Positions 1 to 64,000 of a stretch of 64,000 nt of DNA are shown here, one piece after another. Location of the stretch: the NCBI RefSeq assembly GCF_963921235.1, contig NC_086107.1:108812001-108876000 (forward strand), given 5' to 3'. This DNA is from Mobula hypostoma. Lineage: Eukaryota. Position numbers and translations under genes: made by a program. The notes under the pieces were generated by a model. It saw only the letters and a list, made by a program, of their open reading frames with translations. It was not told where the DNA came from and did no database searches. Positions within the stretch are counted from its first letter, which is position 1; every line of letters starts with the position of its first letter.

Positions 1-54
1 ATACTTTCTCCATGCTCTTCACATATCAAGTGCAAGTAATTCTCTATTATGCTC

Positions 55-150
55 ACAGATCAGTAGACTACTCTTTCACCTGTGAGTCAGAAGGTCATGG
101 GTTTGAGTCCTGCTCAAGAGATTTGGGTAAAAACATCTTGATTGACACTC
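55..150 (+). mobile_element. Degenerate tRNA-derived head of a DeuSINE (SacSINE1-like)
   Basis: 'cacctgtgagtcagaaggtcatgggtttgagtcctgctcaagaga' resembles the SacSINE1 head with a B-box-like motif. Related relics lie at ~22270-22400, ~53645-53800 and ~57680-57780 (minus). Confidence 0.5.
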
Positions 151-164
151 TGCTTGAGATCAAT

Positions 165-365
165 CAACCCAGCCCTGGGACATCTCTGCAGAAGTTCCTC
201 TCTGGCAGTTCCTAGACCCAGCCGTCATCAGCTGCCTTATCACCAACTTCCTATCCATCAGCAAGGTCTGGAGTGGGGACGTTTGTTGGTGACTGCACAT
301 TGCTCAGTTTCATTCACAGCCAATGAACTGGCTCATCCATGCTCCTCATGCAACGAGACACAGAT
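165..365 (+). mobile_element. Highly decayed CR1/L2-group reverse transcriptase fragment
   Basis: Nucleotide resemblance to the G-V-P-Q-G-S-V-L-G-P ... F-A-D-D region ('gcagaagttcctctctggcagttcctagaccc', 'gtttgttggtgac'); frameshifted. Confidence 0.45.
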
Positions 366-374
366 CACCTTTAT

Positions 375-635
375 AAGGTGAGGGGTAAGGTTTTTTTTTC
401 CCCACACAGAGTGTGGTGGGTGCCTGGGAGGCACCGTCTGGTGTGGCGGTAGCGGCAGGTACATTAGAGATTTTTAAGAGACAATTAGATAGGCAAATGG
501 ATAGGAGGGAAATGAAAGGATATGGGAATTGTGTAGGCAGAAGAGATTGGCTATTTGATTACTTATTTAATTGGTTTGGCCCAACATTGTGGGCCAAGGG
601 GCCAGTTCCTGCGCTGTACAATTCTCTGTTCTATG
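375..635 (+). mobile_element. CR1 (HER1-like) LINE 3' fragment
   Basis: TQ-VV-AW ... FKRQLDRQM C-terminus followed by the 'gggccaaggggccagttcctgcgctgtacaattctctgttctatg' tail. Confidence 0.85.
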
Positions 636-685
636 TGGAGTTGGCGGGGTGAGGGGGTTAAATGGCAGTTGCAAATGGTCCAATT

Positions 686-832
686 ACAAACAAGAGAAAA
701 TCTGCTGATGCTGGAAATCCAAACAACACACACAAAATGCTAGAGGAACTCAGCAGGCCAAGCAGCATCTACGGAAAAGAGTACAGTTAACGTTTCAGGC
801 CAAGACCCCTCATCAGGGACTAGAGAAAAAAA
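686..832 (-). mobile_element. Penelope-like element terminal repeat (pLTR)
   Basis: Same ~140-bp unit that ends the GIY-YIG-coding PLEs at 7040-8425 and 23000-23600; about 20 copies occur in the window. Confidence 0.85.
784..821 (-). ncRNA. Minimal type I hammerhead ribozyme motif (PLE-associated)
   Basis: Minus strand reads AGTCC-CTGATGA-GGGGTCTTGGCCT-GAAAC-GTT-AACTG: CUGANGA and GAAA cores, NUH triplet, palindromic ACGU stem III, imperfect stem I. Confidence 0.65.
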
Positions 833-2149
833 GGTTGTAAATTATCCATAGTGTCTAGGTGAGCGTCAGAATCTGGGGAGGGATGTTGATGGGAATGTTT
901 GGCGGGGGGAGAATAAAGTGAGATCAGTGTAAATAGGTTTTCAATGGTTGATGTGGACTCAATCTGCAGGAGAATTTGTTTCTGTGTTGTATGACTCTAT
1001 GTCTCCATAGCAATCGGGTATAGAAAAATGTCATAAGAACACCAGGCAATGGCCATCTCCAACAAGGAAGATTTTCTCCACCCGTCGTTGAAATTCATAG
1101 AATCATACAGAAGAGAAGGTAGCCTTTGACCCAACAAATCCATGCTGACCATGATATGCACCCAAAGGTTCAAAGGTTCATTTTATTATCAAAGTGTGCA
1201 CGCAGAATACAACTCTGAGATTTGCCTTCTCCAGATAGCCATGAAATACAGAAAAAATCCATAGAAGTAGTTGAAAGAAATTACATCAACCCCACTCCCT
1301 CACGAAAAGAAAAAGAAATGAAAACTCGCAAACCCCAAAGACCCCAACCCTTCCCTCGCTCAAAAATCTAATATATCTACTATACCAGGTCAGTCCCATT
1401 GGTCTCTGTTTGGCCCATACCATACAGAAACTGTTCCTATCCACGTAGCTATTCAAATCTCCTTTAAATATCATTGTATCTCCCTCAATCACTTCCTCTG
1501 GCAGCTCATTCCATATACAGACCACCCTCTGTATACGAAATGCCATGTCAGGTCAAGTTTATTGTAATTTAACCATATACATGTGTACCACCAAACGAGA
1601 CAACATGTCTCTGGACCAGGGTGTAAAGCACAGTAGTATACATAACACACATAAACTTCTCACCTTTCACCCTTAAGTTATGACATGTGATTGTAGTCCC
1701 ACCCAATCCCAATAAAAAAAGCTTGCTTGCATATCTATACCCCTCAAAATTATGTAAACCTCTATCAAATCTCACTTCAATCTTCTACGTTCTAAAGAAG
1801 GTTGCGTGTCCTCCTGATGTCCCAGAGTTTTCCCAGGATCTTCAGGAGGGTGATGGAATGCTCTCCATCTCCTGTGTTTATGAATTCCTCCTACTCCACT
1901 GCAAAGTCTCTTTGAGGTATGCCTACCCTGAAGAAGTTTAAACCTCTTCAGTGGGAATTCAGTGAGGCCTTCCCTCACTGCTCTTGTTCTATTATCTCTG
2001 CTGCGCTCCAACTCTTCAACCACGTGCTCACCCAGACTCACTGCCATGGCTACATGTACCATTTCCACCCACCATCTCCCAGCTTCTCAGTCACTCCTAA
2101 CTCCCCACCTGCTCAACCTTCCCCAGAACCTGGCTTCATCTGTCACTGC

Positions 2150-2515
2150 CCAAACATGAGAGGGCCTACAGGTGCTGGAAATCCAGAGCAACGTACACAA
2201 AGTGCCGGAGGAACTCAGCAGGTCAGGCAACGTCTATGGAAATTAATCAACAGTCGGTGTCTCAGGCGAAGACCCTTCTTCAGGACTGAGAAGGAATGGG
2301 GAAGATACTTGTCACCTGCTAGCTTGTACACCTTCTCCCCTCCCTCCTCTCAACCCTTCTTATTCTGGCTTCTTCCCCCTTCCTTTCCAGTCCTGACGAC
2401 CCAAAACGTCAACTCTTTATTCCTCTCCGCAGATGCTGCCTGACCTGCTGAGTTCCCCCAGCATTTTGAGTGTGTGTGTATATTACTCTGGATTTACAGC
2501 AACTGCGGAATCTCC
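2150..2515. mobile_element. Inverted pair of PLE terminal repeats
   Basis: 2168-2290 is the approximate reverse complement of 2385-2510; hammerhead cores are mutated. Confidence 0.8.
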
Positions 2516-2807
2516 TACGACTCTGACTTCCTGCTCGCCACTTGGCTGGACGAATCCAATAACATTCAGGCAGCTCATCATTATCTGGGACAGAGCACCT
2601 TGTTTTTACAGTTCCCCATCCAGCACCTAAGTCATTCATTCCCTCCACCACTGGCACACAAGTGGTTGTAGTGTGTACCACCTACCCAATATACCACCAA
2701 TGTTCACCTACTAAAATATTACTGCTTCACTTAAATCAATAATCTTTATACTTTATATCTAGGACTGTAGGACACTTAGGGGTCACCTTATCGCTTCCTA
2801 CTGCCCC

Positions 2808-4247
2808 TCACTGCGAAGGGCGGAAGTTCCCACTTGCTTCAAAAAGGCAACAATTATACCAGTGCCTAAGAAGAATAATATGAGCTACTTTAATGAATAT
2901 CGCCTTGTAGCACTCACATCTACAGTGACAAAATGCTTTGGAAGGCTGGTCACGACTAGACTGAACTCCTGCCTCAGCAAGGACCTGGACCCATTGCAAT
3001 TTGCCTATTGTCACAATAGGTCAACAGCAGATGCAATTTCAATAGCTCTTCACATGGCCTTAGACCACCTGGACAATACAAACACCTATGTCAGGATGCT
3101 GTTCATCAACTATAGCTCAGCATTGAACACCATCATTCCCACAATTCCGACTGAGAAGTTACAGAACCTGGGCCTCTGTACCTCCCTTCTGCAACTGGAT
3201 CCTTGACTTCCTAATGGGAAGACCACAATCTGTGTGAACTGGTGATATGTCTCCTCTTCATTCATGATCAATACTGGTGCATCTCAGGGGTGTGTGCTTA
3301 GCCCACTGCTCTACTCTCTCTATACCCATGACTGTGTGGCTAGGCATAGATCAAATACCATCTATAAATTTGTTGATGATACAACCATTGTTGGTAGAAT
3401 CTCAGATGGAGACGGGAGGACGTACAGGAGCGAGATATGCCAACTAGTGAAGTGGTGTCACAGCGACAACCTGGCACTCAACGTCAGTAAGACAAAAGAG
3501 CTGATTGTGGATTTCAGGAAGGGTAAGATAAAGGAACACATACCAATCCTCATAGAGGGATCAGAAGTGGAAAGAGTGAGCAGTTTCAAGTTCCTGGGTG
3601 TCAAGATCTCTGAGGACCTAACCTGGTCCCAACATATCGATGCAGCTATAAAGAAGGCAAGACAGCGGCTATACTTCATTAGGAGTTTGAAGAGATTTGG
3701 TATGTCAACAAATACACTCAAAGACTTCTATAGATGCACTGTGGAGAGCATTCTGACAGGCTGCATTACTGTCTGGTATGGGGGGGAGGTGCTACTGCAC
3801 AGGACAGAAAGAAGCTGCAGAAGGTTGTAAATTTAGTCGACTCCATCCTGGGCACTAGCCTACAAAGTACCTAGGACATCTTCAAGGAGTGGTGTCTCAG
3901 AAAGGCAGCGTCCGTTATTAAGGACCTCCAGCACCCAGGGCATGCCCTTTTCTCACTGTTACCATCAGGTAGGAGGTACAGAAGCCCGAAGGCACACACT
4001 CAGCGATTCAGGAACAGCTTCTTCCCCTCTGCCATCCGATTCCTAAATGGACATTGAACCCATGGGCACTACCTCACTTCTGAAAAATACAATTATTTAT
4101 GTGTTTTGCACGATTTTAATCGGTATACTGTAAATTGATTTACTTTTTTTTCTTCTTCTTCGATATTATGTGTTGTATTGAACTGCTGCAGCTCAGTTAA
4201 CAGATTTCAGGACACATGCCGGTGATAATAAACCTGATTCTGATTCT
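2808..4247 (+). mobile_element. 5'-truncated Rex1/Babar-type LINE (RT pseudogene)
   Basis: ORFs 2862-3206 and 3264-3830 contain [45 protein letters not shown] and KARQRLYFIRSLKRFG, with frameshifts and stops; tail AATAAACCTGATTCTGATTCTG. Confidence 0.92.
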
Positions 4248-4610
4248 GGTGTTAGGGCAGCAGTGACAGTCCTCCATCTCTGGCAGTAGCTCGGTTTTCA
4301 CTACTGTCAGTCAGGTAATTCCCCAGTGGAGACTCAGTAATACCATCGCACTCAGATGTAGAAGCATTCTTCAGTACTGTTTCCAGAACAGTTTTGTTTT
4401 ACCGGTCAGGGTTGTTAGCCCTGAAGTGAACCCTGAACCCTGGGGGACCGGTGGACCACTCTTAGTCTGGCCTTTAACCTTTGACCTGTTTGGCATGGGT
4501 AACCCTACCAAGAGCCAAAGCATAAAGCCCCGACTCCAGCCAAAATAGCTCTCCGGGTCATTGAGGCTCACAAGCCTCCAAACCCTACGACAAGTTTGTG
4601 CTCCTCCAAG
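4248..4610 (-). mobile_element. Non-autonomous bipartite RTE-derived element (BovB/Rex3-like 5' UTR joined to an RTE 3' end)
   Basis: Reverse complement of the family at 10218-10535 and 47581-47998. Confidence 0.75.
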
Positions 4611-4880
4611 AGGGGTCACCTTATAGAGGTGTATAAAACATGAGAGGTCTAGATAAGGAAAAAGTACAGCATCATTTTCCCAAGGAATGGGAACCAATAA
4701 CTAGAGGGCATAGATAAAGGTGAGAGGCAAAAGATTTTTAAAAAATCTGAGGTGCAACTTTTTCACACTGAGAGTGGTGTGTATATATACACCACTGGGG
4801 GCAGGTACAATAACAACATTTGAGAGAAATTTGGATAAGTACACAGATAGGAAATGTTTTAATGCAGGAAAACAGTGGGC
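4611..4880 (+). mobile_element. CR1 LINE 3' fragment
   Basis: TRGHR-KVRGKRF...NFFTLRVV...FERNLDKY motif. Confidence 0.8.
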
Positions 4881-5275
4881 AAATAGGACCGGCTATATCT
4901 GCTGACCCCGACCACAGGTGAAAGACTTGTCTGGAGGGGCTGAATGGCCTCCTTCATGTCCTAACTGTTCCACAGTTCTGTGCCTCCCTCTGCAAAGTCA
5001 ATTAATAGCCCAGAGTCAGGGCACTCTCGCCATTTGATAACATTTGATGTCATCAAATATTTTTGGGCAGGAGTGACGCTTTTTCTTTCCACCTGAAGAA
5101 TTGAATCAGCGTGAATTATTTAATTAGAGTGGGGCATCCATCAGATCGCTGGTGTTGGAAAAGAATCAGAGTCCATAAATATTAAACCAGCTCTCATTAT
5201 TTCTTATGCAACTTTGACCTTAATATTTCTAATGGAACATTGTGATGATCTCTTCTTTCCTTTACCTTGTTACAG

Positions 5276-5433
5276 GAATGCTTGTGCCAAACATCAATAA
5301 AATTCTGCGGTGAAGACAATGACTGTGGAAGATTTATGGTGCATTTCCCTTCATATTCAGAGCACAGATCTTCAACGTACAATGCCTGCACGTTTGATTC
5401 TGGTTTCTCTGTGTGAGGAGCACCGCGTTTTTG
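5276..5433 (+). other. Candidate spliced exon (158 bp), host gene unidentified
   Basis: Acceptor 'tcttctttcctttaccttgttacag|G' and donor 'TTG|gtaaga' in non-repetitive DNA; ATG at 5319 is open to the donor. No recognisable protein. Confidence 0.25.
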
Positions 5434-5449
5434 GTAAGATGTTCCACCA

Positions 5450-5800
5450 TTGGGTCCTTCTTCAACCCATCCGAGATCATTCCCAGGAGGGCCGTATATG
5501 CAAAGCCCTTGGCATTGGCACGGATCCCTTCAGTCCATTCCACAATATTTTTGACTCCCTATCATCAGGCAGTACTCACAGCATCCCTCCACAAGGATCC
5601 CTCCAATCCGTCCCACAATCTCTTTGAAGCCCTTACCAAGAGACAGGGCCCTTAGATTGCCAAGGATCTCTCCAATTCGTCCCGTTGTCAATTTGACTCC
5701 CTGGCATCAGTAGCAGATAGCGTAGCATTTGGACAAGGACTGCTAGAATGGGAAGCAGTTCTTCCCTCAGGCTGTGAGAGTACCGAACTCCCTGCTGCCA
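5450..5800 (+). mobile_element. Decayed, internally triplicated Rex1-type 3' coding end
   Basis: Three partial copies of the KDPSHPSHNLF-like segment, then 'ttcttccctcaggctgtgaga' (FFPQAVR). Confidence 0.6.
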
Positions 5801-5837
5801 CCCAGTCTTATTACGCATGAAGTGCCAGTAATGTTAT

Positions 5838-6012
5838 ACAAAGCTCGAGAAAGTCTATGGAAGCTGGAAATCCAAATCAACACACACAAAATGCTAGAAG
5901 AATTCAGCAGGTCCTGAAGAAGGGTCTTGGCTCGAAACGTCGACTGTCAATTTATTTCCCTAGATGTTGTCTGACCTTCTGCTGAGTTCCTCCAGCATTT
6001 TGTGTGTGTTAC
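5838..6012. mobile_element. Inverted PLE terminal-repeat pair
   Basis: 'cacacacaaaatgctagaagaattcagcag' and 'ctgctgagttcctccagcattttgtgtgtg' flank a hammerhead motif. Confidence 0.8.
5908..5946 (+). ncRNA. Minimal type I hammerhead ribozyme motif
   Basis: GTC-CTGAAGA-AGGGTCTTGGCTC-GAAAC-GTC-GACTG; predicted cut after GUC at 5941. Confidence 0.7.
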
Positions 6013-6095
6013 AATAGCATTATACTGTTTACTTTTTGACTTGTGTCATTAATGTCACTTATGCTAAATGCCAATCTTCTGCAATATGTTCTACA

Positions 6096-6588
6096 ATCTT
6101 CACCAGATTGATTCCTGGGATGGCAGGACTTTCATATGATGAAAGACTGGATCGACTAGGCTTATACTCGTTGGTATTTAGAAGATTGAGGGGGGATCTT
6201 ATTGAAACATATAAAATCCTAAAGGGATTGGACAGGCTAGATGCAGGAAGATTGTTCCCGATATTGGGGAAGTCCAGAACGAGGAGTCACAGTTTGAGGA
6301 TAAAGGGGAAGCCTCTTAGGACCGAGATTAGGAAAAACTTCTTCACACAGAGAGTGATGAATCTGTGGAATTCTCTGCCACAGGAAACAGTTGAGGCCAG
6401 TTCATTGGCGATATTTAAGAGGGAGTTAGATATGGCCCTTGTGGCTAAAGGGATCGGGGGTATGGAGGGAAGGCTGGTACAGGGTTCTGAGTTGGATGAT
6501 CAGCCATGATCACACTGAATGGTGGTGCAGGCTCGAAGGGCCGAATGGCCTACTCCTGCACCTATTTTCTATGTTTTTCTATGTCTCT
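6096..6588 (+). mobile_element. CR1 (HER1-like) LINE 3' fragment, well preserved
   Basis: FTRLIPGMAGLSYDERLDRLGLYSL...RRLRGDLIETYKIL...FFTQRVMNLWNSLP, then the 3' UTR hairpin and TTCTATG tail. Confidence 0.95.
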
Positions 6589-7039
6589 ACAATTTGTTAA
6601 TTTATGTGTTGCGTGTGGATTATATGTACCCTGTTGTGCACATTGTATCTTTTAGTGATACACATCTATATGTTGAATGACAATAGACTTGAACTTGATT
6701 CCTGGAACTCACTCCTTTAACAACACTGTGGAACTGCCTTCACAGGTCATTAGTTAACCAGTGATCTGGGCTCGGTCTTGATGTCTGTGCATCAGTTAAT
6801 CTCATGTGCAATTAACTAACACACGGATCAATGGCACGTTATTCCGATTAGCTTGCGCTGATTATTGCTGTCGGGTAAATGAAAATTGAAAAATGCAGAT
6901 AATGGAAACTGAAGCTAAAATTGGAAAATCTGGAAACACTCAGCAGGTCAGGCAGCCTCTGTAGAGAGGAAAGTAGAGTTAATGTTTGAGGTCACATTCT
7001 GCTTCCGGTTGCATCACCACCTGGTATGGAGGTGACACT

Positions 7040-8425
7040 GACACGATATCTTGACGGTATATCTTTCTACCCTATCACCTGTGAAACTGCTATTTCCTTT
7101 TCTCAGTTCCTTCGCCTCTGCCACATCCGTTTCCAGGATGTGGCTTTCCTTTCCAGGACATCAGTGATGCCTTCCTTCTTCAAGGAACAGGGTTTCCCTT
7201 CCTCCACCATTGACGCTGCCCTCACCTTCATCTCCTCCATTTCCCGAACATCCGCACCCACCGCATCTTCTCATCGTCCTAACAGCAATAGACTTCCTCT
7301 TGCCCTTATCTATCACTCCGTGAGCCTCCACATCCAACACTTCATCCTCCACAACTTCCACCATCTCCAAAGGGACCCTACCGCCAAACGTATCTTTACC
7401 TTCCCCCACCCCCTGTGATTCCCTTGTCCGTTCAGCCCTCCCCACTACTCTCCCTCCCGGCACTTATCCCTGCTAACGTCCTAAGCACTACACCTGCCCA
7501 GACACCTCCATTCAGGGCCCCAAATAATCATTCCAAGTGAGGCAACACTTCACCTGCGAATTGAGTTGAGAGTTAGGGGGCAAAAGTTTAGGGGTAACAT
7601 GAGGGGGAACTTCTTTACTCAGAGAGTGGTAGCTGTGTGGAACGAGCTTCCAGCAGAAGTGGTTGAGACAGGTTCGATGTTGTCAGTTAAAGTTAAATTG
7701 GACAGCTATATGGACAGGACAGGAATGGAGGGTTATGGGCTGAGTGCAGGTTGGTGGGACTAGGTGAGAATAAGCATTCGGCACGGACTAAAAGGGCCGA
7801 GATGGCCTGTTTCCGTGCTGTGATTGTTATATGGTTGTCTATTGTGTCCGGTGCTCCCGGTGCGGCCTCCCCTACACTGGTGAGACCTGTCGTAAACTGG
7901 GGGGCCACTTCATTTGGCACCTCTGCTCCATCTGCCACAAGCGGAACTTCCCAGTGGCCAAACATTTTAATTCCCATTCCCATTCTGACATGTCGGAACA
8001 TGGCCTCCTCTTGGGCCAAGGTGAGGCCACCCTCGGGGTGGAGGAGCAACACCTCATATTGCGTCTGGGTAGCCTCCAACCTGATGGCACGAATATCACT
8101 TTCTCCTACAGGTTAAAAAAAAAATCCCTACCCCTCCCCTCCTTCTATTCCCCACTCTGCCTTTTTATCTCTTCTCGCCTGCCTTTTACCTCCCCTTGGG
8201 TCCCCTTCTCCATCCCTTTCTCCTATGGTCCACTCCCCCACTCCTGTCAGATTCCTTCTTCTCCAGCCCTTACCTTTCCTACCCACCTGGCTTCATCTAT
8301 CACCTTTTACCCAGCTTCCTTCCCCCCCATCACTTTTTTTTCCAGTCCTGAAGGGCCCCGGCCTCTCATTTCCGTAGTTACTTCCTCACCTGCTGAGTCC
8401 CTCCAGCATTTTGAACGTGTTGCAC
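7040..8425 (+). mobile_element. Penelope-like retroelement fragment (probably Neptune clade): RT C-terminus, Cys linker, GIY-YIG endonuclease, pLTR
   Basis: AISFSQFLRL..., GTYPC*RPKHYTCP linker, VVYCVRCSRCGLPYTGET (GIY-YIG), EEQHLILRLGSLQPDG-NI; interrupted by a CR1 insertion. Confidence 0.9.
7562..7831 (+). mobile_element. CR1 3' fragment nested in the PLE
   Basis: RGNFFTQRVVAVWNELP...KLDSYMD; splits the PLE just upstream of the GIY motif. Confidence 0.9.
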
Positions 8426-8624
8426 CGAACACGACAGATTTTTATGACAACTTGGAAGTTTCATGGTCATTAGCAACAATATTTTTTGAACTCTATATTA
8501 GCTTCATATATACTTCATTTACAGACTCAGCACATTAACAGGCTCTTCTGGCCCTAAGAGGTTTCACCACACAATTAACATTTAAAGATTCAAAGTACAT
8601 TTATTATCGAAGTACATATACAAA

Positions 8625-9197
8625 CGGGGTGTATGGGGTGTCAGGGAGGGGTAGCACCTCTGGTGGGGGAACATGTCGCGTCCTTTTCAGGGCGGTTAGT
8701 CCACCTTTGGTCCCCACCTGGCATTCAGTTCTCACCTGTGGCTCCCCGTAGCTGTTTGCATGCGACAGCGGCCACACCCCGGGTAATGGCTTCGACAAGC
8801 CGGCTAAACCAGGTGAGGGTAGCCGACGGGTCTCAAACCCTCGGTGAGATAGGGAGTTGTCTATCCCAGCATGTGAAGACGGACTCCGGCGGATTGAGCG
8901 GACCAGACCAACGGAAGGTCCAACGGTCAAGAGGGCGGTCTCTGCAAGCGTCGTGGAACGTGTAGAGCAGGACAAGACACAGAAGACGTCCTGGTCATCC
9001 ACTGCGCCTAGTCCCATCTCCAGCCGTCTCGACTCTGTCTTGCCACTGGATCCAGATGGGAATTGGGAAGAGAGAGTGAGGCTGACGCTGCGCAACTCTC
9101 CCTCACTTAAATCCAAATCATGCGCTAGTCTCGACACCATCATCATCATAATGGTGTCGAGGTCCTCATCGACGACAACGATGGACGAACAACAACA
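8625..9197 (+). mobile_element. Full-length non-autonomous RTE-type retroposon
   Basis: TSD ACATATACAAA (8614-8624 and 9198-9208), (CAA)n tail, 3' hairpin CTCGACACCAT/ATGGTGTCGAG, CpG-rich, no RT ORF. Confidence 0.85.
8626..8817 (+). ncRNA. HDV-like self-cleaving ribozyme (predicted)
   Basis: P1 GGGGTGT 8626-8632/ACACCCC 8774-8780; P2 CTCACCTG 8731-8738/CAGGTGAG 8810-8817; P3 GGC/GCC; L3 TCCCCG; P1.1 CC/GG 8781-8782; P4 GGCTT/AAGCC; J4/2 GG-C8804-TAA. Confidence 0.75.
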
Positions 9198-9999
9198 ACA
9201 TATACAAAATATATCCTGAGAGTTGTCTTCCCACAGACAGTCATGAAACGAGAAACGTCATGGAACCCGCTGAAGAAAACATCAAACACCAACGCATAAA
9301 AAAAGAAATTGCGCAAACGACAAAAAGCAAGCGAACAAAATCGTCTATTAAAACAAGAATCCAGTAGTATTCAGTTGAATTCAGTTCAGCATTGCGCTGC
9401 TAGCCCACTGCAGGCCACAGGGTGAAGCAATCTTCATTGAAGAACTCCAGTCCCATCAATCGCCCTGTTCAAACTGTTCAAAAACAGCTTTAAAAAAGAG
9501 TGACCAGAGTCCAGAAACATGGGCAGCATGAACCCCAAAGTCCCCCAAGACGAGTTCACAGACTCGTTGATCAACATGGAGCCCCAAGGCTCCTGCACTT
9601 CCTTCCTAACAGCAATTAACGAGAGGGAAAGGAAGACCGGGCAAATTCAGGCAGACAGTGGGGAGCACCAGCTGTCCTCAGTTCTCATCCCTACCGACTT
9701 CAACCTTGCTCGACGCCTCAGAGGGGAGCGGTAGAGTCGATTGTGGGCTTAGGCCTGGTCGCCAGCCTTTCAGGCCGCACACTCAGCACCAAGCTCACCA
9801 AACTCCCTCGGGGCGCAGCAAAGCAGCAGATCGCTCAATCCGCACAAAAAAAACAACATCAAAAAGGTTCGATCGCACGCAGCTTGGTCGTAGAATCATA
9901 TTTGACAACAGAAGTAGTAAAAGAATTAGTTTCATGAACTGTCTGCAGGACGTGGCCATTCGCCGCGTTGTTCACTGGCGCCATCTTGCTGGCTCCATG

Positions 10000-10175
10000 T
10001 GACCAAATAACCTACTACCCCTAACACCTTTGGAATGTGGGAGGAAACAGGGATCACTCAGGGGAGTCCCACGCAGTCACAGGAAGGATGTATAATCTCC
10101 GTACAGACAGTGGCGGTATTGAACCCGCCTTGCTGGCGGCTGTAATATCATTATGCTAACCGTTGCGGTGCCACC
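10000..10175 (-). mobile_element. V-SINE (HE1-like tRNA-derived SINE)
   Basis: Reverse of the V-domain ('ctttggaatgtgggaggaaac') and of the tRNA head. Confidence 0.75.
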
Positions 10176-10217
10176 CAATCTTAAATATCTTGAAATTAAA
10201 TTCGCCTGCTGTGAGAG

Positions 10218-10535
10218 TCTTCAAGAGGACCACAGCCTTGTCGTAGGGTTTGGAGGCTTGCGTGCCTTAATGACCCGGAGAGCAGCGTTGGCTGGAGTCG
10301 GGTCTTCCTGCTTTGGCTCTTGGTAGGGTCACCCATGCCAAACAGGTCAAAGGGTAGAGGCCGGATGAAGAGTGGTCCACTGTTCCTCCAGGTCTGGGGG
10401 TTCAGCTCAGGGCTAACAACCCTGACTGGCCAAAGGACGATTGCTGCAGAAACACCAATGATGGACCCTTCTATGCAGACAGAGGTGGACTTTCATTGCT
10501 GCCTTAAATGCCAGCGGCATAACAGCCAGTAACTA
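10218..10535 (+). mobile_element. Non-autonomous bipartite RTE-derived element
   Basis: GGACCACAGCCTTGTCGT...GGTAGGGTCACCCATGCCAAACAGGTC...GTGGTCC 5' domain resembles BovB/Rex3 5' UTRs; the 3' end resembles an RTE ORF terminus. Confidence 0.75.
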
Positions 10536-10734
10536 AATAAACAGTGAGAGCCTAAAACTACGGATTCGGGCGGTGAGGAGGGTGCAGGGGGGTTTCGGGG
10601 GGGGGGTACAGATAGGATCGGGGAAAGGGCAGGGAAATGGTCGATGGGATCTAGTGCAGAGGTACGCCACTCTAGAGAGAAATAATACAAATGAAGGGCC
10701 GTGTACTTTGAAATAATGAGTGTTTGAAACGAGT

Positions 10735-11200
10735 TAGAGGGATCTGGGGTCTTTATACATGATTCACTGAAGTTAACATGCAGATACAACAAGCAATTAA
10801 CAAGGCAGATGTCACATCTGGCCTTTATTGCGAGAGGATTTCAGTGCAAGTGTAGTGACATCTTTCTCCAATTAAGCAGGGCCCAGGCGAGACGGCATCA
10901 GGGACAAAGTGAACAGATCTGGTCTCTTCCTTCTAAGTCAAAGCTACGGTTCACTGCATTTATTGCTGGGGTTGTTTATTTGTCGTACGAGGTTCTCGAG
11001 TTTAGAAAGAATGAGAGGGCTTTATTTTAACGTCTGGAATTTGTCTGAGAGACACAAGCAGGGATGATGTCCCTCCTGTCTGAGCAGCTCGAATGAGTGA
11101 TCGCAGTTCAAAATATTGAGATGAATCTTCTCCATCCAGAAGCCTGGGAATCTTTGAAACTCTCTTCACAAGAGGGCTGCAGTTACCTGGAAACTGTTAA
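10735..11200 (+). mobile_element. Old CR1 fragment
   Basis: RDLGV, LAFIARG and RARRH motifs; heavily decayed. Confidence 0.65.
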
Positions 11201-11542
11201 AGGAAGAGATAATCTGGGTGTCAGGGGACCTGGGTCAGCGGAGGCACAAGAGGTTCTGCAAACCTGAAAATATTGAACAACACCTACAAAATGCTGGAGG
11301 AACTCATTAGGTCAGTCAGCATCTATGGAGGGGAATGAAAGGTCCACGTTTCCAGCCAAGACCCGTTGTCAGGACTGGAAACAAAGAGGGCAGAAGCCAG
11401 AACAAAGAAGGTAGGTGGAAGAGGAGGAAGACAAGCTGACAGGTGATGGGTAAGTCCAGGTCCTGGTGAGGCATCTTGGCCAGAAGATTGGCTGTTTGTT
11501 TCCCACCATTGATGCTGCCTGACCTGCTGGGTTCCTCGAGCA

Positions 11543-11621
11543 CAAAGGTTCCCAAACTGGGGTCCACGGACCTCTCTGTTGTGGTAGGGGTCCGTGGCAT
11601 AAAAGAGGTTGAGAACCCCTG
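11543..11621. mobile_element. ~80-bp hAT (Charlie-like) MITE
   Basis: TIRs CA(A/G)(A/G)GGTTCCCAA...TTGAGAACCCCTG. Copies at 40609-40686, ~44453-44540, 60444-60511 and 61042-61122; the last two have near-identical 8-bp flanks (ctctaaac/acctaaac, ccttaaac/cattaaac). Confidence 0.75.
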
Positions 11622-11689
11622 CCATAGAGTCATGAAATCATGCAATACAGAAACAGGTCCTTCAGATGAACTTGTCCACGATGACCAAG

Positions 11690-12050
11690 ATGACTCTGAT
11701 AGAGTGGCTAGCCAACACTTTCTTTTTCCCTCAGGGCAGAAATGTCCAATGTCACAGCAGTTATATTTAAGGTGCGTGGAGAAAAGTTTAGGGGAGACGT
11801 CAGAGCAAAGTTGTTTTTTTTTTACACAGAGAGTGGTGAATGCATGGAACACATTGCCAGGGGCAGTAGTAGAGTCTGATCCACTGGGGCCATTTAAGAT
11901 ACGCGTAGATAAACACCTGGATGTAAGAAAACAGTGGAGGATTATGGAAGGAAGGAAGGATTAGATTGATTGTGGAGTACGTTAGTATAGGTCAGCACTA
12001 CTTCGGGGGCCGAAGGGCCTGGAGTGAACTATATTATTCCATGCTCTATG
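11690..12050 (+). mobile_element. CR1 3' fragment
   Basis: FFTQRVVNAWNTLP...FKIRVDKHLD plus tail. Confidence 0.85.
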
Positions 12051-12617
12051 CCTTCCCAAACGAGTCCCACTTGCCGTATCTGATGCATATCCTTTGATAC
12101 CTTAGGCATCCTAGGCCAACCACCCTTAACTACTTCATCAACTGCCTGCAGAATGGCGACTGGCAGAGTCATAGAAAAGTACAGTGCAGAAACAGGCCCT
12201 TCGGCCCATCGAGTCTGTGCCAAACCATTTAAACTGCTGACTCCCATCGCCCTGCACCTGGACTGTAGCCCTCCATACCCCTACCATTCACGTACCAACC
12301 AAAATTGTCTTAAATGTTGTAATCGAGCTCACATGCGCCACATGTACTGGGAGCTCGTTCCACACTCTCGCCTTCCCCTGAGTGAAGAGGTTTCCCGTTA
12401 TACACCTTTCACAAGGATTAAAATTCCTTTCAAAGTTCTTCAGGGTGAGGCCAGGTGACACAGCTCCAGGGCTGATATTCTTCACTGATTCTATTTATTT
12501 TTTATTTTATCTAGAGATTCAGTGCGAAATCGGCCTTTGCAGCCCTTCGAACCACGCTGTCCTCAGCAATCCCGTTAACCCCGAACCCTAACCTAATCAC
12601 AGGACAATCTGCAATGA

Positions 12618-13205
12618 CAATAGACAATAGGTGCAGGAATAGGCTATTCGGCCCTTCGAGCCAGCACCGCCATTCACTGTGATCATGGCTGATCATCCAC
12701 TATCAATATCCAGTTCCTGCCTTCTCCCCATAACCTTTAATTCCGCTATCTTTAAGAGCTCTATCCATCTTTCTTGAAAGCATCCAGAGACTTGGCCTCC
12801 ACAGCCTTCTGGGGCAGAGCATTCCATACATCCACCACTCTCTGGGTGAAAAAGTTTTTCCTCAACTCCGTTCTAAATGGCCTACCCCTTATTCTTAAAC
12901 TGTGGCCCCTGGTTCTGGACTCACCCATCAGCGGGAACATGCTTCCTGCCTCCAGCGTGTCCAATCCCTTAATAATCTTATATGTTTCAATCAGATCCCC
13001 TCTCAGCCTTCTAAATTCCAGAGTATACAAGCCCAGTCACTCCAATCTTTCAACATATGACAGTCCCGCCATCCTGGGAATTAACCTCGTGAACCTACGC
13101 TGCACTCCCTCAATAGCAAGAATGTCCTTCCTCAAATATGGAGACCAAAACTGCACACAGTACTCCAAGTGTGTTCTCACCAGGGCCCTGTCCAACTGCA
13201 GAATG
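12618..13205 (-). mobile_element. Young CR1 3' fragment inserted into a V-SINE (~12500-12620 and ~13210-13372)
   Basis: RRLRGDLIETYKIIKGLD...FFTQRVVDVWNALP; the SINE sequence resumes on either side. Confidence 0.92.
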
Positions 13206-13721
13206 ACTAGTTAGTTTACTAGCGGCTCAATCTTTGGACTGTGGGAGGAAACCGGAGCACCCGGAGAAACCCCATGCACCCCAAGAGACTCCTTACAGAG
13301 GACACTAGAATTGAACTCTGAACTCCGAAGGTCCGAGCTGTAATGACGTCACACTATGGTACAGTGGCACGGATTCTATTGAGCGTCTTTGTATCTATTG
13401 GGAATGCCTGCAGGAAAATGGATCTCAGGGTGGTATATGGTGACCTCTACGTGCTTTGATAATAAATTTACATTGAAGTTTGATGAGTGACAAGCAACAT
13501 TTGTTCCACAGGAATAGATCACCAGCAACATTAAAGCATCCAGTTCACCCTTGTGAGGACCGAATAGTGGTTTCCAAACAAAGTACAGACACATCAAGAC
13601 TTTTTATAACACCACAGAGGCAGACGTAGGCCATTTGGCCCATTGAGTCTGCTCTGACAATCAATCATGGCTGGTCCTTTTTACAAAATTTCAAATAAGA
13701 TCTGTGTTTTGCTAATTAGGT

Positions 13722-14155
13722 TAGATTAGATTACGAGGACACGCAGTCCTCTTTTATTGTCATTTAGTAATGCATGCATTAAGAAATGATACAATGTTCC
13801 TCCAGAATGATATCACAGAAACACATGACAAACTAAGACTAAAAAAACTGACAAAAACCACGTAATTATAACATATACTTACAACAGTGCAAAGCAGTGC
13901 TATAATTTGATAACAGCAGACCATGGGCACGGTAAAAAAAAGTCTCAAAGTCTCTCGAAAGTCCCATCATCTCACGCAGACGGTAGAAGGAAGAGAAACT
14001 CTCTTCCTGCCATGAACCTCCAACACCGCAAACTTGCTGATGCAGCACCCTGGAAGCACCCGACCACAGCCGACTCTTGAGTCTGTCCGAAAACTTCGAG
14101 CCTCCGACCAGCCCTCCGACACCGAGCACCGAGCACCATCTCTGCCGAGCGCAAT
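13722..14155 (-). mobile_element. LINE-type 3' UTR / non-autonomous retroposon fragment
   Basis: Minus-strand AATAAAA, hairpin GAGGAC/GTCCTC and (AATCT)n tail; CpG-rich. Confidence 0.55.
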
Positions 14156-14431
14156 GACAACTTTGCACTGAGAGTTGGAGTTATCCTGTCAACTGATGAT
14201 ATTTTAACCACTTTTATCAAATCTTCACACCTTCTGTTGAATCCATATCAGAGTAATAGGTTTCTCCTAAAACCAGGACCATGAAATTGCACTTTGGCTC
14301 AATACATAATGTACTTTTATGCATCTCACTTGGAGAAATTAAATTGTTCTCTCTGTAAACAGATTCATTGTCTCTTTGGCTTGTTTCTGAAATAACATGT
14401 GTTCCCAGCTCAGTCCAATACTGCTGATAGC

Positions 14432-14850
14432 TTGTTTGTTTGTTTGTTTGTTTGTTTATTTAGAGATACAGCACAGAACAGGCCCTTCCGGCCCACCAAA
14501 GCGTGACACTCAGCAATCCACTGATTAAACCTGAGGCTAATCACAGGACAATTTACAACTACAGTTAGAATCTACTAACCAGTACATCTTTGGACCTTAG
14601 GAGGAAACCGGAGCGCCCAGGGGAAACCCGCGTGCTTCAGGCGAAGGACATACGACCCGAAATGTCGACTATTTACTCTTTTCCATAGACGCTGCCTGGC
14701 CTGCTGAGCTCCTCCAGCATTTTGTGTGTGTTGCTCGGATTTCCAGCATCTGCAGAATCTCTTGTTTGTTCTTACAGAGGGTGCTGGAATTGAACTCTGA
14801 ACTCTGACCCCACCAAACAGTAATCGTGCCATGTTAACTGCTCCACAACC
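14432..14850 (-). mobile_element. V-SINE with a PLE repeat inserted at ~14650-14770
   Basis: (GTTT)n tail, V-domain and tRNA head split by a pLTR copy. Confidence 0.8.
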
Positions 14851-15904
14851 ATGGAACAACCACAAATACAGAAATACATGTTGGCAAGGGAATGCATAAG
14901 CAAATTTAAATGCCAGAGCAGTGTATATTCTTCCCTGCCCTACAGGCCACGCATGCTGGCCTGTCAGTGAATGGACTTCCCTATATGTCGGGCCTTTAAT
15001 TCCTTCTTCAACACACAAAAACCTCAGCAGGTTAGGCAGAAACTATGGAAGGAAGTGGACAGTCAATGTTTCCGGTCAAGACCCTTCAACTGGACCCAAA
15101 CTTCACCTGGTGTCCATTAGGATTGAGACAGCGACTGTCTCCACAGATGCTGACTGACCTGCTGAGTTCCTCCAGCATTTTGTGGGTTACTCTGCGGTCA
15201 AGCACCTGCCATCCCTTAGTTCCTTCAACTCTGCATCTCTGATGAGATCCCATTTCTGAAATTCCTTGCAATTCAAGGAATGAAAAATTTTTTTAAAAAT
15301 CTATAGCTTAGACAATTTAGAGAATAGGCCCATCTCTACGACCAGATCGCCTTCTCTCACTGGAGCTGTGGATTGGCGAGCTGTTACATAATTGATACCC
15401 TCGTCAGATACTAGTTTCAAAATTTCAATCCCAAATTGCCAAGAAACATTAACATCCTTATTTTGCAATTTCCTAAAGATATTATACATTAGGAGCTACG
15501 TTGGTTAAATTGGCTGCAATTTATCTGGAGCATTTTCTTCTCACCCTCGGTGGTTTTGAGCCATTTGTATAAAGGGACTTCTATCAAAGCAATGTTCAGA
15601 AGTTTTTATTTTAACTTGGGAGGGGTTTTCCACCTGGATCTGCAGGTAGATAAGATGACAGGTGCATAAGGTTTACCGCACATAATATAAAGATGCAATA
15701 CAGACACTTAAGAAAGTATTGGCCAGCCCACATTTGAAATATTATGAACAGTTTTTGAACAGGATGTAGAAGCTTTGGAGAAGGTGCAGAAGAATGCTGC
15801 CTGGATTAAAGAACATGATAGGCTAGGTTTGTTTCCTCTGGAGTGCAGAAGGCTGAGGGGGACTTAGCAGTGGGGTACATATTTTTGAGGGGTATAGATA
15901 GGGT

Positions 15905-16291
15905 TGGGTGGCGGGATGGAGATACGTCTCTACCAAAGGAGGTGTAAGGTGCTCCCCTCCATCCTCTATTCCACAAGTCGCCCTTGGGCAAGGTGTAGAC
16001 TCCCCATAATCAGGGTCACATGAAGCCATGGGAGCAGGTGGTGGATGGTCATATGAGCAGTTGGTTCATATCACAAGTCCTGGTTATGCGACCACTGATG
16101 TCAAGTGGACAATCTCTGAAGAATATTAATAATGGCTGGTGGGGGGGAGGGGGGTCACCAGTCTTGTAAAGACACTGCCCAGAAGGCGGCGATGGCAAAC
16201 CACTTCTGTAGAAAAATTTGCCAAGAACAATCATGGTCACAAGATCAAGATCGCTCACGTCATACAACACGGCAAATAATGATGATGATGA
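15905..16291 (+). mobile_element. Non-autonomous RTE-derived element with a Bov-A-like motif
   Basis: 'gaaggcggcgatggcaaaccacttctgtagaaaaatttgccaagaacaatcatgg' and (TGA)n tail. Copies at 57860-58200, 61588-62900 (split) and ~29129-29228 (minus, partial). Confidence 0.75.
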
Positions 16292-16397
16292 TAGATAGAT
16301 AGGGTTGATAATGAAAAAAATTCTCCCTCCGTAACAAAAGCATCCAAAACAGAGAGAACCGACTGGATTTAAGGTGGGAATGAGAGGAGTAAAAGGG

Positions 16398-16712
16398 AGG
16401 CACAGTAACATAGTGGTTAACGCACTGCTTTACAGTGCCAGTGATTAGTGTTCAATTCCCACACTGTCTGTCAGGAGTTTGTACATTCTCCCCATGACAA
16501 CATGGTTTTACTCTGATTTCTTACCACATTCCAAAGACGTACGGGTTAGGGTTGGCCGGTTGTGGGCCTGCTATGTCGGTCCCAGAAGTGTGGCAAAACT
16601 TGCGGGCTGCCCCCAGCACACCCACGGATTGTGGCGGTCATTGACACAAAAGGTGCACATCACTGGACGTTTAATTGGTTCAATGTAAACGTGGCAAATA
16701 AAGCCAATCTTT
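16398..16712 (+). mobile_element. tRNA/V-domain SINE
   Basis: A-box-like and B-box-like (GTTCAATTCC) motifs, V-domain and AATAAAGCCAATCT tail. Confidence 0.8.
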
Positions 16713-16904
16713 AAAACCTCTTTAAAATCTTCAGGTTCTAAGGGACTCTTAGATAGGTGCATGGAGCTTAGAAAAATAAAGAGCGAAGCGGTAGGGAAAT
16801 TCTCGACATCTTCTAGATTAGGTTACATGGTCAGCAGAACATTGTGGGCCAAAGGGCCTGTAATGTGCTGTAGATTTTCTAAGTTCTAAGACTAGTGGAA
16901 CTTA

Positions 16905-17170
16905 ATTTATTTATTTATTTTGATGCAGCATGGAACAAGCCTTTCTGGTCTCCAAGCCTCACCACCCAGCAACCCCGATTTAATCCAAGCATAATCACAG
17001 GACAATTTGCAACAACCAATTGACCTCCCAATCGGTACGTCTTTGGACTGTGGGAGGAAACCAGAGCTCCCAGAGGAAACCCACATGGTCATAGGGAGAA
17101 AGTACAAACTTCTTACAAGCAGCAACAGGAACTGTAAGGGGTTGTGCTAACCACTACACCACTGTGTTGC
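16905..17170 (-). mobile_element. V-SINE
   Basis: (ATTT)n tail and 'ctttggactgtgggaggaaaccagagctcccagaggaaacccac'. Confidence 0.85.
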
Positions 17171-17592
17171 CCAAGTTGAGGTCACATTGGAATATTGAAT
17201 TCTGTTTTGGTCATTGTGCGATACGAAAGATGCTATTAGCTGGAAAGAGTGAACTGGAGATTTACAAAAATATTGCCAGGTCTTGAGGGACTGAGATGTG
17301 GAGAAAGGTTGCGCATCTTGGCACTTTTTCCATCAGAGTGTAGAAGAACAGGGAGTATATAAAGTTAGCTAGCTAGGTAGATACCTTATTGATCCCAAAG
17401 GAAATTACAGTGTCACAGAAGCTTTACAAGTGCACAGATACACAAATATTGGTATATCTGTCTTTGTTGCTCCAGCCTCACTTTTCCAACACTGGCCACA
17501 ATCCTATGTGATGGCGTTAGTGAAATGGTTGAAGAAAATCCTGGCCAGGTTCCTCCTGGAGCCTCACCTCAGCAAAGAGGTGGTGAAGGATC

Positions 17593-18054
17593 TTTTTTTT
17601 TCTGGCTATCCATCCCATAGGATGATGATGGTTCCTTTCAGCCAGGTAGTGGGGTGGTACCCCACTCCTCAGAAAGGAACAGCGTGTGCGTGAATGGATT
17701 TTAGGTGAGTAGGGGGCTGCACAGGTCCAGATCCACCCTCTCGACATCCCCTCCCAGATCCAGCGGCATGGTGGGGTCCAAGACGGCTGGGGGAAGTTCT
17801 GTTGCAGTGAATGGCCAGACCAAACTTCGATGCAAGGGATGCCCTTTCCGCGCTTCACGGCACATGTTTGCTAGATGGCCGTTGACCCTACGAGAGGGTT
17901 CATCCGCCCTTTGACCGGTCTTGTTTTTTGTCCTGCAGGGTGTCTAGCCACCCTCCTCAGCAGGCAGGCCTGGTGGGCGAGCCGGTTTAGTCACTGACTA
18001 CCCGACCATGCGACAGGTAGTACTGGGTTACATGGTACCAGTAGCACTCAGATG
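17593..18054 (-). mobile_element. Non-coding retroposon with poly(A) tail (probably RTE-type)
   Basis: 11-bp TSD GGTGAAGGATC (17582-17592 and 18055-18065); T-run from 17593. Confidence 0.75.
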
Positions 18055-18699
18055 GGTGAAGGATCAAAGAGTTAACTTAGAATAACATTGCATTGACTTA
18101 GATACATTGAATGGTGAATCCCTGCATTTGATCCAAAGAGGAGCATTTCATTAACTCTGCTTCTGATCTCAATCACTTCCTCCCTTCACTCTGACCTTAA
18201 CCTTCTTGACTCTACCATCTCTAATCTTAGTGTCAAAACATTTAGATACGGTTCAAGTGTGGAGAGAGAGAGAGAGAGACTGAAGCAGGTTGACGGTTCA
18301 CTGACTCTAATGAGAACTGTTGCAGAATTTAAAGGAAAAAAAAACAATAAACGCTGGGCTGACAGGGCTGTTAACCAAAACTCTCAAACTGGAAGTTAAT
18401 GCCAACACTGTGGCTGGAAGCATTAACTAAATGAATGCCATTTCTTTACAGCATCAATCGAAACAGTTATCCTCCTTCCCAGACAAGGGTGCATAAATGT
18501 TGCTGTGCTTTTGGTCAAGTCTCGACAAGACTAGAACAAAAAGAAGGTAGTTAAATACCACCATAATGGAACGTACATACTCACGAACGCGATTTCCAAA
18601 CCTGACGCACAGCCTGCCTGCATGGACATGTAGACCCCTCAGCAGAATCGTGACACTGGGGGACTGGCTAGCAAGTGATATCAACTGAAATCCCATGGA

Positions 18700-19590
18700 G
18701 TTCCATAGCCACACTTCCCCCTGTCCTCCACTTCTGTTAGGCACTATTCTATTCTCCCATTCTCTCCCTATTCTGAGATCAACTTTTATCCTCCGTGGAT
18801 AACACCCTACCATGGCCAACAAGGGTCTCATTCCTTCTCCTCTGCTTCAGAATGCAGATGAGTTTCCCCTTGTTCCTCCTCTCCACCTAACCAGCATCCA
18901 CCTTCAACGAGGTCCCCTCCACCTTTTACACTCTCCCTTCCCGCTGCAGCTGGTAAGGAGTTTCTATGTTCTCCCCGCGACTGTGCGGGTTTCCTCCAGG
19001 TACTCTGGTTTCCTCTCACAGTCTAAAGAAGTACCTGTTGGTAGGTTAATTGGTCATTGCAAATTGTCCTGTGATTACACTAGGGTTAAACTTCATCCAG
19101 CGTACTGAAAGTGTTGCTTTAAACTGGGGATTTCTGGGTGGCCCAGCGCATGTCAATCAATCATTCAATCTATCAATAAGTAAAAATTATTCTTCAGCTT
19201 ACCCTGCACTTCCCTTGCAACTGCAGAAGATTCATCATCTGCTCCTTTACGCTCTTCCCTCTAGCCAATGCAAAGTCCCAAACACTCTTTCCAGACGAAA
19301 CAGCTATTTACCTGCATTTCTTCCAACTTAGGAAACCTCATTCGAAGGTTTCGACAGGTGGCTCTCCAAAGATTGCTCTATGGAGTGTCTTATCAGTCCA
19401 CAAGTCTAACTCTGAGCTCCTTGTCAGCCCCATTCTGCACCTGCTCTCCATCCTGCTCCCACTCTGACCTCTTTTACTTTGGTCCCCTGATTCATTCCAA
19501 TGAAGCACAACCTAAACCTGAAGAATAGCACCTCACCTTCCGACTGGATATCGTACAGCCTCCCAGGCTCAACGTCAGATTTTAGCAAAT
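18700..19590 (+). mobile_element. Old PLE remnant with a V-SINE piece at ~18945-19090
   Basis: Decayed similarity to 7040-8100 ('attccttctcctctgcttcagaatgc', 'aaacctgaagaatagcacctcaccttccga'). Confidence 0.6.
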
Positions 19591-19894
19591 TCATTTAAAA
19601 ATCTTTCAACTTATTTATTTGGACACAATATGAGGCCGTTCAGCCCATTATCTCCATGCCAGCTCCCAGCTGATCAGCCTCCATTCCTTCTCCCATTTAC
19701 TTGTAACTCTGCAGCTGATTATCTCTCCACTTCTTTTGCCATTTATCTAAATTAAGGAGAAGCTCTGCCAAGCAGACTTCATATGATGGCAGATAGAGTC
19801 AAGCTGCAGGTCAGCCATGATCTGATGGAGGACTGAAACAGATTCAAGGGGCTGAATAGCCCCAACCTGTTCACATCTGCGGCCTCGGGCTTTA

Positions 19895-20411
19895 CACTCA
19901 GTGGCCACTTTATTAGGTACACCTGTTCTCCTGCTCATTAATACAAATATCTAATCAGCCAATCATGTGGCAGCAACTCAATTAATAAAAGCATGCAGCC
20001 ATGGTCAGGAGGTTCAGACTAAACATCAGAATGAGAAATAAATGTGATCTAAATGATTTTGACCATGGGATGATTGCTGGTGCCAGACTGGGTGGTTTAA
20101 GTATGTCAGAAACAGCTGATCTCCTGGGATTTTTACACACAACAGTCTCTAGAGTTTATAGAGAATAGTGCAAAAAACTAAAAAACACATCTAGTGAGTG
20201 GCCGTCCTGTGGGTGAAAATGTCTCGTTAAGGAGAGAGGTCAGGGGAGAATGGCCAGACTGCTTCAAGCTGACAGGAAGGTGACAGTAACTCAAATAACC
20301 ACCCGTTACAGCAGTGGTGTGCAGAAGCGCATCTCTGAACGCACAACACATTGGACCTTGAAGTGGATGGGCTACAGTGCAGGAGGTACCTAATAAAGTG
20401 GCCACTGAGTG
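19895..20411 (+). mobile_element. Internally deleted Tc1/mariner transposon
   Basis: TIRs CACTCAGTGGCCACTTTATTAGGTAC, left TA flank, remnant transposase N-terminus (DFDHGMIAGAR...SETADLLGF..TTVSRVY). Confidence 0.92.
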
Positions 20412-21134
20412 CATGTAATCATTTTCTATTTTACTTCAGAACAGAATACTCAGCAAGTCTTCGACTCTAATGGAGATGATTAATAGGAGTGTTGGAGATG
20501 CATACAAACCAATTTCTCACTTTTCAGAGAGTACAGACAAGACTGTATAAAATTAAAACTGAAGTTTTCACTTTTTCTCCCTACAGATGCTGCCTGACCT
20601 GCGGAGTATTTCCAACAGTTTTTTTTTTAATTTCATATTTCTCGCATCTGCATTTTATTTTATTTAAGCAGTCAAGATTGCATCAAGGATTCAGCTTTGT
20701 CCTCTACTGGGTTGAGAGTCAAGCACTTGCCACATACACAACAAAACAAAAGCCGAAATGTTTTCTGGAACAAGAAACGGAACGAGATTGGGGGCATCGC
20801 ACCACAATAAAATCTCTGACCCATCATTAAATCAACTGGGATCCCCTGATTAAAAATGCAACTTGTTCTACACACTAATCAGACACTTGCAATCAGCACT
20901 CAGGTGTCGTGGTAGAATTCAGCAGGTCTGACATTCTACTATTACCAGAATTTGCGTTAAAAATGCTAAGGGCATTATTAGCAACTGTAAATGAAAATGT
21001 AATTAACCTTCTCATCAAGCCTACTAACACCAAACTGTTCCTTTTGAATTGTCAAAGTGGATAAACTCCCATTTACACTGTGTCCAGTGCAACTCCACAG
21101 TGGACATTAAGGTCCACAAACCACCACCTAATGA

Positions 21135-22266
21135 CACTGGACAACAAATTTTTTCAAAAGTGCGGCTTCTTCAGAAATTCTTTTTTGCTTATGATAGCCC
21201 ACACAAGTATAATTTCAGACTTCTTGTATCACATAGGAATTTGAAGAAACAAGAAATTAACTTTTATTGAATATAATATGTTTAATTGCCTAACAATGCT
21301 GACACTTGCGATTGTTCAACTTTCGGGGTAGTGGAGGTATAATATGTCCATCTGTGCTAATCACCCCATCCTTGACTAAGCTGTTCCACCGTGAACACGA
21401 TCTGTTATGAGTCAATATGATGCTTTCAGATCAGGTCATGCATAGCACGTACCTCTGCCACACCACTCAGGTGTGTTTCTGTGGTACAGGGGCTAGCGAC
21501 CCTTGTGCCTGTTCTATGTACTTGACATATGATTTTTTTTGTGTTCTATCGCTGAGCAGCAGTGAACCATCTGATTAGCCTATCAGAGTTCTCTTTGGGA
21601 ACTAGTTGACGATCAGCATTTCTGATCTGGCTATTGTTCACGATTGTACTTCACAAAAAAAAAGCTAAAAGTGTTTTGTTGATGATTTTCATTTGTACTC
21701 AGTGTCTGAGGCTTCTCGCTCAAGTGTCCAACAATAATCAGCCAGCATTGATGGATTCCAGTTGCCCTGATACCGTTTCTCCATTACCGCAATTTCTTGG
21801 TGAAACCTTTCACCATGATTGTCACTGACAGAGACAAGATTTGCAAGGAAAAAGTCTAAGTGGGAATGCAGAAAGTGAATCTTTCATGACATGTTGCACT
21901 TCATGGTGTTGTATGCTTGGAGCATGTTGTCAACCAGCTGCATGTAGTTTGGTGCTCTGTAGTTGCAAAGAAATTTTTCAACAACATCCTTGAGTGCCTT
22001 CCATGTGATTTTCTTTCATGCCAGTAGGAGTTCCTCCAATTGCCTTTCATTGATGATCTGTTTGATTTGTAGACCAACAAAAGACGCCTTCCTTAATCTT
22101 GGCATCAGTTACTCTGACTTGAATTATGAATTGAAATAAATATAGTTGATTGCAAAAAAAATGGTTCATGGTAGGGAAATTTCATGGTGATTTTCATGAT
22201 CAGCAGCACCAAATCCAGAAGATACACCCAAGAGTGTTCAGGAAGCAAAATCTTGGTTGTCCGGTG
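21135..22266 (-). mobile_element. Chapaev3-type DNA transposon deletion derivative with an internal ~340-bp insertion
   Basis: TIRs CACTGGACAACAA / TTGGTTGTCCGGTG and 3-bp TSD TGA; homologous to 36138-36932. Confidence 0.85.
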
Positions 22267-22999
22267 TGATCAGTCAAGTGGATTAGGGAGTGAGTGTTAG
22301 CCAGAGCACTGGGAATTCCCCAGTCTAATACCCGGATATTGGCCAAATGATCTTTTACACCCTCTGAGAGCGCACTCCACCGGACATCACATCTGAAACT
22401 ACAGCTCATCCACCACCCATGTCCTACCCTGTGCCATGAACTTTGACCCTCGACACCGATTCACCTGTTGATTTGATCTTCCAGACTTTAAAGCCCTAAT
22501 TCCTGTTTCAAATATCTCCACAGCTCCCAATTTCTGGACACTTTCACTCTATAGTCCCCTCATCCACTGCTTCCACCTTTTGAGTACATTTTTTTTCATG
22601 TTTCCCTTTTTTTAAAAGTTTTATTTTCACTTAATCTCAAAGAAGGAGGCCTCTTGGGTCACCTGGTCCCTGCTGGTTCTCAAAACTATCCCACGCACCA
22701 TGATGTATTCTCTCTCACATGCCCATAATTCTCCTGACACTCGTTGACACAAGGGTTGACTTACAGCAGCCAACTAATGTACTAGCACATGTTTGGAAAT
22801 TTGAAAACCAGAAAAAGAGAAGCAAGGGATCAACGTGAACACATGGCAGGGCTGTAGGAAATGTCCTCTGCCAAAGGAGAAAGAAAAAGCTGAGGCGTAT
22901 GTAACGTAAACATCCCGCATCAGCCCGATGACGTCAGCAGAACCTCATCGCCACATCAACCCTAACCTCGCCCTCAGGATCAATATCAGGTTCCCGATG

Positions 23000-23600
23000 C
23001 AACGCACACAAAATGCTGGAGGGACTCAGCAGGTCGGGCAGCATCTATGGAGAGGAATAAACAGTCGACATTTCAGGCCGAGACCCTTCCTCAGGACTGA
23101 GAAGAAGGGGTAAGACGCCAGAATGAAAAGGTGAGGGAAGAGGAAGGAGAATGGCTGGAAGGTGATGGGTGAAGCCAAGTGGGTGGGAAAAGTCAAGGGC
23201 AGGAGAAGAAGGAATCTGTTATGAGAGGAGAGTGGACCATAGGAGAAACGGGGAAGGAGGAGGGGACCCCGGGGGGGGGGGGGGCACGGAATAATAGGCA
23301 GATGAGAAGAAGTGAAAGATCAGAGTGGGGAATAGAGAAAGTGGGGGGTAGGATTTGTTTACCGGAAGGAGAAACCAATATCTCCTGCGATCAGGTTGGA
23401 GGTTGCCCAGATGGAATATAAGGTGTTGCTCCTCCACCCTGAGACTAGCCTCATCTTGGCACAAGAGGAGGCCGCAGACCGACATGTCGGAACAGAAATG
23501 GGAATTGGAATTAAGATGTTTGTCTACCGGGTAGTCCCACTTGTGGTGGACAGTGCAGAGTTGGTCGACGAAGTGGTACCCAAATTTGTGATGGGTCTCT
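23000..23600 (-). mobile_element. PLE 3' fragment (GIY-YIG C-terminus plus pLTR)
   Basis: MSVCGLLLCQDEASLRVEEQHLIFHLGNLQPD followed by the terminal repeat. Confidence 0.9.
23062..23099 (-). ncRNA. Minimal type I hammerhead ribozyme motif
   Basis: CAGTC-CTGAGGA-AGGGTCTCGGCCT-GAAAT-GTC-GACTG, with a perfect 5-bp stem I. Confidence 0.7.
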
Positions 23601-23819
23601 TATCATTCTCTTATATGACGTGCAAGTTGTCTTAAGTTACAAATTACAGGGTTACAGGGTCTTAGGGTTCATGGACTTTTGAGTTCTTCCTCCATCCTAT
23701 CTTTCTCAACCCCGCACTCTCTGCAACTAAAAACTAACTTGCTTCCCCCATTCTATTGAATTAAGTAAAACATCAGCTCCTTCCCCTTGCACAGATGCTA
23801 CCTGACCTGCTGAGCACTT

Positions 23820-24135
23820 TAAAGTTCAAAGTAAATTTATTATTTAAGTACATATATGTTACCATATACAACCTTGAGATTCATTTTCTTGCAGGCATTC
23901 TCAGTAAGTCCATAATAAAATAATAACCATAATAGAATCAATGAAAGACTGCACCAATTTGGGCGTTCAACCAGCGTGGAAAAGACAACAAATTGTGCAA
24001 ATATAAGAAGAAAGAAATAATAATAATAAATAAGTAAGCAATAACTATCGAGAACTTGAGATGAAGAGTCCTTGAAAGTGAGTCCATTGGTTGTGGAAAC
24101 ATTTCAATGATGCGGCGAGTGAAGTTGAGTGAAAC
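23820..24135 (-). mobile_element. Rex1-type LINE 3' UTR fragment
   Basis: Reverse complement matches 38510-38825 and ends AATAAATTTACTTTGAACTTT. Confidence 0.8.
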
Positions 24136-24339
24136 ATTTCCTGGACTTGAAGATTATATTTCAGATTTTCAGCATCTGAACCTTTTTTTTTTAACTTTCC
24201 AGTCACCTTCCTTCCCAGTATCTCCTTTCACAACACACACACACACACACACACACTAAGTGGGGTTGAACTCAATGCGTAAGGCAGCATCTATGGACGG
24301 AAATAAACAGCCGACATCTTGGGCTCGAGCCGCTCAAGC

Positions 24340-24515
24340 AGGAAGGCGCTGGTAACTCAGGTAACTGCACGTTACAACAGCGGTGCGCAGAAGAACATTT
24401 CTGGATGGACAACATCTTGAACTTCGAAGTAGACGGGCTACGGCAGCAGAAGACCACAAACATACACTCAGTGGCCGCTTTATTAAGTATAAGAGGTAAC
24501 TAATAAAATGTCTAC
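24340..24515 (+). mobile_element. Tc1 fragment
   Basis: Matches 20275-20400 and carries TIR-like sequence. Confidence 0.75.
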
Positions 24516-24539
24516 AGATTATTTTGTCATGGAAAGATA

Positions 24540-25238
24540 CCTAGACCATAAGATTTAAGAGCAGATTTAAGTGGCCATTCTTCCCACTGAGTCCACTCCG
24601 TCATTCAGCCATGGGCTGATCCACTTCACCCCGTCATCCCCACTCCTCTACTTTCACCCCATACCTTTTGTTACCCTGGCTAATCAAGAACCTATCTATC
24701 TCTGCCTTAAATACACCCAATGACTTGGCCTCCACAGCTGCTCGTGGCAACAAACTCCACAGATTTACCACCCTCTGACGAAAGTAATTTCTCCGCATCT
24801 CAGTTCTAAAAGGACGTCCTTCAATCCTGAAGTCATGCCCTCTTGTCCTAGAATCCCTCACCATGGGAAATGACTTCATCATATCTAATCTGTTCAGGCC
24901 TTTTAACATTCGGAATGTTTCTATGAGATCCCCCCCCTCATTCTCCTGAACTCCAGGGAATGCAGCCCAAGAGCTGCCAGACGTTCCTCATACGGTAACC
25001 CTTTCATTCCTGGAATCATTCTCGTGAATCTTCTCTGAACCCTCTCCAATGTCAGTATATCCTTTCTAAAGTAAGGAGCCCAAAACTGCACATAATACTC
25101 CAAGTGTGGTCTCACAAGTGCCTTATAGAGCCTCAACATCACATCCCGGCTCTTATATTCTATACCCCTAGAAATGAATGCCAACATTGCATTCACCTTC
25201 TTCACAACCGACTCAACCTGCAGCTTAACCTTTAGGGT
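24540..25238 (-). mobile_element. CR1 3' fragment
   Basis: MLAFISRGIEYKSRDVMLRLYKALVRPHLEYYVQFWAPY...LERVQRRFTRMIPG. Confidence 0.95.
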
Positions 25239-25247
25239 ACTTCCCCC

Positions 25248-25562
25248 TTGTGTTGGCACGTGGCCACGTGGTTAAGGCGTCGGTCTAGTGATTTGAAGGT
25301 CACTAGTTCGAGCCTTGGCTGAGGCAGCGTGTTGTGTCCTTGAGCAAGGCACTTAACCACACATTGCTCTGCAACGACACCGGTGCCAAGCTGTATCAGC
25401 CCTAGTGCCCTTCCCTTGGACAACATCGGTGTCGTGGAGAGGGGAGACTTACAGCATGGGCAGCTGCCGGTCTTCCATACAACCTTGCCCAGGCCTGCGC
25501 CCTGGAAACCTTCCAAGGCGCAAATCCATGGTCTCACGAGGCTAACGGATGCCTAAGAAGAG
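25248..25562 (+). mobile_element. tRNA-CORE SINE with an RTE-like tail
   Basis: A box TGGCCACGTGG, B box GTTCGAGCC, CORE-like GTGTCCTTGAGCAAGGCACTTAACC, TSD ACTTCCCCC. Confidence 0.8.
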
Positions 25563-26147
25563 ACTTCCCCCCTCCTTCAGTTCTGTAATCTCATCCAGCT
25601 TCCCAGGTCTCTTGATCACCCTAATTTTAAAAGCTCCACCAGTGATGAACAGCCCCAGCACTAGAATTTCTCTCCTAAAACTCTCACCCTCCTTCAAATG
25701 CATCCTCAACATCATCTCTGCCTAAACGTTATATCGCCTGACCCAATATACTCTTGTGTAGTTCACATCAAATTATTGGTTCGTGAAATCTCCTATGAAG
25801 TGCCTCGAGTACTAAGCTAAACATAAGGAGCTCTTTTCCCCAATGATGTCTCTGCTCCTTTAAGCAGCTCTTAACCAAGGGTGACCACTTACCATCGCAA
25901 ACCACTCAGGGTTGCTAAGAAACCTTGCGCTTAGCTCAGAATTTCATGGATTATGAAAAAAAATCAAATTGATTGATTTATAACCTCCATTGGAGACCTC
26001 TGAGTCATTCCGTCTGCAGTTCAACCCAGGCTGGACATCAGCTCCAACTGAGCCGGAGAACACAGACAAAACAACTAAATCCACAATCCAAAATATGCAC
26101 ACAGCTATTGTGTGGAATTCCTCAGGAAAATTCACTTTCTTTTATAG

Positions 26148-26255
26148 AATCCCTATGTGTCAAAGGTTCTTGTGTTCCTCTATTGTGGTCTAATTCTAGT
26201 CCACAAAATTATAATAGATCTCAGTGGGTTTCAACCGTTACAGTTTGCTCCCATT
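26148..26255 (+). other. Candidate spliced exon (108 bp), host gene unidentified
   Basis: Acceptor 'ttcactttcttttatag|A' and donor 'ATT|gtaagt'; length divisible by 3; two frames open. Confidence 0.3.
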
Positions 26256-26439
26256 GTAAGTCAAGTATATCCATTTCCTTTTGATCATTCATTCTGTATG
26301 GCAAAACCTTCCTAATTGCCCTCTCGCATCGCCCTGTGGATGGGGAGGTTGCTGAATGGGTGACTGTTTGTCAGCAATGGTGCTTCCATTCTGCTGTTTG
26401 ACTCAATTCCAACAAAGCAAGGAGGATGAGGAAAATCTA

Positions 26440-26658
26440 GTGAGTGTGTGTGTGTGTGCGCGCATATCTGTGTGCATATATCTATGTATCTCTGCGTGTG
26501 CGCGTATCTGAGTGTGCATATCTAAGTGTGTGCATATCAGAATGTGCATATCCATTTGCCTTATCTGTGAGTGTATCTGTGTGTGTCCGTATGTATGTCC
26601 ATGGGTATACATCTGTGTGTATGCCCATGTGTGTATCCATGTGTGTACGTCTGTGTGT

Positions 26659-26704
<46 letters not shown>

Positions 26705-26883
26705 GTGTGTGTGTGTGTCTGTGTGTGCGTGCGTGTGTGTGTATGTGTGTGTGTGCGTGTGTGTGTGTGTGTGTCTCTGTGTGTGCGTGCGCGTGTGTGT
26801 GTGTGTGCGCGTGTGCGTGCGTGTGTGTGTGCGTGTGTGTGTGTCCGTGTGTGTGTGTGCGTGTGTGCGTGTGTGTGTGTGCG

Positions 26884-26934
<51 letters not shown>

Positions 26935-26982
26935 GTGCGTGTGTGCGCGCGCGTGTTCGTGCGTGTGTGTGCGTGTGTGTGT

Positions 26983-27026
<44 letters not shown>

Positions 27027-27040
27027 ATGTGCGTGTGTGT
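26440..27040. repeat. Compound (TG)n/(TGCG)n microsatellite
   Basis: Direct reading. Confidence 0.98.
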
Positions 27041-27729
27041 TGAGATAGTTAGGTCTGTGAGCTGCATATCTGTGCTCTGTATCAGTCCATGCTGCAGACA
27101 CTTATATGCATAGAGACACCTACGGCAGCTTGCAGATTTGTGAATATGCAGGGGATACACGTGTTGTGTGCAGACAGACAGATGGATATGTGCTGTGTAT
27201 CTCTCTCCATATTCTAACCAGACCAACCATCCCAAATATCCAGAATACCTTTTCCAGGGCTCCTTAACTGAATGGGTTTCCATGAGGAATGGCACCTGCT
27301 TACACAACTACAGATTCTGCAGGTGCTGAAGATGTAGAGAAGCACACATAAAATGACGCAGGAATTCAGCAGGTCAGGCAGCATCTATTGAAGGAGATAC
27401 GTTCTATTGTACTTCTCCATAGCTGCTGCTTGATCTGCTGAGTTCCTCCAGCATTTTGTGTGTGTTACTTCCAGGCTCTTCTTGGGTTTATTCTATTAAA
27501 TTATCTTCCTCTTCTATTCCTGTCCCATACAACAAAGATAACTCACTGCATAATTATAACAATAAATGCACTTCCCCTTCCAAAACACCCAAGGAATGAT
27601 GGGTGCACTGCAGAGATAGCAACATGGGTCAGTGATAGACCGCCCCATTCCCACCCACACCACCATCACCCCTGCCACAACCTCAAGGTGCTTATAAAGA
27701 ATCTGGAATTTAAGCAAGTATTAACTGTA

Positions 27730-28280
27730 AACATGAGGAGGTCTGCAGATGCAGGAAATCCAAAGCAACACAGACAAACTGCAGAAGGACCTCAGCAGGT
27801 CTGGTAACATCTCTGGAGAGGAATAAACAGTCCACATTTTGGGCTAAGACCCTGCTTCAAGACTGGAAAGGAAGGGGGAAGTCTCACTTACAGCCCACTA
27901 CACCACTGGCGTTTAGGGCAGCAGCGAAAGGTCCTCCATCTCTGGCGGTGTTCAGAGCTTCCACTCTTGGTCTGACCCCTGCCCTCTGACTTGTTACGCA
28001 TGGGTTACCCTATCAAGAGCCAAACGTAAAGCCTTGACTCCAGCCAACACAGCTCTCCGGGTCAATGAGGCACGCAAACTTCTCAACCGTGACAAGGGTG
28101 TGGTCCTTCTGGAGGAAGCTGGAAGGTGCCAGAATAAACAAGGTGGGGAGAGGGGAAGGAGGCTATCTGGAAGGTGATAGGTGACGCCAGGTGGGTGACA
28201 AAGGTCAGGGGCTGGAGAGGCAGGAATCTGATAGGAGAGGAGAATGGACGATAGGAGAAAGAGGGAAGGAGGAGGGAAAT
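27730..28280 (-). mobile_element. PLE terminal region interrupted by a bipartite RTE element (~27885-28110, minus)
   Basis: pLTR sequence on both sides; the insert matches the 10218 family. Confidence 0.75.
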
Positions 28281-28707
28281 TATTAACCGTGTTCTCCTTG
28301 CTAAAATATTCCCGCACCTGACAGTTATCCATGCCCTGGGAAAAGGAGATTGATAATGTTTTTCCTGCTGTCAGCTCCTTGAGCGTTTAAGTGGATTGAG
28401 ATTTAAGCAGTAACTGCATTTTCTGGTATTTTCTAAGACCAGTTCACATGACTACAGCTACAATGATGAAAAATAACTTGCATTTTACGAGTGCCTTTCA
28501 TGTTTGGTCAGTGGTAAAGTTTGGGACGCGGCGGGCAGGGTGGGAGGGAGGAGGTTCGTGGAGAAGGTCCAGGCAGGTGACTGATTCGTAGACGCAGCAA
28601 CAAACAGCTGATTGGGTCCAGAATGGCAATCCAACATTGACAGCTCTCCTGATGATGGGTATCAGCTCGAAACGTCCACCATTTATTCCCCTCCCTAGTT
28701 GCTGCCT

Positions 28708-29018
28708 TGTGGGCAGCCTTGGGAGAGACAAAGACAACAGGAGTAAGCCCAGATAGCAAATCCAGAGTGGAGCCCCTAAGGCGGCTGGACGTCATTGAAC
28801 ATCCGTCCGGCAGCTCCCTGCAGCCAAGCCGGTGCCAAACATATTGCTTTGCTTTCCTTTGGACTGCACCAGTGAGGCGGCGAGGGGGACCTTGACGACT
28901 GGGCATCCCAGGATCTCCATACCTTCCGCCCAGGCTTATGCCCTGGAGAGGTCACTCCAGCGCCACTGTACACCATTGTCCTTCGAGACAGATGGATGCC
29001 ATCATCATCATCGTTAGC
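28708..29018 (+). mobile_element. 5'-truncated non-coding RTE-type retroposon inserted in a PLE repeat
   Basis: TSD GTTGCTGCCT (28698-28707 and 29019-29028) and (CAT)n tail. The host pLTR retains CTGATGA...GAAACGTC at 28649-28676. Confidence 0.7.
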
Positions 29019-29689
29019 GGTTGCTGCCTGACGTTGTCGAGTTCCTCCAGCATTTTGCGCGCGTTGCTCTGGATTTCCAGCATCTGCAGAACCTCTTGTG
29101 CCATTGATTTGTCCGTTACGTGCCGTGTCTCATGACATGGGTGATCATGATCTTTCCAAGACCATGATTGTTTTTGGCTAATTTTTCTACAGAGATGGTT
29201 TGCCATTGTCCTCTTCTGGGCAGTGTTATTGACACCAGTCCCACTTACTGACTCTTATTGACACCAGTCCCACTTACTGACTCTTGATCCATAGTTTTCC
29301 ACACGTTGGTGATTCAGGATACCTTTTAAACTCTGGAGAGTCCAGCAGCATGGAAAAAGGCCCTTCAGCCCATCATGTTCATGCCAATCGAGATGCTCCT
29401 CCAAGCTAGTTCTATTCGGCTGATTTTAGTCTATAATCTGCTAAACCTTTCTGATCTGTTTACCAGTCTAACTGTCTTTTACAATGTTCTTTAATGACAG
29501 CTCAGTCCATATAAATACCACCCCCTCTGTGAAAATGAAGTTGCCCCTCAAGTTCCTGTGCCCTCTAGTTCTTTATTCCCCAAACCTGGGAAAAGTAAAT
29601 TGAGTCCATTTACTCTATCTATCCCCCTCATGATTTTATATGCCTCTAAAAGATCACCTTTCAGTCTTCCGTGCTCCAAGGGGGAAAAA

Positions 29690-30375
29690 AATTATTTGTT
29701 TAGGGATACAGTGTGGAATTGGCACTTTCGGCCCATCGAGCCGTGCTGCCCTACAATCCCCGACAACCCTAATTTAATCCTAACCTAGTCATGGGACAAT
29801 TCATAATGACCAATAAGTAAACAATAAATATCGAGAACATGAGATGAAGAGTCCTTGAAAGTGAGTTTATTGGTTGTGGGAACATTTCAATGATGTGGCA
29901 AGTAAAGTTGAGTGAAACATTTCCTGGACTTGAAGATTTTATTTCAGACGCCTTTGGACTGTGGGAGGAAACCAGAGCACCCGGGGAAAACCCACGCATT
30001 CCTCGGGGAGGACGTACAGAACGGTGTAGCGGTTAGCACGACGCTTTACAGTACCAGCGACCCGGGTTCAATTCCTGCCACTGACTGTAAGGAGTTTGTA
30101 CGTTCTCCCCGTGACGGCGTGGGTTTCCTCCGGGTGCTCCGGTTTCCTCCCACAGTTCAAAGACGTACCGGTTGGTAGGTTAATTGGTCATCATAAATTG
30201 TTCCGTGATTAGGCTAGGATTAAGCCGGAATATTGCTGAGCGGCATGGCTCAAAGGACCAGAAGGGCCAGTTCCTCACTGTATCTCAATCAACTCATTAC
30301 AGAGGACATCGGGATTGAACCCTGAATTCTAAAGCTCCGAGCTGTAATGGCGTCCGCTAACCGCGACGCCACCAC
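29690..30375. mobile_element. Nested V-SINEs: a plus-strand copy (~30021-30297) inside a minus-strand copy
   Basis: Two opposed V-domains; TACAGA is duplicated at the junctions. Confidence 0.85.
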
Positions 30376-30925
30376 AAAAATATCATAGCCTGTTCAACCT
30401 CAGTCCCTCTACCCGGGCGTCCCTTTGAACACAGGAGATTCCGCAGGTGCTGGAAATCCAGGTTAACACACAGAGCACGCTGGAAGATCTCAGTAGGTCA
30501 GGCAGCATCCATGGGGAGGAATAAACAGTCAACGCTTCATCAGGGCTGGATGGGAAGAAAGAAGAGGCCAGAATGAGGAGGACAGGAAGGAGCACAAGCT
30601 CCCAGGATGACGGGTGAAGCCAGGTGAGTGAGATGTACAAGCTTTCTGGAGGCTTTCCAGTTTATTAGCACCTTTTCAATAGCACGGTGACCAAACTCAA
30701 CAGGAAAGGTGCTAGCAAGCTGGAGAGAGAGTGTAATAGATTTACAGGAATGTTGCCAAGGCCAAGGCAGAGTACTTCAGCCCGGCAGCCATTCAGGCAG
30801 AACGTTTCTTCAGATTTCTGCAGAGGTACCGTGGTGCCTCATTAAATTGAAGCACGAATTGGCGGCCGGAACTGAAGGGAGCGCCACGACCCTGAGTGGT
30901 GGGGGACCTGGAGTGTGGAGAAGGT

Positions 30926-31502
30926 TCATTAGGAGTTTGAGGAGATTTGGTATGTCTCCAAAAACACTTGTAAATTCCTATGGGTGTACAGCGGAGACCA
31001 TTCTAACTGGCTGCACCACCGTCTGATATGGGGCAGGAGAGGGCTGCACGGGATCGAAGTAAGCTGCAGAGGGTGGTAAACTTAATCTGCTCCATCATGG
31101 GCACCAGCCTCCGTACTATCCAGGACATCTTCAGGGAGCGATGTCCCAAAAAGGTGGCGTCCACCATTAAGGACCCCCATCATCCAAGTCATGCCTTGTT
31201 CTCATTGCTACCATCAGGTAGGAGGTACAGGAGCCTGAAGGCACACACTCAATGATTCAGGAACAGTTGCTTCCCCTCTGCCATCGATTTCTGATTTGAC
31301 ATTGAACCCATGAACACTACCTCACTACTTTTTTATTTCTATTTTTGCACTACTTACTTAATTTAACTTCTTACTATGTAGATACTTACTGTAATTCACA
31401 GTTTTTTTCTATTATTATGTACAAAGTTTGTATTACATTGAACCGCTGCCATAAAGACAACAAATTTCACAACATATGCCGGTGATATTAAACTTGAATC
31501 TG
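30926..31502 (+). mobile_element. Rex1-type LINE 3' fragment
   Basis: FIRSLRRFGMSPKTL...IKDPHHPSHALFSLLPSGRRYRSLKAHTQ; same family as 2808-4247 and 59275-59900. Confidence 0.92.
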
Positions 31503-32322
31503 GTGTTCCAGATTCCACCCATCCATTGGGTGGGAAATAAAGATCTTTCTTCAATGTCTTCTAAGCCTCAGAACCTGTGCCCCCAACTTTACGACATCTC
31601 AGCCATGGGGGAGAAGGTTCCTTTCATCTATACATTCTATATAATCGTTCATACTTCTTCGCCGATTGTCTTAATCATCAATCACTCCTTCCCCACCTTC
31701 TCTGCAACTTAAAGCTAAGCGCTTTGTCTCCCTTTCCTACTTCCAACTAGTTCTTTGTGGTAGCAGTTCAACTGAAACGCTTCCTCCGTTTCTTTCTTCA
31801 TCGCTGCTGCCTGACCTACTGAGCGTTTCAAACACTTTATGTCTGTAAAAAATCATAATGAATAGAAACATAGAATATAAAAGCAGGAAAAGGCCATTCG
31901 GTCCTTCCTGCTTGTTCTCCAATTCAATATGACCATGGCTGATCAACGAAATTCAGACCCTTCATCTAGTTTCCTCCCTGCCTTCCTCAATCCTTCGCGC
32001 CCCATAAAAAATACCTAATTCCCTGAATATTTTAACTGATTTGGCTTCAACTGCTTTGTGTGGTGGAGAATTTCACCAACTCTCTAGGGAAAGAATTTCT
32101 AAAGATTTACATTTATTTATTGCCTGTACATCGAAACATGCAGTGAAATGCGCCGTTTGTGTTTAACACCTAACGCACCCTATAGTGTACTGGTAGCAGC
32201 CCGCAAGTGTTGCCACATGTTATAGCGCCAATATAGCATGCCCACAATGTTCGGGAGAACAACGCAGAACACAACAAAAAACAAGTCCCATTTATTCATC
32301 TCTCCCACCACTCACATACATA

Positions 32323-32690
32323 TACTCTGTGCCCACTTTATTAGGTGCACCTGTTCACCCGCTCGTTAACGAGACTTTGACCATGGAATGATTGTTGGTG
32401 CTAGATGGGGTGGTTTGAGTACATCACAAACTGCTGGTCTGCAGGGGGTTTTCATGCACTATGGTCTCTAGAGGTTACAGGGAATGGTGCGAAAAACAAA
32501 AAAAAAACATTCAGTGAGCAGCAGTTCTGTGGGCGAAAATGCCTTGTTAATGAGAGAGGTCAGAGGGGAATGGTGAGACAGGTTCAAGCTGACGGGGAGA
32601 CAACAGTAAGGCAAGTAACCACGCATTATTATAAGAATGGTGTGCGAAAGAGCATCTCAACACACAACACTTTGAACCTTGAAGTAGCTG
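32323..32690 (+). mobile_element. Tc1 fragment
   Basis: Degenerate left TIR plus QFCGRKCLVNERGQRGMVRQVQAD. Confidence 0.85.
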
Positions 32691-34994
32691 AAGAATCCTC
32701 TCGCCCCAGAACTTCGACCTGCAGCCGACTCGGATTTGGACTCGGGCTCGCAATATTGATTTTCTATTTCCCGAGTGGACCTGCAGATATTCGCAGACTC
32801 GCTTTTGATAAAATCTTTTCTTGTGTGTTTTCAGATCAGTCTTCTGCCTTCTCCTTAGACCGTGACAACTCTAGTCCTGGACTTCTTGGTCATCAGGAAC
32901 ATCCTTCTGATGTCTAATCTGTCCATCACATGGGAATTTTACAGGACTATTTGAGAGACGTACTCAAACTTTATACATGGTGACATATACCTACTTTGAT
33001 AATAGAGTTACTTTGAACTTTGAAACGCAGATCAGCTGTGATCTCAGTGAAGCACAGGATGGATCAGAAGGATTAAATATCCTCTTTGTTTTCTTATTGA
33101 ACATCCGGATCTAAATTCACCCATTTTCCATTATTGTTCAGATTGAGGACTGTCATAAAGTCAAGAATTATTGTTAATGGACGCTTTTTTTGCAGAGCAG
33201 GGGAATTAAGGGTTTTGGGAAAAGGCAGGTAGGTGGAAATGAGTCCATGGTCAGATCAGCCATGATCTTATTGAATGGCAGAGCAGGCTCGACGGGGCAA
33301 ATGGCCTACTCCTTCTTCTATCTCTTGTGTCCTTATGTTGAGGAATGAGTGGATTAGATGGGCTGAAGGGCCTAGCTTTGATGTTGTATGACTCCACAAA
33401 TCACCCTCCCTTCCCCCACCAGAGAACGAGGATTTCCCTGCTCCTCGGGGCGTTGCGGTAAACGGCCAGCACAGGTTCTCTTCCATTTGACGTCACCTCA
33501 CTCGGTGTTTGATGAATTGAGTGCAAATCGCCAGCAGTTCACGACTGCCCTGCTTCAGCGGGCGATCTCCCGCTGCTCAGTGAGACAGCGTGACCCGCGC
33601 TCCAGCACATCACCTGCAAAGTGATGCACAGATTTCAAAACTGCACGCTCCACACAGTACAGTTGTCTCCTGGACAATTTACTTGAGTGATGAATGGATG
33701 GAGGGAAAGTTAGGTTGGGCACATCAGCTATAGTAATGCTGCTGTCTCATCCCTTCGTAGAAAATAGACCAGAGAACAGTACAGCACAGAAACAGGCCCC
33801 TCAGCCCCAAATGTAGTCTTGAACCAATTAAATTAGTAATCAAAAGGCCAACTAAACTAATCCCTTCTGCCAACACAATGGTCATATCCTCCTATTCACT
33901 GCACTCAGTTTGATGTGCCAATCCAAATATCTCCTAAAAACCCCTCATGTATTTGCCTCTCCCACCATCCCAGGCAGTGCGTTCCAGGCCTCCACCACTC
34001 CCTGTGCAAAAAATAAACTTGCTCCTCACACTTTCGACCTTTCCTCGTCTTCTCTCTCTGTGGGATCGCTCTGCTGAAAACGCAGTGGGTCTTTTGGACT
34101 GGGGGGCTGTGAGTTTGCACGTGACTGCGGGGGTTTCCTCTGGGTGCTCCGGTTTCCTCCCACCGTCCAGTTCGTACCGGATCAATGGTCATCGTAAATT
34201 GCCCTGTGTTAAACCGGTGGGTTGCAGGGCGGTGCGGATCAGTGGGCCGCAAAGGGACTGCATCTCTAAATAAATTTTCAAATTTAAATTTAAATTGCCC
34301 TGTGATTAGGCTAGTGTTAATTCGGTGGGTTGCTGGGCCAATGGCTCATGGGGCCAGAATGGCCTGTATTGCTAAATAAATACATAAATAAAATTAAGAG
34401 GCATTTCCTGAGCTGCCTGGCTCTCACATTAAGGTTATGTCTCCATCTCGGGACTCCCTATTAGAGAAAAATCAAATCCTCTAATTATTTTAATCATCTT
34501 GTTAGCATCATCCCTTAATCTTCTACAGTCAGGAGACGAAAGGTTTAAACCATGCAGAATTTCCTTGTGGATTAACCCTTCAAATTCAGTGGTGATGAAC
34601 TTCAGATAGGGAATATAATGAACAGCTTTGACAATAACAATTAATTAAAGCAGGTTAATTACAAGTGGGGTGCGTGCTTTCACTTATCTTGTGGCACAGC
34701 TGACGGCTTAAACAAACCGGTTTCAACCCTGGCCTCGGGCACTGTCTGGGTGGAGTTTGCACATTCGCCCTGGGACCGTGTGGGTTTTACCCGCAGGGTG
34801 CTCCAGTTTCTTCCCACATCCCAAATATCCGGGGGTCAGTAGATTAATCGGCTGGGGTAAAACACCCTGGGTGTGGGTTGATGGTCAGACAATGCATGAG
34901 AAAATAATCTGTAGGAAAATCGGTGGTTAATTTGGTCTTTTCATTGATTCTATTATATTTCTTTCTTCTACTGTGAATGCCTGTAAGAAACTGA

Positions 34995-36102
34995 TAGCAT
35001 CTTATCTATAAGATGAGCACGTATAGAGTTGGAGGTGCTGTATTGGCATGGATAGAGGATTGGTTAACCAATAGAAAGCAGAGAGTTGGGATACATGGGT
35101 GTTTATGTGGTTAGCAATCAGTGGTGAATGGTGTGCCACAGGGGTCGAGGCTGGGCCCCCAACTGTTCACGATATACATTAACGATCTGGAAGAGGGGGC
35201 CAAGTGTAGTGTATCTAAGTTTGCTGATGACACTAAATTGAGTGGGAAAGCAAATTGTGCAGAGGATATGGAGAATCTGCAGAGAGATATAGATAGGTTA
35301 AGTGAGTGGGCAAGGGTCTGGCAGATGGAGTACAACGTTGGTAAATGCGAGGTCATCCACTTTGGAAGGGAAAATTAAAGATCAGATTATTATTTAAATG
35401 CTAAAGATTTCAGCGTGCTGGTGTGCAGAGGGACTTGGGAGTGCTTGTGCATGAATCACAAAAGGTTGGTTTGCAGCAGGCTATCAGAAGGCAAATGGAA
35501 TGTTGGCCTTCATTGCTAGAGGGATTGAATTTAAGAGCAGGGAAGTTATGTTGCAACTGTACAGAGTATTGGCGAGGCAGCACCTGGAGTACTGCGTACA
35601 GTTCTGGTCTCCTTATTTGAAGAAGGATATACTGGTTTTGAAGGCAGTGCAGAGGAGGTTCACCAGGTTGATTCCAGAGATGAGGGGGTTAGACTAGGAG
35701 GAGAGATTGAGTCGTCTGGGACTGTACTCACTGGAATTCAGAAGAATGAAAGGAGATCTTATAGAAACATATAAAATTATTAAAGGGATAGATAAGATAG
35801 GGGCAGGAAAGCTGTTTCCACCGATAGGTGAGACTAGAACTAGAGGACATAGCCTCAAGATTCAGGGAGTAGATTTAGGACAGAGATGAGGAGAAACTGT
35901 TTTTCCCAGAGAGTGGTGAATCTGTGGAATTCTCTGCCCAATGAAGCAGTACATTTACCTCAGTAAATAGTTTAGGTTTATGGGGAGAACGCAGGTAGGT
36001 GGAAGTGAGTCCATGGCCAGATCAGCCATGATCTTATTGAATGGCGGAGCAGGCTCGACGGGCCAGATGGCTGACTCCTTATCCTGTTTCTTATGTTCTT
36101 AT
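34995..36102 (+). mobile_element. CR1 LINE RT and 3' end pseudogene
   Basis: GVPQGSRLGPQLFTIYINDL, KFADDTKL, WQMEYNVGKC, HLEYCVQFWSP; stops and frameshifts. Confidence 0.95.
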
Positions 36103-36137
36103 GTCATGTATATGGTGAGATATAGGTACTTTGATAA

Positions 36138-36932
36138 CACTGGACAACAAGGATTTTGCTTCCTGAATACTTTTCGGTGTATCTTATGGATCTTGGGCTG
36201 CTGATCATGAAAATTACCATGAATTTTCCCTATCACACACGATTTTTGGAAATTGCCTTTACTTGTTATTTCAATTTATGATTCAAGTCAGAATAACTGA
36301 TGCCAAGATTAAGGAACGCATTTTTGTTGGTCCACATATCAGACAGGTCGCCAATGAAAGGCAATTCGAAGAACTTCTAGTGGGACCGGAGAAAATTGCA
36401 TGGAAGGCATTTAAGGATGTCGTTGAAAATTTTCTTGGCAACCACAGAGCACCAACCTACGTGCAGCTGGTGGACAACATGCTTCAAGCACACAAAGCCA
36501 TGAATTGCAACATGAAGATTCATTTCTGCATTCCCATTTAGACTTCTTCCCTGGAAATCTTGGCGCTGTCAGTGACGATCATGGTGAAAGGTTTCACCAG
36601 GACATTGCGGTCAGGGAGAAACGGTATCAGGGCAACTGGAATCCATCAATGCTGGCAGATTATTGTTGGGCACTTAGACGAGAAGCCTCAGACACTGAGC
36701 ACAAATGAAAATCATCAACAAAACATTCTTAGCTTAGTTGAACTATTGCAAAGCGCCAGCACCATTATGCAATTAAACACATTATGTTCAATAAAAGTTA
36801 ATTTCATGTTTCTCCAAATTCCTACATGATGCAAGTAATCTGAAATTATATTTGTGTTCAGCTTGAAGAAGTTTATTATATACAAAAATAATTTTGAAGA
36901 AGCAACACTTTCAAAAAACAATTGTTGCCGTC
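36138..36932 (+). mobile_element. Chapaev3-type DNA transposon deletion derivative
   Basis: Left TIR CACTGGACAACAA and TSD TAA inside a LINE tail. Transposase C-terminus DAKIKERIFVGP...AWKAFKDVVENFLGN...HSHLDFFPGNLGAVSDDHGERFHQDI...RYQGNWNPSMLADYCW. Confidence 0.88.
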
Positions 36933-38129
36933 TAATAAATTTACTTTGAACTTTATTGAAATACACTGATGACCAGCATTGAGTCAATGGGCCGAATGAC
37001 CTTCTACGGGCTAAGGAAATGGACTGCAGTTGCTGGAATCTGGAGTAGAAAGCAGACTGCTGGGGTATCTCAGGCAGCATTAGTGTAGGGAAATCGACAT
37101 TTTGGGTCGAGATGTGAAGGGCCCACAAGTGCTACGTGACCTGCTGAGTTCCTTCAGCAGTTTGTTCGTTGCCAAGGTAACATGAGAGACAGCCGATACA
37201 CTTCTGCTTAACTTGATGCTCTCTCAGTCCATTAGGCTGCTCCACCTACCCTGTCACTCCCTCCTAATCGCTGCTTGCTCTAATGGTTATCAATACCAAC
37301 GACACACACAAAATGCCAGAGGAACTCAATGGGTGAAGCAGTCTCTAAGGAGAGGACTAAACAGTGAGCGTTTCCAGATGAAGGGTTGGTCCAAAACGTC
37401 TACTGTTTATTCTTCTCCACAGATGCTGCCTGGCCTGCTGAGGTCCACCAGCGTTGTGTGTGTGTTGCTCTGGATTTCCACCACCTGCAGAATAGTCCTG
37501 AAGGAAGTCTTGGCCCATATCATCGATTGTCTATTCATTTCCATCCATGCAGCCTGGCCTGCTGATTTCCTCCAGCATCTTGTGTGTGTTGCTCTGGATT
37601 TCCAGCATCTGCAGACTTCCTTGTGTTGGTGATCTGCACAATATCTTGTGTTTATCAGTACAATGAGCTGTCAAGTCAAGTGATGTCAAGTTTATTGTCA
37701 TTTAACTATGTACATGTACACTGTCAAATGAGACAACGCTTCTCCAAACAGTAACACACATAGCACAGGACAATTTAGGAAAGTAAGGATAAAATCTACA
37801 GCTGAATTATGCATAAATAAAGTGCATAAATTAAATATTGTAAGTACAGAACAGATTATCCGGTGACACTTAGATTGCAAAGCGGCAGGGAGTTCAGGAG
37901 TCTAATGGCCTGAGGGAGGAAGCTGTTTCCCAACCTGACCATCTTGTCTTTATGCATCAGAATCTCCTGCTTGATGGTAGAAAGTCAAAGAGGATGCTGG
38001 ATGAGTGGGTTTTCTGCTGATATCCAATATATCTTCTCATTGGAACTATGGTGTCTGTCTCAGGCTGACTACAAGCCCATGACATGGCAGGCCAGTGTAG
38101 GACAGAGAACTGGGTATTGTAAGTGTTGA

Positions 38130-39270
38130 GGAAGCTCTGCTCTGCCTCGGACCTGACTGTTATCTTTCAAGCTTAATATTTAACCTATATTTCTCTGTCC
38201 TTGGTATGTGTGACATGGCAGTGTGAAAGGAGCTTTACTCTGTTTCAAACCAGTACTGTCCCTGCCCTGGGAGTATGTGATGGGAGAGTGCCGAGACATC
38301 TTTCCTCTGTATTTAACCCATGAGTACACCTTTGAGTACACCTACATGAAGAGCTGTGGAAGGAAAACAGCATTCATTATCGAGGATCCCACCACCCAGA
38401 CCATGCTCTCTTCTCACTGCTGCCATCGGGAAGAAGGTACAGGAGCCTCAGGACTCACACTACCAAGTTCAGGAATCCCTCAAGCATCAGACTCTTGAAA
38501 CAGAGGGAATAATTTCACTCAACTTCACTCACCCCATCACTGAACCGTTCCCAAAACATATGGACTCACTTCCGAGGACTCTTCATCTGATATTCTTGAT
38601 ATTTATTTCTTATTTATTTATTATAACTAATATTTCTTTTGTTCTTTCTTTTTGTATTTGCACAGTCTGTTGTCTTTTGCACATCGATTGCTTGTCTGTT
38701 GGGTCATTCATTGGTTCTATTGTGTTTCCTGTATTTATTGTGATTGGCCGCAAGAAAATGAATCTCAGGGTTGTATGTGGTGACATATATGAACTGTGAC
38801 AATAAACCTATTTTGAGCTTTGACATTGATGCTGTTTCTGCCCAGGGAGTGCTTGATGGGACAGTGTCGAGTTAACTTTCCTCTGTTTCTAATCCATGCT
38901 GTTCCTGAACAAGGACTGTGTGATAGGATAGTGTAGAGAGAGCATTTCCTCTCTACCTAACCCACATTGTCCCTGTCCTGGGAATATGTGATGGGAGATT
39001 TACTTTGTATCTAACCTGCACTGCCCGTGAGTGATGGGACAGTGCAGAGGAAACTTTCTTCTGTCTCTACCCCGTGCTGCCCTTGTCCTGGGAGTGTGTA
39101 ATGGGAGTTTTGCCTACACTGTCCCTGCCCTAGGAATGTCTGATCGGACAGTGTAGAGGAAACTTTCCTCTGTATCTACCCCATGCTGTCTCTGTCCTGG
39201 GAGCGTGTGATGGGAGTTTTGCCTCCACTGTCCCTGGCCTGCCAGTGAGTGATGGGACAGTGTGCAGGTA
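38130..39270 (+). repeat. Degenerate ~65-bp satellite, with a Rex1 fragment inserted at ~38370-38825
   Basis: Repeating 'ctctgtatctaacc..tgctgtccctgtcctgggagtgtgtgatgggacagtgtagagg'; a ~100-bp higher-order duplication at 39031-39240. Confidence 0.85.
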
Positions 39271-39949
39271 ATTTATCCGGGATGCAGCTGCAAGATGATG
39301 TCACTTGGTGCATGCAACAGGACAAATGGTGAACTTAATTACTGAAGAAAGCAAAACAAGAACAGATTGAATAATATCCCATTTGCTGGAAATAACCAAA
39401 TTTAATTTTTCTTATCAGAGAGAAAGAGAAAATAACATCCATTATTCTTCTCAAATTGAAATATATTCTCTAATTAAATAGTACAAGCAGAGACCCATCA
39501 AAATTAAAATTTTGTAAAGTTGAAACTGCTCATTTATAAACAATAATCTCCTTTGCTAAATTAAAGGAAGGAGAAATTAATTCAGAACTTTCAAATTACA
39601 GCTAATCATAACATCAAAATAAAGACCTTTTTGCTTTCATATAAAATGCAATAAAGTACACCAAATCATATCAATGCAATTCTCATAAGGCTTGTAAATA
39701 CAAGAACAGACAAGGCTCAATCACAACTTCAGACATTCTGCTATTTAAATTATGTATCCCTGATTTTGTCAGGCAATTAACAATCATCAGCCATCAAGTC
39801 CTTTAGGACTTTTTTAAAAGTTCTGTTTGTTTAAGGTTATTATTGTTTGCAAGTCTTCTTTAAGGAAAATTCAATGCCACCACCTAAAAATCTCAGAGCA
39901 TGTACAATAAAGTTGGCAAGCAGGCTAAAGATTCTCTGCATTGTCCCAT

Positions 39950-42520
39950 CCACAGCTCTGGGACAGGGACAGCACAAGTTTAGATAAAAAGCGACTTTCC
40001 CTGCTAGAGTAGGCACAGAGGTAAGTTTCCTCTAAATTTTCAAAAGTGAAGAACTGTGCTTTGTGCTGTGTGAGACTGTTGGTATTGTGTTTTGTACCTT
40101 GACCCCAGAGTAACACTGTCTCATTTGGCTGTATTCATGAGTATTCATTTATTGTTGAATGACAACTAACCATGAATTGAATTAATCAAAATATGTATGC
40201 AGTACACAGCTCTGAGATTCATCTTCTCCAGGTGGCCACGAAACAAAGAAAACCATGGGAATCGTTCAAAGAAAAACGTCAAACCCACCCTCCAATACAA
40301 AAAAAAAATGGTGGTACAATCATCAACCCCCAAACCCGACTCCCCCCGTACACAAAAAAACTAACGAAACAAGCCAACAAGAAAAATCAGGCAGAAAGGC
40401 AGAATATAAAAACCATAAGACTGAAAAAGTCCGCAGTCCATAGTCCAATCCATAAACGCCAAACCTCGATAACATCCTATGACAGCATCGAGAAAAAGGG
40501 ATACCACTCAAACACAGTGGTTTGCCTACCCTTCGGCAACAGAGGAGGAACAAGTGAGCTCTGCCTACCCTGATAGCATAGAGTAGGCACAGAGGTAAAC
40601 TTCCTCGACAGGGGTTCCCAACCTTTATTATGCATGGACGAATACCATTAATCAAACAGTCCGTAGACCCCAGTGGGGAACTCCTGTTCTACACTATACC
40701 ATCAACTATTCCCAGGGCAGGGACAGCACAAGTTTGATGCAGATAAAAACATCTTCTATAACATCCAATCAAGCATTTGCACGGTATAGAGTTCCAACGG
40801 ATTGAGATTTAAGATTAACTTTATTACACGTACAAAGCTCAAAGTTCAAGGTACGTTTATTATCATAGTATCTATACATTAGACAACCTTGAGATTTGTC
40901 TCCTTACGGGTGGCCACAAAACAAGAAACCCAAAAGAACCCTTTAAAAAAAAACACAAATGCCCAATGCGCAGAGAGAAAGAAAAACAAATCGCGCAAAC
41001 AATAAAGGTGAGCAAATAGCATTTGGAATGGAAGTGAGTCCTCAGACACAAATTGCGGAGCAGCTGGAGAAGGCCACAGGCTCCACCTCAGTTCAGCGCG
41101 GATTGAGTAAATGTCGAAACATCGACACACACAGGGAAATGCATTGTCTTGTGTCAATGACCAACATAGTGCGAAGGTTGTACTGGGGTTGGCCCGCTTA
41201 CGTTGCTAACATAGCACGCCTAAAACCTACTAAGTTGCACATCTTTGGACTGTGGGAGGAAGCCAGAGCACCCGGAGGAAACCCACACAGTCACAGGGAG
41301 GTTTCTTACAGACAGCAGGGGAAATCGAAACCCCGATCTTACAGCATGCGCTGTAATGTGTTACGCTAACCGCCATGGTGCCCTGCTGCCCGAGTAGATT
41401 CCTCTATTCCCCCTCATCAGACACTCCCCATACAGGGGTAGCACAGGTTAGATACAGAATAAGCTCCCTCAACATCAAACTCCCTCAGAGGCAGAGCAGC
41501 ACTGGTTGGTTTGGCAGAGACTATCCAGGACTGACTGAGTCAGCGAGGGCCACAGTGCACCCTGGACAAGAAAAAAAATGTTTTAAGTTAATTGCCTTGA
41601 AATAGATATTTTGATAATTTTATTTTACTATAAAAATGAACAGACAGAACGGAAGCTTGTGAATAAAACACAAGCAAAAATTGCAATAGGGGTTAGAAGC
41701 AGAGAAAATGTCCTCTACGCTATTGATTTAATAATGCCAGTATATAGCATAGGTTAGATACAGAATAAAGTTTTTTCTGCACTGTCCTGTCAAACTCTCC
41801 AAGGACAGGGGGAGTACAGATTATGTACAATGTAAAAAGCCGTAGAAAGCATTCTTCTAGGGTGCATCACAACCTGGTATGGAAGTTGTCCTGTCCAAGA
41901 CCGGAAGGAGCCTGCAGAAGATCGTGAACACGGCCCAGCACATCACACAAACCAATCTTACGTCCTTGGACTCACTTTACACTGCACGCTGTCGGAGCAG
42001 TGCTGCCAGGATAATCAAGGACACGACCCACCCAGCCAATACACTTTTCGTCCCTCTTCCCTCCGGGAGAAGGCTCAGGAGCTTGAAGACTCGTACGGCC
42101 AGATTTGGGAACAGCTTCTTTCCAACTGTGATAAGACTGCGGAACAGATCCTGACCCGGATCTGGGCCGTACCTCCAAATATCCGGACCTGCCTCTCGGT
42201 TTTTTTGCACTACCTTACTTTCCCTTTTCTATTTTCTATTTATGATTTATAATTTAAATTTTTACTATTTACTGTTGATTTGTACTCCAGGAAGCAGGAA
42301 GCGCAGAATCAAATATCGCTGTGATGATTGTACGCTCTAGTATCAATTGTTTGGTGACAATAAAGTAAAGTAAAGTTCTATATGCTGTCCAATCTGATGG
42401 TCCCGGTGGACAAAAGGGATTAGATACAGCATAGAGCTCCTTCTGCACTGTTCTATCACACACATGCTCCCAAGCAGATATAAGAGTTTGATATAAGATG
42501 CCCTCCACACATAGAACAAC
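39950..42520 (-). repeat. Dispersed patches of the same satellite in the opposite orientation
   Basis: 'gggacagcacaagtttagata', 'gcacaggttagatacagaataaagctccctc' at ~39950-40040, 40540-40800, 41390-41500, 41740-41830 and 42375-42520. Confidence 0.7.
41838..42376 (+). mobile_element. Young Rex1-type LINE 3' fragment
   Basis: LQKIVNTAQHIT...LPSGRRLRSLKTRTARFGNSFFPTVIR and (TAAAG)n tail; near-identical to 58270-58820. Confidence 0.92.
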
Positions 42521-42619
42521 AGTCTCCATTCTTCTCACACAACCCCTGATGAGTGACATCTACTCATAGCCCCCTATTGATCCTCGTTGATATGAAACTC
42601 TGAAAAAGGGTGCTCAAAG

Positions 42620-42995
42620 CAGGATTTCTACAATGTTGAAAGGTCTCGAAAGAGTGGATGTAGAGAGGATGTTTCCTTTGGCGGGGGAATCTAAGACCAG
42701 AGGACACAGCCTCAGAATCGAGGAGCATCCTCTCAAAAAGGAGATAAGGAGGAATTTCTTTAGCCAGAGAGTGGTGAATCAGTGGGATTCATTGCCAAAG
42801 GTGGCTGTGGAGGCCAAGTCATTGGGTATATTTAAGGCAGAGGTTTCTAGATTCTTGACTGGTCAGGGCATGAAGGAATATGGGGAGAAGACAGGAGATT
42901 GGGCTGAGAGGGAAATGGATCACCCATGATGAAATGGGGGAAGCAGACTCGATGGGCTGAATGGCCTAATTCTGCTCCTTTATCTTATGGTCTTA
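42620..42995 (+). mobile_element. CR1 3' fragment
   Basis: MFPLAGESKTRGHSLRIE...FFSQRVVNQWDSLP. Confidence 0.92.
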
Positions 42996-44174
42996 AAAGG
43001 GTCTCATCAGCACGATAGCATATCAGTTAGCATAACACTCTTACAGTACCAGCGACTCGGGTACAGTTCCTTCACTGTCTGTAAATAGTTTGCATGGATT
43101 GTGTGTCATTGGACAGTGCAGGCTTATAAAACCAGAAGGGCAGAGGATTCTAAAGATTCATAGACTTACAGAGAAAATTCCACCTCATACCATCATATAT
43201 GGCAAGTGTCTAACTCTAATCCTAGGTTCAGTGGAAGTTCCCCTCAATTTACAGTGCTAGGCTAACTGATATTGGTGACTGTGTATTCAAGGGAACCATC
43301 CCTTTTGTGTGTTGATCATTCTTTGATCTTTCTTATGAGATACAGTTCACACTTAACAGATAAGCACTGATGTTATTGAATGGCGAGGCAGACAGGTAAG
43401 AGTTAAAACTTTTTCAACCATGGACCATTAGTCAGACTGTATAACACTACACAGTTTGACTTTGTGTTCTAGATTCCATCAGTAGGGCAAAACCCACCTG
43501 GCATCTACCTCGCTCCCCTGTGACAACCTTAGGACACTGGGTACAAGATGATGGAGGAAACTAAAAGGTCTACGGAGGAGAATGCAGTCAACGCTTCAGG
43601 CCGAGACCTTCATGCTTCTGCCCCCTTCCTTTCCAGTTCTGTTGAAGGGTCTCGTCCCGAAATGTTGACTGTTTATTCCACTCCGTAGGCACTGCCTGAT
43701 TCGCTGAGTTCCTCCAGCATTTTGTGCTTGTTGTTCTGGACCTCCAGCAGGATCTCTTGTGATTAGATCACTGATAAAGCAAGGCACATCTTTTTAGTAC
43801 AAATGTGATTTATGGTTTAAACTGGATGCTTCCAAGTTTGCCTTGAAAAGAGCCCACGATAAGGTAGTACTCTCGATGGAATCTTTCCTTGACACTTATG
43901 AGTGACACAGCCCAAATTTGTCATTGTCAATTGTCCTGTGATCGGACGAGGGTCAAGTAGGTGGGTTGCTGGGTGGTGCAGTTCGTTGGGCCGGAGGAGG
44001 CCTGTTCCACACTGTATCTCTAAATAGATAAACAAAGAAACAAACATTTAAGAGGTATTTGAATAGGTACATGGAGGGGAGGGTCTAGGAGGGTTACGGG
44101 CCAAACACGGGCAACTGGGCCTAGCAGGGAGGATGCTATGTTCAGCATGGACCAGATGGGCTTCCGTATTGTAT

Positions 44175-44348
44175 TATGAGTAGGCCAAGTTAAAGTTCCT
44201 CCCCATGCCTTTTTGGGCGGCAACCTTGCTGTTTCTCCACGAGCTTGACCCTCAACCCAACCCGGATGGAAAGTGGAGCCGGCCAGATTCGAACCTGAGA
44301 ACTCTTGTTCCGAAGTCCGGTGCAGACACCACTACACCACCAGCAGAC
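44175..44348 (-). mobile_element. Short tRNA-headed SINE
   Basis: Minus-strand A box TGGTGTAGTGG and B box GGTTCGAATC, followed by a non-tRNA body. Confidence 0.65.
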
Positions 44349-44871
44349 AGACTGAGTCAAGACTGCTTCACATGCCCTCTAGTGGACAAGTGGAAAGTAA
44401 TGATGGCTGCTCCCAATGACTGTGCATGCTTAATTCTCACCTTATTCTAACCCAATAGTTCTCATCTTTTTTTTTATGCCATGGATCCCTACTGTTAACG
44501 GGGGGGGGGGGGGCCATGGACCCCAGGTTGGGAACCGCTATTCTAACCTCATCCTTTGATATAGTCGATGATGAGTCCCTTGAGGATGGCGTGGTGGGAG
44601 GAAACCAGAGCACTCAGAGGAGACCCACGCGGTCACGGGGAGAGGGTACAAAATCCTTACAGACAGCAGCAGAACTGAACTCCAGTCACTGCCACTGCTG
44701 CAGTGTTACACTAATTGCTACTCTATGTGCTGGCTAGGTCGCAAGGGTTAAAATCTAACGATATGCTGGTGAACAGACTATACAATATTACATGAATATT
44801 AGTAACACTTTACACAGATGACAAAGCTTAATTCACCTTTAATGGCCCTGTTATTTCACACCATTGGAGAA

Positions 44872-45340
44872 ATTATTCCAGAGATGAAAGGGTTACCATA
44901 TGAGGACCAGTTGATGGCTCTGGGCCGGTACTCAGTGGAATTCAGAAGAGTGAGTGACGATTCTCACTGAAACCTATCGAATTCTGAAAGGCCTCGACAG
45001 AGTGGATGTGGAGAGGATGTTTTTCATGATGGGGGCACCTAGGACCAGAGGGCACAGCTTCAGAATAGAGGGGCGTCCTTTTAAGAAGAAGATGAGGAGG
45101 AATTTCTTTAGCCAGAGGGTGGTGACTCTGTGGAATTCATTGCCACAGGCGGCTGTGGAGGCTACGTCATTGGTGTATTTAAGGCAGTTGATAGTTTCTT
45201 GATTAGTCAGGACATGAAGGGTTACAGCGAGAAGGCAGGAGATTGAGGCTAAGGGGAAAATGGATCAGCCATGATGAAATGGCAGAGCAGACACAATAGG
45301 CCAAATGGCCTAATTCTGCTCCTATATATTATGGTCTTAA
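44872..45340 (+). mobile_element. CR1 3' fragment
   Basis: ETYRILKGLDRVD...FFSQRVVTLWNSLP. Confidence 0.92.
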
Positions 45341-45430
45341 ATTCCTTTTGTTTCACCCATGACCCTCTTCCACTTTCTCTGCTAGTGAGACTAACTCAAT
45401 TCTGAAAAGGCATCTCAGAGCTGAACAGTT

Positions 45431-45918
45431 ATCTATCTCTCCCTCTCTCTCTCTCCCTCCCTCCCTCTGTCTCCCTCTCTCTCACTCTCTCTCTCCCTCT
45501 CTCTCTCTCCTCTCTCTCTCCCTGTCTCTCTCTCTATCTCTCCCTCCGTCTCCCTCTCTCTCTCCTTCTCTCTCTCCCTCCCTCTTTCTCTCCCTCTCTC
45601 TCTCTCCCTCTCCCTCTCTCTCTCTCTCTATCTCTCCCTCCGTCTCCCCCTCTCTCTCTCTATCTCTCCGTCCCCCCCTCTCTCTCTCTCTTCCCCATCT
45701 CCCTCTCTATCTCTCCCTCTCTCCCTCCCTCCGTCTCCCTCTCTCCCTCCATCTCTCTCTCACCCTCTCTCTCTCTCTCCCTCTTTCTCTCCTTCTCTCT
45801 CTCCCTATCCCTCTCTCTCTCTCTCTATCTCTCCCTCCATCTCCCCCTCTCTCTCTCTATCTCTCCGTCTCCCCCTCTCTCTCTCTCTCTTCCCCGTCTC
45901 CCTCTCTCTCCCTCTTCC

Positions 45919-45952
<34 letters not shown>

Positions 45953-46610
45953 CCTCTCCCTCTCTCTCTCTATCTCTCCCTCCATCTCCCTCTCTCTCTC
46001 TTTCTTCCCTCGTCTCCCTCTCTCTCCCTCTCCCTCTCCCTCTCCCTCTCCCTCTCCCTCCCTCCCTCTCTCTCCCTCCCTCCCTCTCTCTCTCCCTCTC
46101 TCTCTCTCTCCCTCTCCCTCTCTCTCTCTCCCTCTTCCTCTCTCTCTCTCCCTCTCTCTCTCTCCTCTCCCTCTCTCTCCCTCTCCCTTTCTCTCCCTCT
46201 CCCTCTCTCTCTCTCTCTCTCCCTCTCCCTCTCTCTCTCTATCTCTCCCTCCGTCTCCCTCTCTCTCTCTTTCTTCCCTCGTCTCCCTCTCTCTCCCTCT
46301 CCCTCTCTCTCTCCCTCTCCCTCTCCCTCTCCCTCCCTCCCTCTCTCTCCCTCTCCCTCTCTCTCTCCCTCTCCCTCCCTCCCTCCCTCTCTCTCTCCCT
46401 CTCTCTCTCTCTCCCTCTCCCTCTCTCTCTCTCCCTCTTCCTCTCTCTCTCTCCCTCTCTCTCTCTCTCCCTCTCCCTCTCTCTCTCTCCCTCTCCCTCT
46501 CTCTCTCTCTCCCTCTCCCTCTCTCTCTCCCCCTCCGTCTCCCTCTCTCTCTTCCCCCCCCTCTCTCTTCCTCCGTCTCTCTCTCTCCCTCCCTCCATCT
46601 CCCTCTCTCC

Positions 46611-46659
<49 letters not shown>
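45431..46659. repeat. ~1.2-kb polypyrimidine (CT/CCCTCT)n tract ending in (CA)n
   Basis: Direct reading; internal higher-order repeats. Confidence 0.98.
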
Positions 46660-46662
<3 letters not shown>

Positions 46663-46699
46663 GCCTGACCTGATGAGATGTTTTCTCGCAGTATCCTAT

Positions 46700-47060
46700 G
46701 TTTCCGTTTCGGATTCCATGCAGGTGTACAAGATGGTCAGAGGCAGGGATGAAATGGAGAGCCAGAGATTTTTTCTAAAGGTGGAAATAGCAAATAGGAG
46801 GGGATATAATTTTAAGGCAGTTGGAGGGAAGTATAGGGGGAGATGTCCGAGGTAGGGTTTTTTTACACAGAGAATGGTGAGTGAATGCAATGCATTGATG
46901 GGCTGGCGGTAGAGGCTGATATATTTAGGACTTTTAGAAGATTGTCAGATAGGTTCCGGAATGGAAGATAAATGGAGGGAGGGGGAGAATAAGATAGACC
47001 TTAGATTAGGTTAAAAGGTCAGCACAACATTGTGGGCCAAAGAGCCTGTAATATTCCATG
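46700..47060 (+). mobile_element. CR1 3' fragment
   Basis: VYKMVRGRD...FFTQRMV and tail. Confidence 0.8.
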
Positions 47061-47063
47061 TTA

Positions 47064-48048
47064 CACTCAGTGGCCACTTTATTAGGTACTTCCTGTAAAT
47101 AAAATGGCCATCGAGTGCACGTTCATGGTCTTCTGCTGCTGTAGGCCATCCACTTCAAGGTTTGACATGTTGTGCATTCAGAGATGCTCTTCAGCACACC
47201 ACTATTGTAACGTGTGGTTATTTCAGTTCCTGTCACCTTCCTGTCAGCTTTACCATTCTCCTCTGATCTCTCTCATTAACAAGGCATTCTGACCCCTAGA
47301 ACTGCTGCTCACTGGATATTTATTTTTTGTTTTTCACACTATTCTCTGCAAACTCTACAGACTGTCGTGTATGGAAATCCCGGGAGATCAGAAATTTCTG
47401 AAATACTCAAACCACCCCATCTGGCACCAACAATCATTCCACTGTCAAAACAATGTAGATCACATTTCTTCCCCATTCTGAGTGTGTGCTCTGAACAACA
47501 ACTGACCCTCTTGACCGTGTTTGCATGCTTTTATGCATTCATAATTGTATGATTGGCTGATTAGATATTTGCATTAATCATCTCCAAGAGGACCACAATC
47601 TTGTCGTAGGGTTTGGAGGCTGGTGTGCCCCAATGTCCCAGAGAGCGATGTAGGCTGGAGTCAGGGCATTATGCTTTGTCTCTTGGTTGGATCACCCATG
47701 CCAAACAGGTCAAAGGGTAGAGACCAGACTAAGAGTGGTCCACCGGTCCTCCAGATTTGGGGGTTCAGCTCAGGGCTAACAATGCCGACTGGTCAAACAA
47801 AAACGTTACAGAAATAGCAATGAAGAATCCTTCTACATCTGAGTGCGACGGTATTCCTGAGTCTCTACCCGGGACCTGCATGACTGACAGTAGTGAAAAC
47901 CGAGAGGAATCTACTGACATGATGAAGGAAGCCATGAACACCGCCAGAGATGGAGGACTTTCATTGCTGCCCCAAAACGCAAGTAGCATAACAGGCAGGC
48001 AATTAACGAGCAGGTGTACGGTGTACCTCATAAAGTGGCCACTGAGTG
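47064..48048 (-). mobile_element. Tc1 deletion derivative with a nested RTE-derived element
   Basis: Both TIRs present; same family as 19895-20411. Confidence 0.9.
47581..47998 (+). mobile_element. Non-autonomous bipartite RTE-derived element (longest copy)
   Basis: BovB/Rex3-like 5' domain and RTE-like 3' end; imperfect GCATTAA/GCAATTAA duplication. Confidence 0.8.
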
Positions 48049-48236
48049 TTTGAATTTTATTATTAAACTCTTCCAAGTGGCCTGCATTGAATTCTCAGAT
48101 CAGAAAGGGCACTTAATCAGATTCTATCGCTTGCTGTCCGCTCTCTCCCGGATCCGTAATTAAACAGCAAAGTAATCAGCAGTGCTGAGGTCTCCATCAT
48201 CGGCGAATATGTTTTTATCTTCAACAGATTACTCAC

Positions 48237-48251
48237 ATTAAAACAGAGCCA
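48237..48251 (-). other. Candidate 15-nt microexon TGGCTCTGTTTTAAT
   Basis: Minus strand reads cccttttattttcttcttcTGCtttaaag|15 nt|gtgagtaa, in non-repetitive sequence. Confidence 0.2.
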
Positions 48252-48769
48252 CTTTAAAGCAGAAGAAGAAAATAAAAGGGCAAAAGTGACATTCATATTA
48301 CTCACGAAGAACTCACTTGTCATCATTTCGAAGATTGGTTGACTAAAATATGCAAGGTGGCAGCTGTGTTGGTGTTCCTCTTACTGCCAGTGTCCAGGCA
48401 TTGAAAATAAAACAGAAAATCTGCTCTCTCATCACTGATATTAAAGTTAAATTAATTTGCTCTAATGACTAGGTGATTGCCCACACAAAAAAATCAATGC
48501 CAGTGTTAGGTATCCTAGAGCCCATGCCAAACAGCGGGCAAGATCTCTTCACCTCTGTGTTCTGTCAACCATTGCTGCCCACCTCTCATCCTGGGCTACA
48601 CACAGTACCGTATCAGCTTTGAATTCATGGGAAAGGAGGAAGATGAGAGCACAACTACCTCTTGTCCAGTTGGTGACTTCTGGCAGCCTTGCATGACTTC
48701 TGGAGATGTTGGGATCTAGATCAACAAACTTTGGGAGGTTGAATTTGAAATCAGGGTTAATAGCAGAGT

Positions 48770-49495
48770 TCTCGACAGTGTGCAGGAACAGATGGATCTT
48801 GGGGTCCACAGCCACAGATCCCTCAAAGTTGCCTCAGAAGTTGATAGGGTGGTTAAGGAGGTGTATGGTGTGCTGGCCTTCGTTAGTTGAAGAGCTGAGT
48901 TCAAGAGCTGTGGGGATAATGTTGCTGCTCTATAAAACTCCTGTTAGACCACATTTGGAATATTATGTTCCGATCTGGGTACCTCATTATAGGAAGGAAG
49001 TGGAAGCTTTAGGGAGGGTGTAGAGGAGATTTACCAGGATGCTGCATGGACTAGAGAGTATGTCCTATGAAGATAGATTGAGCAAACTATAGTTTTTTTC
49101 TATTTGGTGCGAAGGAAGATGAGAGGTACAAGACTTGATAGTGTTGTACAAGATATAAGAGGCTTACATTGTGTGGATACACAGAGACTTTTTCCCAGAT
49201 CAGAAATGGATAATACGAGGGAGCATCATGTAATTAGAAGAAAGAAGTGATACCTGAGGTAGTTTTTTTTAAACAGAGAGATTGGCGAGTGCGTGGAACG
49301 CCCTGTCAGGGTTGGTGGAAGAGGGAAATACATTAGGAACATTTAAGAAATTCTTAGATAGGCACAGGGATGATAGAATAATAGGGGGCAAGATAGTGGG
49401 GAAGGGTTGGATCGAGCTTGGAGTAGGTCAAAAAGTTGCCACTGCATTGTGGACTGAAGGGTCTGTACGGTGCTGTAATGTTCTACGGTCTTTGT
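48770..49495 (+). mobile_element. CR1 3' fragment
   Basis: LYKTPVRPHLEYYVPIWVPHYRKEVEALGRV...AWNAL...FKKFLDRH. Confidence 0.9.
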
Positions 49496-50039
49496 TCAAA
49501 CAACAGAAAACAGCAGGTTAGGCAGCATTAGTGGAGGGAAATGGACAATCAACTTTTCCAGTCAAGACTCTTCATCTGGACTCAGGCCCACTGTCCATTT
49601 CACTCCACAAGTGCTGCCCGGCCCACTGAGTTGCTCTGGCATTTTGTCTGTTGTGTCTAGATTACTGTGTTCCTCCGATCCTGGCCTCTTGCTCATCTGA
49701 CTGCTGGAATTCCCTCCCCAACATCTCAACCTGTCTCTGAGACTCACCGTTTCTGGAGCATTACAGTTATAGAACAGAGAACAGTGCAGGCCTTACAGCC
49801 CATGATGTTGTGCCTCCGAGATCAATCTAATACCTCCCCCCATTTTCCTTTCAATCACGTGCCTATCTAAGAGTTCTAAGATGAGATGCTGAATTTATTG
49901 TCCCCGGACAGAAGGAAACTGAGAGGTGCCCTAAGAGAACTGAGACCGTGGATAAATAGGGTAGATGGTGAGAGGGGGTATCCCATAGCGGGTGTGTCTC
50001 TTAAGAGAGGCATAGGTTTCAGGTGAGAGGCAGGAGGTT

Positions 50040-52315
50040 TGGAGAGGGGGGGAAGAGGGGGTAAGAGGGAAGGGGGAGAGGTGGGGAAGGGGGAGGAAGA
50101 GTGAGGAAGAGGGGAGAAGAGGGGAAGGGGCAAGGGGAAAAGGGGAAGGGGAGTGGGGGAAGAAGGGAGACAGGGAGTTGGGGAGAGGGGGAGAAGGGGG
50201 TGAGAGGGAGATGGGGAAGAAGGTAAAGGGGAGGGGGCAGAGAGGGGAAAGAGGGGAGTGAGGGGGAGAAGTGAGGAAGGGGGAGGGGGAGGGAGAGGAG
50301 GAGGGGCAGGGAGAGGGAGAGTGTGGAGAGGAGGAGAATGGGGGTGGAAGAGTGGGAAAAGGGGGAAGTGGGTGGAAGTGGGGGAGGGGGAAAGAGGGGG
50401 AAGGGGAAGGGGAAAGGGGAAGGGGAAGGGGAAGAGGGAAGGGGGAAGGGGAAGAGGGACAGGGAAGAGGGATGGGGCAGGAGGCAGAAGGGGCAGGAGG
50501 AGGGGGAAGGGGCAGGAGGAGGGGAAAGGGGCAGGAGGAGGGGGAAGGGAAAGGGGAAGGAGGAAGGGAAAGGGGAAGAGGGATGGGGAAGAGGGAGGGG
50601 CAGGAGGAGGGAAAAGGAGCAGGAGGAAGGGGAAGGGGCAGGAGAAGGGGGAAGGGTAGGAGGGATAGGGAAATGGGAAGGAGAAAAGGGGTAAAGGGGA
50701 GGGGAAATGGGGAGGAGGAAAGAGGGGGAAGAAGGGGAGAAAAGGAAGGGGAGAAGGGAAAGGGGAGGTGGGACAGTTGGGGGAGAGGGGGAGAGGGGGA
50801 GGGGGTAGAGGGGGAAAGAGGGGGAGAGAGAGTGGGAGGGGAGAGGGAGTGTGGAGGGGATGGGGAAGGTGGAGGAAGAGGGGAGAGGTGGAGGAAGAGG
50901 GGGAGAATGGGTGGAAGAGTGGGAAAGGGGGAAGTGGGTGGAAGTGGGGAAAGGGGAAAGAGCGGAAGGGTTAAGGGGAGAAGGAAGGGGGAGAGGAGGA
51001 GAGAGGGGGGAGAGAGAGGGGATAGAGGGGGAGGGGGAGAGAGGGGGAGAGAGAGGGGAGAGAGGGGGAGAGAGAGGGGAGAGAGGGGGGAGGGAGAGAG
51101 AGGGGAGAGAGAGGGAGAGAGAGGGGGAGAGAGAAGGGGAGAGGGGGAGAGAGGGGAGAGGGGGGAGAGAGGGGGAGAGGGGGAGAAGGGAAGAGAGGGG
51201 GAGAGAGAGGGGGAGAGGGGGAGGGGGGAGAGAGGGGGAGAGAGAGGGAGAGAGAGGGGGAGAGAGAAGGGGAGAGAGGCGGGAGAGAGGAGGAGAGACG
51301 GGGAGGGAGGGAGGGGGAGAGAGGGGAGAGGGAGAGAGAGGGGGAGAGGGGGAGAGAGGGGAGAGGGGGAGAGAGGGGGGAGAGAGAGGGGGAGAGGGGG
51401 AGGGGGGAGAGAGGGGGAGAGAGGGGGAGGGGGAGAGGGGGAGAGAGGGGGAGAGAGAGGGAGAGAGGGGGAGAGGGGGAGAGGGGGAGGGGAGGGAGAG
51501 GGGAGAGAGAGGGGGAGAGAGAGGGGGAGAGAGGGTAGAGAGAGAGGGGAGAGAGGGGGGAGAGAGGGGAGGGGGAGAGAGAGGGGGAGAGGGGAGAGAG
51601 GGGGGAGAGGGGGAGAGAGAGAGGGGAGAGAGGGGGAGAGGGGGAGAGAGAGGGGGAGGGGGAGAGGGGAGAGAGAGGGGGAGAGAGAGGGGGAGGGGGA
51701 GAGGGGAGAGAGAGGGGGAGAGAGAGGGGGAGAGAGAGGGGGAGAGGGGGAAGAGATAGGGGAGAGAGGGGGAGGGGAGAGGAGAGGGGAGAAGGGGGAG
51801 GGGAGAGAGAGAGGGGAGAGAGGGAGAGAGGGGGGAGAGGGAGAGAGGGGGGAGAGGGAGGAGGGGGGAGAGGGGGAGAGAGGGTGTGGAGGGGGATGGG
51901 GAAGGTGGAGGAAGAGGGGGAGAAGAGGTGGAAGGGGGAAAGGGGGAAGTGGGTGGAAGGGGGGAAAGGGAGAAAGAGGGGAAGGGTGAAGGGGAGAAGG
52001 AGGAAGGGGAAATGGTGGGAGAGGGGAAAGAGAAGAGGGATGGGAAGGAAGGGGAAGGTGGGAAAAGGGAGAAGGGGAGAACAGAAGGGGAGAAGGGAAG
52101 GGGAGAAGTGGAGAGGAGGGAGTGGGAAGGGGAAGGTGAATGGGGAAGGGGAGGGTGAAGGAAGGAAGGGGAAGGGGGAAGGGGAGGGGGGAGAGGGAAG
52201 GTGAAGAGGGAAGGGAGAAGGGTGAAGGAGGGAAAGGGGAAGGGGAAGAGAAATGGGGAAAGGGGGAAGGGAAGGGGAAGAGGGGAAAAGGGGGAAAGGG
52301 GAAGAGAGAGAGAGA
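50040..52315. repeat. ~2.3-kb polypurine (G/A) low-complexity tract between CR1 fragments
   Basis: Direct reading; recurring ~60-bp subunits near 50325, 50890 and 51905. Confidence 0.98.
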
Positions 52316-52699
52316 ACTGTCAGATACGGTCAGTATTTTCCCCAAGGTAGGGAAATTGAAAACCGGAGGGTATTAATTTAAGGTGAGAGGACAAATTTTA
52401 AGTGGATCTGAGGAGCAAATTTTTCACATAGTATGTGAAACGGACTTGTAGAGATAGGGGTATGACTGCAATGTTTAAAATGCATTTGAACAGGTACAGT
52501 AATGGGACCAGTTTAGAGGGACGTGGGCCTAACGCATCCGGAAGGGACCAGCTCAGGTAGGTGTATTTGACTGACGGGCCTGTTGCTCTGCTGTTAATTC
52601 TATACACAGCACGGTAGCCTAGCGGCTAGCACAGAGTCCTCTGTAAGGAGTTTGTACCTCCTGCCACAGGAATGGATGGGTTTTTGTCTGGGTGCTCGG

Positions 52700-53038
52700 C
52701 AATGTTCCTCTGAGGTGTGTGTGCACACACATCTTTTGTTACTAGTGCACAGAGGAATTTAAACTGCGCACAAAGGGTTGTCACCCTCTACCCTGTTGGC
52801 ATGTTAAGTATATTTACGATTGTACACAATCACATTTCCTTTTCCGGTTTCTGATGTGGATGGGGTTGACAACGCGGAGTTTGCGATAATTTGTTTGCAG
52901 ATTTTAGAACTGGCTTATATATACTGTCTTTATTGAAGAAATTATTCAGTGCACACACGTTGTTGTCACTGGGCAAAAAAATTGCACCCCGTAAGATTTT
53001 TGGACATGCCGGCCATTTACGGATTAAAGGGAACATTG
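52700..53038. mobile_element. hAT MITE inserted in a V-SINE (~52605-53200)
   Basis: TIRs CAATGTTCC/GGAACATTG and 8-bp TSD GTGCTCGG/GTGCTCTG. Confidence 0.85.
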
Positions 53039-53971
53039 GTGCTCTGGTTTCCTCCCACAGTCCAAAGACGTGCTGGTGAGTAGGTTGACTGGTCATTGTA
53101 AGTCGTCCCGTGATTAGGCTAGGATTAAATCGGGGGTTGCCGGGCAGCGCGGCGTGAAGGGCCAGAAACGCCTATTCCACGCTGTGCCTCTACATAAATA
53201 AAATATAATAATAAGTTGCAGCAGTACTGGATATTATTTCCCTCGGCCCTAGCATTAACCCAATGAGCTGAATAGCCTCCTTCTATACAATTATTATTCG
53301 GTACAGAAGATTATTTTCCTAGGGCCAGCATTGATCCAATGGGCCAAATAGCCTCCTTGTATACAATGATGAGAACCGGATTAAAAAAAAACTTTTTCAG
53401 AATTCTGGCTTTCTGTCTATCACTTTATTCACACAGTACTGCCAGCAATGGACAGTCCTGTAGCTCCTGGAAGCCTGTCAATATTTGCAACGTGTCTTCC
53501 ACCCAGAAACATTTGGAGGCCTGACCAGTTTGTGCTTATGTAGCCTCTACATAGAACGGCTGGAAGCCCAGCAGGCAATATCAAAGCCCTTTGCTGTGAT
53601 TAATAATTTATTGTCTGTCCATGAAGGTAGAATTGATGTCAAGGGGAAGGACTTGCATTTCTATAATGCCTTTCACCTTCCTCTCCAGACTCTGCAAAGC
53701 ACCTCCTCGGCAAAAAAGGTGCAGCTGGTGTTATACCGACAGGAGCAGCCTTGTACGGGCACGCATAGCAGTATCCCATGGACAACAGTGGGATTATAAT
53801 CAGGCACGTGCTGGAGAGAGTGGAAAGGAGATTTGCTAGAACGCTGGACAGAAATGAATGGTTTTAGTTATGAGGTAGATTGGGTAGGCTAGGTCTGTTT
53901 ACCCTGGGGTGCAGGAGGGCGAGGGATGAACTCAGAATCAGAAGGAAGTTTGATATCACTGACACATGTCG

Positions 53972-54510
53972 CAGATATCCCACCCTGCAAAAACTCATTT
54001 CAGGGAGGCAGCACCATCAATTTGCGGGAGACTCCCGGAACTTCCGGGAGAGGTGGGATGTCTGCAATAGAGTAGCTCCTTAGCAGCTGGCCAGCTAGTT
54101 TAAATAACGTTAGCTATGCTAATAAACAAATGACACCTGTTAAACTCACCTCAACATGTCTTTTACAGTCTTAACCCACCATGGGCAATAGAAAAGTCAC
54201 TGTTGTAAACAGTGCAGCGAGCAACACTGTCATTATTTTGACCCCTATTAGGCAGGGGTACACTTTAGTGTAGTCTGGGGTGATGTACATTTTATATTTT
54301 TTTTGGAACACTCTGCCATGGTGCACTCTCGCTCGTGCGCTCTCTCTCTCGTGGTCGCTCGCGCTCTCTCAAGTGCCCTCACTTGCTTTCTCTCTCGCTC
54401 TCTCTCAAAAATATTGATTTCCGTAATATTGTATATAATTTGCGGGCATCAGGGAGCCACTATTAATATGTGGGAGACTCCCGGAACTTCCGGGAGAGGT
54501 GGGATGTCTG
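53972..54510. mobile_element. Non-autonomous DNA transposon with a 6-bp TSD (hAT5/hAT6-like)
   Basis: TIRs CAGATATCCCACC/GGTGGGATGTCTG and TSD ATGTCG; the right end is duplicated internally at ~54024-54064. Confidence 0.8.
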
Positions 54511-54544
54511 ATGTCGTAAAATCTGTTGTTTTGCGACAGCAGTC

Positions 54545-55090
54545 CATTCAAAGATTCAAAGTACATTTACAGAGTACAGAAGGAAACCCTGAGATTTGCC
54601 CTCCTGCAGGCAGCCACCAAACAGAGAAACATCAAGAAAACATCAAACACACCATCTCGCAGAAAAAGAAAAGAACAAATTGCGCAAATGGCAGAAGGCA
54701 AGCGGACAACACACAGAAGAACAAACATCAAACCAGGAGTCCCGGAGTATTCAGTTCAGCTCAGTTCAGTGTCGTGCCACTAGCCCACTGCCGGGCAAAG
54801 CACTAGACCACATCGATCGCCCTGATCAAACCGCTCAGAAACAGAAAGGGAAAAAAAGAGAGTAACCAGAATCAGAGCGCGTGCAACATGAACCCCAAAG
54901 TCCCCCAAAACGAGTCCACAGCTTCTCCGACCAATTCTCGTAACGTGGATCCCAAGACTCCTCCACTTTCCTCCGACAGCAACTAGCGAGAGGGAGGGGA
55001 AGCCCAGTTAGGTGCAGGCAGATGACTCGGAACACCCGCCCGTCGTCCGCTCTCGTCCTGGCCGAGGTCAACCTTGCTTGACGCCTCAGT
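54545..55090 (-). mobile_element. Second copy of the 8583-9997 family
   Basis: Colinear similarity ('aaagattcaaagtacattta', 'catgaaccccaaagtcccc', 'caaccttgct.gacgcctcag'). Confidence 0.8.
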
Positions 55091-56619
55091 CGGAGGGAAG
55101 GTTGTGTGGTCAGTCAATGTCAACCAACAGCAGCCAAAACAGTTTGATCTTTTGTTCTAATTGTGTTCTTTCTCCTACAATTTTGTAAGAATTATGTTTA
55201 ATTTATGTTTTCCTGGGATTGTTGCATCACTAATACTCTGTGTCTGTGTTGTTGCTGTTTTCCATTCCACCTCTATGCACATGTTCTTATGCATCTGACA
55301 ATGAACTTGACTTCGCCTATTGCTCAGTATAGGATCATTCTCTGGAAAAATTCACAGGCCCTTGAGCGGCTAGGAGCTCCTCTAAGGAACTGAGGTTGAG
55401 GGAGAAGGTAATAGACCCAAATCGGGGGTCAGAAGGAGACAACATTTGATGTGTAGAGGGAAGGGGAAAGAAAATGGAAGGGTATGTGGTAACCCTTTTC
55501 CTAAGCACACAGAGCCTTCAGATCTAGTAAGGAAAGAGATTGTTTGGCTTTCCAATCACACTGGCAATAATAAAACCTTGCCATGTTAGCACCCATGCTT
55601 TCTGTTGGCTGATCTTTTCCTCAGGCAGGTGAGGATTCTCGCAGCCTGGCAGCTTCCAGCTCTGTTTCAGGAGATTGAAACCGAAGGAAGCGGAGAAACA
55701 GCGAACAACAGGGGCATTAAAAATTCAGGAGGCCGAGTCCGGAGATGTACAGTCCATCAAGTCACTCTCCTTTCATCTCTGCTTGGTTTGAGATACAAAG
55801 TTCAGCCAAACGGAGAGAGAGATTAGACAATCTCTGTTGATCTCTAACGGTATATAGAGATATTTCCTTCAGCAGAATGCCTCTACTTTTTGATTCCTGT
55901 CACAAATACTTAGCACAAGAAACTTCAAGAGCAAGGAAGGACTTCTGGGCCTGCAGTTCCTGCTTCATCTCACACCTATCACTATGCCTGGGGGGTAGGC
56001 CCCTGGGTTTCTCTCTTTCAATTATGTTAGATGATGTTACCGAGGTATTCAGCATTGGCTGGACTATGGACTTTTTTCAGATTTGTAGTTTTTATAATCT
56101 CTATTTCCCTGTTTTTTTGTGTGGGGAGGAGGATTTGGGGGTCGATGTTCTTGTTGCTTTTTTTTAGCTTTTTGTGTGAGGAGGGAGGGATTTGGAGGCG
56201 AATGTTCTTGTTGAATTTCTTGCAGGGGGGCGGTTTGGGAGGTCGATGATTGCGTTGCCATTCTTTTTTGAGCGGGGAGTGGGTTTGTTGGTTCTCTCTA
56301 GAATGACATCCATCCTTTTTCTTTGTTCCGTGGCTATCTGGAGAAGAAGAATCTCAGAGTTGTACATACCTTGATAATAAATGAACCTTTGAACCACAGC
56401 CTCACCCCCTGGCTTGGCTCCACAAGCAGAGAGAGGCCATTCCTGCAGCACCAGCCTTTGCAGAAATTATTGATTTTGAAGTGCAGTCGCTGGATGGGAT
56501 AGACAAAGCAGGGAAGCCAATCCATACACAACAAGCTTGCATGAACCACAGTGGAATATTCCTTCAGTAACGTTAATTATGGGATATATTCTGACCAAAA
56601 ATCCTGGAAACCCAGAGCA

Positions 56620-57360
56620 GTAAACACAGAATGCTGGAGGAACTCAGCAGGTCAGGCAGCGTCAACAGAAATGAATAAACAGTCTGCGTTTTGGGCCGAG
56701 ACCCTTCAGCGGGACTGGAAAGGAAGAGGCCAGAACAAGGAGGTGGAGTCGGTGGCAGTAGTACAAGCTGGCAGGTGATAGGTGAAACCAGGTGAGGGGG
56801 AAGGTGGGTGGATAGGGGAGCAAGGGATGATGTGAGAAGCTGGGAGGAGGGCACCAGAGGAAGGTGATGGGCAGGTGAGGAGAAGAGAAGGGGTTAGACA
56901 GGAGCCGGAATGGGGAATGGAAAGTTGGAGAAATTGATGTTCATGCCATCAGGTTGGAGGCTATCCAGGCAGAATGCGAGGTGTCACAAACTTGAGAAAA
57001 TCTGAAGATGTTGGAAATCCAAACCAACACACACAAAATGCTGGGGGAACTCAACAAGTCAGGCAGCATCTATGGAAGTGAATAAACAGTCAATGTTTCG
57101 GGCTGAGATTCTTCAGCAGGACTGGGAAAAAATGATGAGAATTCAGGATGAGAAAGTGGAGGGAGGGGAGGATGAAGTACTAGGTGATAGGTGAAACCAG
57201 GAGAGGGGGAGGGGGTGAAGTAAAGAGCTGGGAAGCTGATAGGTGAAAGAGATAAAGGGCTGGAGGAGGGGGAGTCTGATCGGAGAGGGTAAAGGACCAT
57301 GGAAGAAAGGGAAGGAGGAGAAGAACCAGAGGAAGGTGATGGGCAGGTAAGGAGATAAGG
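56620..57360 (-). mobile_element. Tandem PLE terminal regions
   Basis: Two direct copies (from ~56620 and ~56985) with mutated hammerhead cores. Confidence 0.85.
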
Positions 57361-57859
57361 TGCTTGAGGTGTTTCCCTTCCAACCTGGTGGTGTTCTGAG
57401 AAAGGATCCCTGGTCATCTTTGAAATATTATCCTGGGTTGCTTTGTTTCAACAAGGCCAAGCAGAATAGAAGATTGACATTAACTGCAGGATTTAGAACA
57501 GAACAGCACAGGAACAGGAGCTTTGAACCACTATGTTGTGTCAAACTAATTAAACTAGTAATTAAACATCAAAGTAAATAAGTCCCTCCTGCCTACACAA
57601 GGTCCATAGCACTCCATTCTAATGTGTCTGTCTCTGAGCCTCTTAAACACATCCTAGTGTTATGTAACGACTGCCCTCCCAGTAGTCTGGCACTGTCTCA
57701 GTACAGTGCTGACAGATCAGGTATGGATTTTGCCCTCAGGTCTCTGGGCTGGACTCGAACCTATGCCATTTTAACTCAGATCCCTCCACCACTGGTCCAG
57801 CACAGCTGCTGGGTCCAGGAAGCGGTCAGTTCAGTTGAATTACAGAGTAATACAGCACA

Positions 57860-58200
57860 GGTGGCAGGTTGGACATGCGTCTCTACCAAAGCGGGGTAAG
57901 ATGCTCCTTCCCCCCATTAGCCTGCAGGTCACCCTTGGGCAAGGTGTAGCACCTGCTTAGCCCCCCCCCACCCCCGATCAGGGTCACGCAAAACCAGCCG
58001 GTGTATATCACATGTCCTGGTTATGCGACCACTGACACCAGTCAGGCAATCTCTCAAGAGTATTGATAAAGGCTGGGCTCACCCGTCCTGTAAAGACACT
58101 GTCCAGAAGAAGGCAATGGCAAACCACTTCTGCAAAGAACAATCATGGTCATGAGACCATGATCACCCACATCATATGACGCAGCACATGATGATGATAA
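57860..58200 (+). mobile_element. Non-autonomous RTE-derived element (15905 family)
   Basis: Colinear with 15905-16291; (TGA)n tail; ACAGCACAG on both sides is the probable TSD. Confidence 0.8.
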
Positions 58201-58231
58201 CAGCACAGGAACAGGCCCTTCAGCTCATCTG

Positions 58232-58820
58232 AAGTTTGGCCTGTCCCCAAAAGCCCTCGCTAATTTTTATAGGTGCACCGTAGAAAGCATTCTTCTGGGG
58301 TGCATCACAACCTGGTATGGAAGTTGTCCTGTCCAAGACCGGAAGAAGCTGCAGAAGATCGTGAACACAGCCCAGCACATCACACAAACCAATCTTCCGT
58401 CCTTGGACTCACTTTACACCGCACACTGTCGGAGCAGTGCTGCCAGGATAATCAAGGAAACGACCCACCCAGCCAACACACTTTTCATCTCTCTTCCCTC
58501 CGGGAGAAGGCTCAGGAGCTCGAAGACTCGTACGGCCAGATTTGAGAACAGCTTCTTTCCAACTGTGATAAGACTGCTGAACGGATCCTGACCCGGATCT
58601 GGGCCGTACCCTCCAAATATCCGGACCTGCCTCTCAGTTTTTTTGCACTACCTTACTTTCCCTTTTCTATTTTCTATTTATGATTTATAATTTAAGGTTT
58701 TAATATTTACTATCGATTTGTACTCCAGGGAGCGCGAAGCGCAGAATCAAATATCATTATGATGATTGTACGTTCTAGTATCAATTGTTTGGCGACAATA
58801 AAGTATAAAGTATAAAGTAT
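58232..58820 (+). mobile_element. Young Rex1-type LINE 3' fragment
   Basis: NTAQHITQTNLPSLD...RTARFENSFFPTVIRLLN and (TAAAGTA)n tail. Confidence 0.92.
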
Positions 58821-59274
58821 CTTCTCCATGCTGACCAAGATGCCCACCTAAGCCAGCCCCATTTGCCCATTTTTGACCCATATCCCTCCAGATCTTTCCT
58901 ATCTATATATCTGTCCAAATGTCTTTCAAACACTATGGATTGTACCTGCCTCAACCACTTCCTCTGACAGCTCGTCCCATATATGCACCACACTCTGGGC
59001 GAAAAAGTCTGGACTGATTTGTTGAAGGTTCTCAAGCTCTCCATTAATGCTGCCTAGCTCGTTGAGTTCCTCCTGCGTTTTGTGTGTGCTGCTCAGGATT
59101 TGCAGAACGTGCAGAACCTTTCGTGTTTGGAATGCGGGAGGAAACCCATGTGGCCACAGGGAGAACGTACAAACTGCTTGACCTGCAAAGTTCTCTCCGA
59201 TAGGACGCTTGTTGCTCTAGAATCCAGTATCTGCATCCAGTTGGGTCTCTACCACCTGCAGGGTTCCCTCATAT

Positions 59275-59900
59275 CACACATAGCAGTCCTCACCGAGGGA
59301 TCGGTGATGGAAATGGTGAGTAATTTCAAGTGCCTGGTGGTCAACATCTCTGAGGCTAGCATATCGATGCAGTTACAAAGAAGGCACAACAGCAGTTATA
59401 CTTCATTAGGAGTTTGAGGAGATTTGGTACGTCACCAAAAACACTCGCTAATTTCCACAGGTGTATCGTGGACAGCAATCTAACTTATTGCGTCACCATC
59501 TGGTATGGGGTGGGGGATCACTGCACGCAGTCGAAATAAGCTGCAGAATGTTATGAACTCAGTCAGCTCCATCACGAGCACTAGCCCCCCTCCACAACAT
59601 CAGGGACATTTTCAAGGAGCGACGCCTTAAAAAGGTGGCATCCATCATTAAGGACCCCCAGCTCCCAGATCATGCCTTGTTCTCAATGCTACCATCAGCA
59701 AGAAAGTACAGGAGCCTGAAGGCACACACTCAGCAATTCAGGAACAGCTTCTTCCCCTCTGCCATCTTTCTGAATGGACATTTGACTTATGAAACTCACT
59801 ACATCATCTTTCTCATTTTGCACAACTTATTTTATATATATATATATTTACACTTAGTGTAAATTGACATATGCCAGTGATATTAAACCTGATTCTGACT
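59275..59900 (+). mobile_element. Rex1-type LINE 3' fragment
   Basis: IKDPQLPDHALFSMLPSARKYRSLKAHTQQFRNSFFPSAI and AAACCTGATTCTGA tail. Confidence 0.9.
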
Positions 59901-59920
59901 CCACCTTGAAAATATACTGT

Positions 59921-60252
59921 ATAGTCATAGTCATAGTCATACTTTATTGATCCCGGGGGAAATTGGTTTTCGTTACAGTTGCACCATAAATAATTAAATA
60001 GTAATAAAACCATAAATAATTAAATAGTAATATGTAAATTGTGCCAGGACCAGCCTATTGGCTCAGGGTGTCTGACCCTCCAAGGGAGGAGTTGTAAAGT
60101 TTGATGGCCACGGGCAGGAATGACTTCCTATGATGCTGTGCTGCATCTCGGAGGAATGAGTCTCTGGCTGAATGTACTCCTGTGCCCAACCAGTACATTG
60201 TGTAGTGGATGGGAGACATTGTTCAAGATGGCATGCAACTTGGACAGCATCA
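59921..60252 (-). mobile_element. Rex1-type LINE 3' fragment, inverted relative to 61746-62694
   Basis: Reverse complement of ~62345-62690, including GGGATCAATAAAGTA(TGACTA)n. Confidence 0.92.
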
Positions 60253-61745
60253 ATGCTACCCTATCGTTGTATCTAAACGCTGAACTTCCCTCTCCAACAG
60301 CTCTGCGAGACTACCTTCACGAGAGAACAATAGCAAGTGATAGAGTCACACAGAGTTGAAACAGGCCATTCGGCTCCATGCTGACCAAGATTCCCATCAA
60401 AGCGAGTCTCATTTGCCCACATTTGGCCGATATCTCTCTAAACCAAGGGTTTCCAACCTGGGGCCCATGGCCCACTTGCCTAATCGCATAAAAGAACATT
60501 GAGAACCCCTGACCTAAACCTTTCCAATCCCTGTACTTGTCCAAATGTTTTTAAAATGTACCTGCCTCAACGACTTAGAGAGAGAGAGATTATGTGAATT
60601 AGCTTCACTTGTCCACGTGCACATCAAAACCCACAGTGAAATGTGTCATTTGCGTCCTTGTGATTTTTCCAATTCCAAGTTTCCGGCGCCAACACAGCAT
60701 GCCCACAAACTCACCAACCATAAATGTAGATCTTTGGAATGTGGGAGGAAACTGGAGCTCCCAGAGGAAACCCGTACAGTCATTGGAGAACGTGCTCGTT
60801 ACAGAATCGAACCCCGCCCGGTGATGGCTAGCATTGTAAAGCAGCCGCGCCAATCGCTACACGACAGTGGCACTGTACTTCCTCTGGCAGCTCTTTCAAT
60901 ACACACACAAGATGCTGGAGGAACTCAGCAGGTCACACAGCAGCTATGGAGCGCAACTAAGAGATTCAACGTACTGACCACTCTCTGGGTGAAATGTTGC
61001 TCTTCAAGTTCCTAGTGAATCTCCCCTCTCTCACCTTAAACTAGGAGGTCCCAACTTTTTTTTATGCCATAAGCCAATACCATTAAGCAAGGGGTTCATG
61101 GGCCCCAGTTTGGGCACCACTACATTAAACCAAAGCCCTCTAGTCATTGACTCCCCAACCCTGTTAATCCTAGCAAGGACAGTTCACCAGTTCTCCTCCC
61201 ATAGGAATAGGCAATAAATACCAGACTCGATGATATTTTTTTCAGAGTGACCGAAAAAACAGAGGCGCAACTTCAAGATTCAAGAGTGTTTAATGTCATT
61301 TCCAATACACAAGTGTAAATGAGAAGAAAATAATTGCTACTCTGGATCTGATACAGCACAAAAAACACAATAAGATAAAGACCACAATAAAAAAATAATA
61401 AATATAAATACATAAGATAACATATACATAGATAGTATGTCCATAAAGTGACGCTACGCACAGGAGTGTCTGTGCAGAAAGTGACTTTGACAGGAAATGA
61501 CAAGGTAGTGGTGGTTGGGAGTGTGGTGGGGTGGCTTAGTGGATGGAGGTGTTGATCAGCCTTACTGCTTGTGGAAAGTCCTGGCACAGGATGGCCAAGT
61601 GGAGATACGTCTCTGCCAAAGGAGGTGTAAGATGCTCCTTCCCTCTGCTAGCCTGCAGGTCATTCTTGGGCAAGGTGTCGCACCTGCCTATCCCCCCGAT
61701 CAGGGTCATGTGAAGCCCTGGGAGCAGGTGGTGGATGGTCATATG

Positions 61746-62694
61746 GACAAGACTGTCTTGTCTCCCTTTCTCTTCACCATTTACACCTCGGACTTCAACT
61801 ACTGCACAGAGTCTTATCATCTTCAGAAGTTTTCGGATGACTCTGCCATAGTTGGATGCATCAGCAAGGGAGATGAGGCTGAGTACAGGGCTAGGTAGGA
61901 AACTTTGTCACATGGTGTGAGCAGAATTATCTGCAGCTTCATGTGAAAAAGACTAAGGAGCTGGTGGTAGACCTGAGGAGAGCTGAGGTACCGGTGACCC
62001 CTGTTTCTATCCAGGAGGTCAGTGCGGACATGGTGGAGGATTACAAGTACCTGGGGATACGAATTGACAATAAACTGGACTGGTCTAATAACACTGAGGC
62101 TGTCTACAAGAAGGGTCAGAGCCGTCTCTATTTCCCGAGGAGACTGAGGTCCTTTAACATCTGCCGGACGATGCTGAGGATGTTCTATGAGTCTGTGGTG
62201 GCCAGTGTGATCATGTTTGCTGTTGTGTGCTGGGGCAGCAGGTTGAGGGTAGCAGACACCAACAGAATCAACAAACTCATTCGTAAGGCCAGTGATGTTG
62301 TGGGGATGGAACTGGACTCTCTGACGATGGTGTCTGAAAAGAGGATGCTGTCTAAGTTGCATGCCATCTTGGACAATGTCTCCCATCCACTACATAATGT
62401 ACTGGGTGGGCACAGGAGTACATTCAGCCAGAGACTCATTCCTCCGAGGTACAGCACAGAGCATCATAGGAAGTCATTCCTGCCTGTGGCCATCAAACTT
62501 TACAACTCTTCCCTTGGAGGGTCAGACACCCTGAGCCGATAGGTTGGTCCTGGACTTATTTCATAATTTACTGGCATAATTTACATATTACTATTTAACT
62601 ATTTATGGTTCTATTACTATTTATTATTTATGGTGCAACTGTAACGAAAACCAATTTCCCCTGGGATCAATAAAGTATGACTATGACTATTACT
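61746..62694 (+). mobile_element. Rex1-type LINE RT fragment nested in an RTE-derived element (61588-61745 and 62695-62900)
   Basis: TVLSPFLFTIYTSD, KFSDDSAIVG, KTKELVVDLR, KKGQSRLYF; ATATG duplicated at the junctions. Confidence 0.93.
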
Positions 62695-63759
62695 ATATGA
62701 GCAACTGGTGCAGATCAAAGGTCCTGGTTATGTGACCACTGACAGTCTCTGATAAAGGCTGGGGTCATCTGTCTCGTAAAGGCACTGCCTAGAAAGAGGC
62801 AAGGGCAAACCACTTCAGTAGAAAAATTTGCCAACAACAACCATGGTCACAGAAAGACCATGATTGGCCACGTCATACGACACAGCACATAATGAACGAA
62901 TGATCTTGGCATGGATGTGACGTAGCCTCTTCCTTAATAGGAGTGGGAAAAACTTGAAAGGGGCACACAATCTTCCCTGACTCAGCCCCACCTAAAACGA
63001 ACAGTCATCTAGCCAGATCTGGCATCTTCTTTGGCTGGCTTAGAAGTCTGCATTGCTCGGACTCCGAAATCTTTCAAAGAAAACAGCTCCTAGAACATGG
63101 ACAGAAATCTTAGTCGGTATGTTACTATGGCTACGATTAAAGGGCTTCCCATGGTGCCTTGATTGTTAGCATTTCTTTGAAAGAGGTTCTAAAGTAAGTG
63201 ATATAACAGCTCGCCTGTGGGGAGAGCAGTTTGCTGCCTTTTTACTGCTTTGGAACCACTTCCCAAAACTCCTCAACTTTTTTTTTAAACTTAACATGGG
63301 GTTTCAAGCAACTAGTCAAGTTCCACAGTGCTCTCAGTTTGCCTTGGAATTTTTTTTTATAGAGACACTGGATGGTAACAGGCCCTTCTGGCCCATTGAG
63401 CTCGTGCTGCCCAATTACATCATGTGATCAATTAATCTACCCCCCCCCATTGGTTCAACAGTTCCATTTAATATCAGAGAACGTACACAGCATACAACTT
63501 GAAATTCTTACTCTTCGCAGACATCCATGAAACAGAAGAACAATCCCAAAGAATGAACAACAGAAAATGTTAAAACCCCAAACCACTCCCCCGACTCCCA
63601 CTCACAAGCGGCAATGCCTGCATGTTTTTGGACTGTAGGAGGAAAGTAGAGCGCTCAAAGAAACCCACGCGGTCACGGGGAGAACGTACAAACTCCTTGC
63701 AGGCAGTGGCGGGAATTGCACCGGGGTTAGCATCATGCTAACCGCTAGGCTACTTTGCC

Positions 63760-63926
63760 TCACAAACAAGAGAAAATCTGCAGATGCTGGAAATCTGAGC
63801 AACACACACAAAATGCTGGAGGAACTCAGCAGGCCAGGCAACACCTATGGAAAAAAGTACAGTCAACATATCAGGCCGAGACCCTTCAGCAGGACCTGTA
63901 ACATTTCCTCCAGCATTTTGTGTGTG
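63760..63926 (-). mobile_element. PLE terminal repeat with a short inverted copy, preceded by a V-SINE (~63615-63750)
   Basis: Matches 686-832; 'ttcctccagcattttgtgtgtg' is inverted at 63905-63926. Confidence 0.85.
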
Positions 63927-64000
63927 AGGCTACTTCGCCATCCCAGTTTTATTCACCGACAGAAGAAACCTCACAGGTGGATTGAAACGGGACTTCCGGT

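What the first reader, a model, noticed from the sequence alone, without database searches (positions are those of the whole stretch)
8625..9197. 573-bp non-coding retroposon that begins at a predicted HDV-like ribozyme with an extra L3 hairpin
Seen in sequence: every helix of the HDV double pseudoknot is present in order. P1 is 8626-8632/8774-8780, P2 8731-8738/8810-8817, P3 8740-8742/8771-8773, P1.1 8744-8745/8781-8782 and P4 8788-8792/8797-8801. The U20/G25 equivalents are 8743/8748, the J1.1/4 reads GG-GTAAT (HDV has GG-GCAAC), and the catalytic C equivalent is 8804 in GGCTAA. The predicted cut before G8626 falls one base from the left TSD. A second GGGGTGT copy is sequestered in a J1/2 stem (8636-8645/8717-8726). 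A 19-nt hairpin (8751-8769) sits between L3 and P3. Established knowledge: HDV-like ribozymes process the 5' ends of R2 and RTE retrotransposons. Inference: this is a promoter-less, protein-less element that cuts itself out of host transcripts and borrows an RTE enzyme. I cannot tell whether this family or the L3 insertion has been described.
Basis: partly seen in the sequence, partly recalled or inferred. Interest (0 to 1): 0.78.

Follow-up and report, generated by a model that had tools for sequence, protein, structure and literature searches.

The report
Ribozyme-headed short retroposon family
This 573-base stretch is one copy of an abundant non-coding mobile element that starts with what looks like a self-cutting HDV-type RNA carrying an unusual extra hairpin, so the element may free itself from host transcripts instead of carrying a promoter.

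Summary
An 11-bp target-site duplication brackets 8625-9197. The element belongs to a family with at least 2,680 copies in a 3.48-Gb genome.

Three sister families (A, B, C; about 85% alike in the first 200 nt) share the 5' module but carry different 3' ends. All three begin with the proposed P1 strand directly at the insertion site. In a sample chosen without regard to the 5' end, 10 of 19 copies start exactly at G8626.

- **Core helices:** P1, P1.1, P2 and P3 are invariant between families (29 of 29 free positions, against 103 of 138 in the periphery).
- **Other helices:** P4 and the J1/2 stems covary, and the hairpin in L3 is kept.
- **Chance:** a strict HDV descriptor hit only this locus in the window and nothing in 210 Mb of shuffles.

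Four points count against the reading:
- No Rfam HDV model matches.
- G1 pairs with C rather than U.
- One subfamily carries an uncompensated A.C mismatch in P1.
- Cleavage is untested.

No partner LINE was found, so the RTE attribution is unsupported. Ribozyme-headed non-autonomous retroposons are already known, whereas I did not find the L3 hairpin in print.

The parts
8614..8624 (+). left target-site duplication ACATATACAAA
   Evidence: Identical 11-mer at 9198-9208. Other copies have their own 8-13 bp duplications abutting the element.
8625..8625 (+). one extra C between the TSD and G1, not part of the family
   Evidence: 4 of 30 top-scoring copies carry an extra C here. The other full-length copies abut the TSD directly.
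8626..8632 (+). P1 5' strand GGGGTGT. The predicted cleavage is 5' of G8626, which is the family's 5' end.
   Evidence: Seven Watson-Crick pairs with 8774-8780. 10 of 19 copies sampled without regard to the 5' end start exactly here. The strand is invariant in the majority sequences of families A, B and C.
8633..8730 (+). J1/2, a 98-nt structured insert. It holds the second GGGGTGT (8635-8641), the closing stem 8636-8645/8717-8726 and inner stems.
   Evidence: The stems are in the MFE fold and the closing stem is in the RNAalifold consensus. Family-level compensatory changes occur at alignment columns 50/86, 55/81 and 63/79.
8729..8738 (+). P2 5' strand
   Evidence: Pairs with 8810-8819 over 10 bp, the outer two being G.U in this copy. 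97.3% of cells are paired across 37 copies.
8740..8742 (+). P3 5' strand GGC
   Evidence: Pairs with GCC 8771-8773. 96.4% of cells are paired.
8743..8750 (+). L3 core TCCCCGTA. T8743 and G8748 are the U20 and G25 equivalents. C8744-C8745 form P1.1 with G8781-G8782.
   Evidence: Families B and C read TCCAAGTA. The U, the CC and the G are kept while the two middle bases vary.
8751..8769 (+). extra hairpin inside L3: GCTGT, loop TTGCATGCG, ACAGC
   Evidence: 97.1% of cells are paired. Family B lacks one base on each side of the stem and keeps a 4-bp hairpin. Only 4 copies genome-wide lack the hairpin.
8771..8782 (+). P3 3' strand (8771-8773), P1 3' strand (8774-8780) and the P1.1 GG (8781-8782)
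   Evidence: Read directly. The stretch is invariant between family majorities and was not forced by my sampling pattern.
8783..8802 (+). J1.1/4 (8783-8786) and P4 (8787-8792/8797-8802, loop CGAC)
   Evidence: The family A majority reads GGGCAAC. P4 covaries: GGCTT/AAGCC in A, CGTCT/AGACG in B, CGCTT/AGGCG in C.
8803..8809 (+). J4/2 GCTAAAC with C8804, the proposed catalytic C
   Evidence: Reads GGCTAAAC in A and C and GGCCAAAC in B. The C is kept.
8810..8819 (+). P2 3' strand
8820..9005 (+). body shared with sister families B and C
   Evidence: B matches query positions 1-381 at 81% and C matches 2-381 at 72%.
9006..9197 (+). family-A-specific 3' module: a perfect 10-bp hairpin (9130-9139/9152-9161) followed by a tail ending in CAA/ACA repeats
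   Evidence: Homology to B and C ends at 9005. The inverted repeat was read directly and found by BLAST. Tail repeats of variable length appear in other copies.
9198..9208 (+). right target-site duplication

Best explanation
The stretch 8626-9197 is a dead copy of a young, abundant, non-coding retroposon mobilised by a LINE.

Its conserved head (8626-8819) folds as an HDV-like double-pseudoknot ribozyme. The head has a 98-nt structured J1/2 insert and an extra hairpin between L3 and the 3' strand of P3.

Proposed mechanism:
1. Source copies carry no promoter of their own and are transcribed as part of longer host transcripts (inferred).
2. The ribozyme cuts 5' of G8626 and so sets the exact 5' end of the transposition template (inferred from anatomy and from where copies begin).
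3. The 3' hairpin plus the CAA/ACA repeat tail is recognised by the reverse transcriptase of an unidentified LINE. That enzyme copies the RNA into a staggered nick and leaves 8-13 bp duplications (the duplications are shown; the enzyme is unknown).

The head is a module that has been joined to at least three different 3' ends (families A, B, C).
For: **A real mobile family**
- 40 of 40 scored genome matches are full length and 95-97% identical apart from the window copy itself, out of 3,677 first-look candidates.
- Exact 22-mers of the P2-P3-L3 region occur 1,845 times (CCCCG type) and 835 times (non-CC type). The reversed-pattern control gave 0 in both searches.
- Private TSDs flank the copies.
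- 5'-truncated copies exist.
- Contigs of other runs join 8608-8622 to 9215-9217, which are empty sites of the surrounding repeat.

**5' end**
- Of 19 A-type copies taken as every fifth of the first 100 places listed for an internal 22-mer, 10 start exactly at G1 and 3 more probably do (point changes). One has an extra 5' repeat unit, one is ambiguous, and 4 are truncated.
- Families B and C start with the same GGGGTGT.

**Core**
- All HDV helices are present in order.
- The family majority reads GGGCAAC after P1 and GGCTAAAC before P2. That these resemble HDV's own joining regions is recalled, not tested.

**Between families (about 85% pairwise identity)**
- 29 of 29 unforced P1, P2, P3 and P1.1 positions are identical, against 103 of 138 peripheral positions.
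- P4 has compensatory changes at 3 of its pairs, and the J1/2 stems at 3 more.
- Over all 63 pairs, 89.6% of cells are paired, against 33-49% when partners are slid.
- 79 cells have changes on both sides, against 36.5 +/- 7.7 in shuffles (0 of 500 reach it).

**Chance**: the strict descriptor gave 0 loci in 210 Mb of shuffles.

**Energetics**: the nested part of the HDV fold scores -67.3 kcal/mol, and a P2 duplex of -14.2 would add to it. The nested MFE is -77.8.

**Not a classical SINE head**
- ARAGORN finds no tRNA.
- Rfam finds no tRNA, 5S or 7SL match at E up to 10.
- TTTT at 8684-8687 would stop RNA polymerase III. This rests on recalled knowledge.

**Non-coding**
- No Pfam match for the three frames tested.
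- Indels between families are not multiples of three.
Against: - Self-cleavage was not tested.
- No Rfam HDV-type model matches the region, and RF00094 found nothing in the genome among the 84 candidates scored out of 46,579.
- G1 pairs with C (20 G-C and 6 G-U among 37 rows, the G-U being CpG decay). The cleavage-site pair in HDV itself is a G.U wobble (recalled).
- P1, P2, P3 and P1.1 show no family-level covariation, so they are supported by conservation only. Only three lineages exist, so independent events are few. Control (a) does not preserve relatedness.
- 8 of 30 family-A copies share G8631A with no change at 8775. This is an A.C mismatch in P1 in a subfamily (linked to T9150) that still multiplied.
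- Two P1 registers are possible, 8626 and 8635.
- RNAalifold prefers a competing local hairpin 8740-8743/8750-8753 over P3.
- The MFE fold is no better than shuffles.
- A hairpin in L3 has no precedent that I know of, and it could block the fold.
- D-type copies (L079, L081, L083) carry the 3' half of the ribozyme behind a different 5' head that lacks the P1 strand, yet at least three share that junction.
- The 22 positions 8733-8754 were fixed by my sampling pattern for B and C, so their conservation is not evidence.
Confidence: 0.72

Rival explanations
1. The conserved head is a structured RNA with another role, such as a binding platform for the reverse transcriptase, a stabilising fold or an internal promoter. 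It only resembles an HDV ribozyme, or it descends from one that no longer cuts. The sharp 5' end would then be a transcription start set by an internal promoter, as in L1Tc Pr77.
For: - No Rfam HDV match.
- G1-C in place of G.U, and an uncompensated P1 mismatch in a subfamily that multiplied.
- D-type copies lack the P1 5' strand.
- The L3 hairpin is without known precedent.
- P1-P3 are invariant rather than covarying, as sequence-specific protein or promoter sites would be.
- L1Tc and NARTc combine a promoter and a ribozyme in one 77-nt head (PMC3383444, start of abstract as shown in the search listing).
Against: - Every HDV helix and joining region is present in order, and the strict descriptor found none in 210 Mb of shuffles.
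- The first base of P1 is the first base of the element in three families.
- L3 varies only at the two positions that are not the U, CC or G equivalents.
- An internal T4 run and the lack of tRNA, 5S or 7SL likeness argue against RNA polymerase III.
Confidence: 0.2
2. The head is an active HDV-like ribozyme, but the element is an internally deleted derivative of an autonomous LINE that carries the same ribozyme and the same 3' end, like NARTc from L1Tc or SIDEs from R2. On this view it is not an independent head-plus-tail family.
For: All described non-autonomous elements with 5' HDV-like ribozymes that I could find are of this kind (PMC3414825, PMC3383444 and PMC4035085, starts of abstracts as shown in the search listings).
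Against: - Pattern searches that keep an anchor and exclude the family's own neighbouring bases found almost nothing else. The tail search gave 2 hits, the 9006 junction 4 hits that look like the family's own copies, and other continuations after the shared module 1 hit.
- These searches need exact anchors of about 20 nt, so a LINE more than about 5% diverged would be missed.
Confidence: 0.15
3. The HDV-like motif is a chance arrangement in a GC-rich repeat.
For: - The lenient descriptor hits about 0.17 times per window of shuffled sequence.
- The fold is not more stable than shuffles.
- Earlier ribozyme proposals for retroposon heads in other genomes of this scan were rejected.
Against: - Strict descriptor: 0 loci in 210 Mb of shuffles.
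- Shuffles of 8626-8826 itself: 60 of 255,827 pass even the lenient descriptor.
- The motif coincides with the element's first base.
- The core is conserved and P4 covaries across three families.
Confidence: 0.02

Closest known systems
HDV-like ribozymes at the 5' ends of non-LTR retrotransposons (R2, R4/Dong, Baggins, RTE, L1Tc)
   Same: A double-pseudoknot ribozyme whose cleavage site is the element's first base. It frees the element RNA from a longer co-transcript. The J1/2 insert can be long and structured: 216-498 nt in silkmoth R2 (PMC3774820, passages read). P1.1, P3 and L3 are the most conserved parts (same paper).
   Different: Those elements encode their own enzyme, whereas this one has 573 non-coding bases. 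Here L3 carries a 19-nt hairpin, G1 pairs with C, and no Rfam model detects it.
NARTc, RIME and SIDER of trypanosomatids, and R2 SIDEs of Drosophila (non-autonomous elements with a 5' HDV-like ribozyme)
   Same: Short non-coding elements that keep the ribozyme at their 5' end and depend on a LINE enzyme (PMC3383444, PMC4035085 and PMC3414825, starts of abstracts as shown in the search listings). A review states that some non-autonomous SINEs use hammerhead or HDV-like ribozymes (PMC6765202, passage read).
   Different: Those are deletion derivatives that share head and tail with a known parent LINE. Here no parent was found, and one head is joined to three different 3' modules. The genome is a 3.48-Gb animal-type genome, not a trypanosome, and the insertions are not in rDNA.
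Classical SINEs (tRNA-, 7SL- or 5S-derived head with a LINE-derived tail)
   Same: Similar size, high copy number, TSDs, 5' truncations, head-body-tail modularity, and a tail with a hairpin and short repeats.
   Different: There is no recognisable RNA polymerase III head, and a T4 run lies 59 nt from the 5' end. A ribozyme-like fold occupies the place of the promoter.
Ribozyme-bearing repeats of other classes: schistosome Sm-alpha hammerhead SINEs, retrozymes, and twister variants in S. mansoni non-LTR elements
   Same: A self-cleaving motif used to process the RNA of a mobile element (PMC6765202 and PMC7761336, passages read; PMC8501958, start of abstract as shown in the search listings).
   Different: The ribozyme class is different. 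Those elements rely on tandem copies or circular RNAs, for which I saw no sign here. The one close pair I examined is two separate insertions.

Membership tests
HDV-like self-cleaving ribozymes | Nested double pseudoknot with P1, P2, P3, P1.1 and P4 in the canonical order, and P3 3' directly followed by P1 3' and the P1.1 GG | tested here: met
   Read in the sequence. My descriptor finds only this locus in the window. 89.6% of cells are paired in 37 copies.
HDV-like self-cleaving ribozymes | A conserved C in J4/2 (the C75 equivalent), and L3 with U, CC and G at the U20, C21/C22 and G25 positions | tested here: met
   C8804, T8743, C8744-C8745 and G8748 are kept in the majority sequences of families A, B and C. 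Only 8746-8747 vary, CC against AA. The position equivalences are recalled from the HDV literature.
HDV-like self-cleaving ribozymes | A G.U wobble at the cleavage-site pair of P1 (typical but not universal; recalled) | tested here: not met
   G8626 pairs with C8780. Among 37 rows there are 20 G-C and 6 G-U, the G-U arising from CpG decay.
HDV-like self-cleaving ribozymes | A short L3 of about 7-8 nt closing P3 directly (recalled) | tested here: not met
   28 nt lie between the P3 strands: 8 nt of L3, a 19-nt hairpin and 1 nt. Hairpin-less copies number 4 genome-wide and are decayed C-type copies with private deletions.
HDV-like self-cleaving ribozymes | A match to curated covariance models (Rfam HDV_ribozyme and relatives) | tested here: not met
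   No match at gathering score, none at E up to 10 in 8500-9300, and RF00094 found none in the genome. The long J1/2 and the L3 insert would be expected to defeat these models.
HDV-like self-cleaving ribozymes | Site-specific self-cleavage giving a 5'-OH product, dependent on the catalytic C | not testable with these tools
   Needs a transcription and cleavage assay. The available runs were contigs, which cannot show RNA ends.
Ribozyme-terminated non-LTR retroposons | The predicted cleavage site coincides with the element's 5' boundary next to the TSD | tested here: met
   10 of 19 unbiased copies start exactly at G1, plus 3 probable. Among the 30 best full-length hits, 19 abut the flank at G1 and 4 do so with one extra C. 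Families B and C show the same start.
Ribozyme-terminated non-LTR retroposons (NARTc/SIDE type) | Head and tail shared with an autonomous parent LINE in the same genome | tested here: inconclusive
   Negative-code pattern searches found 2, 4 and 1 hits, none of them a LINE.
Classical SINEs | A head derived from tRNA, 7SL or 5S with an internal RNA polymerase III promoter | tested here: not met
   ARAGORN found 0 genes. Rfam at E up to 10 lists no tRNA, 7SL or 5S. The A-box-like and B-box-like strings that I looked for by eye are not kept in families B and C.
   No LINE with this tail was found. The abundant LINE I sampled is APE+RT with an A-rich tail. The window's own LINE fragments end in other repeats. 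No RTE sequence was available to search with.

The most novel reading that the evidence does not exclude
These may be a distinct kind of SINE-like retroposon. Its heritable head is not a polymerase III promoter but an HDV-like ribozyme of a new structural subtype, with a helix inserted between L3 and P3 and a G-C cleavage-site pair.

The head would behave as a portable 5'-end-defining module that has recombined with at least three different LINE-type tails in a large animal genome.

Because the L3 helix and the long J1/2 defeat the curated models tried here (Rfam), and probably published descriptors too, such ribozymes could be widely overlooked.
Probability: 0.45. Interest if true: 0.72.

Novelty: new variant of a known kind. 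Interest (0 to 1): 0.6.

Why it matters
If the head cleaves, three things follow.
- An HDV-type fold would be shown to tolerate a helix inside L3, next to the active site. That would widen the descriptors used to find these ribozymes.
- It would document a high-copy retroposon lineage that solves the promoter problem by cutting itself out of host transcripts and swapping tails between LINE partners.
- Thousands of copies inside host transcripts would be potential RNA cleavage sites, with possible effects on host gene expression.

If it does not cleave, it is an ordinary abundant repeat with a conserved structured head.

Tried and rejected
- **Rfam.** Gathering scan of the window, permissive scan of 8500-9300 and RF00094 over the genome: nothing HDV-like. 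The five weak hits are on the minus strand, far below their cut-offs, and I treat them as chance.
- **tRNA origin.** None found.
- **Partner LINE.**
  - The Pfam RVT_1 search returned 150 matches. All 30 loci fetched belong to one 97-99% identical family without similarity to the element. That family has APE+RT and an A-rich tail, so it is L1-like.
  - The search with the 3' 98 nt returned 40 full-length 3'-end matches that cannot be told apart from the family's own copies; of the three fetched, two are full copies and one is a 5'-truncated copy.
  - Three negative-code pattern searches found no LINE.
This limited sampling to 69 short stretches.
- **RNA evidence.** All runs offered were contigs, their RNA status was a guess, and contigs cannot show ends. 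I draw no conclusion on expression. They do show the element, its variants and the empty flanking sites in the runs of four coded organisms.
- **Tandem copies.** One pair 576 bp apart proved to be two separate insertions with a 68-nt spacer.
- **Coding capacity.**
  - An antisense open frame of 190 codons spans the family-A element (16 of 2,000 shuffles reach it) and is free of stops in 19 of 30 copies.
  - It is absent from families B and C and has no Pfam match, so I rejected it as coding.
- **Hairpin-less relatives.** Only 4 exist, all decayed C-type copies. There is no sign of a canonical ancestor.
- **Earlier notes of this scan.** None for this genome or this sequence.
- **Papers.** Ruminski 2011 and Webb 2009 are not held. 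Whether they describe SINE-like examples or L3 inserts could not be checked. The searches found no L3-hairpin HDV variant and no vertebrate ribozyme-headed SINE. Dfam and Repbase could not be searched.
Full report
**What is there**

I read 8400-9400 directly.
- P1: GGGGTGT 8626-8632 with ACACCCC 8774-8780, seven Watson-Crick pairs.
- P2: 8731-8738 with 8810-8817, extendable to 10 bp (8729-8738/8810-8819).
- P3: GGC 8740-8742 with GCC 8771-8773.
- P1.1: C8744-C8745 with G8781-G8782.
- P4: 8788-8792 with 8797-8801, plus a sixth pair 8787/8802.

L3 reads TCCCCGTA and is followed by a 19-nt hairpin (8751-8769). One G and the 3' strand of P3 come next. C8804 lies in GGCTAAAC. ACATATACAAA occurs at 8614-8624 and again at 9198-9208, and a single C (8625) separates the left copy from G8626. 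The 3' part holds a perfect 10-bp hairpin (9130-9139/9152-9161) and ends in CAA/ACA repeats.

**It is a mobile family**

The window lies in a 3.48-Gb assembly of 200 contigs.
- The element has 3,677 first-look candidates. All 40 scored matches are full length, and apart from the window copy itself they are 95-97% identical.
- Exact counts of a 22-mer spanning P2, P3 and L3 are 1,845 for the CCCCG form and 835 for forms with two non-C bases there. The reversed pattern gave 0 in both.
- Copies have private 8-13 bp target-site duplications.
- 5'-truncated copies exist. L063 holds only the last 103 nt and has its own duplication.
- Contigs from four public runs of coded organisms carry the element. 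Some join 8608-8622 directly to 9215-9217. So the flanks are themselves a repeat whose other copies lack the insertion.

**Where copies begin**

The 30 best hits are biased towards full length. Nineteen abut their flank exactly at GGGG, 4 carry one extra C, and 7 lack 1-7 nt.

For an unbiased view I took every fifth of the first 100 places listed for the internal 22-mer and fetched only their 5' sides, 19 copies in all.
- 10 start exactly at G1.
- 3 probably do, with point changes.
- 1 is ambiguous.
- 1 has an extra copy of the 9-nt unit GGGGTGTAT.
- 4 are truncated, by 2, about 8, about 8 and more than 50 nt.

Apart from that extra unit, no copy shows family homology upstream of G1.

**Sister families**

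The read-laying output showed many contigs that match only from 8702 onward. It also showed a frequent CC-to-AA change at 8746-8747. A pattern that forbids C at those two positions pulled out these relatives. I fetched 36 of them as 226-321-nt stretches.

They fall into family B (8 copies) and family C (19 copies). The rest are three D-type copies with another 5' head, five deeply truncated copies and one family-A variant.
- B and C share the first 380 nt or so with the window's family A, at 81% and 72% identity to the window copy.
- Homology ends at 9005, and each family has its own 3' module.
- Copies are 98.5% (A), 90.5% (B) and 86.3% (C) identical to their family majority. The three majority sequences are about 85% alike in 8626-8826.
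- All three begin GGGGTGTATGGGGTGTC at the flank.

**Comparative test of the fold**

In the majority sequences, P1, P2, P3 and P1.1 are identical in all three families. That is 29 of 29 positions not fixed by my sampling pattern. The periphery has 103 of 138 identical.

| Region | Family A | Family B | Family C |
|---|---|---|---|
| L3 core | UCCCCGUA | UCCAAGUA | UCCAAGUA |
| After P1 | GGGCAAC | GGTAAAC | GGTACAC |
| P4 | GGCTT/AAGCC | CGTCT/AGACG | CGCTT/AGGCG |
| J4/2 | GGCTAAAC | GGCCAAAC | GGCTAAAC |

- In L3 only the two middle positions change. They are not the U20, C21/C22 or G25 equivalents.
- The window copy's GGGTAAT is private C-to-T decay.
- P4 shows compensatory change at three pairs.
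- The L3 hairpin is kept in all three. Family B lacks one base on each side of its stem.

On a 37-row alignment I counted the full structure. I had dropped L069 and L095 for internal deletions, and I limited family A to 12 of its 31 copies.
- 89.6% of 2,297 cells are paired, against 33-49% when partners are slid.
- 79 cells are changed on both sides, against 36.5 +/- 7.7 in shuffles (0 of 500 reach it).
- The covariation comes from P4 and the J1/2 stems (columns 50/86, 55/81, 63/79).

The HDV-specific helices do not covary, so they rest on conservation alone. With three lineages the number of independent events is small.

RNAalifold sees nested pairs only. It recovers the J1/2 closing stem, a 10-bp P2 and P4, and it offers a competing hairpin 8740-8743/8750-8753.

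**Chance and energetics**
- A lenient descriptor of my own hit 118 loci in 91 Mb of dinucleotide shuffles of the window, and 60 of 255,827 shuffles of 8626-8826.
- A strict one matched to the observed quality hit 0 loci in 210 Mb. In the real window it hit this locus alone, in two registers, 8626 and 8635. Both descriptors are post hoc.
- The MFE fold is not more stable than shuffles.
- The nested part of the HDV fold scores -67.3 kcal/mol. A P2 duplex of -14.2 would add to it. The nested optimum is -77.8.

**What speaks against a working ribozyme**
- No Rfam HDV-type model matches.
- G1 pairs with C rather than U.
- 8 of 30 family-A copies share G8631A without a change at 8775. They are linked to T9150, so this is a subfamily with an A.C mismatch in P1 that still multiplied.
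- D-type copies carry the 3' half of the fold behind an unrelated head that lacks the P1 strand.
- I could not find a helix inside L3 in the papers I could search. Its effect on the active site is unknown.
- Only 4 copies genome-wide lack the hairpin, and all are decayed C-type copies with private deletions. So the hairpin belongs to the source elements.

**Promoter, coding capacity and partner**
- Promoter. ARAGORN and Rfam find no tRNA, 5S or 7SL likeness. TTTT at 8684-8687 would end polymerase III transcription (recalled knowledge). That the element is promoter-less remains an inference.
- Coding capacity. The three frames I tested have no Pfam match. An antisense open frame of 190 codons in family A is unusual (16 of 2,000 shuffles reach it). 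It is absent in B and C, and the indels between families are not in threes.
- Partner. The abundant young LINE in this genome is L1-like with an A-rich tail and shares nothing with the element. Searches that keep a family anchor but exclude the family's neighbouring bases found 2, 4 and 1 hits, none of them a LINE.

The RTE attribution is therefore untested. A parent LINE with the same head was not found, though a diverged one would have been missed.

**Comparison with what is known**
- HDV-like ribozymes that set the 5' end of R2, R4/Dong, Baggins, RTE and L1Tc RNAs are established.
- Long J1/2 inserts are known: 216-498 nt in silkmoth R2 (PMC3774820, passages and section 15 read).
- Non-autonomous elements with such heads are known in trypanosomatids and as R2 SIDEs (PMC3383444, PMC4035085 and PMC3414825, starts of abstracts as shown in the search listings).
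- A review says that some SINEs use hammerhead or HDV-like ribozymes (PMC6765202, passage read).

The kind is therefore known. Three things appear new:
- the L3 helix together with a G-C cleavage-site pair;
- one head joined to three different tails, with no parent LINE in sight;
- the scale, at least 2,680 copies in a large animal-type genome.

I could not check Dfam, Repbase, Ruminski 2011 or Webb 2009.

**Verdict**

The ribozyme reading is well supported by anatomy, position and family comparison, but it is unproven. The RTE part is unsupported.

Noticed in passing
window 8565-8622 and 9215-9264: The DNA flanking the element is itself a high-copy repeat. Contig depth is high there, and contigs of other runs join 8608-8622 to 9215-9217 without the element.
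   Followed up: partly
window 8626-9197, minus strand: An open frame of 190 codons runs antisense through the whole family-A element. 16 of 2,000 shuffles reach it, and 19 of 30 copies have no stop. It is absent in families B and C and has no Pfam match.
   Followed up: partly
L079, L081+L100, L083+L101: D-type copies join the element from about 8702 onward to a different 5' head (…GAAGAATTTGAAGG…) that lacks the P1 strand. At least three copies share the junction.
   Followed up: partly
L122 (G000:C1:192951012-192951151): One copy has an additional GGGGTGTAT unit, plus a partial one, at its 5' end. The 9-nt 5' repeat therefore varies in number.
   Followed up: no
window 8756-8764: The loop of the L3 hairpin holds the palindrome GCATGC, kept in families A and B. 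It could support loop-loop dimerisation; this is pure speculation.
   Followed up: no
L126-L129: These are the only four copies in the genome that lack the L3 hairpin. All lie on the + strand of their contigs. Two deletion types leave L3 at 8 or 11 nt.
   Followed up: yes
L111 (G000:C1:36572771-36572910): A family-A copy inserted into another copy in the opposite orientation. Its upstream flank is the reverse complement of the P4 region.
   Followed up: no
window 57990-58200 and 62716-62910: Two copies of another short repeat containing GGCAAACCACT and ending in ATG/GAT repeats. The 3' module of family B shares a 27-nt stretch with it. From memory the motif resembles the 3' region of BovB/RTE elements, which I did not test.
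   Followed up: partly
window 2763-4260 and 61895-62715: LINE fragments with RVT_1 and ALKBH8_N matches. They end in GATTCT-type and ATGACT-type short repeats after AATAAA-like signals.
   Followed up: partly
L031-L060, L104: A very young LINE family, 97-99% identical, with an open frame of up to 1,264 aa, APE+RT domains and an A-rich tail. It dominates the 150 scored matches (all 30 loci fetched) among 332,530 first-look reverse-transcriptase candidates.
   Followed up: partly
window 50001-52000: A 2-kb stretch of 65% G+C with GC skew 0.97 and AT skew 0.81, almost pure purine on the + strand. It gives long open frames in several frames.
   Followed up: no
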